Source of the DNA: Candidatus Blackburnbacteria bacterium RIFCSPHIGHO2_12_FULL_44_25
GTDB taxonomy: Bacteria; Patescibacteriota; Microgenomatia; UBA8517; UBA10165
Direction: 5' to 3'
Length of the DNA stretch: 64,000 nt
Assembly (NCBI GenBank): GCA_001816455.1
Contig: MHCB01000038.1
Span: 7,965-71,964, forward strand
The notes under the pieces were generated by a model. The model saw only the letters and a program-made list of their open reading frames with translations. It did not search any database and was not told the origin of the DNA. Shown in pieces: positions 1 through 64,000 of the stretch. How positions within the stretch are numbered: the first letter of the stretch is position 1; each line of letters starts with the position of its first letter. The position numbers and the translations under genes were made by a program.

Positions 1-2
1 CT

Positions 3-344
3 TTTGAGGAGGCGGCACGACAATTACGCGATATTTGGCTTGAGTTTGGCAGGGCTGGGGACCAACATCAAGCGGTTGGATCTAGACGTAGTAAGATTGA
101 GGCTCTTGATAAATCTCTGTCTCCTGAGGCTAAACGTTATCTTGACGAGGAGGTTTCGGGGGAAGGGCGGGGAGTTATTACAAGGGGGCGCGAAATACAG
201 CTTCAGGCTCTTAAGGAAGTTCAAGGCGAAAAAGCTCGAGAGAGGCGGAGGGTTGAAGCCGAGAAGGAGACAGCGAGAAGACAATCAAGAGGGCAAAAAA
301 GAGCAACTAGAAATCGGAAGGCTGAGGAGCGTCGGCGGAATTAG
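3..344 (+). CDS. 3' end of a gene cut by the window start; strongly charged K/R/E-rich C-terminal tail; product unknown
   Basis: Frame 3 is open from the window edge to TAG at 342-344 and reads protein-like (…EALDKSLSPEAKRYLDEEVSGEGRGVITRGREIQLQALKEVQGEKARERRR…). It has no in-window start codon, so it is absent from the ORF track. It is convergent with pheT. Confidence 0.3.
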   Translation, partial: FEEAARQLRDIWLEFGRAGDQHQAVGSRRSKIEALDKSLSPEAKRYLDEEVSGEGRGVITRGREIQLQALKEVQGEKARERRRVEAEKETARRQSRGQKRATRNRKAEERRRN

Positions 345-365
345 GATCGGTCTGTTGAATAGTTT

Positions 366-2390
366 CTATTTCAGGGAGATTTGAAGTTTTTCTTTGAGAG
401 TTTTTAGGATTTTTTTGCGGATTTCTTCTACTTCACTATTGGTTAGAGTTTTTTCGGGGTCTGAGTAGCTTATTCTTAGGGTTTTTGTGTCTTCGTAAAC
501 ATCGGCAAGCCCGACCTTTGTTATCTGTTTGTCGACTTTTTTAATTTCCTCTATGACTTCTGCCAAATAAACACCATGGGGTGTAATAAGGTTAACATCT
601 TCTACCTGTGGAGGATTTTTAGGGATTGGATGTAGATTGGGAATATCTTTTGCGCACTTCTTTAGTTCTCTCACGGAGAACTCGTAGTAGAGATGGCCAG
701 AATTTAAGTACCCGAAGTAACCTAAGACCTTTTTGTCGGACTTTACAGCCAGAGATCTTCCGGTCTCGTATCCTTCTTGATCTTTTGCTTGCCAGATTAC
801 CGCAACTCGCATCTCTTTCAATAACTGTTCTACGACCCCTTTTGCTTTTCTGTAATCGTAATTTGCAAAAACTCCTGCCAGCATTAGCTTCTCCTCGGGA
901 AGATCCTCTGTTTTGGGTAAGTAGGTATTTGAAATTTCAAACAAGTGGAACGGACCTTTTTCTCTTTTGTTGTCTTCTACAGCTCGGACAACTGACGGAG
1001 CAAGAGACATTCTTAAGTATTCCCCTTCTTTTCCCAGGGGATTTTTTAGCTTTAGTGGAGTTTGCAAGGTCTGACCTTTTAAGACTGGTAGGGAGGATAG
1101 GTTTTTGGAAACTAAAGAAGATGTGTAGACTTCTGTTCCATCTAGAGCTTTGAGGGTGTTTTTTAATTTTGTTTCGAAGTTAAAAGTAGAGTCTGTTGGT
1201 TGGTTTGGTAGGGGGCCAGACATAAGAGTGCTTGGGATGTTATGGTAGCCGTATATTCTTGCTATTTCTTCAACTATGTCTTCGGGAATTGAGACGTCAA
1301 GCGCGCGGTAGGAGGGGATTTGGACGGTTAGGTTGTGGGTTGTAGGTTGTAGAGTTATACCAAAACCCAAAGAGCAGAGGATGGTTGTTACTTCCTTTGC
1401 TGGGATTTTTATTCCCAACCTCTCCTCTATAAATTCTTCGGAAATTGTGATTTTTTTAGGTTTGTAAGGGTTGGGGTAGATGTCGTGGATTTTGCTGACA
1501 ACTTTTCCGTTGGCAAGTTCTTTGTAGAGCTGTATTCCTCTTAGGATTGCAGTCATTCCCAATTCCGGATCTACTCCCCTTTCGTTCATTGATGCTGCTT
1601 GTGTTCTTACTCCCAAAGACATAGAGGTCTGTCGGATGCGAGCAGGACTGGTGTTGTCTACAAAAAAGATTATGCGGCGAGTGTTTTTATTTACAACACT
1701 GTTTTCGGTTCCCATAATTCCCGGAAGATCTACAATCTCTCCCGTTCCATCGTCGATTACAATGTCGCCACCCGGGAGTTTAAAAGTTTTTTTGTCTAGG
1801 GTAGTTAATTTTTCTCCGGGTATTGATTCTCGAAAAATAAGTTTGTGAGTTTTTATACGGTCGTAGTCGAATACGTGGGTTGGATGTCCCGTTTCAAGCA
1901 TTACATAGTTTGTAATGTCTATTAAGGATCCCAGCGAGCGAATACCTGAATCTTCAAGGCGATTTTTTAGCCAGTCTGGAGAAGGAGCATTTGTGACTTG
2001 TAAAACGACGGCCATTACCCTTTTTGTGAGTTTGGGGTTTGTTGAAATGTCCAAAGGTAGGGTGTCTGCTTCGGGTTTGACTGTGGCGGGAGTTGGTATT
2101 TCCAGTCTTGCTGGGAATTTGAAGCGAGGTAGAATTGCTGCAGCTTCTTTAGCAATACCATAAACGCTTGCTGAGTCGACACGATTGGTTGTTACTTCAA
2201 TAGAATAAACCACGTTGTAGTTTGCAATACGCTTCGCTTTCGCTACGCGATTGTAAACAGGGCCGGTTTTGCCTTCGCGGATTCTTTCAACGGAGGGGCC
2301 GCAAAGAGACAAGCAACGCTGAAGGTCTTCCGGAGAAGCCTTGGTTTTTAAAAACTCTCTTAGCCAATTGTCGGGGATAAGGATGTCCAT
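366..2390 (-). CDS. pheT: phenylalanine--tRNA ligase beta subunit
   Basis: 674-aa ORF with PheT-like sequence (B3/4, B5 and anticodon-binding regions). It lies immediately downstream of pheS in the usual pheST arrangement. Confidence 0.85.
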   Translation of the reverse strand: MDILIPDNWLREFLKTKASPEDLQRCLSLCGPSVERIREGKTGPVYNRVAKAKRIANYNVVYSIEVTTNRVDSASVYGIAKEAAAILPRFKFPARLEIPTPATVKPEADTLPLDISTNPKLTKRVMAVVLQVTNAPSPDWLKNRLEDSGIRSLGSLIDITNYVMLETGHPTHVFDYDRIKTHKLIFRESIPGEKLTTLDKKTFKLPGGDIVIDDGTGEIVDLPGIMGTENSVVNKNTRRIIFFVDNTSPARIRQTSMSLGVRTQAASMNERGVDPELGMTAILRGIQLYKELANGKVVSKIHDIYPNPYKPKKITISEEFIEERLGIKIPAKEVTTILCSLGFGITLQPTTHNLTVQIPSYRALDVSIPEDIVEEIARIYGYHNIPSTLMSGPLPNQPTDSTFNFETKLKNTLKALDGTEVYTSSLVSKNLSSLPVLKGQTLQTPLKLKNPLGKEGEYLRMSLAPSVVRAVEDNKREKGPFHLFEISNTYLPKTEDLPEEKLMLAGVFANYDYRKAKGVVEQLLKEMRVAVIWQAKDQEGYETGRSLAVKSDKKVLGYFGYLNSGHLYYEFSVRELKKCAKDIPNLHPIPKNPPQVEDVNLITPHGVYLAEVIEEIKKVDKQITKVGLADVYEDTKTLRISYSDPEKTLTNSEVEEIRKKILKTLKEKLQISLK

Positions 2391-2391
2391 A

Positions 2392-3420
2392 TTAGAATTG
2401 TCGTAAGTGTCTTAGGTCTGTGCTGTATAGGGTTCTAAGATCGTCTATTTCTATTCCAGGTTTCAGGAGTTGGGCGCGTTCTACCCCCCAGCCGAATGCA
2501 AACCCTGAGTATTCCGTGGGGTCTATTCCGCCTGCTTTAAGAACATTTGGATGTACCATTCCGGCTCCCCCTACTTCGTGCCAGCCGCTTTTACAGAAAC
2601 GGCATCCTTTGCCGTCGCAATGGACACAGGAGAAATCTACCTCAAATGAGGGTTCTGTGAACATAAAATGAAATGGGCGGATTCGGGATACTGCTTTTTC
2701 CCCGTAGAATTGCTTTGCAAAAAAGTCGATTGTTCCTTTAAGGTGTGTGATATTGATACCTTTGTCTATTACTAAACCTTCAAATTGATGGAACATTGGG
2801 ACGTGGGTGTTATCCGATTGGCGGCGATAGCATTTGGCAATGTTGATCATTCTGATTGGAGGAACTTTCACTCTTTGCATTTCTCTTGGTTGGCCGGATG
2901 AAGTATGGGGAGTTAGGACCATCTTGCCGTATTTTTTGTCCTCGGGATGGTCTACAAAGAACGTTTCCCATTCGTCGCGTGCGGGATGATCTTTGGGCAT
3001 ATTGAGAGCTTCGAAAGCAAACCAATCCCATTCAACTTCGGGGTAGCGGACGCGCACAAATCCGATTTTCTGGAAGATTCCGGAAATTTCTTCAATTGCT
3101 TGGGTTACTAGATGGAGATTGCCCAAAATCGGTTCTATTCCGGGAACTGTTGGGTCAAACCAGCCTTTCTTTTCTTCTCCGCGTATTTCCTGGATTTTTT
3201 CCAAGATAAGATTTTCCAGGGCATTTTTTGTGTCGTTGAAGATTCTTCCGACTAATGCTTTTTGGTTTGAGTCGAGATTTTTTAAATCCTCTGCGATTTT
3301 ATTTAGCTCGCCATTTCTTCCAAGATAGTTAATTCTTAATTGTTCAAGTTCGGCGACAGAATCGGCGGAATTTATTTGGGCCCAGGCTTGAGTTTTTAGG
3401 TTGTGTAGTTTTTGGTCCAT
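2392..3420 (-). CDS. pheS: phenylalanine--tRNA ligase alpha subunit
   Basis: 342-aa ORF with class II aaRS PheS motifs (…FRPSYFPFTEPS…GWAFGLGVERIAM-like C-terminus). It is 1 nt upstream of pheT. Confidence 0.9.
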   Translation of the reverse strand: MDQKLHNLKTQAWAQINSADSVAELEQLRINYLGRNGELNKIAEDLKNLDSNQKALVGRIFNDTKNALENLILEKIQEIRGEEKKGWFDPTVPGIEPILGNLHLVTQAIEEISGIFQKIGFVRVRYPEVEWDWFAFEALNMPKDHPARDEWETFFVDHPEDKKYGKMVLTPHTSSGQPREMQRVKVPPIRMINIAKCYRRQSDNTHVPMFHQFEGLVIDKGINITHLKGTIDFFAKQFYGEKAVSRIRPFHFMFTEPSFEVDFSCVHCDGKGCRFCKSGWHEVGGAGMVHPNVLKAGGIDPTEYSGFAFGWGVERAQLLKPGIEIDDLRTLYSTDLRHLRQF

Positions 3421-3424
3421 ACTA

Positions 3425-3750
3425 AAAGATGTAAGACATAAGACATTGGATGTTGGACATTAGACCGGTGAACCATTGTAACAAAATCGCCCGTATGTAC
3501 TCTCCAAGTTAATGAAGAACACATACGGGCTCTTCACTTCGTTCAGAGTAAACTGAGCGGTCAAGAACGGTACCACCGTATTTTTTGCTTGTAGGACTCC
3601 GTAGCCTGGGGCTCGACATCCTTTTGTTCTATTACGGGAACTTCCCGGTCCGCCCTACTTCGTAGTTCAGGCGGACGGCCAGGTACCAGTCGGTACCCGG
3701 TCCCGCACCGTCTGGTGCTGGGACTCCGTGGCGAATGCACCACATCAATG
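3425..3750 (-). promoter_or_regulatory. putative T-box riboswitch leader (Phe) upstream of pheST
   Basis: The minus strand reads AAAATACGGTGGTACCGTTC, which matches the T-box consensus AATTAGGGTGGTACCGCG at about 14 of 18 positions. Its UGGU bulge would pair with the A73-CCA of tRNA-Phe. A terminator hairpin (GCCCGTATGT…ACATACGGGC plus a U-run) sits between it and the pheS start. GC-rich structured sequence upstream is compatible with Stem I. Confidence 0.45.
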
Positions 3751-3840
3751 CCTTTGCAATTGTTTTATTGTAGTGCAGGCATGGCTTAGTGTCAACGAGT
3801 TGCTACTTGACAGTGTTTTCACGATATGTACAAATGAATT

Positions 3841-4173
3841 ATGTTCCTGCCTCGTCCAAAGGACGACCAGCCTTTGGCTGGCAGTCTTGGATTTGTTACT
3901 ATCTTTCCTTTGATTCTTTTTGCAGTTGTGGTTCTTGCTGGTATTTCCGTGTTTTCGGATAGTTTTAAGAGGGAGGAAATATCACGTGTGTTGGGGGCCC
4001 AGACTGTTTCCCAGGTAGATACACGTGTTGTCCGAGAGAGACGGGTTTATAAAGTTTTTGGAGTTTTACCGGTTAGTGTACAAGTTGAGGTGTTGGTTTC
4101 TTCGGGGGATGGGGCGGTTGTTGAAACCCATGAGTCTCCCCTAGTTCGGGCTGTAGATTATCTTTCCCCGTGA
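3841..4173 (+). CDS. hypothetical small membrane protein
   Basis: 110-aa ORF with a hydrophobic N-terminal segment, followed by the hairpin at 4200-4234. Confidence 0.3.
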   Translation: MFLPRPKDDQPLAGSLGFVTIFPLILFAVVVLAGISVFSDSFKREEISRVLGAQTVSQVDTRVVRERRVYKVFGVLPVSVQVEVLVSSGDGAVVETHESPLVRAVDYLSP

Positions 4174-4199
4174 ATTTCTTTTTTGTTTGAAGTGCGGTT

Positions 4200-4250
4200 C
4201 CCTGGGTCCTTGCTTTTTTGGCTTGGACCCAGGGTTTGGGCAGTGTTTTT
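4200..4250. terminator. bidirectional hairpin terminator
   Basis: CCCTGGGTCC…GGACCCAGGG stem followed by TTTGGG…TTTTT on the + strand. It also forms on the minus strand downstream of the 4269-5450 gene. Confidence 0.4.
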
Positions 4251-4268
4251 CGACTCGGCCTGGGATCG

Positions 4269-5450
4269 CTACTGTTTTGTGTGCAGCTCGGGGTTGAGCT
4301 GGACGGCGGCCTTGGTCGGACCGGCTTCCAACTCGCCCGTGAGGCTGTTGCGCCAATAACGCAGGTTGGGTCTGCCCGAGAGCTCCCAGGTGCGCACGAC
4401 GGTGCCTTCTGGCTGCAGGCGAATGGGGCCGTTGCTCAGAACGTACACGCCTTGCTGTACCTGACATCCGGGGCCGAGGCTAATGCCTGTGCCTGAATTG
4501 GCGCCCAGCAAGCAACCGTCACCGATGGTGATCACCTCTTTGCCGCCTCCAGAGAGTGTGCCCATGATAGACGCTCCGCCACCGATGTCCGAGCCGGCGC
4601 CAACGAGCACTCCCTGGCTGATCCGGCCTTCGACCATAGAGGGGCCGAGCGTGCCGGCGTTGAAATTGCAGAATCCCTCCTGCATGACAGTAGTGCCTTT
4701 GGCGAGATGGGCTCCCAAGCGCACACGGCTGGCGTCGGCAACACGTACGCCACTTGGTACAACGTAGTCGGTCATGTGCGGGAACTTGTCTACGCCAAAT
4801 ACGCGCAGGTGTACGCCCCGTGCTAGGCACTGCAGCTTGGCCATCTCGAAGGTTTCCGGCGCCAGTGGCCCTTCGCTGGTCCAGAGGACGTTTGGCAGTA
4901 GCCCGATGAGGCCGCTGAGGTTGATGCTTCGAGGCTGGACCCTTCGGTGCGATAGGAGGTGCAGGCGCAGGTAGCAATCGTGCACGTCAACCGGTGGATC
5001 GTCCAGGCTGCCGATGAATGTGACCACAACTGTTTGGGGTACTAAGGTCTTTGTGTGGTCAGGGCTCGTGAGCAGTTGGTGTAGAGCCTTGAGTATTTCG
5101 ATGTTTGGGTGGTATTTGCCGTCGCCTTCAAGTGGTCCAAAGATGCGCAGGACCATTTCTATGTTTGTTCGGGACAAGCTGCGGCTTGCTGAACCAGTGG
5201 AATGGCCTGTCACGTCGGCTAGCACTGCGGCAGTGTCGAAGTGCTCCATCAGGTTCACATGTGGATACCAGGTGTCGAGTACTTGGGCGCCGCCAAACAT
5301 CACTTCGGGCTCACCCGCGTTTACTAGTGTGTGGCTGGCGAGGCCGATGGCGAACGCTGTTGGAGGTTCGTAGACAGGCCGCGCTCTTACCGCTTCGATG
5401 TAGTTGTCGTAGTCTTCTTGTGTCCAGACCGACTGGTGGCTTCTTGTCAC
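4269..5450 (-). CDS. hexapeptide-repeat acyltransferase, actinobacterial DapD-like
   Basis: 393-aa ORF in a roughly 62% GC block. The C-terminal left-handed beta-helix repeats (GVLVGAGSDIGGGASIMGTLSGGGKEVITIGDGCLLGANSGTGISLG) are typical of mycobacterial-type 2,3,4,5-tetrahydropyridine-2,6-dicarboxylate N-succinyltransferase (DapD). Confidence 0.5.
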   Translation of the reverse strand: MTRSHQSVWTQEDYDNYIEAVRARPVYEPPTAFAIGLASHTLVNAGEPEVMFGGAQVLDTWYPHVNLMEHFDTAAVLADVTGHSTGSASRSLSRTNIEMVLRIFGPLEGDGKYHPNIEILKALHQLLTSPDHTKTLVPQTVVVTFIGSLDDPPVDVHDCYLRLHLLSHRRVQPRSINLSGLIGLLPNVLWTSEGPLAPETFEMAKLQCLARGVHLRVFGVDKFPHMTDYVVPSGVRVADASRVRLGAHLAKGTTVMQEGFCNFNAGTLGPSMVEGRISQGVLVGAGSDIGGGASIMGTLSGGGKEVITIGDGCLLGANSGTGISLGPGCQVQQGVYVLSNGPIRLQPEGTVVRTWELSGRPNLRYWRNSLTGELEAGPTKAAVQLNPELHTKQ

Positions 5451-5584
5451 TACCGTGCCTTTCTGTTGCTAAGGTGCTGCCCAAGAGAATTTCTCCTGGG
5501 TTCCGTTTCGACGGAATGAGGAATTATACCGTGCGAGGTTGGTGTAATCAAACATTATGGGTTTTTGGTATACTTAGTTTATAT

Positions 5585-6592
5585 ATGGCAAGATATTTTT
5601 CTACATTTATTCCGGGTTTGGGGGAGGTTGTTCAAGCGGAACTTAAAAGGAAGCTTCCAGATTTAAAAGTTGAGCTTTTGGTTGATGGTCTAGTTGTGTA
5701 CGAGACTGAAGCTTCTATTGAGGAAGTTTCCGCTTTAAGGTTTTTGAATAATAGTTTTTATGTTTTTCATTTTTTTAAAAAAGTTGAACCCAACTCTTTG
5801 GTTGGGATGATGAAGTTTGTTTATAACAGTGATTTTTTGAAGAAGATGTCTGTTCCGCGAGTCAAGAGCCGTGATCGCAGTTTTAGGGTGATTACTTCTT
5901 ATCAAAACAAATTGAGGGCTGTGGAACTTAATGTTTTGAAGAATGCTGAAGAAAAGATTGCGAAGGCTACGCGGCTGACCTTGGATCGGTCAAAACCGGA
6001 TCTGGAATTTTGGTTCTTGGAGCGGTCCGAGGGTATTGGATTTTTTGCTTTGAGGCTAACGTACGATAGACGATCTGAAAAAGACTTAGAACGCGGAGAG
6101 TTGAGGCCGGAGCTTTGCAATTTGTTATGTATTTTGTCTGAACCTCAAGAGGATGATGTTTTTCTTGACCCATTTTCTGGGACTGGAGCAATACTGAGGG
6201 AAAGGATGCAAATAGCGTATAGCAAATTGTTTGTAGGAGAAAAAGATAAGGATAAGTTTGAATGTTTAAAGACAAGGTTTCATAAAAATGATGTAGAAGT
6301 TTTTCAGGCGGATGCGACAAAATTGCCTCTCGGAGACGATTCGGTTAATAAGATTGTTACTGATCCGCCGTGGGGGCAGGCTGAGGAGGTGGAGGCGGAA
6401 ACACTTTACAAAGGAATGTTTGCTGAATTCTCTAGAGTTTTGCGGAGGGGTGGGGTGTTAGTTCTTCTTACGTCCCAGAAAGATATTGTTGAGGAGTTCT
6501 TAAAGGAGAGTTCGGATTTTAGCCTGGATGCGCGGTATGATGTTTTAGTTTCGGGAAGAAAAGCGGGGGTTTTTAAAATTAGGCGGATTTAG
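5585..6592 (+). CDS. THUMP-domain RNA (guanine-N2/adenine-N6 class) methyltransferase
   Basis: DPPWG methyltransferase motif and an N-terminal THUMP-like region. Start set at the ATG at 5585. The ORF-track start at 5105 is read-through of the GC-rich dapD antisense. Confidence 0.7.
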
Positions 6593-6929
6593 CTTTTCCA
6601 ACTATTTCTCCGAAGGTTTGAGGATCGCGGACTGCGATGTCGGAGAGTATTTTCCGGTCGAGTTCGATGTTTTTGTCTTTGAGGCTTTTTATAAATCTGC
6701 TGTAGGTGAGGCCGTGTTCGCGGACTGCTGCGTTTAGGCGGACAATCCAAAGAGACCTTAAGTTTCTCTTTTTGTTCTTTCGTCCGATGTATGCGTGTTG
6801 GCCTGCGTGAAGAACTGCTTCTTTTGCGACCTTATAATGCTTACTTCTTGCCTGTTTAAAGCCACGAGCAGCTTTCAACACTTTGTTGTGTTTTCTTCGT
6901 CTTACTATGCCGGTTTTTGTTCTTGCCAT
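6579..6929 (-). CDS. rplT: 50S ribosomal protein L20
   Basis: [24 protein letters not shown]…, a classic L20 sequence. Confidence 0.92.
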
Positions 6930-6930
6930 A

Positions 6931-7134
6931 TTACCTTAACCCTAATGCCTTCCGGAATTTTTTCCGGACTGCGCCTGTTACCTCTATTGCCCTTTTGTAG
7001 ACCCTCGATTGTTTCTTACTCTTGTTTGCTTTTAAATGTCGCCCAAAGGACCGCCCGCGTAAAATTTTACCAGTTCCGGTAATTTTTACTCGGCGAGTTA
7101 AAGCTTTTCTGGTTTTGAACTTAACTTTTTTCAT
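6931..7134 (-). CDS. rpmI: 50S ribosomal protein L35
   Basis: 67-aa basic protein [24 protein letters not shown]… in the infC-rpmI-rplT order. Confidence 0.85.
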
Positions 7135-7742
7135 GCTGTCTCTTTCGCTACTTTTTCTACCCCTACCTTTTCTGTTTTATTTGACTTGACTGGCGTTAGG
7201 ACCATTATTAGCTGTCTACCTAAAAATTTTGGTTCTTGGTCTACTGCTGATCTGTCCTTTGTTGCCTGTACTACTTTTTCGCTCAAGCGATAGCCAAATT
7301 CCCTGTGGGACATTTGGGCTCCCCGGAACTTGATGACTACTCGGACTTTACTGCCTTCTCCTAGGAATTCCTGGATTTTTTGGAGGCGAGTTTGGTAGTC
7401 GTTTTCCCCGATAAAAGGGGTCAACCAAACTTCTTTTTGCTCGGTCCCCTTTTTCTCCTTTTTCCTTGCCTCTTTTTCCTTTTTTTCTTGCTGGTACCTA
7501 AACTTGGCAAAGTCAATAATTTTTGCAACCGGAGGTTTGGCGTTAGAAGCTATTTCGACTATATCTAGCTCTAGCTCTTTTGCTTTGGCAAGTGCCTCTT
7601 CTCTCGAAAAAAGTCCAAGCTGTTTTCCCTCTGCGTCTACGACGCGGAGTTCTCTTGCTTGGATATTTTGATTAATCCTCCAATATGGTCTTTTGAAATT
7701 ATTCCTTACCGCCAAGTGACTGACCAATTCTACCACAGGCAT
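7131..7742 (-). CDS. infC: translation initiation factor IF-3
   Basis: IF3 N- and C-domain sequence (…INQNIQARELRVVDAEGKQLG…VVIKFRGAQMSHREFG…). The true start may be a non-ATG codon downstream of the ORF-track start. Confidence 0.85.
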   Translation of the reverse strand: MPVVELVSHLAVRNNFKRPYWRINQNIQARELRVVDAEGKQLGLFSREEALAKAKELELDIVEIASNAKPPVAKIIDFAKFRYQQEKKEKEARKKEKKGTEQKEVWLTPFIGENDYQTRLQKIQEFLGEGSKVRVVIKFRGAQMSHREFGYRLSEKVVQATKDRSAVDQEPKFLGRQLIMVLTPVKSNKTEKVGVEKVAKETA

Positions 7743-7776
7743 GCACTTTTCTGCAATCTGGGGTCTGTAAAAGCGG

Positions 7777-9648
7777 TTAAAGGTTTGTTCTTTCTTGAAT
7801 CACTTTTTTGATTTGGCTTTCGAATTCTTTCAGTTTTATAGCTCCTTCGTTTTTGCCGTTTCTTAAGCGTACCGCAACGGAGTTGGAACTTTCTTCCCTG
7901 TCGCCTACTACCAGCATGTATGGAATTTTTCTTACTTGGGCGTCTCTTATCTTTGCTTGAAGAGTTTCCGCTCTGTTGTCCGCCTCTGCCCTTATTCCTT
8001 CGTTTTCAAGAAGTACTTGAACAGAATTTGCGTAAGCTGTATTCCTTTCGGTTATTGGGAGAACTATTGCTTGGACAGGCGAAAGCCAAATGGGGAATGC
8101 TCCGCCATAGTGTTCAATTAAGAACGCAAAGAAACGTTCAAACGAACCAATTAGGGCTCTGTGGATAACATATGGTTTTTCCTCCTTACCTTCTTCGTTG
8201 GTATAAGAAAGACCGAATCTTTTTGGTAGGTTAAAATCGAATTGAATTGTAGAGATGGTATCTTCTTTGCCAAAAACATTAACGGCTTGTATATCTATTT
8301 TTGGTCCATAAAAAGCTGCTTCTCCTGGGGCTATTTTGTATTCGAGTTTATTATCGTCCAACACTTTTTTCAGGGCGTTTTCTGCTTTTTCCCATTCATC
8401 TCTTTCTGCTATTTTATACTTTGCATCTTTTGGGTCAGACAAAGACAATCTCATCCAGTATTGGGTAAAGCCCAAGTCTTTGTAGAATTGTTTTAGAATC
8501 TTTATAACTTCGGTTAGCTGTTCGTCGAGTTGGTCTGGTCGGCAAAATATATGGGCGTCATTTTGTGTGAAGCCGCGAACGCGTTGTAGCCCATGCAGTT
8601 CTCCGGATTTTTCGTACCGATAAACAAGGCCGAATTCGCCGAGCTTAAAGGGCAGATCTCTGTAACTTCTGGTTTTGGATTTATAAACCATCATAGCTCC
8701 GGGACAACTCATTGGTTTTAGGTAAAGTTTTTCGTTATCTACTTCTATTGGGGGGTACATAGAATCGTTGTAAAAGCCTAGGTGACCAGAAGTTTCAAAT
8801 AGTTCGGCTTTTGATATTACAGGGGTGATTGTGTGTTGGTACCCGTGCTGCCTTTCGACCTTGAGCATATAATCCTCAAGCTCGCGGCGAATGATGAATC
8901 CGTTTGGTAGCCAGACGGGAAGGCCTTGACCGATCTCTGGAAAGATTGCAAATAATTCAAGTTCTTGACCTAATTTTCTGTGGTTTCTTTTTTCGGCTTC
9001 TTCCTGCTGCCAGAGATATTTATCTAACTCTTCTTGTGTTGGATAGGCTGTGCCGTAAATTCGAGTTAACATCTTGTTTTTTTCATCGCCATGCCAATAG
9101 GCGCCGGCGATTGATAACAGTTTAAAAGGACCGATTTTTCCGGTTCTCTCTACGTGTGGCCCTTTGCAGACATCAACAAAAGTGTTAGGCGGGCTATCGC
9201 CTTGTATTGTGTAGATGCTTACCTTCTCGCCCCTTTTGTTTGCTTCCTCAATCCATTCAAGTTTGTAAGGATTGTTGGAAAAAGCTTTTCGTGCCTCTTC
9301 AACCGACATTTCGGTATGGGTGATTGGAAAATCGGCATTAATAATGTCCTGCATTTTCTTCTCGATTTTTGGGAGGTCTTTTTCTTGGATTTTTCGCTTG
9401 CTGTCAAAGTCAAAATAAGAACCCGAAGACGGAACCTTGCCACTTGCGTGGTAAGAACCCGAAGACGGAGTCTTGCGGAACCTTGTTTCGCCTTCTAAAT
9501 CGAAATCGAAATAGAAACCCTCTTCTGTTGCGGGGCCCATCGCAGCTAGGAGTCCCGGATAGAGTTTGAGCATGGCCATGGTTAAGACATGCTCCGCGCT
9601 GTGCCTCATTGTTTCCATTGGGTTTGGTTGATCCTGTTTTTTTGACAT
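7777..9648 (-). CDS. thrS: threonine--tRNA ligase (N-terminally short, no TGS domain)
   Basis: Class II ThrS catalytic and anticodon-binding domains (…HRALIGSFERFFAFLIEHYGGAFPIWLSPVQ…) and the editing-domain HSAEHVL motif near the N-terminus. Start chosen at MSKKQ (9648). Confidence 0.85.
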   Translation of the reverse strand: MSKKQDQPNPMETMRHSAEHVLTMAMLKLYPGLLAAMGPATEEGFYFDFDLEGETRFRKTPSSGSYHASGKVPSSGSYFDFDSKRKIQEKDLPKIEKKMQDIINADFPITHTEMSVEEARKAFSNNPYKLEWIEEANKRGEKVSIYTIQGDSPPNTFVDVCKGPHVERTGKIGPFKLLSIAGAYWHGDEKNKMLTRIYGTAYPTQEELDKYLWQQEEAEKRNHRKLGQELELFAIFPEIGQGLPVWLPNGFIIRRELEDYMLKVERQHGYQHTITPVISKAELFETSGHLGFYNDSMYPPIEVDNEKLYLKPMSCPGAMMVYKSKTRSYRDLPFKLGEFGLVYRYEKSGELHGLQRVRGFTQNDAHIFCRPDQLDEQLTEVIKILKQFYKDLGFTQYWMRLSLSDPKDAKYKIAERDEWEKAENALKKVLDDNKLEYKIAPGEAAFYGPKIDIQAVNVFGKEDTISTIQFDFNLPKRFGLSYTNEEGKEEKPYVIHRALIGSFERFFAFLIEHYGGAFPIWLSPVQAIVLPITERNTAYANSVQVLLENEGIRAEADNRAETLQAKIRDAQVRKIPYMLVVGDREESSNSVAVRLRNGKNEGAIKLKEFESQIKKVIQERTNL

Positions 9649-9729
9649 ATAGCTTTGGAAAACGAGATAAGAACCTCTCTGTCGAGAGAACCTTGCTGTA
9701 TGCTTCGTTGAGAAACTACGCAACAGTAA

Positions 9730-9905
9730 GACTTTTTTGCACAGTGTGGAATTAATTATGCAAAAAAAATCACCTTCTGTTGGAGCCCTCGTGCGAGGAC
9801 GGTTCCATCCAACTTTTTGTGATCTTGATTTTCCCCGGTTCGATGGGGTTCGTTCAGCTTTGAGGTTGGTGAGGTCTCATGCGGGCGCTGGAATTAACTT
9901 AAGTA
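9730..9905 (-). promoter_or_regulatory. putative T-box leader (Thr) upstream of thrS
   Basis: The minus strand reads GGATGGAACCGTC (consensus GGGTGGNACCGCG). Its UGGA bulge matches a U73 tRNA-Thr. It is followed by nested hairpins (GTTGGA…TCCAAC) and a T8 run just before thrS. Confidence 0.4.
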
Positions 9906-9911
9906 TATTCT

Positions 9912-10169
9912 CTACTGGTTTGGGGGAATTGTCAAATTGGGAGCTTTTTTTGGGCCGACTGTGGGGCGGTTTTCTTCTATGGATTTGGTTATCTCGGAGA
10001 GGAAGTTTCCGACCACTGGAACCCAGTTTACTTTTGAACCCAAGAAGCCCATCGTGGCAAAAAGCAAGGACAACCCGACTGTTACCCCTAAACCCCAGGC
10101 GACTCCGCCTATGAAGTTGCCCAAAAACATTTTTCCTATACTTCTGTGGACTTGGTCTTTGGGTTGCAT
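9912..10169 (-). CDS. small membrane protein, DUF5665-like
   Basis: 85-aa ORF with …MFLGNFIGGVAWGLGVTVGLSLLFATMGFL…, a pattern typical of a CPR small membrane protein family. Confidence 0.5.
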   Translation of the reverse strand: MQPKDQVHRSIGKMFLGNFIGGVAWGLGVTVGLSLLFATMGFLGSKVNWVPVVGNFLSEITKSIEENRPTVGPKKAPNLTIPPNQ

Positions 10170-10259
10170 GAATTCATATTAGAATGCTAAATGCTAAATT
10201 ACAAATGACAAATTTTTACTACTCAACTATTGTGTGCTACATTTATTTAGCATTGGTCA

Positions 10260-10838
10260 TTGGGCATTTTTATGAAGTGGATTAGTCGGCTCTATATTGT
10301 TTTTGTCGGGATAATTTTGTCGATTACGACAGGCTACGGCTTGGCGGCTTTTTACCCCGACCCCAAAGCCTTTGTTAGTCTTGAGACCAAACCGTATCCT
10401 GTCATACCCCGAAGTTGTACAGAAACTCCCGCGCAGCAAAGCTCTCCTCCCTGTCAGAAGTATTTTGAGGATGAAAGGAAATACCAGGAAGAGCAAAATG
10501 CAAAACAGGAAGAACTTCAGAAAAAGCAGGAAGAGCAAAGGAACCGGAGCGCAGCGTATACTCGGACTGCTGTGTTTTTTGGAATAACTGCAGGGGCGTT
10601 TTATGCGATTTTAGGACTTTTACTGCTTCGTTCTTCAAAACTTGTATCCAATGGGTTGATGCTTGCGGGGGTTTTGACGGCCGTATTGACACGATTTTTA
10701 GTTAGTCTTGCGAGCTTGGGAGCGGGGGTTACCGGGAGCGTTGGTGCGGACAGTATGGCGTATGTTCAGTTTGGAGTTTTGCTTCTTCTCTCTGTGGCGG
10801 TGATTTTTGCCGGGAAGACTGTTTTGAGGGATGAATGA
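10260..10838 (+). CDS. hypothetical membrane protein with a central charged/coiled segment
   Basis: 192-aa ORF with an N-terminal TM, a QEEQNAKQEELQKKQEEQ stretch and C-terminal TMs. Confidence 0.5.
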   Translation: MGIFMKWISRLYIVFVGIILSITTGYGLAAFYPDPKAFVSLETKPYPVIPRSCTETPAQQSSPPCQKYFEDERKYQEEQNAKQEELQKKQEEQRNRSAAYTRTAVFFGITAGAFYAILGLLLLRSSKLVSNGLMLAGVLTAVLTRFLVSLASLGAGVTGSVGADSMAYVQFGVLLLLSVAVIFAGKTVLRDE

Positions 10839-10839
10839 T

Positions 10840-10915
10840 TGGTGGACGGTAGAGGACTCGAACCTCTGACTTCATTCACGTCAAGAATGCGCTCTACCAA
10901 CTGAGCTAACCGTCC
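10840..10915 (-). tRNA. tRNA-Val(GAC)
   Basis: Manual cloverleaf GGACGGT-TA-GCTCAGTTGGTAGAGC-G-CATTC-TTGACGT-GAATG-AAGTC-AGAGGTTCGAGTCCTCT-ACCGTCC-A-CCA. CCA is encoded. Confidence 0.85.
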
Positions 10916-11053
10916 TGGTTGTTTGTCAAAATGTGCTTCGTTTAGGTTGACAACTGAGTTGCGCCTGTCGGCGCCCGCTGTGCGGTAACCGTCCCGGTGA
11001 GCCATATTATACCAGATGTTTTGTCTTTGAGTGTTCTTATGTGTGTGCCTCCA

Positions 11054-11095
11054 ACACTTCGGGAGTGTAATGGCTTTACACATCGGGAGATGTGT
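11054..11095. repeat. REP-A hairpin pair (ACACTTCGGGAGTGT and ACACATCGGGAGATGTGT) upstream of RAYT-1
   Basis: Two adjacent short palindromes with GGGA-type loops, 13 bp upstream of the RAYT-1 start. Confidence 0.6.
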
Positions 11096-11107
11096 TAGTA
11101 TTAGAAT

Positions 11108-11773
11108 ATGCCAACTCGTATAATTCCTTTGGGAACTGGTGAGTTTTACCACGTCTTTAATCGTGGAATTGCAAAGCAGCCTGTGTTTTTGGATAAACGA
11201 GATTACAGACAAATGATATTGGGTCTCTCATACTATCGTTTTGCGGTGCCCCCAATAAGACTATCGTTTTTTAAGACACTCCCGTTGGATCAGAAATCAT
11301 ATTTATGGAAGGAGCTCCAAACTAGAAATGAGAAGCTAGTTGAAATTGTAGCTTTTGCTTTGATGCCTAATCACTTTCACTTACTACTAAGGCAGGAAGC
11401 TGAAAATGGCATATCTACGTTTATGAGGCGGTTGGCTAATAGCTACACGCGCTTTTTTAATACCAAGGATGGCCGCAAAGGGCCAATTTTTCAAGGGGTT
11501 TTTAAGGCTGTGCATGTCTCTACAACAGAGCAACTTATGCATGTGTCGCGATACATCCATGTAAACCCGGTAGTTTCTTATGTGATAAAAGAGAGTGAGA
11601 TGTTTAGTTACCCTTGGACTTCTTTACCAGAGTTTTTGGGTGATCCAAGTATGGCAATGCCAGAACCGGTTTTGTCGTTATTTTCTTCTAAAGACGACTA
11701 TAAAGATTTCGTTTTGGATCAAGTTGACTATGGTAAGCGGTTAGAGGAGATAAAGCACCTTGTTTTTGAGTAA
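11108..11773 (+). CDS. IS200/IS605-family HUH Y1 transposase / REP-associated tyrosine transposase (RAYT-1)
   Basis: HuH motif LMPNHFHLL and the conserved …VSRYIHVNPV… region. Flanked on both sides by CACTYCGGGAGTG hairpins. Confidence 0.75.
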   Translation: MPTRIIPLGTGEFYHVFNRGIAKQPVFLDKRDYRQMILGLSYYRFAVPPIRLSFFKTLPLDQKSYLWKELQTRNEKLVEIVAFALMPNHFHLLLRQEAENGISTFMRRLANSYTRFFNTKDGRKGPIFQGVFKAVHVSTTEQLMHVSRYIHVNPVVSYVIKESEMFSYPWTSLPEFLGDPSMAMPEPVLSLFSSKDDYKDFVLDQVDYGKRLEEIKHLVFE

Positions 11774-11796
11774 GATCCGGATGTGTGAAGTTGTTA

Positions 11797-11809
11797 CACT
11801 CCGGGAGTG
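11797..11809. repeat. REP-A hairpin (CACTCCGGGAGTG) downstream of RAYT-1
   Basis: Same 13-nt palindrome family as at 11054-11068, 24 bp after the RAYT-1 stop. Confidence 0.55.
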
Positions 11810-11850
11810 AACTTGTACCTACACCTTGGGGGAGAAAGGTTGTTTTGCGT

Positions 11851-12501
11851 TCAACCTGCGGAGCGTTGGGAGTAGTCCTCTGAGGAGAGAAGGCGTTGTG
11901 CTCCGCTTTTTCCCACTTGACCCCAGAAGGTCTTTTTCTTTGAGGATCTTTTGTTTTGGCTTTGGAGCCAGAGATTGGCTTGGTGAATCTTTACTCTAAA
12001 GGACCTTAAGAAGGAAAGCAGTTTTTCAAAAAAGGCTACATGGTAGGTTCCGGGTTCTGTGGTTACTTGTATCGCGGCGATTTTGGTTTCTTGAGAGAGT
12101 CCGACTATCTCTTTTGCAATTTTCTCGGCCTCCCCCTGCAGTGCTTTTAATTGGAGCTTTAACTTATCTGTTTCCTTTTCATTGAAAGCTTCTCCTTCCT
12201 GCCTAAGTTGCTTTTCTCTATAAAGTTGAGCACGGAGAACTTTGTTTTCGCCTCTTTCGGCTTCGAGTACCTTATCTATCTGGACCGACTGGCCCATTTT
12301 TATTTCTCCCGAAGCATTGACTAGGGTTTTCTCTTGCCCTAAAAATTGCCTCAGAAAACCCTTTGAGGTTTCTGCCAGAAGATCATCTTTAAAAGAATCG
12401 AAGGTTCCGCGTCCTATGTCTCTCATAGACTCAACGAAGTTGTCGCTTTGGGGGGAGATCTTTTTGGTTTTTTGGTTGGTTTGGTAGGTAGTTTTTGTCA
12501 T
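11851..12501 (-). CDS. hypothetical coiled-coil protein
   Basis: 216-aa ORF, K/E/Q-rich with heptad-like segments. Confidence 0.45.
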   Translation of the reverse strand: MTKTTYQTNQKTKKISPQSDNFVESMRDIGRGTFDSFKDDLLAETSKGFLRQFLGQEKTLVNASGEIKMGQSVQIDKVLEAERGENKVLRAQLYREKQLRQEGEAFNEKETDKLKLQLKALQGEAEKIAKEIVGLSQETKIAAIQVTTEPGTYHVAFFEKLLSFLRSFRVKIHQANLWLQSQNKRSSKKKTFWGQVGKSGAQRLLSSEDYSQRSAG

Positions 12502-12512
12502 CTTGGGTCATT

Positions 12513-13385
12513 CTAAGAAAGGGTCAACAGCCTGTCAAGCGCTTTTCTACGTTTTAGGACGCCCTTGATCATTGCTTTCTGTTGGGGTTTGACTTCTTCT
12601 GGTTTTTCTTGTCCTGAGGCTGTAACAAGTTGCTCGACCTCGGAGTCCTCGACGGATATTTTTTCTTCGTCTGCAATTTTATTTAAGGCAAGTTCTAGCT
12701 TTATTGCATCGTTGGCTTGCTGAGCAAGCTCTGCTCTTAACCCTTCGGTTGTTTTTCCGGTTGAGGCCAGGTACTGTTCAACGGTTAGACCCAATTTTTG
12801 AGTTTGATCTAAAAGTTTTGCTAGTTTGTGGTTGACTTCTTCTTTTATTAAAAGAGGGGCAATTTGGCTTTTGGTGTTTTGGATTAAGGACTCTAGAATC
12901 TTTTGCTCTTTATCTTCTCTTGAAGACTCTTTTTTGTCTTTGGGGTCGTTTTTCCCTGGGACCACGATTTTGCTTGCGCTTAGGGTACCGGAGATATTCT
13001 TTCTATAGTCTCCGACGTCCACGGTTGGAAGTTCGCAGGTTAGGGCGCGAACCGTCCAGTCATTATTTTCGTCTATTGAAACTATTTCAAATCTTGGGGC
13101 AAGAATTGGTCTTAAGTTATGTTCTTCGACACTGTCTGCGTAAACGTCGGGGAGTAATTTTTGCAGCATTTCGTTGTATAGATCTTGCTTGTCAATCCTC
13201 TTTTCGGCAATATCTCGGGGGGCTTTGCCGGGTCTGAAACCAGGAATCTCAAGGCGCGCGGTTAACGTTTGTAGGGCCTCCTCCTTCTCTTCTTGCACAA
13301 GGGGGTGTGGGATGGTCAGGGTTATTTGTATGTTTCCGTTGCTCTCGCGGGCAAGAACTGAAATTGGTTTTTGTTTTGCTGCCAT
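12513..13385 (-). CDS. tig: trigger factor (short form lacking the PPIase domain)
   Basis: N-terminal ribosome-binding signature …PGFRPGKAP… and a C-terminal chaperone arm. Only 290 aa. Confidence 0.75.
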   Translation of the reverse strand: MAAKQKPISVLARESNGNIQITLTIPHPLVQEEKEEALQTLTARLEIPGFRPGKAPRDIAEKRIDKQDLYNEMLQKLLPDVYADSVEEHNLRPILAPRFEIVSIDENNDWTVRALTCELPTVDVGDYRKNISGTLSASKIVVPGKNDPKDKKESSREDKEQKILESLIQNTKSQIAPLLIKEEVNHKLAKLLDQTQKLGLTVEQYLASTGKTTEGLRAELAQQANDAIKLELALNKIADEEKISVEDSEVEQLVTASGQEKPEEVKPQQKAMIKGVLKRRKALDRLLTLS

Positions 13386-13427
13386 TTGCGGCTTGATTAT
13401 ACCACAACTGAGGCTAATTTGCTGGAT

Positions 13428-14744
13428 TCAACGCTTTCTCTTGAGGTTTTTAAGGGCTTTTTTTGCTTCTTCCTGGTCGGACCAAGGATGCTCGCCATCT
13501 ACAAAGGCTAAGCTTTTTTCGTGACCCTTGCCGCAAATTACAACAATATCTCCTTTTTTAGCTAGTTTTATGCCTAAGGATATAGCTTTGGCGCGGTCTG
13601 GTTCACGGATAAAGATATGAGGATAGGTTGTAGGCTGTCGGTTGTAGTTTGTAGGCTTGAACTCCCGGGCTCGGGCAAGCCGCGCACCATCTACCATTTG
13701 GGCAAGTATTTTCTCCAAACTTTCAGATCTTGGGTCTTCGGCTGTGAATATGGATATATCGGCAAGTCGGCTCGCGACCCCCCCCATCATTGGGCGTTTC
13801 CGATAATCTCTTTCTCCGGCGCAGCCGAAGATTGCTATCAATCTTCCTGTCCCGACCCCAACTTTCAGGGTTTGGAGAAGTTTCTCCAGGGCGTTTGGGG
13901 TGTGTGCAAAATCCACAATTACTTGGAAAGGCCTTGTTTTTATGTGTTCCATTCGCCCGGGAATACCACGGAAATTTTTTACCGATTTTTGTATGGTCTT
14001 CCAATCGACGCCCAAAGCTCGAGTTATTCCGATTGCTGCCAGGATATTGGAGACGTTATATTTTCCAGAAAGTACCGTTGTTATTCTGTGCCCCACCCCG
14101 TTGTCTGTTGCCAGAAAATCTAACCCCGACTTTTTCTCTTTTATTTCTCCCGCTTTTATGTCTGCCATTCCGGCGAGTGAATAAGAAATCACTTTTGTAT
14201 TTTTGTTTGTTTTTCTTTTGAAATACCCAAAAGAGTCATCGTCTTTGTTGAGGACGGCGACTTTTACTTTTTTGAACAGTTTTGCTTTTGCTTGACGATA
14301 TTTTTTAAAGGTTTTGTGGTAGTCGAGGTGTTCGTGGGTGACGTTTGTTAGGACTCCTGCCCAGAAGTTTGCCCCAAAAACCCTGTGCTGATCTAGGCCG
14401 TGGGAGGTTGTTTCTAGGACTACATGGGTTACTCCGGAAGACCTAAATTTTGCCAGGAGGGGTTGGAGAACTTTAGCATCAGGGGTGGTTGTGTGAAGAC
14501 CTGTGTCTAGGAAACCTTTCGGTCCCCATGCGCCTACCGTTGAGATTAAGGCGACTTTAAACTTTCCTTCTTTTAGAATTTCATAGATTAGGTGCGCGGT
14601 TGTGGTTTTTCCGTCAGTTCCAGTGACGCCGATTACGGTTAAGTCTTTTGCGGGGTAGTTCGCGCGAACTGTTTCGACGAGGGAACTTAGATAATGTTTT
14701 GCGTTTTTGTAACGGGCAACAAGATTGGGGTTTGGGAGTTCCAT
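13428..14744 (-). CDS. Mur ligase family protein (MurE-like UDP-N-acetylmuramoyl-tripeptide synthetase)
   Basis: GVTGTDGKTTT P-loop, Mur ligase middle and C-terminal domains; 438 aa. Confidence 0.7.
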   Translation of the reverse strand: MELPNPNLVARYKNAKHYLSSLVETVRANYPAKDLTVIGVTGTDGKTTTAHLIYEILKEGKFKVALISTVGAWGPKGFLDTGLHTTTPDAKVLQPLLAKFRSSGVTHVVLETTSHGLDQHRVFGANFWAGVLTNVTHEHLDYHKTFKKYRQAKAKLFKKVKVAVLNKDDDSFGYFKRKTNKNTKVISYSLAGMADIKAGEIKEKKSGLDFLATDNGVGHRITTVLSGKYNVSNILAAIGITRALGVDWKTIQKSVKNFRGIPGRMEHIKTRPFQVIVDFAHTPNALEKLLQTLKVGVGTGRLIAIFGCAGERDYRKRPMMGGVASRLADISIFTAEDPRSESLEKILAQMVDGARLARAREFKPTNYNRQPTTYPHIFIREPDRAKAISLGIKLAKKGDIVVICGKGHEKSLAFVDGEHPWSDQEEAKKALKNLKRKR

Positions 14745-14828
14745 TTGGCCATGAGCAGATTAGGTATAAGTATACCACCAAATTGATTATTTTGATGTTT
14801 GTTGGTAGTATGTTCCTTACCGTTTGCG

Positions 14829-15263
14829 ATGGTCAATATTTCCACAATTGCGGTTAGTAGTTCTGATGCTGTTCCGGAACTTATAGATATTACGACTCAA
14901 GTTGTCTCTTGTGTTCGGGAGAGTGGAGTTAAAAACGGCCAGGTCACGGTTTTTTCTCAGCACACAACCGCTGCAGTTTTACTTCAAGAGAATGAAAAAG
15001 GGATTCATAAAGATCTCCAAAAGTTTCTTTGTAGCTTGTGTTCTCCCCAGGGAGACTACGAACATAGTCTCGCCCCTGACCATTTAGAGGATAAGATGCC
15101 GAATGGGCACTCTCACCTTCAGCATTTTTTGCTTGGAGGGTCATCTCAGACAATACCTGTGGCAGATGGGAAGGTGATGTTGGGAACCTATCAGAGCGTA
15201 TTTCTGGTGGAGCTTGATCGGGCAAGGACCAGAAATGTCTTGGTGCAGGTTATTGGGGAATAG
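14829..15263 (+). CDS. YjbQ/UPF0047 family protein (secondary thiamine-phosphate synthase-like)
   Basis: …SQHTTAAVLLQENE…HSHLQHFLLGGSSQTIPV…GTYQSVFLVELD… Start chosen at MVNIST. Confidence 0.7.
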   Translation: MVNISTIAVSSSDAVPELIDITTQVVSCVRESGVKNGQVTVFSQHTTAAVLLQENEKGIHKDLQKFLCSLCSPQGDYEHSLAPDHLEDKMPNGHSHLQHFLLGGSSQTIPVADGKVMLGTYQSVFLVELDRARTRNVLVQVIGE

Positions 15264-15267
15264 CTTC

Positions 15268-16335
15268 TCACTTCTCTCTTTGTATGACAAAGTCGGCCAA
15301 GGTTTGATAGACTTCCTGGAGACTTTTGTTTCCTGTTAGACGAGGAACTATTCGGCGGGCTTCCTTGACCAATTTTTCTGCTTTTTTCTGACAATACACT
15401 AGGGAGCCAGAGTTAACTATGATGTCTCTTACTTCTTTTATCTCGGCCTTTGTTATGTCTTTTTTACCCCAAAGTTTTTTTAGACTTCGGACTTGTTTTG
15501 GGGTGCCCTTTTTAACTGCCCAGAGATAAAGAAGCGTGTTCTTTCCTTCTTTTATGTCTGAGGCTGTTGACTTGCCTGTTTGTTTCTCGTTTCCGAACAT
15601 TCCTAAAATGTCATCTTGGATCTGGAATGCAATTCCCAAGGGCAAACCATATTCTTCAAAGATTTTTACATTGTCGTAGTTTGCTCCTGTTAGTACTGCA
15701 CCAAGACTAAGGGGGCCAACTATTGTGTACCATGCGGTTTTTAGTCTATTAACGGTTGTTATGTCCTTCTCTGACAAAGAATTACGGCTGGCCAGATCAA
15801 TGTCCAGGCATTGACCGTAGCCTGTGTTTATGAGGAAATTTGAAAGGAACGCTATTCCGGCCGTTTTTCTCTCAGGGTCAAAATTGGCGTTTGCTATCAG
15901 TTTTATGGCCTCATAGCATCCGGTTACCCCCGCGAAAGTGGTCATGCTTTCTCCGTAGCGGATAGGGTTGCCCTTTCTTTTGTTTTTTTTATGGAATTTG
16001 GTATAGGAGATGTGAACCGTGTCTTTTCCGTGTCTGAGTACGTCCTGGTCGGCAATATCATCCATCATCAAGAGTGATATGTGGGTAAGTTCCATTGCAA
16101 CCGAAACTGGAATAATTTCCTTGAGCTTTTTGCCTCCAAAAGATTCATAACCCAGTCTTACTAGCCCTCCACGCATTCTTTTGCCTCCCTCTATAAAACG
16201 CTCAAATTGTTGCCAAATCTGTGGGGCGACGGAGGGCGCAATTTTTCTTGACTCTCGAACTTTTTCTTTGAAGAAATTTTTCAAGAATTTATTTTGCTCT
16301 TGGGTGTAAGGGCCAAAATAGTTTTTGTAATTCAT
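15268..16335 (-). CDS. polyprenyl diphosphate synthase (trans-isoprenyl transferase)
   Basis: FARM LLMMDDIADQD and SARM QIQDDILG motifs. Confidence 0.8.
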   Translation of the reverse strand: MNYKNYFGPYTQEQNKFLKNFFKEKVRESRKIAPSVAPQIWQQFERFIEGGKRMRGGLVRLGYESFGGKKLKEIIPVSVAMELTHISLLMMDDIADQDVLRHGKDTVHISYTKFHKKNKRKGNPIRYGESMTTFAGVTGCYEAIKLIANANFDPERKTAGIAFLSNFLINTGYGQCLDIDLASRNSLSEKDITTVNRLKTAWYTIVGPLSLGAVLTGANYDNVKIFEEYGLPLGIAFQIQDDILGMFGNEKQTGKSTASDIKEGKNTLLYLWAVKKGTPKQVRSLKKLWGKKDITKAEIKEVRDIIVNSGSLVYCQKKAEKLVKEARRIVPRLTGNKSLQEVYQTLADFVIQREK

Positions 16336-16353
16336 TTATTGCGCAAGTATAGC

Positions 16354-17112
16354 CTATACTTTTGATTTTCTCCAACCGGCATTTTCTGCTTCCTCTTCTG
16401 AGCAGAAGTAGCGCTCCCCCGCCGTTTCGTCTATTTGAGTTTTATAATAGTATTTTTGACCTGGAGTGTGGTAAATCTTTTCGCCTTTAGCGTTTATGTT
16501 GCCCTTGACAGTGCAACCGGTAGGGATATTTGGGGTATTGGAGTTACACGCGTTGGGTGCCCAGAGGCCACGGCTTTGATCTCTTGCTTCTTTTTCTGCT
16601 TGGCTAAACTGACTTTGATATTTTATGTCTGGAGGATATGTACTACTTTTGGCGTACCCTTGACGCACGAGAAAATCGTTTATGAAGACATTTTCTACCC
16701 ATAGATAGCGGAGTAACCGGCCGTATTTGTCGGTTTCGGAAATATCTTTTTCCAGTTTTATGTTTTTCCCAAGTACTAATCTTTCATTTTCTGCTTTTGC
16801 TTCCCGGCCGAAACATTCGACCTCTTTGTCGGGATGTACGGTTTCAGGGGTGTCTATTCCAATGTAGCGCACCCTTCGACGTTGCTCAGGGCTATAGCTT
16901 TCTTGGATTTCAATTGTGTCTCCATCTATAACGCGGGTAACTAAAAAGGTAGATGGGTCGTTGGGTGGATCAGTAGAGGGGGCAGGTGCGGGAGTGGTTT
17001 GTGTTTTGTTGTCGAGTAAGGTAGTTGGCGGAGAGGGTTGGTTAACAAATAATGCATAGAGGCCGAGAGCTAGGAGTAGGACTCCTATGAAAGGAATAAA
17101 GGGCTTGCGCAT
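16354..17112 (-). CDS. membrane-anchored thermonuclease (staphylococcal nuclease-like) with a C-terminal Cys-containing domain
   Basis: N-terminal TM, SNase core (…VIDGDTIEI…RYIGIDTPE…) and a C-terminal …GEKIYHTPGQKYYYKT…GERYFCSEEEAENAGWRKS module. Confidence 0.75.
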   Translation of the reverse strand: MRKPFIPFIGVLLLALGLYALFVNQPSPPTTLLDNKTQTTPAPAPSTDPPNDPSTFLVTRVIDGDTIEIQESYSPEQRRRVRYIGIDTPETVHPDKEVECFGREAKAENERLVLGKNIKLEKDISETDKYGRLLRYLWVENVFINDFLVRQGYAKSSTYPPDIKYQSQFSQAEKEARDQSRGLWAPNACNSNTPNIPTGCTVKGNINAKGEKIYHTPGQKYYYKTQIDETAGERYFCSEEEAENAGWRKSKV

Positions 17113-17337
17113 CTATTTGCGGAAGGTTGAGATTACCGTCAGTAGTAGAGACAAGAGGATGCTTATTACGATGGTTGTAGTTATTGGGGCGTAAAAAGAG
17201 AAGTTTTCTTTTTTAACCAAGATGTCGCCTGGGAGTTTGCCCAAGAATGGCAGTTTGCCAAAAAACCAAAGAAATGAGCCGGTTACAATTAAAACTATTC
17301 CTACTATGATTACTACCCGGCCGGCTTCTTGAAGCAT
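17113..17337 (-). CDS. DUF2905 family small membrane protein
   Basis: 74 aa with GKLPGDI motif and two TM segments. Confidence 0.65.
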   Translation of the reverse strand: MLQEAGRVVIIVGIVLIVTGSFLWFFGKLPFLGKLPGDILVKKENFSFYAPITTTIVISILLSLLLTVISTFRK

Positions 17338-17377
17338 ACTTTGTTAGAACAAGATAATTGTAGCATGTTGAAGAATT

Positions 17378-17977
17378 TTGAATGGTGTAAAATGTTTTGT
17401 GGTAGAAGATACTACTGAACATCGAGAGTCTGCTGGCTATTCTCAAAGAGACCTCTGCCCTGTTGAGCAATTTTTGCTTATGCGGTCTCCAATTGTTAAT
17501 GGGAAGCAGGTGTCTGATGATGAATTTAGGCAATTGTGTGCGAGTGCCCAGGATGGTGAGCCTGAGTCGGTGAGAATCTTGAGAACGCCCTCATACTTAC
17601 ATCCGGAGGCAGAAGCGGCGTGGGGGTTAGGTAAGACGGTAGGTGAGGTTAACCGTGACAGACCCCGGTACTTGAATGATATATCTCTAGGGATAGTTGA
17701 TACCAGACGACAAGTGGAGCTTACTTTAAAACAACACGCACAGATTAACATCGGATTTTCAGTCCTTGATCCTGATGGTTCGGCGAACCTTCGGTGGGAG
17801 GTGTGGTTAAGCGATTCAGAAGGAAAACCGTTGCTAACCGATAAAGACGTGAGCGATTTGCCTCTACACCCTGTACGAGGGGCCGGTTTTCGGTGGGAGG
17901 AACCAAAAGAGACAACAACTCCAAAGGGCGAGTTGTGTTGGTCAAGAGTACTTGTGTTTGACCTGGCACAATCTTAG
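17378..17977 (+). CDS. hypothetical protein
   Basis: 199-aa ORF, the only + strand gene in a minus-strand run. Moderately GC-rich with protein-like composition; start uncertain. Confidence 0.35.
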   Translation: MNGVKCFVVEDTTEHRESAGYSQRDLCPVEQFLLMRSPIVNGKQVSDDEFRQLCASAQDGEPESVRILRTPSYLHPEAEAAWGLGKTVGEVNRDRPRYLNDISLGIVDTRRQVELTLKQHAQINIGFSVLDPDGSANLRWEVWLSDSEGKPLLTDKDVSDLPLHPVRGAGFRWEEPKETTTPKGELCWSRVLVFDLAQS

Positions 17978-18603
17978 AACCCCGTAATTGCAACTCCGAA
18001 GCCGTCTTGGGCGTAAACGCAACCCCAAATATATTCTCCGCCGGTTATTAGTTTTTTGTGTCCAAGTGTATCAAGCCATGCAGCTACTGCCTGGTCTGGG
18101 GTTGGGTAGCCTGAGATTAAAAATTCAGAAACGTTGTTGGGCATTGTTGGGTCGTCTTTGTATTTATCGTATACTCCCTGGAATCCGTCGTGTCCGTCTA
18201 GTTTCCCGAGTTGTCTTATTTGAGAGAGTCTAATTGCTGCAACTGTACATAGTATGTCGCGCTGGTTTAGGGAATTTACGCCGTGTTGGACCCTTGCTTT
18301 GTTTATTGCTTCCCAAAGTTCGGGGCCGGTGAAGGTGGGTTGTAGATAGGAGGTAGTGGGTTGTGGAGCGGACTTTTTGGAAACGACACTGGGTGTGGGG
18401 GTAGTCTTTGGGGAGGACTGAAGGGCTTCGAGGAAACTGTCTCGCAATTTTTGTTCTCTATACTGGGCAATTTCTACTGCTTGATCCAGACCTGCAAGGT
18501 ACCCTCCGATGAATCCGATTACTAGAACTAGCGCTATTGTTAGCGGATTAAAAAAATACTTAGGTTTAAATTTTAGAACCTTTGGCAGTTTTAATTTAGC
18601 CAT
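17974..18603 (-). CDS. membrane-anchored CAP/SCP (PR-1-like) domain protein
   Basis: N-terminal TM, Pro/Thr/Ser linker and a C-terminal CAP domain (…GPELWEAINKARVQHGVNSL…YIWGCVYAQDG…). Confidence 0.65.
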   Translation of the reverse strand: MAKLKLPKVLKFKPKYFFNPLTIALVLVIGFIGGYLAGLDQAVEIAQYREQKLRDSFLEALQSSPKTTPTPSVVSKKSAPQPTTSYLQPTFTGPELWEAINKARVQHGVNSLNQRDILCTVAAIRLSQIRQLGKLDGHDGFQGVYDKYKDDPTMPNNVSEFLISGYPTPDQAVAAWLDTLGHKKLITGGEYIWGCVYAQDGFGVAITGF

Positions 18604-19249
18604 TTTTTCTCAAGGGGATGTCGTTTAGTAGCCGATTCCTAGTTTTTGTGGTCTCCCCTGCAATTGTTGCGCCCCTGTCGGGAATACTTTCCATAACGCC
18701 AATACTTTTTACTGTGATTGTTTTTCCTTCAACTGGTTCTTCTACGAGCGAAAGCAGCATTTCGGTTTGGTGTTTTCTGTCCTTTTGTTTCTTGAGCCGC
18801 CCGATTGTTATATGTGGGTGAAGCCTTGTGGGAGGAGAAAACTCCTCTTCTCCTAGGGCGTTTCTGAGTTCTTTGTATAGATTTCTTAAGGTTCGGTCGG
18901 GGTCTTGGATACCAACGAGGATAACGGAGTCGCTGTTCTCGGTACTTGAATAGAAATAGTCTAGCTGCCCTGTTGATAATTCGAAAGGACTTTGCAATTC
19001 TGCGACTTTCTTTACGGCACTTACTGCTGCCTCAAACCTTTCTTGGGCGATGTGTCCTAAGAAGATTAATGTGATATGGGCTTTTTCCGGATCCTGCCAG
19101 ACTACCGGGAAATTTTTCTTTTGTAGATTTTGAGTAACTCTTGCTATTTCTTCTTTTGTCTCTTTTGGCACACTTAGCGCTATAAAGATTCTTCTTCGGG
19201 GGCCGTGGCTTCGTTTGAATTTTGGCCTTTTGGAACTTTCTCGCGGCAT
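18596..19249 (-). CDS. RNA 2',3'-cyclic phosphodiesterase (2H family, LigT/ThpR-like)
   Basis: Two H-x-T-x motifs (HITLIFLG and HPHITIGR). Confidence 0.75.
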   Translation of the reverse strand: MPRESSKRPKFKRSHGPRRRIFIALSVPKETKEEIARVTQNLQKKNFPVVWQDPEKAHITLIFLGHIAQERFEAAVSAVKKVAELQSPFELSTGQLDYFYSSTENSDSVILVGIQDPDRTLRNLYKELRNALGEEEFSPPTRLHPHITIGRLKKQKDRKHQTEMLLSLVEEPVEGKTITVKSIGVMESIPDRGATIAGETTKTRNRLLNDIPLRKNG

Positions 19250-19250
19250 T

Positions 19251-19763
19251 TTAGAGTTGGGGTAAGGTTATCGTGTCGCCTACTTTTATACCGCGTTTAT
19301 TGGCAACCCCTGCTGGAATTTCTAAGACATAATCAACTTTAGCCCGGGGAGCGTATTTGGGGATTTGAGGGTCAGGGGTGTTATCTGGGATAGTAGGAAC
19401 ATTGCTTGTGATCTCTGAGACAACGTTGTCGTTAATCCAGATAATATCTATTGGAAACTTCATTCCTTTCATCCAAAAAGCTGGCTGCTCGTCTTTCTTT
19501 TCGAGAACAAACAGCATTCCCGAGTCCTCCGGAAGAGATTCGCGGCCGGATAGGCCGGTTTTTCTTGCTTGCTCGGTTTGAGCTACTTCCACTTTAAATT
19601 GGGAACTTCCTACTGTAAGTGTTTTTTGTGTCAGCGTTGGGGTGTTTGCAGTAGGGAGACCGGTTCTTGCGAAGAAAGCTTCAAGGTTTCCGGGTTTTGA
19701 AGACCAGTATGCTAAAAACATTACTCCGACAAGGAGTCCTAGTAAGGCTAAAAATTGTTTCAT
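19251..19763 (-). CDS. DUF192 domain protein (secreted/membrane-anchored)
   Basis: …MLFVLEKKDEQPAFWMKGMKFPIDIIWI… DUF192 signature with an N-terminal signal/TM. Confidence 0.7.
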   Translation of the reverse strand: MKQFLALLGLLVGVMFLAYWSSKPGNLEAFFARTGLPTANTPTLTQKTLTVGSSQFKVEVAQTEQARKTGLSGRESLPEDSGMLFVLEKKDEQPAFWMKGMKFPIDIIWINDNVVSEITSNVPTIPDNTPDPQIPKYAPRAKVDYVLEIPAGVANKRGIKVGDTITLPQL

Positions 19764-19789
19764 ATAACTAATTACTGATGACTGGTAAC

Positions 19790-19975
19790 TTACTTCTCAT
19801 TGTATACGGATGTCGACGCTCCTTGGACTTTTTCACCGGGCAAGTATAGGTCGAGCCAGGCCAGTGCTAGGGCAAAAACTAGGGTGGGAATTAGTAAAAA
19901 CAGGACAGAATGATGGTGCCTTTTACGGTGAGGTTTAAGATGGATATGGATGGGCATAGTTAGCAAAATTCGCAA
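19790..19975 (-). CDS. small His-rich membrane peptide
   Basis: 61 aa, MPIHIHLKPHRKRHHH followed by one TM. Confidence 0.3.
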   Translation of the reverse strand: MRILLTMPIHIHLKPHRKRHHHSVLFLLIPTLVFALALAWLDLYLPGEKVQGASTSVYNEK

Positions 19976-20109
19976 GATTTATTCTTCTTGCCTTTGCTGC
20001 AACAATCTTTGCAACAATAATAGTTGCCAATTTTTGTATACTCTTTCCCCTTGATTACCTTACCACAGTTATAGCACCGAACAGTCTTTTTACTGGCAGC
20101 TTTGGGCAT
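19960..20109 (-). CDS. small Cys-rich zinc-ribbon-like protein (TRASH/YHS-like spacing)
   Basis: MPKAASKKTVRCYNCGKVIKGKEYTKIGNYYCCKDCCSKGKKNKSCEFC. The longer ORF-track version overlaps the LAGLIDADG gene, so the internal start was chosen. Confidence 0.35.
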   Translation of the reverse strand: MPKAASKKTVRCYNCGKVIKGKEYTKIGNYYCCKDCCSKGKKNKSCEFC

Positions 20110-20213
20110 TTGGTCAAATGTAGTGTAGCGATTTGTGGATTGTGGTGTCAATGAGTAGTCGTGGTGGTTATGCCGTGGGTTGACTTTCGGTATAGATTCG
20201 GTACAGTTTATTT

Positions 20214-20843
20214 GTGGAGATGGAATGGTGTGCGAATTTGGCGTATGCGATTGGATTGATTGCTGCTGACGGTTGTTTATCAAATGATGGTAGGCATATA
20301 GAATTGACCTCGAAAGATAAGGAGCAAATACAGACCTTTTCTCGTGCGCTTGGTCTTAAAAATAGTATTGGTTTAAAGAAGAGTGGGTACAACCTATTAG
20401 GGAATTACTTTAGGATTCAGTTCGGAAATGTGAAGTTCTATCGTTTTTTGCTCGAAATTGGTTTGTTTCCTAATAAATCTAAGACTTTGGGTCCTCTGAA
20501 GATTCCACCTCTTTATTTTGCCGATTTCTTGAGGGGGTATTTAGATGGAGACGGAAACATTTCTGTTGCCAAACACCCTCAAAGTAGGTTGCCCCAACTT
20601 CGTGTGAGATTTTCTTCTGCTTCTCTTCTGTATTTGGAATGGCTTAGGAGTTGTGTGAAGAAGTCTTTTGATTTAAAGGGTGGTTTTATTGACAACGGTA
20701 TTTCAAAGTCGAGAGCTTATTATCTGGTTTTTTCGAAGGCGGACTCTGTAAAACTTTTGAGGGGTATGTATTATCGCGGTGTGGATACTTATTTGTCGAG
20801 GAAGTATAATGTTGCTCTGGGGTTTTTCTCGGGCGAGTGGTGA
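20214..20843 (+). CDS. LAGLIDADG family homing endonuclease (free-standing, double-motif)
   Basis: Two LAGLIDADG motifs ([14 protein letters not shown] and [12 protein letters not shown]), low GC. The 3' end overlaps the first 13 nt of tRNA-Leu. Confidence 0.75.
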
Positions 20844-20912
20844 AATTGGCAGACACGTACGCTTTAGGAGCGTATGGGGAAACCCTTGGAGGTTCGAGTC
20901 CTCTCTCGCCCA
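20831..20912 (+). tRNA. tRNA-Leu(TAG)
   Basis: Type II tRNA GGGCGAG-TG-…-TACGC-TTTAGGA-GCGTA-long variable arm-GGAGGTTCGAGTCCTCT-CTCGCCC-A. No encoded CCA. Confidence 0.8.
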
Positions 20913-21001
20913 CAACAAAAAGCGCCCCTTGCGGAGCGCTCTTTGTATACCCGATAAATCGGGATATGCGGTCGCGTCGGATCTTTAGAATCTGACGGAC
21001 C

Positions 21002-21027
21002 AAAAACCCCAAAGTCTATGGGGGTTT
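21002..21027 (-). terminator. weak rho-independent terminator for the 21141-21743 gene
   Basis: Minus strand AAACCCCCATAGACTTTGGGGTTTTT. Confidence 0.3.
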
Positions 21028-21140
21028 AGGCCACAAACCTCAGGATCTAGTGCGCATTATACCATATAAAATGCGAAGTGTCAAGAGTTATGAGATAGGG
21101 CTATTTGTGGATAAGTAGGTTTGGTGTGTTGGTTATGAGG

Positions 21141-21743
21141 TTATTCCATTTCACTCAAGAATTGGGTTACGCCGGCAGCCCATGTGCCAGGAGAAGACGG
21201 AGTGTACTTCCTCATTATTTCTTCCGGGGTTGTATACCCTTTGTTTAAGTAGTTCTCTTTTAGACCCTGAGAGACTGTTTCAATTGCTTCTGTGTAGTTT
21301 GAGAATCTTAGAGTTCCTCGGGCGTGTATCCCCCACCCCCAGCAGTTATAAGAATTTTCGGGAATTTTTTTGCAGAGATTTGACTCTTGTTGAGCTATTG
21401 CAACCAAGAGCCTAAAGTCGAGCTCGTTTTCTTCTGCTGCTTTAACGGCTTGTTCTGCGTAAGGAACTAGCGGGGAATCGTATTTTTCAAGATATTGTCT
21501 GATTATCTCTACTCTTGCGTCCCCTACAGTTGCAGCACCGGCGACTTTTCCTACTGGGTCGGGAATGGCGGCGTAAACTCTTGAGCCGTATCGAGGAGCC
21601 TGGACTTGGGTTGCTGTCTGCTCGATGTCTGCGAGAGGATCCAAGGGGGGTTTTGCAGAAACTACTTTTAAAGCAAAAACGCTTGTGAGAAGGGTTATTG
21701 GGGTGACTATGAAGAATGTCGCGAGATAAAGTAGGCTTCTCAT
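21141..21743 (-). CDS. hypothetical secreted protein (possible lysozyme/transglycosylase-like fold)
   Basis: N-terminal signal/TM, …RLLVAIAQQESNL… motif; 200 aa. Confidence 0.45.
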   Translation of the reverse strand: MRSLLYLATFFIVTPITLLTSVFALKVVSAKPPLDPLADIEQTATQVQAPRYGSRVYAAIPDPVGKVAGAATVGDARVEIIRQYLEKYDSPLVPYAEQAVKAAEENELDFRLLVAIAQQESNLCKKIPENSYNCWGWGIHARGTLRFSNYTEAIETVSQGLKENYLNKGYTTPEEIMRKYTPSSPGTWAAGVTQFLSEME

Positions 21744-21817
21744 TGGCAGATCCTGCCTGCCGGCCGGCAGGTGTTGCTATCAGAATGCCAAGTGAAACTC
21801 TTTATGTCAAATTTTTG

Positions 21818-21891
21818 CGCCCCCGGCAGGAGTTGAACCCGCAACCTCATCGTCCGAAGCGATGCGCTCTGTCCAGTTGAGCTACAGGGGC
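21818..21891 (-). tRNA. tRNA-Arg(TCG)
   Basis: GCCCCTG-TA-GCTCAACTGGACAGAGC-G-CATCG-CTTCGGA-CGATG-AGGTT-GCGGGTTCAACTCCTGC-CGGGGGC-G. No CCA. Confidence 0.8.
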
Positions 21892-21892
21892 G

Positions 21893-21967
21893 TGGTGGAT
21901 CGCCAGGGACTCGAACCCTGAACAGCCGCCTTAAGAGGGCGGTGCTCTACCATTGAGCTAGCGATCC
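21893..21967 (-). tRNA. tRNA-Lys(CTT)
   Basis: GGATCGC-TA-GCTCAATGGTAGAGC-A-CCGCC-CTCTTAA-GGCGG-CTGTT-CAGGGTTCGAGTCCCTG-GCGATCC-A-CCA. It is 1 nt from tRNA-Arg. Confidence 0.85.
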
Positions 21968-22008
21968 AATTGAGGCTTTTGGCCTATCCGGCTACAATTA
22001 TACCAAAT

Positions 22009-23157
22009 ATGGATAATACCGAAAAACAAATCGAAGCTATTCAAGAGGAAATGCGCAAGACCCCGTACCATAAAGGTACTCAAAAGTGGTTTGGGAAAAT
22101 GCGGGCAAAGATAGCAAGGTTGAGAGACCAGATTCTCTGGCGTCCGTTTTTGGCAAGGCAAGGTGGGGGTGGTTTTTCCGTTCGTAAGTTTGGGGATAGT
22201 TCTGTTGTTTTAGTTGGTTTGCCTTCTGTTGGTAAATCCACTCTTCTTAATGCGCTGACTAATGCCAAATCCCCTACTGCAGAATATGCTTTTACTACGG
22301 TTTCTGTGATTCCTGGGATGATGAATTTCAATGGAGCACAAATTCAGATTTTGGACGTTCCCGGACTTATCGAAGGGGCTTCCAGAGGAGCAGGGCGTGG
22401 TCGGGAGGTTTTGTCGGTTGTACGAGGAGCTGACCTTCTTTTGATCATTGGTGAGCGTGGGAAAGAAGAGAATCAGTTTATGCAAATTGACCGTGAACTT
22501 TTAACAAACGGTGTTCGAATAAATCAGGAACCGCCAGAGGTTGCTGTTAAAAAGCTGCTTCGCGGGGGTATAAAGATAAATTCTACTTTTAAGCAAGAAA
22601 TTGACCGCGAGACGATTCGGGAGGTTGCAAAGGAGTTTGGGATTATAAATGCGGAGATTACTATTCGCGAGAAATTGACCCTTGATCGATTGATTGATGT
22701 GTTTGCCACGAGTCGTGTTTATGTGCCGGCTTTGTATGTTATTAATAAGGTGGATAAGCTGAATTTTGGTGGTACCCCTGAGGTGCGGGTACAATTTCAC
22801 TTCGGGAGTGAAGCAGGTACGACACCTCGGGAGGTTGTAAGGATCAGTGCGGAACGAGGGTTGGGGTTGGAGAGTTTGAGAGAGAAAATGTGGGAGGTGT
22901 TGGGGTTGGTAAGGGTTTATCTTCGTGATCCGAGAGGCCACCCCCGCAGTCATAGCGTGTTCGGTGGACGCTTGGACTTAGAGCAGGTGATAGTTCATAC
23001 GGAGGAAACGTTGGGTGGGGTTTTGGGAAAGTTGGGCCCCGATGCTTCTATTGGAAAAACTGAGGCGCGAATTTGGGGACCTGGGGCAAGATTCCCCGGG
23101 CAAATTGTTTCTTTGGGGACAAAGGTACAAGACAGGATGGAGGTAACTTTCGTTTAG
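22009..23157 (+). CDS. DRG/Obg-HflX-like GTPase with a C-terminal TGS domain
   Basis: G1 GLPSVGKSTLLNALT, G3 DVPGLIEGA, a TGS-like C-terminus (…LVRVYLRDPRG…). Start at MDNTEKQ. Confidence 0.75.
   Translation: MDNTEKQIEAIQEEMRKTPYHKGTQKWFGKMRAKIARLRDQILWRPFLARQGGGGFSVRKFGDSSVVLVGLPSVGKSTLLNALTNAKSPTAEYAFTTVSVIPGMMNFNGAQIQILDVPGLIEGASRGAGRGREVLSVVRGADLLLIIGERGKEENQFMQIDRELLTNGVRINQEPPEVAVKKLLRGGIKINSTFKQEIDRETIREVAKEFGIINAEITIREKLTLDRLIDVFATSRVYVPALYVINKVDKLNFGGTPEVRVQFHFGSEAGTTPREVVRISAERGLGLESLREKMWEVLGLVRVYLRDPRGHPRSHSVFGGRLDLEQVIVHTEETLGGVLGKLGPDASIGKTEARIWGPGARFPGQIVSLGTKVQDRMEVTFV
22771..22835. repeat. composite hairpin mini-element (GTACCC…GGGTAC, CACTTCGGGAGTG, ACCTCGGGAGGT) inside the DRG GTPase ORF, in frame
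   Basis: Three consecutive palindromes, including the REP-A 13-mer, encode …GGTPEVRVQFHFGSEAGTTPREVV… without breaking the reading frame. Confidence 0.5.
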
Positions 23158-23254
23158 GTAAGGCATTGGACGTTAGACATTGGAGGTTAGAAGTTGGATC
23201 GTTGGGGTGTGAACTTGTGGTTCAGGGACCCCAACGTGGGCGGGCGGGCGGCAG

Positions 23255-23941
23255 TTAGGTTGTGGGGGCGGCGGATAGGAGTGCCATTGAGTACAGGCAC
23301 TCATATCCCACTTCCAAGTAGGGATAGCAGCCCTCGACAAGGTCGTGGTCGCCTAGGAGTTTGGTGACCCTTATTTTGCAGACTCTGGTATCGACTTCGT
23401 CGACCACTCTGCATACAGCGTGGATTGTTCCACACATGACCTTCCTGTAGAGAACAACGGTTTGGCCGATGGTGGGGAGCGGGCGTAGATATGTTAAGGA
23501 AACGCTCCTGGATTGACCTGTTAGTACAGCATACTTCCCACTTCCGGCGTTTTCCAGAAAGATTATCTCGGCGCTGTCCTCGGCAAGACTGGTTATTCGT
23601 GCTCTGGCTTCTATGCCGGCGTAGGGGTTGTGGTAGGTGGCTTGGCCCCATGCGGCGAGCTGTTCGCGCTGTTTTTGTCTCGTACGACGCTTTTCTTCAA
23701 CGGCGTTGACGATGTCAGGGTGTTCGGCTCTGAGCTGGTCCCAGACGGCTTTCAGGCCTGCCAGCGTTTTTCGGTGCCAACGGCGTCTTTTCCATCCTTC
23801 AAACCGCGAGTCGACGAGCTCTTGTATGTCAGCCTCGGTTGTGTCAGGAAATTTGCCGAACCTGCCGCGGGTTACGGCGAGGAGACGTTCACGGCGACGG
23901 CTACGCACGACGGCTTCACGGTCATCGGCTGTGTATTCCAT
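23255..23941 (-). CDS. hypothetical protein (GC-rich island)
   Basis: About 228 aa, high GC, start at MEYTADDRE. Confidence 0.45.
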   Translation of the reverse strand: MEYTADDREAVVRSRRRERLLAVTRGRFGKFPDTTEADIQELVDSRFEGWKRRRWHRKTLAGLKAVWDQLRAEHPDIVNAVEEKRRTRQKQREQLAAWGQATYHNPYAGIEARARITSLAEDSAEIIFLENAGSGKYAVLTGQSRSVSLTYLRPLPTIGQTVVLYRKVMCGTIHAVCRVVDEVDTRVCKIRVTKLLGDHDLVEGCYPYLEVGYECLYSMALLSAAPTT

Positions 23942-23972
23942 TTTTCTCCTCCACATGAGAATGAGCAGCTTG

Positions 23973-23993
23973 TGACAGGGTGGAACCCTGTCA
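23973..23993. repeat. REP-B palindrome TGACAGGGTGGAACCCTGTCA
   Basis: 9-bp arms with a 3-nt loop. One of six copies in the window. Confidence 0.7.
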
Positions 23994-24061
23994 ATGTTAA
24001 GGTGTGCGTGGGCATTGGGCTCACGACTTAGGGGGATTTTACAGCGTTTTGTTGTCTGGAG

Positions 24062-24454
24062 TCAAACTATGGGTTTGTTGGGGAAGGTGTGTGAGGGTTT
24101 TTCGAAGGTGTCGCGGTGAAAGTTCTTTTGCGAGTCTTTTTGTGTGTAGACGAGGCGTCTTTGAGGAAAAGACAGTCCTTGTAACATTCCGCCAATCATT
24201 AGTCCTTTGAAGAGTGTTGAATCAATCAAACCACCTGATACATAGATTGATATTAAAAGAAGAAGGGTGCAGTTGAACCAGTGATGGAGGTGGATTACTC
24301 TCCCTCTGGCAAATAATCTTATTGCCGGGGACAGCTGCAGTCTTTTTGTGATTTTTATTTCCGGGATCTTATAAGAGAATTTCGAGTGAGGGTGGCTTAG
24401 ATAGTAGAAAGCAGCGTAGCCCGAGATGATGGCAGGGATCAAGGTGAAGTTCAT
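24062..24454 (-). CDS. hypothetical membrane protein
   Basis: 130 aa, multiple hydrophobic segments, lower GC than its neighbours. Confidence 0.4.
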   Translation of the reverse strand: MNFTLIPAIISGYAAFYYLSHPHSKFSYKIPEIKITKRLQLSPAIRLFARGRVIHLHHWFNCTLLLLISIYVSGGLIDSTLFKGLMIGGMLQGLSFPQRRLVYTQKDSQKNFHRDTFEKPSHTFPNKPIV

Positions 24455-24546
24455 TTGAAGGGAGTCAGCACAGTTAGGTTAATTATTCAGGAGCAATGTT
24501 GGAATGTCAAATGACCTAGTGGTAGTGGGTGGTATACTTATTAAGT

Positions 24547-25059
24547 ATGGCGGTAATACTTGACGGTGAAGAAAAAATAACTGCTAGGGCGCATGCAGAT
24601 TTGGAGGGAGATACGATTTCCGGAACTGCGGATTTTGAGGAACTTCAAATTGGCACCCAGACTTTGGTTCGTATAACTGTTGAGCTTTCTGGTGATCCGG
24701 AAAAACTTGTCCCGGGACTTCATGCTGTTCATATTCATGAGAAGGCAAGTTGTGAAGGGGGTTTTAAGTGCGCTGGGGGACATTTTGACCCGGGGCCTGC
24801 GGGGAATACGGACCCGGACGCGAACCATCCTTACCATGCTGGTGATTTGCCGAATATAGAAATCGGAGAGGATGGTAAGGGAAAATTACAGTGTGTTACG
24901 ACTCGTGTAACCCTTTCTCCGGGGCCTCTTTCCATATTGGAAGGTGAGGGCACTTCTCTCATGATTCATGGCAATCCGGACCCTTATCGTGGCGGACCTA
25001 CGGGTTCGGGGATTTCTGGCGGGCCAAGGGTTGCTTGTGGGGTGGTTAAAGTGGTGTGA
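24547..25059 (+). CDS. sodC: Cu/Zn superoxide dismutase
   Basis: …HAVHIHEKASCEGGFKCAGGHFDPG…HAGDLPN…RVACGVV… with metal-ligand His residues and a disulfide Cys. No obvious signal peptide. The TGA stop lies inside the REP-B copy at 25057. Confidence 0.8.
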   Translation: MAVILDGEEKITARAHADLEGDTISGTADFEELQIGTQTLVRITVELSGDPEKLVPGLHAVHIHEKASCEGGFKCAGGHFDPGPAGNTDPDANHPYHAGDLPNIEIGEDGKGKLQCVTTRVTLSPGPLSILEGEGTSLMIHGNPDPYRGGPTGSGISGGPRVACGVVKVV

Positions 25060-25077
25060 CAGGGTTCCACCCTGTCA
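25057..25077. repeat. REP-B palindrome TGACAGGGTTCCACCCTGTCA
   Basis: Identical arms to the other copies; provides the sodC stop codon. Confidence 0.7.
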
Positions 25078-25164
25078 AGGAGAATTGAACGACCGCCTGG
25101 TGCACGAAATGTGCTTGTCCCCGTTTAGGGACCCAGGCGGTCTTGTTGGTTGGTTTGGGCAGTG

Positions 25165-26280
25165 CTAGCTGGTTGAGGCGGCAGCCTCGCGGGCGCGGCG
25201 CTGTTGAGTGCGGACAGTGTGGCAGCGACCAAGGCCCACCTTGTAGAGGGGGCAAGGATCTCGCTGTGTTGAGCTGCACTCGCCTTCTTGGCACCACCGT
25301 TGGCGCTGAGCGTCAAAGACCCGTGGGTTCAGTGACACCATGAGGATCTCAAGGATGTCATGGAGTCCAAGCTTGGTTGGCGGCATGTTCCGAGCGGTAA
25401 GGCTCCCGTTGAGTAGCATCCCGCCATTCGGTTGGTAATACCACTCTTCGGAATGCTCGAGAACTCCCTCCCGACTCAGATCTTTCCATGGCAGATCTCC
25501 GAAAAGCTCCTTGGCTTCCATCTCGCGGATTCGGACCATGTGGACCGTATCGCGCATGGAGCTGCCTGAGGATTGGTTCGGAAGAATTTGTATGTGGCCG
25601 GATGTCTGCTGTTGAACGACGATGTCAGCCTTGTCGCCATACTTAGATCTGGCGTAGCCTAGGACCTGCTTGTTGTTTGAGCGAATCAGGACCACAGTGT
25701 AGACGCGGTTGCTGGGCCCAGGAATTTGTACGACCAACTTGTTCCGGTCGTAGTGCTCCTTGAGTTGGAAAAACCCTTCCTGGTTTTTGATGTATCCGCG
25801 GATGATGGCATCGACCCAGGAACGGACGGTTTCCGGATGATCAGGGTAAGCCAGGTGCATTTGCTTCACAAGTGAAGCAAGATCAAAGGTTCCTGCCTCG
25901 ACCTTTTCGCCGTCCAACATAGTCTCTTCGCCGAGGTCTCGTGCCTTTGTGAAGGCTAAGAGTCTTCCGAGCTCGGGCCTATCTGCGATTCCGAGGTCTT
26001 TGGCAATTAGCGTAGCGGCGCATTCGTTGAGCTTCCTTGCTTGGTCGCCGTTTGCGTGCTCGTCGAACTTGCCTCCCCAGATTCCAACGGCCAATACACC
26101 GCGTGCTTCCCACTCTTCGGCTGAAGTGCCATCGGGCGAGTTGCGGCCTGCGTCGTAGTACACGACTTTGGCGTTTTCAATGCCGGGATACTTCTGGCGT
26201 CCATAGCGCTGCAGTAAATAGATGCCAACATACTCGTCCAGATGTGGGTTGCGGTGCGTGGCGATTTGGTTAATCCGCAT
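25165..26280 (-). CDS. hypothetical protein, possibly UPF0160/MYG1-like metal-dependent hydrolase
   Basis: The N-terminal IATHRNPHLDEY resembles the MYG1 [IG]THxGxFHxDE motif; 371 aa; GC-rich. Confidence 0.35.
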   Translation of the reverse strand: MRINQIATHRNPHLDEYVGIYLLQRYGRQKYPGIENAKVVYYDAGRNSPDGTSAEEWEARGVLAVGIWGGKFDEHANGDQARKLNECAATLIAKDLGIADRPELGRLLAFTKARDLGEETMLDGEKVEAGTFDLASLVKQMHLAYPDHPETVRSWVDAIIRGYIKNQEGFFQLKEHYDRNKLVVQIPGPSNRVYTVVLIRSNNKQVLGYARSKYGDKADIVVQQQTSGHIQILPNQSSGSSMRDTVHMVRIREMEAKELFGDLPWKDLSREGVLEHSEEWYYQPNGGMLLNGSLTARNMPPTKLGLHDILEILMVSLNPRVFDAQRQRWCQEGECSSTQRDPCPLYKVGLGRCHTVRTQQRRAREAAASTS

Positions 26281-26344
26281 GGTGTTCCTCCTTTAAGGAA
26301 CCAGCTAGTAGGTATTGAGATTGCTCATCAATACCAGATTTAAA

Positions 26345-26478
26345 GTGCTGATTCAGCCGAAAGTCTTTCAGCTGACTCTTGGAACTTGCGAACAATTCGT
26401 AAGCTTCAAGAGTGTGTGCCAGCCGAGTGCCCTAGTTTCGCGTTGTTGTAACGCAATTTCAGGCACCCGGACTGGGTG
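26345..26478. repeat. about 135-bp upstream element, copy 1 (direct repeat of 27179-27318)
   Basis: About 90% identical to copy 2 by eye. It lies immediately 5' of the 25165-26280 gene on the minus strand. It contains near-palindromes AAGCTTACGAATTGTTCGCAAGTT and GAAAGTCTTTC. Confidence 0.7.
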
Positions 26479-26482
26479 AGAA

Positions 26483-27139
26483 TCAGTAGATTGGGCGACG
26501 CTTGCCGTAGAGATCTTGGTGGGTTTCTAGATCCTCGATCCATTCGCGAGTGCGCACGCGTCGTTCTCTGTCCCACTGCCGCTGGGTTGTTGGCGTGACT
26601 ACACACTCGATTATGCCGTTGACGGCCAGGAGGGTGAAGGTGCCACGCGGCGTCTTGAGCGTAAAGGTGTCGAGGTGTACCTCCTCTTCGTTGTGTCTAC
26701 CCATGGACACGATTTCGCGTGTCCCCATGAGTAGTTCGACGGGTGTATTGAAATCTGCCAGATAAGGAGAAAGTCCGTCGTAGTTCGCTCGGTGGAACTC
26801 CACGTCCCGTTCGACGACTTCGGTCATTCCCCCAAGCCCTACGTATGCAAGTGTGTATGCTTCTTGTATTGCGTGGGTGATGTCCCCGCGGATGATTTGG
26901 AGGAGTTCACGTTTTGACCGCGCCATATGTATTGGCGTTGACGATCTTTCCGCGAACTCTGCCGACCAGGGGATGCCCTGTGTGTCGTGCCAGATTTCTG
27001 TCTCGTCATCCCGGCGGATTTGAACCCACCGTTCGATGTTAAGGTCACTCGCTGAGTAAAACCTTACGCAGGAGCAGGTACGACAGTGGGTAGGCTTGTG
27101 ATTGTCGCGAGAGCAGTCACACATTGCGCAGTAGTTCAT
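26483..27139 (-). CDS. hypothetical protein with an N-terminal Cys-rich segment
   Basis: 218 aa, MNYCAMCDCSRDNHKPTHCRTCSC…; GC-rich. Confidence 0.45.
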   Translation of the reverse strand: MNYCAMCDCSRDNHKPTHCRTCSCVRFYSASDLNIERWVQIRRDDETEIWHDTQGIPWSAEFAERSSTPIHMARSKRELLQIIRGDITHAIQEAYTLAYVGLGGMTEVVERDVEFHRANYDGLSPYLADFNTPVELLMGTREIVSMGRHNEEEVHLDTFTLKTPRGTFTLLAVNGIIECVVTPTTQRQWDRERRVRTREWIEDLETHQDLYGKRRPIY

Positions 27140-27178
27140 GACAAACCTCCTTTAGGGTCTAATTGATTCTGTTTTTAT

Positions 27179-27318
27179 GGTGCTGATTCAGCCGAAAGTC
27201 TTTCAGCTGACTCTTGGAACTTGCGAACAATTCGTAAGCTTCAAGAGTGTGTGCCAGCCGGGTGCTCTAATTTCGCGTTGTTATACGCAATTTGTATTAG
27301 GCACCCGGGCTGTTTGTG
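27179..27318. repeat. about 135-bp upstream element, copy 2
   Basis: Direct repeat of 26345-26478. It lies immediately 5' of the 26483-27139 gene. Confidence 0.7.
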
Positions 27319-27339
27319 GTTGTGCGGCCTATGTTTGTA

Positions 27340-27966
27340 CTAGTCTAGTATTGTTATTGTCCGCACCTCCATCTTGTTGTAGATCTGAGTGATCAGGTTG
27401 GTAACATCACCGGCGATTCTCAACGTGTCACTCCCACTTGTCCTCTTGGTGTGGAGGAGCAGATGGTCTGGCCTGACGCTTACTAGCGTAACATCGTTGA
27501 GCTTTGCGCACCCGGAGGCCAGACGGTCTGCGCGCAGGTCTTCGTTGCGGCCGGAGTGCAGTCTCAGTGGCTCACCGGTAACAACGTCTACGACCTGGAG
27601 AACTGCTTTCAACTCTGATGGACTGCAACCAAAAACACTGTTGACCTTGAAATAGACGTCGACTTGAGGGACGCTTACCTCCACCGCTTCTTGTGTGTCC
27701 TCTTGTTCTGTCGGGAACAAGTTTCTTATGTGCAAGAGTCCTATGCCGATCAACATAAGGTTCATGTTGCCGAGTACGTACGTGAGAGGTATGGTAGCCA
27801 ACCCGAAAATTCCCACGAGGCTAGCTACCGTACAGAAAAAGGCTCCGATCACGAACAAGCCCAGGCCGCAAATCACCAGTAGTAATTTCACCAATGCCAG
27901 TGCCATCTGTTTCTCCTTCTGTTGCTCTTTGGCAACGGTCTGGGCTCTTTTTTTTGAAAAACCCAC
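27340..27966 (-). CDS. hypothetical membrane protein
   Basis: 208 aa, two N-terminal TMs then a soluble domain. Confidence 0.45.
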   Translation of the reverse strand: MGFSKKRAQTVAKEQQKEKQMALALVKLLLVICGLGLFVIGAFFCTVASLVGIFGLATIPLTYVLGNMNLMLIGIGLLHIRNLFPTEQEDTQEAVEVSVPQVDVYFKVNSVFGCSPSELKAVLQVVDVVTGEPLRLHSGRNEDLRADRLASGCAKLNDVTLVSVRPDHLLLHTKRTSGSDTLRIAGDVTNLITQIYNKMEVRTITILD

Positions 27967-28101
27967 ATTGTTGCCTTTGAGCGTTAATTAAGGTGCAATC
28001 TATTTAAAAACACCAATTGCTTGCTGTTTTTAAGCGATTGCCGGGTACCGATCTTGTGCACGATGTGTGCGACGAAGACCGGCACCCGGTGGAAGGAAGA
28101 G

Positions 28102-28587
28102 TTAGATCTGCGACGGCCCGAAGGGACCGTTGATGTTCCAGTGGTCACTGGAATTGATGAGCTTTCCTTCATCCGACATAGGGTCGGAGGCCTCAAAGAT
28201 GCGAGCGATGTCGCCGCCTTCTACCGAATAGATGGCAGCAACGCCAAACGATCCGTCTGGACGGGCAGTGGTGTGGTTCACCGTGAACCAGAACGATGTC
28301 TTCATGGCCCCAAGGCCACACTTGAGGGGGATCTCCGACTCAGGCAGTACGACCAGGCCGTCATTGGTACCACCATTGTGTTGGTGGCAGAATCGTGCGA
28401 GGTCGTACAAGTCTCTCAACTGCACTGGCGTGTGGATGGCCAAATGGTCCTCGTCGCCTAGTACTTTGCTGAGAACGGCGTCCTCGGACGCTGTCGGTGC
28501 CTTTGCTCCTGCCCAGATGACTGGTGTGCTAGGAAAAAAGGTCCTCAGTGGTCCGGCGTCCTTGCTGTTTGCGGCAACTAGTTGCAT
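28102..28587 (-). CDS. hypothetical protein (GC-rich; strand assignment uncertain)
   Basis: 161-aa ORF, co-directional with neighbouring genes. Overlapping + strand ORFs of similar length exist. Confidence 0.3.
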   Translation of the reverse strand: MQLVAANSKDAGPLRTFFPSTPVIWAGAKAPTASEDAVLSKVLGDEDHLAIHTPVQLRDLYDLARFCHQHNGGTNDGLVVLPESEIPLKCGLGAMKTSFWFTVNHTTARPDGSFGVAAIYSVEGGDIARIFEASDPMSDEGKLINSSDHWNINGPFGPSQI

Positions 28588-28860
28588 TTTCTTCCTTCAT
28601 ATTTTCTGTGTGCTTATTGCAATCACAGGCGGCTTGTTAAGCAGCACACTGGCTACCTCAACTTGCACGAAAGAGATATACCAGAGTGCTACCAACAAGC
28701 TTTATTCAAGGTGCTAAGCTAATCCTGCTCGCTGCTGCTCCCAGGATCTTCGGCAACGTTTTGCCTCGATGTGTAAACGAGGCAAAAAGCGGCCTCGAGA
28801 TTATTTAAGTATTGTACCTCAAAGAAGCTCAAAAGTCAACTACTACAGGTTACTGCATGG

Positions 28861-28935
28861 AAAAGCCCCCGGTCTCGCGTCAGTCGTCTGGTTTCGTTGT
28901 TGAGACGAATCGTTGACGGCGAGGTCCGGGGGCTT
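28861..28935 (-). terminator. long hairpin terminator after the 28960-29535 gene
   Basis: Minus strand AAGCCCCCGG…CCGGGGGCTTTT with an internal substructure. Confidence 0.45.
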
Positions 28936-28959
28936 GTTGGTACCAGTCGGTACCTGGTT

Positions 28960-29535
28960 TTAGGATGTGTTTGGACGGAGGAGCGCAGTTAGCTTCTCTT
29001 GGTGCCCTTCGTCCTTTGGTATGGTGAGCAGCTCCTCTGCGGTGGTCCCGACTGATTCCGGCTCGAGCTTCCCTGCTTCCAAATGGAAGAGAAAGTGGCG
29101 CCAGGCACCGGTTTTCCCTGTCTTGATCAGTTCGAGATCGTGGGCGGCCGCCTCGGCGTTGTACTCCCTCTCGAGCATATTGAGCTCTTCTGGTGAGGTA
29201 CCGATTGCTCGGAGGGCGTCGGAGTCTGTAGGCAGTTTGGAGAGCATGTAGTAGAACAAGCACCCTCCTTCCCGCAGGTCTCTGAGCACTTCTTGAGCTG
29301 AGGGTTCTGGATCAGTGTTGTGTGATCCGTACATCACCCTCAATACCATGGCTTCCTGATCCTCTGGGAGACCAAGGGCTGCTGCGACCTCGGCTGCGCG
29401 GCCTTCCATGTCGAACATCATTCCCCGCATCCTTTGTTGCCAACCTACGTTCATTTTCAGCTCCTCTATTGTGTTTGAGAGCTTCTCGACTCGCCTAAAG
29501 GTTTGGTCGAGGTATAAAAGGTGCCAGAAAAGCAC
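28960..29535 (-). CDS. hypothetical protein
   Basis: 191-aa GC-rich ORF; likely start at MNVGWQQRMRG. Confidence 0.4.
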   Translation of the reverse strand: MLFWHLLYLDQTFRRVEKLSNTIEELKMNVGWQQRMRGMMFDMEGRAAEVAAALGLPEDQEAMVLRVMYGSHNTDPEPSAQEVLRDLREGGCLFYYMLSKLPTDSDALRAIGTSPEELNMLEREYNAEAAAHDLELIKTGKTGAWRHFLFHLEAGKLEPESVGTTAEELLTIPKDEGHQEKLTALLRPNTS

Positions 29536-29641
29536 AATTGCTCGTGCTTTTACTACGCCTATTGTAACACGAAACAGCTACGATGTCAAAGATTATGGGA
29601 TAGCATGATACTGAACTTCCAGTCTTCAAGTAGACAGGTTG

Positions 29642-29690
29642 TTGACATAGCTTCTCTATCTGACTACAATCTGACTAGAAACTGACTGAG
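29642..29690 (+). promoter_or_regulatory. sigma70-like promoter with three 11-bp-phased CTGACT direct repeats
   Basis: TTGACA (29642-47), 17-bp spacer, TACAAT (29665-70). CTGACT recurs at 29660, 29671 and 29682, ending at the ATG of the wHTH regulator. Confidence 0.5.
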
Positions 29691-31067
29691 ATGTCAACTA
29701 AAACCACTTCGGCTCCGGAAGTTGCCCCTCCTCTTACAATTGCCACGCTCAAAAAATATGCACAGGAAGTTTTTACGCCCATACGGCGGGGTGAGTGCGT
29801 AAGTACAATCTGGCCCTTGATGGCTGGTAGACGGATTAGGAATAAATTCATTATCTCCTACCCCGAACTTTTCTCGGAAGAAATTGGGAATCCTTCAAAA
29901 TATCTGCTTGTGTATGTTGAACCTTTAGAACTTACCGAAGAATCAAACAGCGGATTTATAAGACTTGTTGCAAAGTCTATTCTTGAGGCTTTTTCTCAAA
30001 AAAACACGAAGGCTTTTAAAATTGGCGCAGAACTTTCATTTGACGAATCATTAGGGTATTCGACTCTTCTTGATCGTTTAGCACAGCTTGTTTCCACGGT
30101 GTCTTCTTTTGGGTTGGCGACTGTTTTATTTTTGGGGGAGTTTGATGAGCTTTCGTTTGCAAATTCGATTCTGCACAATAATCTTAAATCTGTTTGGGCA
30201 AGAGCTGGCGGCAGTTTGCAGTTTATCTTTCTTTTGCAGGATGATGTTACCAGGCCTGAGTCTATTAAGAAATATGACGAGATAAATTCTTTGCTTTTGC
30301 GGAATGTAGTTTATGTTCCTTTGGTTGGGGACGAAGATATTGATTATCTTATTGATTATTTTGCGAAGCGTTTGGATAGGTCTTTTTCGAAAGATGAGCG
30401 GACTCTTCTCCGAGAAGTTTGCGGAGGGCATCCATATCTTCTTAGTTCTTGTACGAGGCTTATTGCTTTGATGAATGAATGTCAAGCTTCTCTTGAGGAG
30501 ATACGAGAGGTGTTGTTATCTCATTTTGAGCCGAGATCGGCTACTCAAAAGATATTTGATAATCTTTTACCTTCGGAGCAAGAATTTTTGAAGAACATGG
30601 TTTTGGGCAATGGTACTGCTGTTACCAATTTGCCCCCTTCGGTGTCCTCTCTTTTAAACTTGGGACTTATTAAAAAAGACGAGGAGGGCAAGTGGGTTCC
30701 GTTTGGAGAGATTTTTGCTGCTATCATTAAGGGCGATCAGGTTGAAGTTGCCCACTCGCCTGATTCGGGTTCTCACGGTTTGCACTACGATGAGTCTACT
30801 GGAGGAATTACTGTTGGCGGTGTAAATGTTGAAGAGAAATTTACGCGGCAGGAATATGATATTTTACGCTTCTTTTTGAAGGATTTGACCAAACTTCGGT
30901 CACGGGAGGAAATTGGTGAGGCCATGTGGGGCGAGCAGTCGTATGATAAGTATTCCGATTGGGCAATTGATCAGATAATGAGTAAACTTCGTAAGAAACT
31001 CAAAAGTTTAGGTATGGAGAAGGCCTTAGTTACTGTTCGAGGGCGGGGGTACAAGTTTTCTATTTAG
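29691..31067 (+). CDS. transcriptional regulator with a C-terminal OmpR/PhoB-type winged-helix domain and a large uncharacterised N-terminal domain
   Basis: C-terminus …TRQEYDILRFFLKDLTKLRSREEIGEAMWG…ALVTVRGRGYKFS (trans_reg_C). No receiver domain and no obvious P-loop. Confidence 0.65.
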   Translation: MSTKTTSAPEVAPPLTIATLKKYAQEVFTPIRRGECVSTIWPLMAGRRIRNKFIISYPELFSEEIGNPSKYLLVYVEPLELTEESNSGFIRLVAKSILEAFSQKNTKAFKIGAELSFDESLGYSTLLDRLAQLVSTVSSFGLATVLFLGEFDELSFANSILHNNLKSVWARAGGSLQFIFLLQDDVTRPESIKKYDEINSLLLRNVVYVPLVGDEDIDYLIDYFAKRLDRSFSKDERTLLREVCGGHPYLLSSCTRLIALMNECQASLEEIREVLLSHFEPRSATQKIFDNLLPSEQEFLKNMVLGNGTAVTNLPPSVSSLLNLGLIKKDEEGKWVPFGEIFAAIIKGDQVEVAHSPDSGSHGLHYDESTGGITVGGVNVEEKFTRQEYDILRFFLKDLTKLRSREEIGEAMWGEQSYDKYSDWAIDQIMSKLRKKLKSLGMEKALVTVRGRGYKFSI

Positions 31068-31070
31068 GGA

Positions 31071-33338
31071 TTATCTGGGAGCGTATTCTCTGAGCACTTC
31101 GTTATTGATATGTGTGACAGACGGGATTATCTCATCGGTAGACAGTCCCCTTTCTCTACCGCCGACTGCTTCTTTGCCCCAATGTTGGATTGCGTATGGG
31201 AGCGAAGTTTCTTTTAGTGCGTGGGGTTTTGTGCCTTCCGCGAGCTCTTTTCTTACTGCTGAGGAACCGGAGTAGGTTCCGGCGGTTATGATAACAGTTT
31301 CGATGCCTGTGTGTCGGCTGATTGCTTGGAAGTTTCGTATTGTTGTGTGAGTCGATCCGGGTCTTGAAACCAATATGGCCCCTGGTCTTGTTACCCTTTC
31401 GGGTTGTCTTTCTCGCGGAGCAAGATCCCTGCCTCCATTTTCCCATACACATTCTTCTGGCCCCATCAGTTGATAGCATTCCAATTCTACGTCCGGGTCT
31501 CTTCCGGCCTTATTTAAATCATTCCACAATTGCGCCTGTATGTTGTTTGCGGTTATGACCATTCTTTGGCTCATGTCGGTTTTTGTTGGGTCTGGTTGGA
31601 GTGCGGTGGTCATCATAACTTCTGATCGGTCAAATTCGTATCCGGAACCTAGTAGGATAGATCCTGTTCGGATTCTAATGGGACCCACGTGGGCTGTAGA
31701 TTTCTCGTAGCCCTCAACGTTTTGTGTACGAACTATGGGGAGTATGATTATGGCTCGTTGAATTGGTTTTCCGTCGCTCGTTGTTTGCGGAAGTGATTTG
31801 AGGTGGGCGTTACCGCACCAGACAAGATCCTCATGTCCTTTTGTCCAAGGGGCAAACGAACCAGGGAAGAAATAGATCCTAAAGATGCGGACCCCCGGTT
31901 TAACTACTTTGGAGAGGTCCACGTCTGCAATATCTTTCCAGGGGTTGATTCGAAGTTTTTCGGCAGCGTAACGGGCAGCATGGGGGAACGGAATGAGGCC
32001 TGCTCGCATGGCTTCCCTTCCAATATCTCGCACAAGGTGGGGAAAATAAGTAATGATGAGGTTGGTTAATGGTCCAATGTTGTCTATTCTGGCAGATTCG
32101 GCCGCCTTTACTAGGGCTTTGGCAATTTCCCTGTCTGAGAGGCCTGCGTTCTCGGCTTCGTGAATGGAGAGTGCTGCGAATTGTGCAAAGTCTTCGGGCC
32201 GAGGGACAAGTGATTTTTTGTCGGCTGTAACAAGCGACGTTCGGTAGGCATAACTGAACACCTCACCGTATCGCTGTTTAAGTTGCCTTTCTACAAGTTT
32301 GAGTTCTAGTTCGAGATCTTGAGCCCAGGCTTGTTTTCTCAGGGAGATTTGCAGTTTGGCAATAGAGTTACGCAGAGCGATAAAGGGTTGAAAGAGTATT
32401 TCGGCCTCTCGGCCCTTGATTGCTGTTGGGGGTTTCCAGAGGTCTGTAAGAGATTCTACATCTTGGCCGATTGTTGTTCCAATGATGGCTTTAAGAAAGA
32501 CAGTCGCTGCTTGGGCATTTTCTTTACTTGTGGAGATCTTTGTATCTAACCAGGAGTAGAAGACATACTCGGACTCTTTATATTTAAGAGTGTTTAGTAT
32601 GTCGAGAAGACTTTTGGGGATTGTTAAGTCATGATTGGGTTTATATATATTTGTGGGTATTTCCGTACTTGTTCTTAGCCCGTAGAGGCATAATGCCAGA
32701 GTGTTGGTGAGTTGAGTTACTACGTTACCTGGCTCGTCGCAGAGTCCCATGATTGTTAGTGCGTCCTCCAGGGTTTTTTCCAAAAGGACTTCGCCAGGAG
32801 GGGCAGGCTCTACCCAGGCTGTTGGGGTTCTTAGTTCGGCGTGAAGGTCTTCGCAAAAGGTAGTTAGGAGTTTGTGGAATTGCGGTTTGGTTAGACCGGG
32901 TACTCTTTGCGCCGGATCTTTGTGGGGTTTTCCTCTAACCAGCTTTCGGATTGGGTCAAGTTTGAGCAATTGAGCTCCCACCCACCTGACAAAGACGTTC
33001 TCTCCTTGTGGCATTGTTGAGCGTATTGTTTTCATGCGCTCTTCTACAAGTTTGGTTGGCCATCTTTCCACGATTTCAAGTAATTTTTCTAATTCTCCGC
33101 CTTTTCCTGGATAGAGTTCGACGTACCCGAAGGGAATTGGCTTTTCTCCTTTTACTGCGTCTTGTAGTGCTGCAATTAGTCCGAGGTGTGTTGTTACCTG
33201 TTTTACTATGTGTGGCACACCTTCAGGTTGGGCAGATGTTCCTCTTCCGTCGGGCATAAAGAAGGTTCCCGTTTCTCTTATGCCAAGGTAACGTTCGGAT
33301 AGTGCTGTCATTTGACTTAAAAAGGCCGCGGTTACCAA
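31071..33338 (-). CDS. large protein with a C-terminal cytidylyl/adenylyltransferase-like nucleotidyltransferase domain
   Basis: 755 aa. It has an (H/T)xGH-type motif FPGSFAPWTKGHEDLV and a C-terminal …TAGTYSGSSAVRKEL (ISSTxxR-like) motif of the NadD/cytidylyltransferase superfamily. The N-terminal roughly 470 aa is uncharacterised. Confidence 0.45.
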   Translation of the reverse strand: MVTAAFLSQMTALSERYLGIRETGTFFMPDGRGTSAQPEGVPHIVKQVTTHLGLIAALQDAVKGEKPIPFGYVELYPGKGGELEKLLEIVERWPTKLVEERMKTIRSTMPQGENVFVRWVGAQLLKLDPIRKLVRGKPHKDPAQRVPGLTKPQFHKLLTTFCEDLHAELRTPTAWVEPAPPGEVLLEKTLEDALTIMGLCDEPGNVVTQLTNTLALCLYGLRTSTEIPTNIYKPNHDLTIPKSLLDILNTLKYKESEYVFYSWLDTKISTSKENAQAATVFLKAIIGTTIGQDVESLTDLWKPPTAIKGREAEILFQPFIALRNSIAKLQISLRKQAWAQDLELELKLVERQLKQRYGEVFSYAYRTSLVTADKKSLVPRPEDFAQFAALSIHEAENAGLSDREIAKALVKAAESARIDNIGPLTNLIITYFPHLVRDIGREAMRAGLIPFPHAARYAAEKLRINPWKDIADVDLSKVVKPGVRIFRIYFFPGSFAPWTKGHEDLVWCGNAHLKSLPQTTSDGKPIQRAIIILPIVRTQNVEGYEKSTAHVGPIRIRTGSILLGSGYEFDRSEVMMTTALQPDPTKTDMSQRMVITANNIQAQLWNDLNKAGRDPDVELECYQLMGPEECVWENGGRDLAPRERQPERVTRPGAILVSRPGSTHTTIRNFQAISRHTGIETVIITAGTYSGSSAVRKELAEGTKPHALKETSLPYAIQHWGKEAVGGRERGLSTDEIIPSVTHINNEVLREYAPR

Positions 33339-33509
33339 CCGGGCCTTTTTTAGATTGGCTTATTTTAGTCCTGCTTGGGCTTGCTTTCAACTTAGTCAGG
33401 AAAATCAGTTTCGATTTGTGGCTAATTTACTAGATTCAAGTCAAGTTGGAGTCAAGCGGATACTGTTTTACCGGTTTAGTATTTAACTTATGAAAGGAGG
33501 ATTAGCAAG

Positions 33510-33731
33510 ATGACACAACAAAGAGTTGTCGAGCCCGTACAGGAATGGTTACTTGCTCAAGGTCGCTGCACCGGATGCGGTGAGTCACTTGAGGAAGCTG
33601 AGAAGCAGGAGTGCCAAGGGTTTTGGATGGTTATATGCCAGTGCGAGCGCGTTTTTATATATGACGCGCGAACTGGCGTTTATCGAAGACGTGCGTTGAG
33701 GGGTGTATCAAGTTGGAGAGGAGCGTATTAA
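33510..33731 (+). CDS. small Cys-containing protein (zinc-ribbon-like)
   Basis: Strong RBS GAAAGGAGG 8 nt upstream of the ATG, CxxC…CxC pattern, followed by a strong terminator. Confidence 0.55.
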   Translation: MTQQRVVEPVQEWLLAQGRCTGCGESLEEAEKQECQGFWMVICQCERVFIYDARTGVYRRRALRGVSSWRGAY

Positions 33732-33785
33732 ATGACTTCTCGATCACCGCCTCGGAGGGGCGGAAAATACCAGCTAACTGCCTAG

Positions 33786-33817
33786 GGAGGGTGCCAGACG
33801 GCACCCTCCTTTTTTTG
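33786..33817 (+). terminator. rho-independent terminator
   Basis: GGAGGGTGCC-AGAC-GGCACCCTCC followed by TTTTTTT. Confidence 0.8.
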
Positions 33818-33901
33818 TTGGGGCGTATATGCCGGGGTTATAAAATTAGCTTGCCACACCGGGTGTGGTTGCCTGAATTATTGGAGATGGTAGAATAGTT
33901 T

Positions 33902-34192
33902 GTGGATACTGTTACGCTTGAGACACTGGGTGCGTTGGCGTTGGATTTGAAGCGTGCCTCTCTCGCCTTTTGGAACGGATCTACTTCTACAGGGGAACGA
34001 TTTATTGCGGAGGTAGTTATCAGACAAAGGGAGGTTAATATGGATGAAGTTGATACAAGGACGCGAAACGTTTTAGAGGCTTTGCCGGGAGTTTTTTCGC
34101 AGGACGACACTAAAAAGAAGGCCGAAGATCTTTTAATGTACAGTACTCTTGTGCAAAATCGTGTTACGATTTCTTTGAAGCTCCTAAGTTAG
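33902..34192 (+). CDS. hypothetical protein
   Basis: 96-aa ORF. Confidence 0.3.
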   Translation: MDTVTLETLGALALDLKRASLAFWNGSTSTGERFIAEVVIRQREVNMDEVDTRTRNVLEALPGVFSQDDTKKKAEDLLMYSTLVQNRVTISLKLLS

Positions 34193-34551
34193 CTTGATCT
34201 CTCTGCTGTTGGTTGATTCCGAAGGGAGGCTGCAACTTGCAAGACACTGGCGATTTCTTGAGAGTTGGGTTTGTCGCCTCCTGCTATGCGCTGGTCTGGT
34301 TGTACGACTACTTGACTAGGATCTACGCTTTCAAGGACTACTCGGAAGAGAACGTCGTCACCGTCGGATCCCCAGGAGACTGGGATGCATACTAAACCCG
34401 TTTTCGTTGCCTCTACGACCATGAAATAGTCGCTTGTAGGTTTGCCGTTTTCGCCAAGTCCTCGTACGACTGTCCCCGGCTCTAGCGGTCTCTCGTCTAC
34501 TCTTTCGGCGGTCATTTGGCTAAATATAGATGCAGGGAGTGGGGATTGCAA
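34189..34551 (-). CDS. hypothetical protein
   Basis: 120-aa ORF. Confidence 0.3.
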   Translation of the reverse strand: MQSPLPASIFSQMTAERVDERPLEPGTVVRGLGENGKPTSDYFMVVEATKTGLVCIPVSWGSDGDDVLFRVVLESVDPSQVVVQPDQRIAGGDKPNSQEIASVLQVAASLRNQPTAERSS

Positions 34552-34558
34552 TAGCTAG

Positions 34559-35005
34559 TTGTTTATCGTAGATTTAATATCGTTGCCTCAAATGGAAGAT
34601 CAAAATTTAACCTCAACTTCGAATGCTATGACTTTGGTGAGCGTTGAGAGCTCGATTAAGCATAATTTGGCTCAAATTGCCAAGACTCGGGCGGACTTAA
34701 AAGTCCAAAAAGAGATGGTTGATTCTTTTTTGGAAAATGATCCTTTGTATATGGAGCATGCAAAAGCGGCTAAGGATGCGGCGGCTCAAAAGAGTGCGAC
34801 AAAGCAAAAGCTTTTGAAGCAATCTCATGCGGTGACCGTTGTTGATAAGATTATCGCTTTAAGGGAGGAAATGCGTGTGGCACAAGAAGCTTTATCTTAT
34901 TATCTTGGAGAATACCAACAGATGACGGGTTTTAATGAGTTTGAGGATGAGAACGGAGAAGTGAAACAGATTGTGTATGTTGCAAAGTTAGTAAAAAAAG
35001 CCTAG
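34559..35005 (+). CDS. hypothetical protein
   Basis: 148-aa ORF, helical/charged composition. Confidence 0.35.
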   Translation: MFIVDLISLPQMEDQNLTSTSNAMTLVSVESSIKHNLAQIAKTRADLKVQKEMVDSFLENDPLYMEHAKAAKDAAAQKSATKQKLLKQSHAVTVVDKIIALREEMRVAQEALSYYLGEYQQMTGFNEFEDENGEVKQIVYVAKLVKKA

Positions 35006-35053
35006 CTCCAGACCCTATTAATTTTTCGGGTTTCTTCATGTGTTTCTTCGTTT

Positions 35054-36511
35054 GTGCTGTGGTATATTTCGGGCATGAGGGAGATTTGGCAAGAGTCTAT
35101 AAGGGCGCATGAGTCGCCTCTTGTTGGGAGAGCGGTCGAAAGGGCGCGGGAGTTGCCTCTGGCAAGTTTGCGGGAGGCAGGTTTTTATAGAGATAGAGGC
35201 AAGTATTTCTTGAATATATCCTATCCGTCATTGCAAGCAATGTCTGAAGTAAGCGCGGCTGGCATTTACCCCCCGGCTGCTTCTGGCACTGGCAGAAGAG
35301 TTGCTTTGTATGTCCACATGCCTTTTTGTACTGCAGAGTGTTACTACTGTCATTACTATAAGAAATTTGGTCAGTCTTCTGGGGCAGTTGATACGTATCT
35401 TGGGGCCATTGATCGAGAGTTGGAGTTGTATCAGAGACAATTCGGAGGTCTCGAGGCTGTTTCTGTGTATGTTGGTGGAGGAACGCCAAGTTATTTGAAT
35501 CCAGACCAGATAGACCGGTTGTTGGGGATTATCAAAGCACATACTAGTATCCAGAAGGGCGCAGAGGTTTGTTTTGAAATGCACCCAGAGAGTACGACAG
35601 CCGACAGGGTTTCTGTGTTAGTTGGTCATGGGGTAAACAGGGTGAGCATTGGCGTTGAGAGTTTTGAGGATAGGCTTCTGAAGGCTGAAAATAGGCGCCA
35701 TACCGCTCAGGAAGCGGTAGCTGCTTTTGAAAGAGTGAGGGGTGGTGGTATTGCAAACGTTAATCTTGATTTGATTTATGGTCTTCGTGGGCAAGACTTG
35801 TCTGGTTGGGAATACAACCTTGATCGGATAGCTGTTTTGCAACCAACTTCAGCCACTATGTACTATTTAAGACTCAAAACGGGGACGCCTGAGTATAAGC
35901 TTTGGCAAGCCGATCCCAAGAGTTTTCCGTCGGATGAGGAACTAATGCTTATGCATATTATGAGTTTTGAAAAGATGGAGGGACAGTTAGGTTACACGCA
36001 GAGTCCTGTCGACTGGTTTATTAGAGATCCGAGCTTTTTCCACACATATCAGGATTACAATTGGAGGAGATCTGACGAGACTCCCCTTCTCGGTGTAGGG
36101 GCTTCTGCTTATTCGGCTATTGATGGTTGGCAGTATTACAACATTAATGATACTGGCCGTTATCAGGTTGCTTTATCGGAAGCTCGACTGCCTATCTGGA
36201 GAGGTGAGCATCTTCCTCCGGAAGAAAGGATGAGAAGAACTGTTATGTTGGGTATAAAGATGGGTATAGACAGGTCGGTGTTTCGGACAACTTATGGGGT
36301 TGACGTAGTGGACGCGTTTGAGAGCATGTGGCAGAGGCTATCAGATTTAGGGTTAGTTGTTGTTACAGATCAGATGGTTGATCTTACTTATACTGGTAAA
36401 TTATTTGCAGATGAGGTGGGGCAGGTTTTTTACTCTGCTGCTATGAAAAAAAGGATGGAGGCAGTCGATCCGCATTTAATTTCTACCACTTGGCCTCAGT
36501 TTAATAGATAG
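35054..36511 (+). CDS. radical SAM protein, HemN/HemW (oxygen-independent coproporphyrinogen oxidase-like) family
   Basis: CxxxCxxC cluster motif FCTAECYYCHY and the VYVGGGTPSYL motif; 485 aa. Start may be slightly downstream. Confidence 0.7.
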   Translation: MLWYISGMREIWQESIRAHESPLVGRAVERARELPLASLREAGFYRDRGKYFLNISYPSLQAMSEVSAAGIYPPAASGTGRRVALYVHMPFCTAECYYCHYYKKFGQSSGAVDTYLGAIDRELELYQRQFGGLEAVSVYVGGGTPSYLNPDQIDRLLGIIKAHTSIQKGAEVCFEMHPESTTADRVSVLVGHGVNRVSIGVESFEDRLLKAENRRHTAQEAVAAFERVRGGGIANVNLDLIYGLRGQDLSGWEYNLDRIAVLQPTSATMYYLRLKTGTPEYKLWQADPKSFPSDEELMLMHIMSFEKMEGQLGYTQSPVDWFIRDPSFFHTYQDYNWRRSDETPLLGVGASAYSAIDGWQYYNINDTGRYQVALSEARLPIWRGEHLPPEERMRRTVMLGIKMGIDRSVFRTTYGVDVVDAFESMWQRLSDLGLVVVTDQMVDLTYTGKLFADEVGQVFYSAAMKKRMEAVDPHLISTTWPQFNR

Positions 36512-36537
36512 ATTAGAGTTTGGGGAGCCCTGGAGTT

Positions 36538-36726
36538 TTAATTGCGCTTTCCCAAGAAACCTAGCAAAGGGGACCCTGCTCCGATGAGAAAACCGAATTG
36601 GTACCAGCCGGTGTTTCTGGCAACGTCAAAAATTGGGTACTGTGTAAAAACGCCGAATATATGCAGTAGAAGTAATGGCCATGCGGTTAAGCCGTTTAAA
36701 AGTCCAAACAGGAGATTTTCTATCAT
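36538..36726 (-). CDS. small membrane protein
   Basis: 62 aa, two hydrophobic segments. Confidence 0.3.
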   Translation of the reverse strand: MIENLLFGLLNGLTAWPLLLLHIFGVFTQYPIFDVARNTGWYQFGFLIGAGSPLLGFLGKRN

Positions 36727-36858
36727 TTGATGCTCTTTAGTTGATTATACACTAAGATTGACGGAAGTTGCTTTTTTTGGCCGCATTCGTAAGGTAGTCC
36801 ACTCTGGTGTTTATTCCGTGTTCGCTATTCGATGTAATCAGACTCAACTAGTATACTA

Positions 36859-36936
36859 TGGGGTGGCTAACCGGGCTCGAACCGGCGACCTGTAGGTCCA
36901 CAACCTACTGCTCTAACCAACTGAGCTATAGCCACC
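36859..36936 (-). tRNA. tRNA-His(GTG) with genomically encoded G-1
   Basis: G-GTGGCTA-…-GTAGG-TTGTGGA-CCTAC-…-TAGCCACC-C-CCA. It has an 8-bp acceptor stem including G-1:C73. CCA is encoded. Confidence 0.85.
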
Positions 36937-36967
36937 AAAATTAGTGATAGTGCGGGATGCTTGGACT

Positions 36968-37240
36968 TTACCCCTCGTAGTCGGGGTTTTCTTCCTCTTC
37001 CTCGGGTTGTTCGAGATCTTCAAGTCTTTCGACCCCGGGTTCGCGCGCTAGACCTTCGTTTTCTACTTCCTCGTCCGGGCCGATTCGACGGTTTCTCTCG
37101 GCGTCGTTGACCATGTCGGAGGGAGTCCTGACTTCCCCAGGAATTGGCTCTTCGCCGGTAAAGTCTTTTACCATCTCCCCCACATCGTCATCGAAGGCCG
37201 GGTCGGTTGCTGGATCTTCTGGAGGATCCTTCTTGTTTTG
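36968..37240 (-). CDS. small acidic protein
   Basis: About 90 aa, D/E/P-rich (…EEPIPGEVRTPSDMVNDAERNRRIGPDEEVENEGLAREPGVERLEDLEQPEEEEENPDYEG). The internal start was chosen because the long ORF overlaps the next gene. Confidence 0.35.
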   Translation of the reverse strand, partial: QNKKDPPEDPATDPAFDDDVGEMVKDFTGEEPIPGEVRTPSDMVNDAERNRRIGPDEEVENEGLAREPGVERLEDLEQPEEEEENPDYEG

Positions 37241-37316
37241 CATGTCGGGAAGATCTCTTGCCACGCCCTTATTGTAACAGATGTATGCTGTTTTTTGGAG
37301 TGGTTTTTGGGGTAGA

Positions 37317-47100: not shown

Positions 47101-48769
47101 ACGAAAGTTTCTTTTAATGCCCAATCCCCCTGTTTCCGATCAGGCACCAAGACCAGGATTAGGAAAGATCGTAGCGGATATTAGAAATAATTCTCCCGTC
47201 TTTGAGGAGCAGTGGAAGACGGATAGTTTTTTAAGATCGTTGGATGACATAGAGAAAGATCCCTTTAAGATACTTGCGCCCCCAGGAAGTTCTGATAGAG
47301 AAACTGCTGTATATAGGCTAATTGGTGATGCGGTTCGGAAGGATCCCGTTGCTCAGAAGGAGGTTCAAGAGGCGGTAAATTCTTATTATTCAAGCTATGT
47401 TGATATTTTGAAGAGAGTTGAAGCTCAGACTGAGATTCCGAACACTCCCGGAGAATATATGCTGTCTGCTGCTAATTCGTTTTCTGCGCGAGTTCAGGGA
47501 GTTGGACAGTTGATTACAGGTGGATTTAGCGCTTTGAATCCGTTCAAGAAAGCCGGAGTTAGTGTTGATCTAAAGCCAGTTCCTGTTCGGTCAATTGGGG
47601 GTTCAGAGGGAATTTCTGCTGGCAGACAGGGTGTCACGGAAGGTTTGGTGCAGGTGGTAGATGTAGGTAGTTCGCAGACGGTTTTGGGAGTGGGCACGGA
47701 AAATGTACAAGCAAAGGCGTTGTTTACTGGAGTTGATACGACTCTTCCGGTATCAAGCTATACACTGTCGCAGGCTATAAGCGAGGTGCCAGAAGACGGA
47801 GGCGTTCTAAGCGAGGAAACACTTGCAAAAAGCCTTGCGTCGAGTGTTTTGGAGCCCGAAGGATATAGAATTGGTAATAACTATGTTTTGGCAACAGGAG
47901 AAGATGGGAATGTGGTTGCGAAGATTCCTTCGGGGAGATATTCATTGCAGGCAAGGCCAGTTGATACTGTTCTTTTAACAGGGATGCCTGGGGAGTTTTA
48001 CCTTGGGCCCGGTTTGGGGGCAAAGGTATTTGTTGGGGTGTATGCCGCCGACCCGCCTGTTGGCGAGGCAGGTGGAGAGAAGGTTGTCGGTCGGGCCCAG
48101 GTGATTCCAACAAACGATGGCGAACTTACCGTTCAGTTGTACGACGACACAAACGGAAACGGCCTACGCGAAGCCGGAGAAAACACAATTAAATGGGCTG
48201 GGGTTGTTTTCACTGCTGCCCAAGAAGAAACTATCGGCGAAGTCTCGCTTCTTAACGGTTGGAATTTGGTAGGATTCTCAAATACTCCCCGAACGGTTAA
48301 AACCGCTTCCGGTTTGGTGCGTGAAGTTGTAAGGCAAGGAGGAGATGTTACTGCCATTTCAAGGTTGGTTGATGATCGTTGGGAGACGTATGTTCAACGG
48401 GGAAGCGAAACGTTTGGCAACGACTTTCCGTTGGAAGCAGGCAAAGGATATTTTGTTCGTTCGAGAGTCGCCTCAACAATTCTTCTTGGAGGAGAGCCGG
48501 TTACTAATACAAGGATAAAGCTTTCGCGCGGATGGAATGTTGTTTCTACGTCCGGGGCGGCAGAACCTATCACTGTTTCTGCATTCATTGATAAGATGGT
48601 TATGGCAAGAAGGACATCTGAGCCCGATGTTGTCTCTCGTTGGGAATCAGGGTTGTGGGATTCGTTTGTCAAAAAAGCTGGAGAGGATTATGGAAACGAC
48701 TTCCCCATTGCTCCATTTCGTGGTTACATCATAAAAGCCAAAGACGATGTTGAGTTTGAGTTTCAATAG
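38108..48769 (+). CDS. giant secreted multidomain protein (3553 aa) with a J-domain, a PP2C-like phosphatase core, an HExxH motif, Cys-rich modules, a coiled coil and Ca-binding C-terminal repeats
   Basis: Single uninterrupted ORF. Good RBS (AAGGAGGG). Signal peptide MRVFLKKAGVIFLVFVNFISPLYPVVWITPVRAS. P/E/Q-rich linker. Three GCCxD…C…NGAC modules. A/E/R/Q-rich coiled coil. J-domain DYYKILGVS…KKWHPDV…LTD. PP2C motifs TTLVGGTVVNGKLLAVSYGDSYIYILRDG / GDRVIFASDGF / GDDVTIG. DHERVHG motif. DDTNGNG SdrD-B-like repeats. Confidence 0.8.
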   Translation: MRVFLKKAGVIFLVFVNFISPLYPVVWITPVRASQEQSSLLAYSDDDGDGVPDEVSEEQPPEEAPVEEPQPSEDAPQPDVPQEEAPPQEAPPQESPPQEENEPVQDQPSDSPPSPPEAAPPPQEVVSAPSIPEQPSGSGTGGYFTPGDGSSPSAPTPTFCPSVGKYEGDEYQECYGPGTSRHVRISGCSWQIVQEVVSNPACPGAGTPESTQFQDTQEQNNTEENYCSGLGRYKGSTWSVCSGNPGEATAWQASAACEAVSVGSAGEPNCAGSVGSLPQDGVGSLPLPGESTQVLNPSPSISACGIEMSFQRCVLGTTTLISGVMLSTVDLETQKCTTTEQIQSTSENSTSCGYSDVSQDKIPPGSGGCCNVDDDCVAQGFEGQECLVSNGACSGAGKSCATPQAEVAAKIKSGVDGCCSDGSQCGSGEECYVGNGACRSGLSCGAERTNSGSGGCCSDFSDCASQGLKFNGCFSSFDAGLCKSGQSCRPISCSGAQFCSGGTACYDQGQCANYQAELARQRAQAALASARSQCYSSLEPGCVAILAGGDQIVIEDAGQAQSLCNTNTVTGYSCGGATAAASSANSSGLRSTSGLAVGDRVIVDGVETTITEVDGSLVKVANNPYWFGEFYAKSVSEKPAQNQSFGQIIILPDGQQAAVKSVKANGDLVLWDGKEISSSSNTAKPIVPKEAATVNTSLSCNDFFEQEYTAPTVADGETVSVSGSKYQCSLGGWTKIGNADDGTFFPDAINPGVKQLAIQVGANVHLGQDDRRAPTFLDVLPVLPGMSKAETDYEKVLRVLNELGIPPEFDPNNPISARVWTEEKKIEFAKRVGQETDRSPLATVMRSLENTPLGFVVNLVSDVNIGELSDHISGAGAILQFAQGESRDAHFSEADAIADNKYTDEEFAVLAQAMQEKGVIANTSELPNKGDLALYDRVVKEFLAKQAFGSYGLQVVGPDQVAVLRRQLETDPAKLEELKNFANFTGIVSAEESDKLTPGFMATGRVGTEKIQSYQKGTYQSAAGQAFLEEAGEAAQGVAQDLAFVAGANVAIAIAAEAGAGRIVGWGVGRVAGTEVGQAVAKFATHSILKIPSEEVLSDVTREGLDVAKREYLEAQRARVLAFGDEAVSGSESFLQKNADEARRKLEEAYRGAFGDDADKVLESAVSKLDIMAGADVSQIVREQGEEYAQKFAGQTSVSDAVVNPSVVADNAFSPADQVVAASSRQGRVVLESIPDGAAGVVDDIPTNYPGVVAEVAEVTDSIDARGGGGFVQDAQDAVGGFFGRFRRSELDPLEAVEDRIAAEAVGDVSARTVDVSPATSRFTKMTPKSIDDAVEMTEDARRFKARLDDLARRIDGVTDNTVRRQLEEEVDQTRGTLIVIRKKADEAIEEIQSFRQDDEVVSRIKAEMEQTRVIASNVGGGNVFDTLKTRFEELPLPSFLRGGSESQLAPYKFEFTPEERLRIEAAKQDLKVKREEALARSRAQVEAIKKEQIDAEARVAAETVEAQQRRQAAQLAQDEAERARLIAESEASAQRAKAAEAEARAKARTANEEQARQASREQDVAARDEEIIEAQIIAERQVADARAKEETRQQATEFLSRQRELEERANRAKSAADEAERKLRQVDNAIAARQTEIDVTIAQAFALRDQYQIVKDLESDLLDSIPEQAHKILVSADYYKILGVSPSATTDEINRAYRSLSKKWHPDVSSQDLEAATLAFKKLTYAKDVLTDTIPIQGATGVYVRRNYYDAASHDAIRQQILAKDPSNFSDAVAYINRQQAKMSEAARAVEQANQRAQQAVRAAEPLNSRIEELQRAREQYLQSAEQHTRTVQAAEQDLQTAAREVMQGQPLTPTQVAYRELNDAGQEYTEKLAEVRTLREERKVAASGGVAGLDFADATSRLDAAEVELKQAAERVKAAQLAYQDSVQSPVERAGGAISDFFDQVTSFFGRGRSASQVADATEVVADVGRVAGPSLRFVQPTAQQVVPASPGLKVGSGVNVSSSGQDAFATGISSAAVADGVSTGGTPSQVVELAQLAANALVERLDAAASRFTDPVLAKQYLENSVTEFAQFVVRQNFELGAARGLYGPEALKQASTTLVGGTVVNGKLLAVSYGDSYIYILRDGKLIKVNEQVKEYLGYNEPNLVSVIIHDLQIGDRVIFASDGFVSFISDNARGKIVKAAGSTNDPQVFALRAQEILRDYYREKGVGDDVTIGSLFYGDLDVKPGLLDGLFDRVPAARSFYISKTDVQASTLSIHARNSAGDIVETRLSVEEVIHRGASSLGDKFTDGAKKQVLLELRGKGVPQSTLDEISRELKRIKKPEDVRSKLVKFTGIPVLGEPTAVSGGVFKSLGLTFPWSEKKFVVEKLEGDQGFAGIRVTARDANGVERKIIIDPSNVDGSYQYPANGFDYKLDELRELGVDERTIQQIDKQLERMAKKSVFDKTPVGQVGGSPFAPANDVAQQTDDVCKVLGASTDSVLGTSTTGGCQKPSLFDLLNPFNKIQPASKIDDVVTVVTSPEETKAIASRLIKTEESTVKMGDFSLSTIKGDDPTNDGLIFYLKPGQNLPKNVVITDKSGNVVDLGKRDTPLLFSDVRKIEIDGTDYSLAHDIWQNPMLFEIRGSSKDAKFDEVIGDITEIWDTAIKSPRRMDAVLAKNFTGEEISAMKKITDFYAQDPNIGGLTAPYDLDTVVELPDDKLAEYLNRTLPFRQVRESDISVFTGLISALKEGRAFTEKEADMFSALEFRHVVATRNVYRGLDEVYITEFNRQFALANMAEAVLSTRLVSKKPFKEHAKHYGDFVELMQSRGVEVPEWVTPFNSDDFRYGIKTDGTKANAAGQYFVSRLEDFDSMAQVLDHERVHGLSKVAYNRNVEFKIRNKLDVEYDRGFASDEGYTDALAYLIKSGGDVDKAIAENAKSTSSYRLASDEILRVAKEVGAASGDEMLGVELLFRGITDRANSSVNRSLVPIQRYYDEKVADSGAKFEERMARFSDKRKFLLMPNPPVSDQAPRPGLGKIVADIRNNSPVFEEQWKTDSFLRSLDDIEKDPFKILAPPGSSDRETAVYRLIGDAVRKDPVAQKEVQEAVNSYYSSYVDILKRVEAQTEIPNTPGEYMLSAANSFSARVQGVGQLITGGFSALNPFKKAGVSVDLKPVPVRSIGGSEGISAGRQGVTEGLVQVVDVGSSQTVLGVGTENVQAKALFTGVDTTLPVSSYTLSQAISEVPEDGGVLSEETLAKSLASSVLEPEGYRIGNNYVLATGEDGNVVAKIPSGRYSLQARPVDTVLLTGMPGEFYLGPGLGAKVFVGVYAADPPVGEAGGEKVVGRAQVIPTNDGELTVQLYDDTNGNGLREAGENTIKWAGVVFTAAQEETIGEVSLLNGWNLVGFSNTPRTVKTASGLVREVVRQGGDVTAISRLVDDRWETYVQRGSETFGNDFPLEAGKGYFVRSRVASTILLGGEPVTNTRIKLSRGWNVVSTSGAAEPITVSAFIDKMVMARRTSEPDVVSRWESGLWDSFVKKAGEDYGNDFPIAPFRGYIIKAKDDVEFEFQ

Positions 48770-48778
48770 AAAACTGCC

Positions 48779-49984
48779 ATGAACAAGAGAAAAGTAATTA
48801 CGATATTGTCAACTGTTTTGTTGCTAGTTGCTTTGCCTGTTAGCGTTTTTCTGGTTGGTAAACAACAAAATCTCTTCTTGAAAGCTTCGCCGGAGGAAGT
48901 TCCTAAAGAAATTAAGATAGCAAATATCTCAGACAACTCTTTTTCTGTTTCCTGGATTACGGGAAAGTCTGTAATCGGTTTTCTTGTATACGGGAAATCT
49001 GAGGGGTTGGGGTTTACTGCTTCTGACGATCGAGATACGGCGTCGAAAGTTTCGCGGACAACGCACCACATTACTGTTAAAAATTTGGAACCTGGAACCC
49101 GCTACTTTTTTAAGATGGGATCCGGAGGCAGTGCATATGACAATAGTGGAACTTCGTATGTTGTCACAACTGCTCCGACAACAAATGATCCTCCTCCTCT
49201 TGCGGACCCAGCGTATGGTAAGGTTTTGGGGGCAACGGGGGGGTCTTTGGCTGATGCTTTGGTGTATTTGACTTTAGAGGGAGGAACTCCTCTTTCTACT
49301 TACACGCGGGAGGCTGGAAATTGGCTTATTACTTTGAATAACGCAAGAACTGCTGATTTGTCCCGGTTTATTAAATACTCTGGGACTGGTGTGCGTATGT
49401 CTATATATGTTCAAGCAGCAGACAAAGGGATTGCCCAGGCTTCTGCTGATACGCAAAACGATAGTCCTGTTCCTAATATAAAGATAGGTCAAAATCTTGC
49501 TTTTGCTGCGGTTGGGGTGACACCGACTGTACTTCCTACTCCAACAGGCTCTCTGAAAGCCTCTGAGTTTAGCTTGCAAGAGGTGGAACCTGCAACTAAA
49601 TCTGCTGTTGCCCTGGAGGTCCTTGCTCCCAATAAGGATGAAAAGTTGCCCTCTACCAGGCCTACGTTTTCCGGAACTGGAAAACCCGGAGAGGTTATTA
49701 CGATTACTATTCACAGCGCGCAAGTTATTACTGCCCAAGTGACTGCTGGTTCGGATGGTCAGTGGAGCTACACTCCCAACCAGGACCTGTCACCCGGGCA
49801 GCATAGTGTGACTATTGCGCAAGGGGGCAGTTCTGACAGCCAGCAGTTCGTCGTTTTAGGTGCGAAGACGACCACGGCTTCTGCGTCTTCTTTGCCTGTT
49901 AGCGGTGCGGTTAGTAATTTATTGTACTTTGTACTAGTTGGTGTGTTCTTGCTTGTTGGGGGAATAGTTTTTGCTTTGGTGTAG
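48779..49984 (+). CDS. FN3-like domain surface protein with a C-terminal LPxSG-like sorting signal and TM
   Basis: N-terminal signal/TM, an FN3-like domain homologous to the one in 37317-38111, and a C-terminal …SSLPVSGAVSNLLYFVLVGVFLLVGGIVFALV. Confidence 0.6.
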   Translation: MNKRKVITILSTVLLLVALPVSVFLVGKQQNLFLKASPEEVPKEIKIANISDNSFSVSWITGKSVIGFLVYGKSEGLGFTASDDRDTASKVSRTTHHITVKNLEPGTRYFFKMGSGGSAYDNSGTSYVVTTAPTTNDPPPLADPAYGKVLGATGGSLADALVYLTLEGGTPLSTYTREAGNWLITLNNARTADLSRFIKYSGTGVRMSIYVQAADKGIAQASADTQNDSPVPNIKIGQNLAFAAVGVTPTVLPTPTGSLKASEFSLQEVEPATKSAVALEVLAPNKDEKLPSTRPTFSGTGKPGEVITITIHSAQVITAQVTAGSDGQWSYTPNQDLSPGQHSVTIAQGGSSDSQQFVVLGAKTTTASASSLPVSGAVSNLLYFVLVGVFLLVGGIVFALV

Positions 49985-49986
49985 TG

Positions 49987-50058
49987 CGCTCCCACCAGGA
50001 ATCGAACCTGGAATTACTCCTTAGAAGGGAGTTGGTATATCCGTTTACCTATGGGAGC
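49987..50058 (-). tRNA. tRNA-Arg(TCT)
   Basis: GCTCCCA-TA-GGTA-AACGGATA-TACC-A-ACTCC-CTTCTAA-GGAGT-AATT-CCAGGTTCGATTCCTGG-TGGGAGC-G. No CCA. Confidence 0.75.
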
Positions 50059-50099
50059 CTGGGGTTGATTATACCGTATAAATCGATTGTTTTGAAGGA

Positions 50100-50468
50100 T
50101 TAGGAGGCTAGGCTGCTGTTTTCTACTATTTCATCTCCGAGGGCTTTAACGCTTTCTTGAACATGGTGAACGTCTACAAATAGAGCACTAAGCTGGCCCG
50201 TATGTTTTTCAAGTATACTGGTGTGTTTTGTGAGTATACCCGTGTGTTTTGTGAGAAGTGAAGTGTGGCTTTTGAGTGTCTTTGTGTGCTGATCTAATTT
50301 GTCGTTCATTACTGATTGTTGTTCGCGTACAAACCGAATGCTCGTGGATGTTGAGTTTGCAGTCAGTTCAATCCAGTCCAACTTCTTTTTCATAAGCTCG
50401 ACTAATTCTTTGATTGATTTTAGTGTTGTGGCGGTTTTGTCAGTTATTTTATTGATCTTTGTTGCCAT
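50100..50468 (-). CDS. hypothetical protein with short tandem LTKHT/LEKHT repeats
   Basis: 122 aa; DNA-level tandem repeats at about 50200-50280. Confidence 0.4.
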   Translation of the reverse strand: MATKINKITDKTATTLKSIKELVELMKKKLDWIELTANSTSTSIRFVREQQSVMNDKLDQHTKTLKSHTSLLTKHTGILTKHTSILEKHTGQLSALFVDVHHVQESVKALGDEIVENSSLAS

Positions 50469-50530
50469 AAGTCATCTTACACGAGCCCCTTTGGTTTGCA
50501 AGAATACGTTTTATATCAAAACTGGGCAGA

Positions 50531-52012
50531 TTATTTTACAAAACCAAACATGGGGTCTGTGAGGTTGGGGTTTTCTCCCGAGCAATTTTTTTCCATCTCT
50601 TCCCTACCCTCTACTTTTCCCGGAGGAATGACTTTTATTTGTCCGAATTGGCGTGTGTTTTCCCCGTCTGCTAGTTCATTTGGTAGAACTATTGAATAGA
50701 CTGGGCCGCCGTCTTTTGGTTGATTGACGTGCAGTTTGTTTAACCAAAAGAAATATCGGAAACCTACATTTTCTCCTGGGGAAGTTATATAAGAAACTGC
50801 GACACAGGGATAACCTTTTTCTCTTGAGTCGCGCGTAATATATTCTGCCAGAGACTTCCTTTCGTTATATCCTTTTTGGTAAACCTTTTCGTTTAGATGG
50901 AAGTTGAGATTTTTGATGAGGACAAGAGACAGAATACTTAATACTAAAAACTTTCCAATACTGCTTCCTTTGTAGAGTAGGTAGAGTAAGAGAGTTGCAA
51001 AGGTGATAAAAACTATTTCTATACTTGCAAAGTAATACTCGGAAAGTTCGCTTGAGGAGAAAGCGAAAAATAGGATTACACCGAGTGTCCACGTATACAT
51101 AAGAGCAAGCTCTTTTCCTTTTAGGAGCTTTGTCTTTACAAGAAGTATTCCGGAGGCAAAAATTGCTAGAACTAAGAGTTTGTTGTTTCCTGGAACGCTT
51201 TGAGGGTAAAAGAATAAACGGGTGATGTTGTGGGTTATCTTAAGGAAAACATGGTTTAGTTTTCCCAAACCTCCGGGCTCTGCGTTGTGTGCGCTGGTAA
51301 AGTTTTGGATAAGACTTTGGGATTGGGAGAAACCATGTCTTACTTCGAACATAAAAAGTGGTAAAGAGGAGATGGCGAGAGTCGTAATGAAGAGTAGAAT
51401 ATCTTTTTTGGGTGGAAGTTTCTTGGCAAAAAGTAGCGCTGTAGGAATTGCAATTAGTGCTGGGAGAAGAGCGATATGAATGTGCCAAATGAGACCAATT
51501 AGGAGTCCCAGAATCCACAGCACATTGAACTTCCCGCGAGACACCATAACTACACAATAGAAATACCAGATAAGCCAAAGGTTTGTTGGTGTTGAGGGGA
51601 CGATTCTTTGATCAAAATAAACAGAAGCCAGGAGTACTGCTTGTAGAAAAGCGCCGATAAACCCTGTCGTTTTGTTGAACAGTTTTGAGAAAACAAAATA
51701 ATAACTGGCAATGGTGATCATTCCGATTAGTATTACGGGAATTACTGCCCCGATTGGATCCATGTTAAACAATAGAAAGAACGGTATTAGGCTGTAGTAG
51801 AAAAGTGGGCCGATAAAAATGCCGGGGGCCGTTGTGAGTTGCCCGATGAGACGCAGGTGTTTATCAACAACAATGTCTTTTACGATCCAAGAGAAGAGGT
51901 CGCCGTCGTGGGCAAATTCGTATCTATCAACAATGTCGTATGTTCGGAGAAAGAGACCAATTGCAAGGATTACGACTAGGACCCAATGTTTTTTAAGGAA
52001 GGAAAAAATCAT
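50531..52012 (-). CDS. GT-C fold membrane glycosyltransferase (ArnT/PMT, GT39/GT83-like)
   Basis: 493 aa, about 11 predicted TMs, with an N-terminal DxD-like loop (…FAHDGDLFSW…). Confidence 0.6.
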   Translation of the reverse strand: MIFSFLKKHWVLVVILAIGLFLRTYDIVDRYEFAHDGDLFSWIVKDIVVDKHLRLIGQLTTAPGIFIGPLFYYSLIPFFLLFNMDPIGAVIPVILIGMITIASYYFVFSKLFNKTTGFIGAFLQAVLLASVYFDQRIVPSTPTNLWLIWYFYCVVMVSRGKFNVLWILGLLIGLIWHIHIALLPALIAIPTALLFAKKLPPKKDILLFITTLAISSLPLFMFEVRHGFSQSQSLIQNFTSAHNAEPGGLGKLNHVFLKITHNITRLFFYPQSVPGNNKLLVLAIFASGILLVKTKLLKGKELALMYTWTLGVILFFAFSSSELSEYYFASIEIVFITFATLLLYLLYKGSSIGKFLVLSILSLVLIKNLNFHLNEKVYQKGYNERKSLAEYITRDSREKGYPCVAVSYITSPGENVGFRYFFWLNKLHVNQPKDGGPVYSIVLPNELADGENTRQFGQIKVIPPGKVEGREEMEKNCSGENPNLTDPMFGFVK

Positions 52013-52221
52013 TTAGTGTGGAATTTAATAAATAAAAGATCTATTAGGAGAAGAGAAACAATGAGTGCATATTGGGCCCAGCGATAGGCTTTTTCTGGTT
52101 TCATTTTGAAAACTCCACGAGTTTCGTCGTGGCCGTATTTGTCTAAACTGTGGTGTACATCCATATGCCAAAGTGCACCCATAAATAGTATGTTTAGAGT
52201 AAAGAGAAGAAAGAGTTCCAC
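52009..52221 (-). CDS. small membrane protein
   Basis: 70 aa, two TMs. Start overlaps the upstream gene by ATGA. Confidence 0.4.
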   Translation of the reverse strand: MELFLLFTLNILFMGALWHMDVHHSLDKYGHDETRGVFKMKPEKAYRWAQYALIVSLLLIDLLFIKFHTK

Positions 52222-52253
52222 TTGCTAAGTATAGATTATTTTTTTAGTAGAAG

Positions 52254-52484
52254 TTAAGCGTGTTGGCTTTGTGGATGGATTTTTTCAAGACCGGTAATCC
52301 TGTCTTCATGGCCTTTTGTCTGGTGAGCGACAACGGTTAACTCTTGCTCGATCTTTTGGAGTCGTCCGACTACCTCATCCATTTTGGTAAAGAATTCATC
52401 TTTCGTTGGGAGATGTTTTATTTCTTCTCTTACGACCTCTTTTACAAGTTGTTCTACTTCATTGAAATCCGCTTGAGTCAGCAT
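52254..52484 (-). CDS. hypothetical small protein
   Basis: About 77 aa from MLTQADFNEV… The longer ORF-track version overlaps the SemiSWEET gene. Confidence 0.3.
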   Translation of the reverse strand: MLTQADFNEVEQLVKEVVREEIKHLPTKDEFFTKMDEVVGRLQKIEQELTVVAHQTKGHEDRITGLEKIHPQSQHA

Positions 52485-52522
52485 GTATTCATTGGAACAT
52501 TTGATTGTAAGGAAATCAACGG

Positions 52523-52840
52523 CTAATAAATCATTGCTCCTATTGCAATTGATGAGTTTATAAAGAGCCAGATGGCGCTTGAAAAGAATATAACGCGGTC
52601 TTTGTGAACTACTCCGTAGGCAATCCAAACTATGTTAAGAACTGCGTATGTTGTCCAGGAGATTGTAGATACTCCGCCTGCCTGTTTTTCGATCCAGATT
52701 GTATAGATTTGTGGCAGAGTCATTATGGGGCCAATGGCTGCAGCCATGTATACGACTCTATCCAGGATTCGATAACCTCTTTTGGGGTTTGGAGTTTCTC
52801 CCGCTCTTTTTCGTTTTTGGAGGTGGTGAAGTCCGAGCAT
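52523..52840 (-). CDS. SemiSWEET (PQ-loop) sugar transporter
   Basis: Three TMs with a PQ motif in TM1 (…GPIMTLPQIYTIW…); about 105 aa. Confidence 0.6.
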   Translation of the reverse strand: MLGLHHLQKRKRAGETPNPKRGYRILDRVVYMAAAIGPIMTLPQIYTIWIEKQAGGVSTISWTTYAVLNIVWIAYGVVHKDRVIFFSSAIWLFINSSIAIGAMIY

Positions 52841-52940
52841 TAATCATTAGTATATTACAGAGAATGTGGAATGACTATTCTCTGGGGTTGTGTTATATTT
52901 CGGATGTTCGGAGCGAACGCACAAAATCTAAGTCTGGAAG

Positions 52941-53534
52941 TTGGTTGTGAAAGACAGCGATGTAAGGTTTGTGTTTGTTGGGTTGCCACAAGATGCGAGG
53001 AAGTTGGCCAGACTTGTGGAGGTAATACCGGACGGTTGGTCAGGTCTTACTGGTCGTTTGGATATTATTCCGGAGATGGCGTTGGTTGCTGTGCCGGGTG
53101 TTGGATACCGGTTCAAGGGTATTTCCGGACTTGAGTGCGATGTGGTGGGTGCTCGAGAAGGTGGCTACCGAGTCGAGCCCGATTACATGAGGCTTGTTTC
53201 GGGGAGGGATCCCGTCTCGTTTGTCGAGTTCTATCTTCATAACCCGTATGCGGCGTGTAGGGTTGTGGATCGGGCGCGTGCTGTTGCCGCCGCAGTAGTA
53301 GAGTCCGGCTATCGTGGCGAGCTGTCTTTTCGTCTGGATGATAACAGGCAGAACACAAAGGCCGTGGTTCACTTTTTCTTGAACCCGCCTGAAGGCCGAG
53401 TCCCCCATATCATTGTTCGGTTGATCGACCGAAGCGTTGACGGTCTGTTACCGGAAGATGAGGAGTGCATCATGCCATTTGTCGATGCCTGCCGAGCGCA
53501 AGGTTTGCAGGAGCAGGTACTCGTTCCTGCTTGA
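52941..53534 (+). CDS. hypothetical protein (GC-rich patch)
   Basis: 197-aa ORF in a roughly 60% GC segment bounded by the hairpin at 53553-53592. Confidence 0.35.
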   Translation: MVVKDSDVRFVFVGLPQDARKLARLVEVIPDGWSGLTGRLDIIPEMALVAVPGVGYRFKGISGLECDVVGAREGGYRVEPDYMRLVSGRDPVSFVEFYLHNPYAACRVVDRARAVAAAVVESGYRGELSFRLDDNRQNTKAVVHFFLNPPEGRVPHIIVRLIDRSVDGLLPEDEECIMPFVDACRAQGLQEQVLVPA

Positions 53535-53552
53535 TCGCGCATTTCCTGCCAT

Positions 53553-53592
53553 GGGTGGCTTTTTTTAAGACTTTGTCTTGAGAAAGCCACCC
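53553..53592. terminator. bidirectional hairpin GGGTGGCTTT…AAAGCCACCC
   Basis: 10-bp stem with a T7 run on the + strand. It lies between convergent genes. Confidence 0.5.
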
Positions 53593-53611
53593 GAGCATTT
53601 AAATTAAGACA

Positions 53612-53815
53612 TTATTTCCTGTCGATTCGAAATGAATATACGCCTTTTGACTTAGGTTCTAGAAGTTCTGTGTGAAGAGACGGGTGACGAGGATTTTTCT
53701 GGAAGATTTTAATTTGCTTATTAAATTTTTTGATTAGTCCACGACGCTTAATAAAAAGCTTATGCTTATCGCTTAAGGGTTTTATTGGCATATGTGGATG
53801 ATTCTGAAAGTCCAC
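53612..53815 (-). CDS. RelE/ParE-family type II toxin
   Basis: …IKIFQKNPRHPSLHTELLEPKSKGVYSFRID… is typical of RelE/StbE; 67 aa. Confidence 0.7.
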   Translation of the reverse strand: MDFQNHPHMPIKPLSDKHKLFIKRRGLIKKFNKQIKIFQKNPRHPSLHTELLEPKSKGVYSFRIDRK

Positions 53816-54056
53816 TAATCAAACTATCTATAAACTTTTTATTATATTTTCCAGTTCTTTCAAATGCAGTCCTTATTTCACTTAAAGGCTCTGCTTGAAA
53901 CTCATGGAACACCAATCCTTCGTTGGCTTTTCCTGTGAAATATCTTCTTAGTAAGCTTCTGATGAATTCTGAGCGGGTAGCAAAGCCCTGCTTCTTTGCT
54001 TCTGAATCTACTCTCTTGGCTATTTGGCTGGGTAAGGAAATGGTGATTGTGCTCAT
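53766..54056 (-). CDS. ribbon-helix-helix antitoxin (RelB/ParD/CopG-like)
   Basis: N-terminal RHH (TISLPSQIAKRVDSEAKKQGFATRSEFIRSLLRRY). It is upstream of and overlaps the RelE toxin. Confidence 0.6.
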   Translation of the reverse strand: MSTITISLPSQIAKRVDSEAKKQGFATRSEFIRSLLRRYFTGKANEGLVFHEFQAEPLSEIRTAFERTGKYNKKFIDSLISGLSESSTYANKTLKR

Positions 54057-54260
54057 CCTACTTAATATTTAACAATGTTTCTTAATTTTTGTCAAGGCTA
54101 TTGATTAAAGTTTGTGACTTCTTGAACTTTGTTCTCAAGAGTATTGAATACTCTTTTTAAATCAGATCCTTTTGCTTGTACTGTTTTTGTTGGGAGAACA
54201 ACTTATATTCGACTTGGTTGGTGTCAAGAAGACTGATTAGTTTCTAGTATAAGCCGCAAG

Positions 54261-54659
54261 TTATTCTTTCCTCAGGAGGGAGAATTCGAGGATCATTCCG
54301 TCGGGGTCTTCGCAGTAGATTGCGGTTCCTCCGTAGCCGTTATCGGTTATTCCCCCGTCTTCCATTTCTATCCCCTGCTCTTTGAGGCGTGCTTCAATTT
54401 CTTTAAGATTTTCCATTCCTTCTACTCCAAAAGCCCAGTGGTCTAGCCCAATATCTCCGCGACGGTTGAATTTTGCTGCGGCTTCATTGTTTTCAGGAGC
54501 AACAAGCCAAAGGGAGTCAAGACCTGCTCCTGTTAGACCGGCTGCGCCATGTTCTTCCATGAAAACTTCCATTTGGCAGGCTTTAACGTAAAAATCCTTT
54601 GACTTTTCTACGTCTGAAACTTTCAGGACAATATGGTGTACGCCGGTGGTTTTAATCAC
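54261..54659 (-). CDS. glyoxalase/bleomycin-resistance/VOC family protein
   Basis: 132 aa, betaalphabetabetabeta repeats, HHIVLKV…DHWAFGV metal ligands. Confidence 0.65.
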   Translation of the reverse strand: MIKTTGVHHIVLKVSDVEKSKDFYVKACQMEVFMEEHGAAGLTGAGLDSLWLVAPENNEAAAKFNRRGDIGLDHWAFGVEGMENLKEIEARLKEQGIEMEDGGITDNGYGGTAIYCEDPDGMILEFSLLRKE

Positions 54660-54777
54660 ACTCTATTCTTAGGGTTTTGTTTGGGTTTTGTCAAGTGGGG
54701 TAGCAGGAGTAGGCGGGAGACGTAAATTGATGGGAGTTTATTTGGGAAAAATGTCCTTTGGGGTGGTATAATGGGGT

Positions 54778-54981
54778 GTGTATAACTGGAACATAAACAC
54801 TTCAAAACTTAAGAAAAACCCTGAGAAATATGCTGTTTGGAAACTTGAGCAAAGTATTAATTTTGGCCTTAACGGGAAAAAACTGAAGATTAGTGAGTTA
54901 AAAAAGTATTGGGCTAAACTAGTTGTTGACCCACAAAGAAAAAAACTTCTAGAAATGTGGCTATGGCCAAAACAATCTTAA
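54778..54981 (+). CDS. small protein upstream of AbiEii (possible truncated AbiEi-like antitoxin)
   Basis: 67-aa ORF with a GTG start, 8 nt after an extended -10 (TGGTATAAT at 54761-69). Overlaps the AbiEii start. Confidence 0.25.
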   Translation: MYNWNINTSKLKKNPEKYAVWKLEQSINFGLNGKKLKISELKKYWAKLVVDPQRKKLLEMWLWPKQS

Positions 54982-55622
54982 CCGAAGAACAACAGCTCCT
55001 TCTTAATCTGATCTCCCAACAAAAAGATATAGCGAGTAACTTCTATTTGTCTGGTGGCACAGCCTTGGCTGAGTATTACCTTCAACATAGATTATCGGAG
55101 GATTTGGATTTTTTTAGCATGGAAGAAGTTGACCCCATGGCTATACGGGTGAGTCTTAAAAAAGTACAAAAACGAGCGGAGATAACTAAGATTGATTTTC
55201 AACAAAGTTTTAATCGGAATCTATTTTTTCTTCACTATAAAGACGGGATTGTTAAGATGGAATTTACTTATTATCCGTTTACTCAAATTGAGCAACCACA
55301 AATTGTCAACAACATTAAGGTTGATAGTTTAATAGATATTGCTGCCAACAAAACATTTACGATTTACCAACAGCCAAGCAGTAGACATTTTATCGATCTT
55401 TACTTGATTATCAAGACAAAGGGGTGGAAGTTTAAGGATTTAATCAAAAAAGCACGAGCTAAGTTTGATTCCCCTATTGACCCTATTCAAATGGGCCAGC
55501 AATTGCTAAAAGTGTCTGAGGTGTTAGATTATCCGGTTATGATTATTGAATTGCTGGAGAAAGAATGGCAGGATTTTTGGATGCAAGAGGCTCGGAGTTT
55601 AAAAGAGGAAGCTCTTGAATAA
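54957..55622 (+). CDS. nucleotidyltransferase AbiEii/AbiGii-family toxin (DUF1814)
   Basis: …FYLSGGTALAEYYLQHRLSEDLDFF…, the characteristic GS…D.D NTase motif; 221 aa. Confidence 0.65.
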   Translation: MAMAKTILTEEQQLLLNLISQQKDIASNFYLSGGTALAEYYLQHRLSEDLDFFSMEEVDPMAIRVSLKKVQKRAEITKIDFQQSFNRNLFFLHYKDGIVKMEFTYYPFTQIEQPQIVNNIKVDSLIDIAANKTFTIYQQPSSRHFIDLYLIIKTKGWKFKDLIKKARAKFDSPIDPIQMGQQLLKVSEVLDYPVMIIELLEKEWQDFWMQEARSLKEEALE

Positions 55623-55650
55623 TTTGATCTTGGAGCGGCTATCTTAAACT

Positions 55651-55938
55651 TCAAATTAATAGCAAAGCTAGTAAGACTAAGAGTCCTAAGGATTCCCAGT
55701 AAGAAATTTCCCTGGTATGAAACACTGCTGGAATTATATTGTTCCACAGTGCTCGAACCCACAAATTGATGATGGGCATTAGAACTAAAATAAGGGCATA
55801 AGTGCCAATAAATTCGCTTATTGATTTGATAGGATGTGTGGGGAATAAGTCTGAGTTTCCGGCAAGACTGAGTAGAGCAGTACCAGCCAGGGAGAGTAGT
55901 ATCAGGGGTTTGTTTAGTTTTCTTTGTTTATCTTCCAT
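55651..55938 (-). CDS. hypothetical membrane protein
   Basis: 95 aa, three hydrophobic segments. Confidence 0.4.
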   Translation of the reverse strand: MEDKQRKLNKPLILLSLAGTALLSLAGNSDLFPTHPIKSISEFIGTYALILVLMPIINLWVRALWNNIIPAVFHTREISYWESLGLLVLLALLLI

Positions 55939-56157
55939 TTCTAAAATATAGCATACCCTTCTTTCTGTACGCTCTGTTCCTTTCAGAGCTCCTAATGCAC
56001 TTTTGTTCGAACACCTTTTAGCCTGGCTTGATAGCTTAAGGCAGTTATATCAAAAAGAAAAGGGAACTGATATTTATTTCTATATGACATTGATATAATA
56101 CAGATACAAGGGAAGGTTAATGAGTTTTAGAATTTAACAACCTTATTAATTTCATTC

Positions 56158-56688
56158 ATGAATCTTAAAAAGTTAAAACTTAATAAAAGTAATATTCTTG
56201 GGCTAAAAAAGGTTTTTCTGTTTATTGTCTTGGGCTCCTTAGCCCTATATCTTTTACCACTAGGATTTTCTCTTAACCTTATAACTCCATGGGCTGAGTA
56301 CAGAGATGAAACTTTAGGAATATCTTTTCAGTACCCTCCAAGTTGGCCTGAAACAAAAAGCTACTTTTTAGTCGATAATACATATAATCTAGTTGTGGGA
56401 CGTGTTATGCCGTTCCTTATTACTTTTTCAAAACCTACGGAAAATTATATTAGAAAATTTCCTGAAAATGATTACACTAAAGAACAGACAGTTAATATTA
56501 ATGGGATTGACCTCACTTTTTATCGCAAGAAATTAGCTAATCCAAATAGATTTGTTGGAACATTTGTCTCTCAGAAACCTCCTTTAGAAATAGCTATTGA
56601 TACAAAAACCTACGATTATAGTATTTGGGATCAAAAAAGACATGATCAGATAGTAAGAAGGCTCATCTTTAGTGTAAAGCCACTGTAG
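56158..56688 (+). CDS. hypothetical secreted/anchored protein (low-GC paralog 1)
   Basis: About 33% GC, N-terminal TM, …ETLGISFQYPPSW…. Confidence 0.5.
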   Translation: MNLKKLKLNKSNILGLKKVFLFIVLGSLALYLLPLGFSLNLITPWAEYRDETLGISFQYPPSWPETKSYFLVDNTYNLVVGRVMPFLITFSKPTENYIRKFPENDYTKEQTVNINGIDLTFYRKKLANPNRFVGTFVSQKPPLEIAIDTKTYDYSIWDQKRHDQIVRRLIFSVKPL

Positions 56689-56705
56689 TTACATGCCACG
56701 TAAAT

Positions 56706-57323
56706 ATGAAAAAGCTAAGATTTAATAAAAAAGCTGCTATTATTGTTATTTCAATACTAATAGGTTTATTCATCTTAAGATCTCAAATTTATCTCGGGCC
56801 ATTTTATTCATTCGTACTGTTTTTACAAGACTTCCCTCAGGCCCAAAGACTACAAAAAATATTAAATGCAACTGATTGGAAGGAATTCAAAGATGAAAAG
56901 TTAGGTTATTCTTATATAATTCCAGAGTCTTGGGTTACTGCTGTAACTGACTATAAAACTACAGATGAACATCCAGCATACGGTCAAGAATATAAAGTAT
57001 CGGAGCATGCCTCACCTCAAGCCTATATCAATGTAGTCTTTTATAAAAATCCTAATAAGAATGTTCTGGAAACCTTTAAAAAAGAATCAAAATATTATGT
57101 TGATCCTAATTTAAGGTTAATAAATGGTCTGGAGTATTTTGTAGTACATGATACTTACAGATTTAATGGAGGACTTAAAGTGGGTAATTTTCTTCTTGCT
57201 AAGGATTATAGCTTGCTAGTCGAGGCTAGGCTAGGATACCTTTCAGATAGGGGTCGACTTGAAGCGAAAAAGGAAATAGAGATAGTAAATAAAATCTTTA
57301 ATAGCATCAAGAAAAATATATGA
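56706..57323 (+). CDS. hypothetical secreted/anchored protein (low-GC paralog 2)
   Basis: N-terminal TM, …EKLGYSYIIPESW…, homologous to 56158-56688. Confidence 0.5.
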   Translation: MKKLRFNKKAAIIVISILIGLFILRSQIYLGPFYSFVLFLQDFPQAQRLQKILNATDWKEFKDEKLGYSYIIPESWVTAVTDYKTTDEHPAYGQEYKVSEHASPQAYINVVFYKNPNKNVLETFKKESKYYVDPNLRLINGLEYFVVHDTYRFNGGLKVGNFLLAKDYSLLVEARLGYLSDRGRLEAKKEIEIVNKIFNSIKKNI

Positions 57324-57389
57324 AAATGGGAAATGCTAAGTTAATCGAACACCCAAATCAAAGCTATTTTTGCCTCAATGTTGAGCCTG

Positions 57390-57407
57390 GAGCGGGATAC
57401 GGGAGTC
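57390..57407. repeat. 18-nt duplicate of the tRNA-Gly 3' end (att-like scar)
   Basis: GAGCGGGATACGGGAGTC is identical to 57494-57511 (T-arm/acceptor 3' half of tRNA-Gly), 87 bp away. Confidence 0.5.
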
Positions 57408-57494
57408 CCTTCGATTTCACTCAGGGTAAACTTCTCCTCTCGTTTTCTACTCTGCTTCGCCAAGTTCACGCAAATGGCGAGCTTGTCGAATCAG

Positions 57495-57565
57495 AGCGGG
57501 ATACGGGAGTCGAACCCGTTTTTTCTGCTTGGAAAGCAGATGTTGAGCCGTTCAACTAATCCCGC
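57495..57565 (-). tRNA. tRNA-Gly(TCC)
   Basis: GCGGGAT-TA-GTTG-AACGGCT-CAAC-A-TCTGC-TTTCCAA-GCAGA-AAAA-ACGGGTTCGACTCCCGT-ATCCCGC-T. No CCA. Confidence 0.75.
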
Positions 57566-57586
57566 TTGCGGCGGGTTTTCAAAAAG

Positions 57587-57659
57587 TCGGGGATGGCCGA
57601 TTCGAACGGCCGACCTCTCGCTCCCAAAGCGAGCGCTCTACCAACTGAGCCAATCCCCG
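57587..57659 (-). tRNA. tRNA-Pro(TGG)
   Basis: CGGGGAT-TG-GCTCAGTTGGTAGAGC-G-CTCGC-TTTGGGA-GCGAG-AGGTC-GGCCGTTCGAATCGGCC-ATCCCCG-A. No CCA. Confidence 0.8.
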
Positions 57660-57696
57660 AAGGTGTTGCTGATTATACCAAATGTAGGATGTATAA

Positions 57697-58275
57697 TTGA
57701 AACTGGTGGCAGAAAAATTAAAAATCTTAATTATCAACGGGTCGGTGCATGTTGACTCTTTAAACCTCAAGATTGCAAAGATTGTTGAAAAGGAGCTTCA
57801 AAGTTTAGAGACTCAGTCAACTCTAATTCATTTAGGCGAGGAGAAACTTCCTCCGTTTGAGGGGTATGGTGTCCCTTACCCCCCTCGCGTTAATGAGATT
57901 TTAAAACTGATGACCCAAGCTGACGGATTTATCTTTGTGGTTCCTGAATACCACAGATCTATGCCTTCTGTTTTTAAAAATCTTTTTGAATACATAGACG
58001 ATGAGGAGGTAAAGATTGAAGACCGGCCGGCAGCTTTGGTTACTGCTACTGAGGGGCAATGGGGACAATTTGCGCAGATGTCGATGCATGGCATGCTTAG
58101 GACTTTGCGTGTTTGGCTTGTTCCGGATCAGATGTATATTTCGCAGGCTTCGACACTTTTGGACGAGCAAGGAAACTTAAAAGACGAGAAGCTTTTGGAA
58201 AGATTAAAGAGTTTGGTTTCCCGATTAGTTCGCGCCTCAGAACTTCTACGCCCCTTGAGGAACGGGAATGGGTAG
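57697..58275 (+). CDS. NAD(P)H-dependent FMN reductase (flavodoxin-like fold)
   Basis: …KILIINGS…FIFVVPEYHRSMPSVFKNLFEY… motif pattern. Confidence 0.65.
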   Translation: MKLVAEKLKILIINGSVHVDSLNLKIAKIVEKELQSLETQSTLIHLGEEKLPPFEGYGVPYPPRVNEILKLMTQADGFIFVVPEYHRSMPSVFKNLFEYIDDEEVKIEDRPAALVTATEGQWGQFAQMSMHGMLRTLRVWLVPDQMYISQASTLLDEQGNLKDEKLLERLKSLVSRLVRASELLRPLRNGNG

Positions 58276-58316
58276 GGATTATAATTGTTGCGTTGGGGTG
58301 TTAGAATTGATTTAGG

Positions 58317-59816
58317 TTGAAGCGCATATTCTTTGTGCCCCTTCTGGTTCTCTCGTATCTTCTTTTGCTTTCTAATAACAATTTTTGGGGATTGGGTTTT
58401 TCGATTGTTCAAATTTTATTTGTTTGGTCTTTTATTTCCCTTTTCCCGCAAAGTTTAAAGCGTGGGGAAATTTTGTTTTATCTAGCCTCTTCGGTAGTTT
58501 TATCTGCTTTTCTTGCACTGCGCGCATTTGAGGTTGGAAGGCTTCTTGTTGTTTTGTCTGTTTATGTTCTTAATTCCCTTTCCGTTGTTCGTTTGAAGGC
58601 TTCCGGAGAGTTAACTTTAAAGGCGATTCTGGCTGCGCCTATTTTGGTTTTCTTGCGAGTGTTTAGAGAGATTGGTTGGGGATTTGCCGGTTTATTTCGA
58701 ATAGCCCGCAGTTCGTTCGTTAAACAAGATCTTGCGCCGGGGCGGGCTGAAAGTTTGTTTTTGGGCGGTGGTTTGGCGGTTTTTCTTGTGGTTCTGTTTG
58801 CCTTTCTTTTTTCCAGCGCGGACCCGGTTTTTTCAAGATATGTGGGAGATTTTTTGGGTAAGATTAACGTCAAGATTTCGCCAGTTACCGTTCGCTACGT
58901 ACTCGACGGTGTCTTTTTCTTTGGTCTCTTCTCTTCTCTGCTTTCTCCTGCGAAGGACAAATTAGATGAATTTTCTTCGCAAGGCTTGGGCAACTTGAGA
59001 CTACCTGTTGCTATGGCAGTTTCAGCGGTTTCTTTGGTTACTGGTCTATTTTTGGTTGTTCAGGCACAACACTTGTTTGCCGGAGCGGAACTTTTGGCAA
59101 AACTTAATATCTCGCATTCAGAATACACCCGCCGTGGGTTTGCGGAGTTAGTTGTTGTAAGTTCTATTAGCCTTATTCTTTTGTGGGTACTGGTGCGCGA
59201 ACATGCAAAGAGCACTACACGTTTCTTGTCGTATGTGTTTTTATCTGAAGTTGCGCTTCTTTTGGGGTCTGTATTTTATCGAGTTTGGCTTTATCAGGAT
59301 ACTTTTGGGTTTACGCAAGCCAGACTTTTGGGCGCGGTGTTTGCTTTATGGTTGGGGGGAGTGTTGGCGACGTTTTTGCATGTTTTATGGGGTAGAGTTG
59401 GTCGAGCACGGATCCCTTTTGTCTTGGTTTTTAATACAGTTATGGTGGTATTTGTGCTTAATTTAATGAACATTGACTATCTTGTTGGAGCAGTAAAGCA
59501 ACCGAATTTGGGTTATAGAATAGATCATCCGTATGTTGTTTCCCGGTTGTCTACCGATGCTTGGCCGGGTTGGCAGAAAACCTTGGATTATTATGCGGTT
59601 GGATGTCAGAATGATAGTTTGCAAGTTATGGATAAGCTTGGTGTTAGATACCACAATCTGGCTATGCGTAAAGAGGAGCGTACAGGTATTAAAGCGTTTG
59701 GGGCTTGGAATTTATCAAACTTGCGGGCGTATGGTTTTTTGAAGGAAAATTATGAGAAGATTTTATCTGTTGGAGTTTGTACTGTGCCGCCTGTAACGCC
59801 CGAGAGTGCTTCTTAA
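58317..59816 (+). CDS. polytopic membrane protein (DUF4153/DUF4173-like)
   Basis: 499 aa, more than 10 hydrophobic segments. Confidence 0.5.
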   Translation: MKRIFFVPLLVLSYLLLLSNNNFWGLGFSIVQILFVWSFISLFPQSLKRGEILFYLASSVVLSAFLALRAFEVGRLLVVLSVYVLNSLSVVRLKASGELTLKAILAAPILVFLRVFREIGWGFAGLFRIARSSFVKQDLAPGRAESLFLGGGLAVFLVVLFAFLFSSADPVFSRYVGDFLGKINVKISPVTVRYVLDGVFFFGLFSSLLSPAKDKLDEFSSQGLGNLRLPVAMAVSAVSLVTGLFLVVQAQHLFAGAELLAKLNISHSEYTRRGFAELVVVSSISLILLWVLVREHAKSTTRFLSYVFLSEVALLLGSVFYRVWLYQDTFGFTQARLLGAVFALWLGGVLATFLHVLWGRVGRARIPFVLVFNTVMVVFVLNLMNIDYLVGAVKQPNLGYRIDHPYVVSRLSTDAWPGWQKTLDYYAVGCQNDSLQVMDKLGVRYHNLAMRKEERTGIKAFGAWNLSNLRAYGFLKENYEKILSVGVCTVPPVTPESAS

Positions 59817-59857
59817 TTACCACTTGACATTTACCGAAAGATACCCGAATATGGGTT

Positions 59858-60958
59858 GTGGATTCCCGAAGAATTTCCGAACATTTGGTGTTGCATTTGG
59901 ATATGAATGCGTTTTTTGCGGCAATTGAAGAACGGGATAATCCTCAATTTGTCGGTCGGCCAATTATTGTTGGGGCAGATCCTAAAAAAGGGGTGGGGCG
60001 GGGGGTTGTTTCTACTGGAAATTATAAAGCGAGGGAATATGGGATCCACTCGGGAATGCCTATTTCTTGGGCGTATCGGGCGTGTCCCGAGGGCGTATTT
60101 TTGCCATGTGATTTTAAGAGGTATGGCAGTGTATCCCGGAACATCTTCTCTGTAATTCGTGGTTATGGCTACCCTACCGAACAGGTATCCGTGGATGAGT
60201 GTTATGTAGAGATGCCAAATTGTGCGGGGTTTGAGAATTTGGCGAGAGAGATGAAGCAGAAGATTTGGGAAGTGGAGCGCTTGACATGTTCGGTTGGAAT
60301 TGGGCCGAATAAACTGGTTTCAAAAGTTGCCTCTAATTTTAAAAAACCTGATGGGTTGACCATTGTCTTAAAGAAAGACGTCCAACGGTTTCTTGATCCA
60401 ATGTCTGTTCGGGTTTTGCCGGGAGTTGGCCCTAAAACAGCAGGAGTGTTGCTCTCGATGGGAGTAATTACTGTTAAGGATTTAAGGCAGACATATTTAT
60501 ACAAACTAAAAGAACAGTTTGGTAAACACGGAGCGCATTTGTGGGAGCTTGCAAACGGGCGTGACGATCGAAAAGTTTTTGAGTCGCATGAGGTCAAGTC
60601 TGTTGGTAGGCAAACTACTTTTTGGAAAGATACAAAGGACCCAAGGATTATCTACGATACTACTCTTGGGCTTTTGAGGGAGACTTTTGAAGAACTTACC
60701 GGTTTGGGAATCTTTGGTAAAACGTTGACAGTTGTCGTTCGGTATGCCTGGTTTGAGACACATACTTCGCAGGAAACTTCGAAGGGGCTACTGACCTTTC
60801 AAGAGGCTCGCAGGCTTGGTTTAAAACTTCTGGTTCCCTACTTTAACAATAAGTTGGTTAGGCTTGTTGGGGTTAGGGTTAGTGGGTTTGGTGGTGGTGG
60901 GGTGAGGAGCCATAGTCCAGAGGAGGGTGTGAGCGGGGCTGCGACAAGTCTGGTGTGA
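59858..60958 (+). CDS. dinB: DNA polymerase IV (Y-family)
   Basis: …LHLDMNAFFAAIEERDNP…VSVDECYVEM… Y-family palm and little-finger arrangement; 366 aa. Confidence 0.85.
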   Translation: MDSRRISEHLVLHLDMNAFFAAIEERDNPQFVGRPIIVGADPKKGVGRGVVSTGNYKAREYGIHSGMPISWAYRACPEGVFLPCDFKRYGSVSRNIFSVIRGYGYPTEQVSVDECYVEMPNCAGFENLAREMKQKIWEVERLTCSVGIGPNKLVSKVASNFKKPDGLTIVLKKDVQRFLDPMSVRVLPGVGPKTAGVLLSMGVITVKDLRQTYLYKLKEQFGKHGAHLWELANGRDDRKVFESHEVKSVGRQTTFWKDTKDPRIIYDTTLGLLRETFEELTGLGIFGKTLTVVVRYAWFETHTSQETSKGLLTFQEARRLGLKLLVPYFNNKLVRLVGVRVSGFGGGGVRSHSPEEGVSGAATSLV

Positions 60959-60976
60959 CTTTTGGTGTCGCAGCCC
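60936..60976 (+). terminator. hairpin GGGCTGCGACA…TGTCGCAGCCC overlapping the dinB stop
   Basis: 11-bp perfect stem with a large loop and no clear U-run. Confidence 0.3.
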
Positions 60977-61205
60977 TGGCTTTGGGCGGTTAGATCTGCA
61001 CAGGTGGGTTTAGCACATTTCCTTCCGCCTGCCGGAAGTCGTGATTTTCCCATACTCGGTGGGTGGCTTGGCCTCCGACGACGTGGTAAATTGCGGCAAC
61101 ATTGTACAGGCCATGTGTGACGCCTGCCGGCATGGCATGTTTGACAAAATAGGCCAGTTGCACGCTAGGGATTTGGGCGGCGGCGACTATTGCAGTCAGC
61201 TCTTC

Positions 61206-61436
61206 TCAGATTCCGAGTACGACTACTAGGTCGTAGTGTGCTTGTGCTCCTCGGATAGATTGGAGAAGCATTGTTGGCACCGATGGTACCTCGTGGAACT
61301 CTGGTTGGAAGGCGCCAAGCCACTCTCGGAGGGCAGTCTCTTCGGGCGGTGTCAAGCTGTTCCTTGCGTTGATGACCATTACCATGGGAATCCTGGCTCC
61401 TTTTGGTCCGGGTTCGCGATTTACTTCTTCGGTCAC
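61206..61436 (-). CDS. hypothetical protein or gene fragment in a GC-rich patch
   Basis: 76-aa ORF; the surrounding 61000-61450 is GC-rich and may be a gene remnant. Confidence 0.2.
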   Translation of the reverse strand: MTEEVNREPGPKGARIPMVMVINARNSLTPPEETALREWLGAFQPEFHEVPSVPTMLLQSIRGAQAHYDLVVVLGI

Positions 61437-61919
61437 GGTCGGTCTCCCTTTTTGCTAAATGGCGCTTCCCTTGCGGGATAGTGATGATTCTATATGACTA
61501 TGGGGTTTTATTCAACTTTTTGAGGTCTTTTATCTGGCGAGGTAAACGAAGTTTAAGGGGTAAGTCAATCGAAGATAGCGTTCTGGGCACTGCCCTTTGA
61601 ACCGAAGTTCTCAGGATAAGTAAGCTGCCTGCCCAACAACCTACTAAGCAATACCCATAGTGCTATCTTCGAAAGTCTTTTATATGTCAATTGAAGAGAT
61701 TTTGTCACCTCTACCCTACTTTGGCAAAATCTTTTATATGTGCGCCCTGCTCTGGATTGAAACCAAGCAGGCAGATCTGAAAGATTCAAAAATAGATTCC
61801 AGTAACAAAAACAAATAATTGAGGGAATCTTAATCTCTAAACTTTAGATAACCCATATTGTACTACACTATGGGGTCAAAGTCAAGTGTTATGGGTGTGT
61901 TTACTTCATGGAATTTCCT

Positions 61920-61940
61920 TGACAGGGTCTCACCCTGTCA
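61920..61940. repeat. REP-B palindrome TGACAGGGTCTCACCCTGTCA
   Basis: 12 bp upstream of the RAYT-2 start. Confidence 0.7.
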
Positions 61941-62130
61941 ATAATATGAATTATGCCCGCGCGTAACAGTGTGAAGATCTACGTAGAAGGTGGTTGTTAC
62001 CATGTTTACAATCGGGGCGTAGATAAACGTGACATTTATCTTGACGATCAGGATTATCGTGTTTTCTTGAGTTTTATTAAACAGTATCTTTCTCCCGTTG
62101 AACCGAATTTTACACACCCCTTGTCTGATG

Positions 62131-62151
62131 TGACAGGGTTTCACCCTGTCA
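62131..62151. repeat. REP-B palindrome inside the RAYT-2 ORF (encodes VTGFHPV)
   Basis: TGACAGGGTTTCACCCTGTCA, in frame. Confidence 0.7.
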
Positions 62152-62420
62152 GGCTGCGTCAGTTGAAGTCTTTTTATGGTGATGTGGAGCTTCTAGCTTA
62201 TTGTTTGATGCCGAACCATTTTCACCTTCTACTTAGGCAGGCTACTAAGGATGGGATGGCTGAGTTTTTGCGAGCCCTGGCTACGAGTTATGTCATGTAT
62301 TTTAATAAGAAATATGAGCGGCAGGGTGCTCTTTTCCAGGGGTGTATAAAGCAGCTAATGTGGGGGAGGATTCATACCTTTTGCATTTGTCGCGATACAT
62401 TCATTTGAACCCACTCGGTA

Positions 62421-62441
62421 TGACAGGGTTCCACCCTGTCA
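62421..62441. repeat. REP-B palindrome inside the RAYT-2 ORF (encodes MTGFHPV)
   Basis: TGACAGGGTTCCACCCTGTCA, in frame. Confidence 0.7.
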
Positions 62442-62632
62442 AGGCCTATCCTTACTCTAGTTATGCTTACTATTTGGGAGGGAAGAATGCTCAGTGGATT
62501 AACCCTAGTTTTGTACTAGGTTTCTTTAAGGAACGAGCTCGAATGGGGTTGCGCGACCATTTTTCTTATGAGGCGTTTGTAGAAGATTTTTCGATAGATT
62601 CTGCGGAGATGGTGGGAGAACTTGCTCTTGAG

Positions 62633-62653
62633 TGACAGGGTGAAACCCTGTCA
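62633..62653. repeat. REP-B palindrome supplying the RAYT-2 TGA stop
   Basis: TGACAGGGTGAAACCCTGTCA. Confidence 0.7.
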
Positions 62654-62680
62654 AACGTTTGCGTGATATAATTGCTTTGA

Positions 62681-62764
62681 GCCGAGGTGACGAAATCGGT
62701 ATACGTGAGGGCCTTAAGAGCCCTTGTCCTTTTGGGCGTGCGGGTTCGAGTCCCGCCCTCGGCA
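62681..62764 (+). tRNA. tRNA-Leu(TAA)
   Basis: Type II tRNA GCCGAGG-TG-…-AGGGC-CTTAAGA-GCCCT-long variable arm-GCGGGTTCGAGTCCCGC-CCTCGGC-A. No CCA. Confidence 0.8.
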
Positions 62765-62783
62765 CTCCTGTTTGCTTTCCTAA

Positions 62784-63530
62784 TTGTGGTTGATTTATAC
62801 TCTTGCAGGTTCAGCTAGGTCCTTTTGCAGATATTTGGCAACAAGGGAGAATGTTGTGGTGGTATCGGTTACGCGGCGTGTCGAGCAGGTTAGTGATGGT
62901 AGTCGCTACAAAGGTCATGTGGAGATCGGAGGAGTCACGTTCCAGTATGACTTGGAGTTTGTCGTTCATATCTCGCAGCTGGGGGATTGGAAAGTAATCG
63001 ACGACGTGAGTGCGGCCCGCGCCCTTTTTCGGCTTGCTTTGAAGCGGGACGGGGTGGAGCTTGAGCTTACGGACGACGAGTATGGCGTCTTTTTCCAACT
63101 GCTTGTCCCTTTCGCGGTGCACTTTTATAACTTACCCTCGACTCATGCAAACCAGGGAGGGTTAGTTGGTATGGCCTTGCGTGGCGAAAGAGATATGCGG
63201 GCTTTTGGGATTTCTGCCTCGGTCTCGGTTACCAACCACGCGTCATATGAGCTTTCGCCCGAGCTTTGCCAGATGCTGGGTGCTCCAAAGTTTGGCTGCC
63301 TCTTCGGCGATGATTCTACTCCTGTAGCTTGGGAGTATTGGCGGCAGGGCCCGACGGACGATGGCTTTGTCCGCATGAGCGAAGATGAGCTGCCGTTCGG
63401 GCTTGTGTGGAATAGGGTCGGGATTGGCGGAGAAACCGCTACGGAGGAAGGCGCGTTAGGCCCAATTTATCTGAGACGAAGAACTACGGATGCTGTCGCA
63501 GGGCCGAATGTCTCTTCCCCACACGTCTGA
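62784..63530 (+). CDS. hypothetical protein (GC-rich island immediately 3' of tRNA-Leu)
   Basis: 248-aa ORF, roughly 58% GC; start uncertain. Confidence 0.35.
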   Translation: MWLIYTLAGSARSFCRYLATRENVVVVSVTRRVEQVSDGSRYKGHVEIGGVTFQYDLEFVVHISQLGDWKVIDDVSAARALFRLALKRDGVELELTDDEYGVFFQLLVPFAVHFYNLPSTHANQGGLVGMALRGERDMRAFGISASVSVTNHASYELSPELCQMLGAPKFGCLFGDDSTPVAWEYWRQGPTDDGFVRMSEDELPFGLVWNRVGIGGETATEEGALGPIYLRRRTTDAVAGPNVSSPHV

Positions 63531-63596
63531 CGTTCGCCTTGCCTGTGTGCACATTCGCCCGTTGGGGACACCAAATCCTTAGCGGGCGATTCATTT

Positions 63597-64000
63597 TTAC
63601 AACTTCTTTAAAATCTCAGAGTACTTTTTAACATTCTCCGCGGTGTTTTTCATTCCCCCTTGAATTACAAGATTTACCTTTTTGAAATCCCAGTGCTTGT
63701 TCATTAAATCTACCAGGTCTTTTATTGTGGTGCTTTGTATAAGCGCAATCATTTCTTCGGGCATGTGGATTTTGTTTTCCCAAACCAAGTCCCCTTCTAT
63801 CCAATTTGCGATCGAGGACGGGTGGTCAAAGGACATCAGCCACTGGTTTGACAGGAAGTCTTTTGTAACTTTCAACTCCTCTTCTGTCGGGCCGTTCTTA
63901 ACAAATGTTGATAGTTCTTGGACGATCAGCGAGATAACTTCTTCCAAATGCTCTTGGGAGCTCTCTGAGGTAATTGCGGTATACCCTAGCCCGTTTATTG
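63597..64000 (-). CDS. M16 (insulinase/pitrilysin) family peptidase, C-terminal portion; 5' end outside the window
   Basis: Open to the window edge (no upstream stop in frame). C-terminal M16 inactive-domain-like sequence (…LVIQGGMKNTAENVKKY…). Confidence 0.5.
   Translation of the reverse strand, partial: INGLGYTAITSESSQEHLEEVISLIVQELSTFVKNGPTEEELKVTKDFLSNQWLMSFDHPSSIANWIEGDLVWENKIHMPEEMIALIQSTTIKDLVDLMNKHWDFKKVNLVIQGGMKNTAENVKKYSEILKKL

What the first reader, a model, noticed from the sequence alone, without database searches (positions are those of the whole stretch)
61917..62660. REP-B family (TGACAGGGT-N3-ACCCTGTCA) clustered on a frameshifted RAYT gene, with in-frame REP copies and REP-donated stop codons
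Six copies of a 21-nt palindrome occur at 23973, 25057, 61920, 62131, 62421 and 62633. Four decorate RAYT-2: one 12 bp upstream, two inside the ORF in frame (both translated as TGFHPV), and one whose TGACAGGG provides the TGA stop. The sodC stop at 25057-59 is likewise donated by a REP. REP/RAYT pairs are known, but REPs inside the transposase coding sequence and serving as stop codons are unusual. RAYT-2 also carries a -1 frameshift in a G4 run near 62337.
Basis: seen in the sequence. Interest (0 to 1): 0.6.

Follow-up and report, generated by a model that had tools for sequence, protein, structure and literature searches.

The report
Palindromes embedded inside their own transposase gene
A 21-base palindromic mini-element of an ultra-small (CPR) bacterium sits not only on both sides of the transposase-like gene thought to move it but also twice in frame inside that gene. 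The same two positions in relatives from dozens of other species hold each species' own version of the palindrome.

Summary
Six exact copies of TGACAGGGT-N3-ACCCTGTCA occur in the window (0.01 expected). Four decorate a Y1/HUH RAYT-like gene: one 12 nt upstream, two in frame (both read TGFHPV), and one supplying the TGA stop. sodC also ends on a copy. The 1-nt loss in a G run is identical in ten independent assemblies, so it is real.

The in-frame copies are not a local accident. In 33 of 82 related CPR loci, a hairpin matching that genome's own flanking REP lies at one or both of the same two slots: before the HUH strand, and just after the catalytic-Tyr helix. Within clades its centre is fixed to the nucleotide, its sequence differs between genomes, and the stems show compensatory changes.

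The palindrome also sits in frame in RecG, RecJ, UvrB, ComF-like and Mur-ligase genes of other CPR contigs. One RecG loop is empty, holds a single REP (+21 nt exactly), or holds a REP pair, depending on the genome.

Best reading: a RAYT-mobilised 7-codon element that re-uses permissive in-frame slots, with its own transposase gene as a favoured host. In-frame REPs and REP-donated stops are already documented. Self-embedding with concerted evolution was not found in the literature searched. This is a new variant of a known kind.

The parts
61920..61940 (.). REP-B copy 1 (loop CTC), 12 nt upstream of the RAYT-2 ATG. With the preceding T it reads TTGACA.
   Evidence: DNA hairpin -9.6 kcal/mol, z -4.8
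61919..61947 (+). Sigma-70-like site TTGACA-17-TAATAT, built from the upstream REP plus the next bases. It is a consensus match only.
   Evidence: 10 of 12 matches, the joint-best score in the region, tied with a minus-strand site at 61885-61857; similar geometry seen by eye in L098, L111, L140, L159
61953..62408 (+). RAYT-2 frame A (151 aa): N-terminal part with the HUH motif (H-F-H at 62217-62225). It runs into a stop after the frameshift.
   Evidence: (P0048 = this ORF, Candidatus Blackburnbacteria)
62131..62151 (+). REP-B copy 2 (loop TTC), in-frame slot 1, read V-T-G-F-H-P-V. It lies in a low-confidence loop before the HUH strand (aa 60-66).
62339..62342 (+). G4 run where one base is missing relative to intact homologues (-1 frameshift).
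   Evidence: identical in 10 assemblies
62342..62635 (+). RAYT-2 frame B (97 aa): C-terminal part with the catalytic Tyr (TAC at 62396-62398, in YIHLNP). It ends on the TGA of REP copy 4.
62421..62441 (+). REP-B copy 3 (loop TCC), in-frame slot 2, read M-T-G-F-H-P-V, directly after the Tyr helix (aa 156-162). It takes the place of the canonical NPV-x-AGLV segment with little length change.
62633..62653 (.). REP-B copy 4 (loop GAA, inverted relative to copies 1-3). Its first three bases are the RAYT-2 stop codon.
   Evidence: same arrangement in L086, L111, L140, L145, L157, L167
23973..23993 (.). REP-B copy (loop GGA) between two minus-strand ORFs (23255..23956 and 24062..24454).
25057..25077 (.). 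REP-B copy (loop TCC) whose TGA ends sodC (24529..25059). It lies between convergent genes.
11108..11773 (+). RAYT-1, an intact paralogue (37% identity) with different flanking hairpins (ACAC..GTGT type) and no internal hairpins. Used as a comparison.
62681..62765 (+). tRNA-Leu(taa), 27 nt after REP copy 4. Context only.

Best explanation
The locus is a REPtron-like unit of a CPR bacterium (Candidatus Blackburnbacteria). It consists of a Y1/HUH tyrosine transposase of the RAYT kind plus its cognate 21-nt perfect palindrome.

The palindrome is a 7-codon mobile mini-element. As single-stranded DNA it folds into a 9-bp hairpin. The enzyme is inferred to bind, cut and rejoin this hairpin, by analogy with RAYTs tested in vitro.

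Its length is a multiple of three and two of its three frames are open. It can therefore live inside genes, read as [L/M/V]-T-G-x-x-P-V. It can also end an ORF with its TGA, or lie between genes.

Certain permissive in-frame sites act as slots that stay occupied or are re-occupied, always by the variant current in that genome. Two surface loops of the RAYT itself are such slots: one before the HUH strand, one just after the catalytic-Tyr helix. The enzyme's own gene is the most frequently occupied host, most simply because a transposase made next to its gene acts preferentially in cis.

In this genome the RAYT has recently lost one G and is probably inactive, while its six palindromes are still perfect.

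Shown here: the anatomy, the fold, slot conservation, concerted sequence change, compensatory stem changes, the clean +21-nt insertion in RecG, and the reality of the frameshift.

Inferred: catalysis by this protein, cis preference, and the way slots are refreshed (precise excision and re-insertion, or insertion next to a resident copy followed by collapse).
For: RAYT identity:
- Pfam Y1_Tnp, E 3.5e-10.
- HUH and Tyr conserved in 27 homologues.
- AF2 model with pLDDT 83. Its best PDB match is the E. coli RAYT-REP complex 4er8_A (E 1.4e-6), ahead of the IS608 and ISDra2 TnpA structures.

Flanking hairpins specific to each genome are seen in most of 80 related loci.

Slots in the RAYT gene:
- An identical run of at least 14 nt is shared between a locus's own flanks and its slot 1 in 14 of 82 loci, and its slot 2 in 21 of 82.
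- The remaining ~509 nt of CDS shows this in only 3 of 82. Mismatched locus pairs show it in 0.1-0.3%.
- 33 of 82 loci have at least one occupied slot.
- Density is about 17-22 times that of the surrounding 932 kb.
- The hairpin centre is fixed to the nucleotide within clades. It lies 76.5 nt before HUH in 6 of 8 loci (P ~3e-14) and 16.5 nt after the NP codon in 5 of 14 (P ~7e-10).
- Occupancy follows clades.
- On protein-anchored windows, 89.6% of cells pair and 5 of 6 pairs show compensatory changes. The covariation score is 0.40 against 0.165 for shuffles (0 of 500 reach it).
- Both slots fall in the lower-confidence loops of the model.

Mobility and in-frame habit:
- The same palindrome occurs in at least 119 metagenome contigs.
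- 48 of 114 copies away from a RAYT lie inside ORFs of at least 100 aa, about 41 of them in the single frame reading TGxxPV.
- The hosts are genuine genes: RecG, RecJ, UvrB, ComF-like, Mur ligase and AMP-ligases.
- An identical REP doublet occurs in unrelated genes.
- One RecG loop is empty, or +21 nt with one REP, or holds an inverted REP pair, or holds another REP type, depending on the genome.
- On contig ERZ1292633.85, the loop of the RecG copy (L156) matches the loop type at that contig's RAYT (L140).

In vitro cleavage and strand transfer of perfect 8-bp/3-nt-loop REPs by a RAYT is published (PMC8266576).
Against: - No biochemical or expression data exist for any CPR RAYT.
- The conserved 5' GTAG of classical REPs is absent, and no flanking target motif was found. 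The cut sites are therefore unknown.
- Copy number is very low for a REP family.
- At RAYT slot 2 the palindrome replaces sequence rather than adding 21 nt, which a simple insertion does not explain.
- Nucleotide-exact slot conservation with perfect stems over deep divergence fits direct selection on the hairpins as well as it fits turnover.
- The metagenome copies were found by exact match, so decayed copies are invisible and persistence may be overestimated.
Confidence: 0.55

Rival explanations
1. The two in-frame hairpins, and the two flanking ones, are functional cis-elements of the RAYT gene kept by selection. They would be binding or cleavage sites through which the enzyme senses or limits its own expression or copy. 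For example, it might bind hairpins extruded from the non-template strand, or excise the catalytic core between internal copies. The sites would co-evolve with the enzyme's specificity.
For: - Slot centres are fixed to the nucleotide within clades while sequences change, with compensatory stem changes.
- Occupancy is clade-wide: 7 of 8 in clade B and 11 of 15 in clade C.
- Identity to the flanks reaches 30 nt (L016, L043).
- Internal copies stay paired even where they differ from the flanks by a compensated pair (L098, L159).
- The upstream copy coincides with a TTGACA-17-TAATAT promoter-like site.
Against: - 49 of 82 relatives, including whole clades and RAYT-1 in this window, have no internal copy.
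- Occupancy is slot 1 only, slot 2 only or both, depending on clade.
- The same slot behaviour occurs in RecG, where regulation by a RAYT is implausible.
- Decayed internal copies exist (L002, L098 slot 2, L111 slot 2).
Confidence: 0.22
2. Concerted evolution is local and independent of the enzyme. Four short palindromes within 700 bp would homogenise one another by replication template switching or short-tract gene conversion. The internal copies would then be old, tolerated insertions with no continuing mobility.
For: - The copies are close together and share loop and flank bases.
- A tandem doubled REP lies at slot 2 of L015, which fits slippage-type events.
Against: - Slot copies in distant genes also carry the genome's own variant: RecG on the same contig as a RAYT, and RecG orthologues.
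- 21-nt repeats are below the usual homology length for RecA-dependent conversion (general knowledge).
- Identical REP doublets in unrelated genes show real transposition.
Confidence: 0.1
3. TGxxPV is an ancestral, functionally required protein motif of this RAYT clade, and the DNA palindromy is incidental.
For: TG-x-x-PV appears at both positions in most of the 27 closest homologues.
Against: - The stem pairs third codon positions with each other (5-17, 8-14, 2-20 in the palindrome), and these stay complementary.
- The two variable residues co-vary between the two sites within a protein and match the extragenic copies.
- In other clades the same slots encode unrelated peptides dictated by a different palindrome, such as QGEAL, KGVTFKG and RSSTSN.
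- The same 21-mer occurs between genes and in unrelated proteins.
Confidence: 0.02
4. The frameshift is programmed. A -1 slip of tRNA-Gly on G-GGG would produce the full-length RAYT at low level as a form of regulation.
For: - A -1 slip on the G4 run gives exactly the conserved FQGVYKA.
- Both halves are otherwise intact, and the arrangement is fixed in ten assemblies.
Against: - There is no X-XXY-YYZ slippery heptamer, and no structure within 5-9 nt downstream. The next hairpin is about 80 nt away.
- None of more than 100 homologues examined has the shift. They read CAGGG[CTA]... in one frame.
Confidence: 0.05

Closest known systems
REPtrons: RAYT / TnpA(REP) genes flanked by their cognate REPs (E. 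coli, Pseudomonas; group 3 systems of Stenotrophomonas and Marinomonas; PMC8266576, PMC3116915, PMC5581495)
   Same: - A Y1/HUH fold with a single catalytic Tyr; the best structural match is 4er8.
- The gene is bracketed by hairpins specific to the genome.
- The REP is a perfect palindrome with a 3-nt loop, like the S. maltophilia 8-bp/3-nt REP.
- REPs are concentrated near the gene, as in Marinomonas.
- Distinct paralogues have distinct REPs in one genome (RAYT-1 versus RAYT-2).
   Different: - No GTAG tetranucleotide.
- Very low copy number.
- The NCBIfam REP_Tyr_transpos score of 41.6 is below the cut-off of 80.
- Extra loops host REP copies inside the coding sequence at two conserved slots.
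- The ORF regularly ends on the REP's own stop codon.
Intragenic REPs and Rickettsia palindromic elements (RPE): palindromic repeats inserted in frame in protein-coding genes (PMC3733652; the RPE precedent is recalled from Ogata et al. 2000 and cited within that paper)
   Same: - Short palindromes lie in frame inside real genes and encode a fixed peptide.
- Hosts are often DNA replication or repair genes (uvrA and uvrB there; RecG, RecJ, UvrB and ComF here).
- REP ends supply stop codons.
   Different: - Here one of the hosts is the cognate transposase gene itself, at about 20-fold excess.
- The slots are positionally conserved across clades and track each genome's REP variant.
- The unit is a minimal 21 nt (7 codons).
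- The lineage is CPR/Patescibacteria, for which the literature searches found no REP/RAYT study.
IS200/IS605 TnpA with subterminal hairpin ends (IS608, ISDra2)
   Same: The same catalytic fold. Hairpins lie at both ends of the gene. The published mechanism gives precise excision and target re-use, which would explain slot turnover.
   Different: The gene plus its ends is not seen as a multi-copy element here. There is an extra C-terminal region of about 70 aa, as in RAYTs. The hairpins also occur singly, away from any transposase gene, and inside the CDS.
DNA uptake sequences in coding regions with reading-frame bias (Pasteurellaceae, Neisseria; PMC2346458, listed)
   Same: A short genome-specific DNA motif is tolerated inside genes, preferentially in one reading frame. 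This is an analogy for the roughly 41:7 frame bias.
   Different: Uptake sequences are not palindromic hairpins tied to a transposase gene, and they are far denser. There is no evidence here for a role in uptake.

Membership tests
RAYT / TnpA(REP) (REP-associated tyrosine transposase) | Y1 HUH endonuclease fold with an HUH motif and one catalytic Tyr | tested here: met
   Pfam PF01797, E 3.5e-10. H89-F-H91 and Y149 are invariant in alignment A2. Foldseek's best hit is 4er8_A, E 1.4e-6, TM 0.69 on the target. In this genome the two motifs are split by the frameshift.
RAYT / TnpA(REP) | Gene flanked on both sides by copies of a genome-specific palindromic repeat | tested here: met
   Copies at 61920 and 62633 have inverted loops, CTC versus GAA. 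The same arrangement is seen in most of 80 related loci.
RAYT / TnpA(REP) | Curated sequence-family threshold (NCBIfam NF047646, REP_Tyr_transpos, equivalog) | tested here: not met
   41.6 bits for RAYT-2 and 52.9 bits for RAYT-1, against a cut-off of 80. No PDB sequence hit with the profile. These are distant relatives, not equivalogs.
Classical REP (GTAG-tagged REP/BIME) | Conserved GTAG tetranucleotide 5' of the hairpin | tested here: not met
   No conserved base in the 12 nt on either side of 128 distinct copies. None of the six window copies is preceded by GTAG.
Classical REP | High copy number, dispersed genome-wide, mostly extragenic | tested here: not met
   6 copies in about 72 kb, 4 of them at the RAYT. 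About 0.026 per kb in 932 kb of related loci. About 42% of non-RAYT copies lie inside ORFs. Whole-genome counts could not be made.
RAYT / TnpA(REP) | Cleaves and rejoins its cognate REP as single-stranded DNA | not testable with these tools
   Shown in vitro only for proteobacterial RAYTs (PMC8266576). Inferred here from the fold and the association.
IS200/IS605 insertion sequence | The whole unit (ends plus tnpA) present in several near-identical copies | tested here: inconclusive
   No second copy of RAYT-2 in the window. RAYT-1 is only 37% identical. The rest of the genome was not available.
In-frame intragenic palindromic elements (RPE-like) | Element length a multiple of three, inserted within a conserved ORF without disrupting it, absent from orthologues | tested here: met
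   RecG with an empty site reads TAT GAA ATC GGC. The occupied site reads TAT GAG G[21-nt REP]GT, exactly +7 codons. Host ORFs carry full Pfam domain sets. For the RAYT slots themselves, the indel is not a clean +21 nt.

The most novel reading that the evidence does not exclude
The internal copies are not passengers. They would form a built-in feedback device, as recognition hairpins written into the enzyme's own coding sequence that must co-evolve with its specificity. Through them the RAYT would throttle or even delete its own catalytic core. More generally, CPR RAYTs would actively overwrite resident REPs genome-wide, giving an enzyme-driven form of concerted evolution at fixed sites. Either case would make the co-evolution of RAYT specificity and REP sequence directly readable from single genes.
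Probability: 0.25. Interest if true: 0.8.

Novelty: new variant of a known kind. Interest (0 to 1): 0.62.

Why it matters
How REP and REPIN populations are copied, kept uniform and kept matched to their single-copy RAYT is still unresolved.

Here the cognate hairpin sits at fixed, alignable positions inside the enzyme's own gene, and inside conserved genes such as recG, in many species. Each genome therefore provides a paired reading of enzyme sequence and substrate sequence. Each slot gives a site where turnover, excision or conversion can be dated and compared between lineages.

The finding also shows that gene-dense CPR genomes accommodate mobile palindromes by placing them in frame. This adds 7-residue insertions such as LTGSDPV to repair enzymes, and annotators may otherwise misread them as lineage-specific motifs.

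It extends REP/RAYT biology to a phylum where the literature searches found no study of it.

Tried and rejected
- Chance or low-complexity origin: rejected.
- Assembly artefact at palindromes or the G run: rejected, since ten independent assemblies are identical.
- Protein-motif explanation: rejected on third-position pairing, within-protein co-variation, and unrelated peptides at the same slots in other clades.
- Recent insertion peculiar to this genome: rejected, because the slots are conserved.
- Flanking target or guide motif (a GTAG analogue): none found.
- Consistent loop orientation rule among the four RAYT-linked copies across loci: none found by inspection. Internal loop orientation is partly forced by stop avoidance, because a GAA loop in the TGFHPV frame would read TGA.
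- tRNA adjacency of RAYT units: only about 5 of 60 loci, plus both window RAYTs and L111. Too weak to build on.
- Rfam: only tRNAs in the window, and nothing in the 1 kb upstream.
- Profile search of PDB sequences: no hit. Only the fold search worked.
- P0119 was checked as a possible REP-to-REP deletion variant. It is merely cut by a contig end.
- First k-mer control (11-mers): uninformative, because AT-rich words and related REP cores are shared between genomes. It was replaced by longest-common-substring and anchored tests.
- Genome-wide counting in the source genome was not possible.
Full report
**1. The observation**

The pattern TGACAGGGT-N3-ACCCTGTCA occurs exactly six times in the window, at 23973, 25057, 61920, 62131, 62421 and 62633. 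All six have perfect 9-bp stems, and no further copies appear even with three mismatches allowed. Shuffles give 0.01 on average. It is the only repeated perfect hairpin family in the 64 kb. As single-stranded DNA each copy folds at -8.6 to -9.6 kcal/mol, with z about -4 to -5.

Four copies decorate one gene:
- One ends 12 nt before the ATG at 61953.
- One is read in that frame as V-TGFHPV-R.
- One is read in the downstream frame as M-TGFHPV-K.
- One opens with the TGA that closes the ORF at 62633-62635.

The ORF 24529..25059 is a Cu/Zn superoxide dismutase (PF00080, E 1.8e-30). It too ends on the first three bases of a copy. The sixth copy lies between two minus-strand ORFs.

**2. The gene**

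Joining 61953..62408 to 62342..62635 by a -1 shift in the G4 run at 62339-62342 gives a 227-aa protein. It matches Pfam Y1_Tnp (E 3.5e-10). It reads FQGVYKA across the join, as do the intact paralogue RAYT-1 at 11108..11773 (FQGVFKA, 37% identity) and all homologues examined.

The HUH motif (62217-62225) lies in the first frame and the catalytic Tyr (62396-62398) in the second.

An AlphaFold2 model built on 28 sequences has mean pLDDT 83. Its best solved match is the E. coli RAYT bound to a REP hairpin (4er8_A, E 1.4e-6), ahead of the IS608 and ISDra2 TnpA structures. The NCBIfam RAYT equivalog model is hit below its cut-off, at 41.6 versus 80 bits. This is therefore a distant RAYT-like protein.

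The first ORF is an exact database protein from Candidatus Blackburnbacteria, a member of the CPR/Patescibacteria. The whole 848-nt region, frameshift and four palindromes included, is identical in ten contigs assembled independently from different samples. The lost G is real and fixed in that population.

No homologue shares the shift. Nothing resembles a programmed frameshift signal. The simplest reading is a recent inactivation.

**3. The in-frame copies are a family-wide feature**

In the 27 closest database homologues (54-68% identity), both positions read TG-x-x-PV. The two variable residues co-vary within each protein (SD/SD, PG/PG, FN/FN, LH/LH). Over-long N-terminal calls read straight through the upstream REP as LTGSDPV.

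I fetched 80 related loci from species-level genomes. Most have hairpins specific to their genome upstream of the gene and at or after its stop. Many have the same hairpin inside the CDS, near nt 150-200 (slot 1) and near nt 440-500 (slot 2).

Quantitatively:

| Comparison with the locus's own 260 nt of flanks | Loci with an identical run of at least 14 nt |
|---|---|
| Own slot 1 | 14 of 82 |
| Own slot 2 | 21 of 82 |
| Remaining ~509 nt of CDS | 3 of 82 (ORFs that read through the 3' REP) |
| Mismatched locus pairs | 0.1-0.3% |

Thirty-three loci have at least one occupied slot. By a strict count, the flank-type hairpin is about 17-22 times denser in RAYT coding sequence than in the 932 kb around these genes (0.44-0.56 versus 0.026 per kb).

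The sequences differ widely between genomes. Examples are ACAGGGT.., CAAGGCGAGGCCTTG, AAAGGTGTCACCTTT, TCGAAGTTCAACTTCGA and CCGGAGGTTCAACCTCCGG, and the encoded peptides differ accordingly. The position does not change. Within one clade the hairpin centre lies exactly 76.5 nt before the HUH codons in 6 of 8 loci. In another it lies exactly 16.5 nt after the NP codon in 5 of 14. The background chance of a 5-bp stem at a given centre is 0.33% (P about 3e-14 and 7e-10).

Occupancy follows clades. Slot 1 only is found in one clade (7 of 8), slot 2 only in another (11 of 15), and either or both in the window's clade. Three clades, including that of RAYT-1, have none.

On windows anchored by protein motifs rather than by the hairpin, 89.6% of cells pair. 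Five of six stem pairs show changes on both sides. The covariation score is 0.40 against 0.165 for shuffles (0 of 500 reach it) and at most 0.14 for slid partners.

In the window's palindrome, third codon positions pair with one another. The pairing is therefore maintained at the nucleic-acid level, not through the peptide. Both slots fall in the two lower-confidence loops of the model: before the HUH strand and right after the Tyr helix. Slot 2 occupies the place of the canonical NPV-x-AGLV segment with little or no length change.

**4. The palindrome behaves this way in other genes too**

The stems are identical and the loops vary (CCG/CGG, CAG/CTG, TCA/TGA and others).

Where a RAYT homologue is present, the copies sit in the same four places. 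In L086, L111, L140, L145, L157 and L167, as in the window, the RAYT stop is the REP's TGA. A different clade uses the TAG of its own REP.

Of 114 copies not next to a RAYT:
- 48 lie wholly inside ORFs of at least 100 aa.
- About 41 of these are in the single frame reading [L/M/V]-T-G-x-x-P-V.
- 7 are in the frame reading DRVxPCQ.
- 11 coincide with a stop. This count is noisy: one window case rests on a spurious ORF.

The hosts are genuine, full-length RecG, RecJ, UvrB, ComF-like, Mur-ligase, AMP-ligase and dehydrogenase genes. An identical REP doublet occurs in unrelated genes, which shows transposition.

RecG served as a comparator free of the exact-match bias. Among 120 CPR RecG homologues, one loop is:
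- empty in about 16;
- occupied by a single REP peptide (TG-SD/LN/PG/RD/SN-PV) in about 18;
- occupied by inverted REP pairs in 4;
- occupied by peptides of other palindrome types in about 16.

At the DNA level, the empty site TAT GAA ATC GGC becomes TAT GAG G[21-nt REP]GT, exactly seven codons longer. Another genome holds a CTCAAGGCCCGGCCTTGAG-type REP at the same place. On one contig, the RecG copy has the loop type used at that contig's RAYT.

No conserved motif flanks the 21-mer, and in particular there is no GTAG.

**5. Interpretation**

The locus is a REPtron-like unit whose REP is a minimal, 7-codon, in-frame-compatible mobile palindrome. The data show that certain permissive sites are slots. 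They stay occupied or are re-occupied, and they always carry the genome's current variant.

Two loops of the RAYT are such slots, and its gene is the most frequently occupied host. I attribute this to preferential action in cis, together with survival only of non-disruptive insertions. That attribution is an inference.

How slots are refreshed is not shown. There are two candidate mechanisms:
- Precise excision and re-insertion at the same target, as IS200/IS605 chemistry allows.
- Insertion beside a resident copy followed by collapse. L015 has a tandem doubled REP at slot 2.

The main rival is that the RAYT-internal hairpins are selected cis-elements, for example for autoregulation. In its favour are nucleotide-exact conservation and compensated stems. 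Against it are whole clades without internal copies, variable slot usage, decayed copies, and identical behaviour in RecG.

Purely local homogenisation is weakened by the matching of distant copies. A protein-motif origin is contradicted. A programmed frameshift is unsupported.

**6. Relation to what is known**

REPs that provide stop codons, and REPs inside ORFs, are on record, notably in replication and repair genes (PMC3733652). RPEs are the classic in-frame case.

RAYTs flanked by REPs, perfect 8-bp/3-nt-loop REPs cleaved in vitro, and REPs concentrated near the gene are also on record (PMC8266576).

I found no mention of REPs inside a RAYT coding sequence in the RAYT classification papers (PMC5581495 and PMC6006769). 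I also found no REP/RAYT work on CPR bacteria. The library is incomplete, so this is absence of evidence only.

I therefore rate the finding as a new variant of a known kind. The components are known. New here are the self-embedding at two conserved slots, concerted evolution across many species, the clean 21-nt in-frame unit without GTAG, and the lineage.

**7. Limits**

- There is no whole-genome count for the source organism.
- Metagenome copies were found by exact match, so decayed copies are unseen.
- Taxon labels of several MAG records are unreliable.
- All mechanistic steps involving the enzyme are inferred.

Noticed in passing
window 61919-61947: The upstream REP plus adjacent bases form the top-scoring plus-strand sigma-70-like site of the region (10 of 12, tied with a minus-strand site at 61885-61857): TTGACA (a T plus the first 5 nt of the REP), a 17-nt spacer (the rest of the REP plus 1 nt), then TAATAT. 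The ATG follows 6 nt later, which would give a nearly leaderless mRNA. Similar geometry is visible in L098, L111, L140 and L159. The palindrome would offer TTGACA on both strands.
   Followed up: partly
L155, L156, L179, L210-L213 (RecG); P0121-P0240: One loop of CPR RecG, between SSPSYE(I/V) and SLHTGRLVP, is a hot spot. Depending on the genome it is empty, holds one 21-nt REP, holds an inverted REP pair with a spacer of about 38 nt (P0148, P0157, P0187, P0214), or holds other palindrome types (peptides ESQPQGPALSVS and KIEGSHTSMDGSMRSF).
   Followed up: partly
L109, L136, L191, L196: A REP doublet (TGACAGGGTCCGACCCTGTCA-gtaa-ACAGGGTCGGACCCTT, REPIN-like) is inserted in frame in unrelated genes (UvrB, AMP-binding ligases). 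It adds ..LTGSDPVKKQGRTL.. to the proteins.
   Followed up: partly
L102, L143 (RecJ); L109 (UvrB); L133, L110, L165 (ComF-like); L155, L156 (RecG): Host genes of intragenic copies are conspicuously often enzymes that handle single-stranded DNA or repair. This echoes an unexplained remark in PMC3733652 about uvrA and uvrB.
   Followed up: no
window 60959-61919: About 960 nt upstream of RAYT-2 has no ORF of 100 aa or more. Over roughly 60.8-61.6 kb its GC is 0.50-0.56, against about 0.42-0.45 in the genes to its left, and it drops to about 0.38-0.42 just before the RAYT. No Rfam match. This is odd for a gene-dense CPR genome.
   Followed up: partly
window 62681-62765 and 10840-10915; L004, L024, L032, L057, L111: Both RAYT genes of the window lie next to tRNA genes: tRNA-Leu 27 nt after the 3' REP, and tRNA-Val about 190 nt before RAYT-1. 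A few related loci do too, and in L111 the REP directly follows a tRNA 3' end. Only about 5 of 60 scanned loci show it, so the link is weak.
   Followed up: partly
window 11040-11100 and 11775-11815: RAYT-1 is intact and is flanked by a different, weaker hairpin family (ACACATCGGGAGATGTGT and CACTCCGGGAGTG). Its clade (L056, L062, L064-L067, L072, L078) has ACACC..GGTGT-type flanks and no internal copies.
   Followed up: partly
L015 around nt 447-495 of the RAYT CDS: Slot 2 holds a tandem doubled REP (AAGGTCTCACCTTCGGAAGGT-TCACCTTCGGAAGGTGAGACCTT, peptide KVSPSEGSPSEGETL). This may be a snapshot of insertion next to a resident copy.
   Followed up: no
window 38108-48769: A single ORF of 3553 aa on the plus strand. 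Not examined.
   Followed up: no
window 54957-55622 and neighbours: An AbiEii-family nucleotidyltransferase toxin gene, with an RHH-domain gene nearby in sister assemblies (gene tables of L200, L203 and L205). A DinB/IMS-family polymerase gene at 59858-60958 lies immediately upstream of the RAYT-2 region.
   Followed up: no
L001, L004, L008, L012 and other loci: Many MAG records carrying these CPR-type RAYTs are titled 'uncultured Gammaproteobacteria' or archaea. The gene content and the homologues point to Patescibacteria, so the record titles look unreliable.
   Followed up: no
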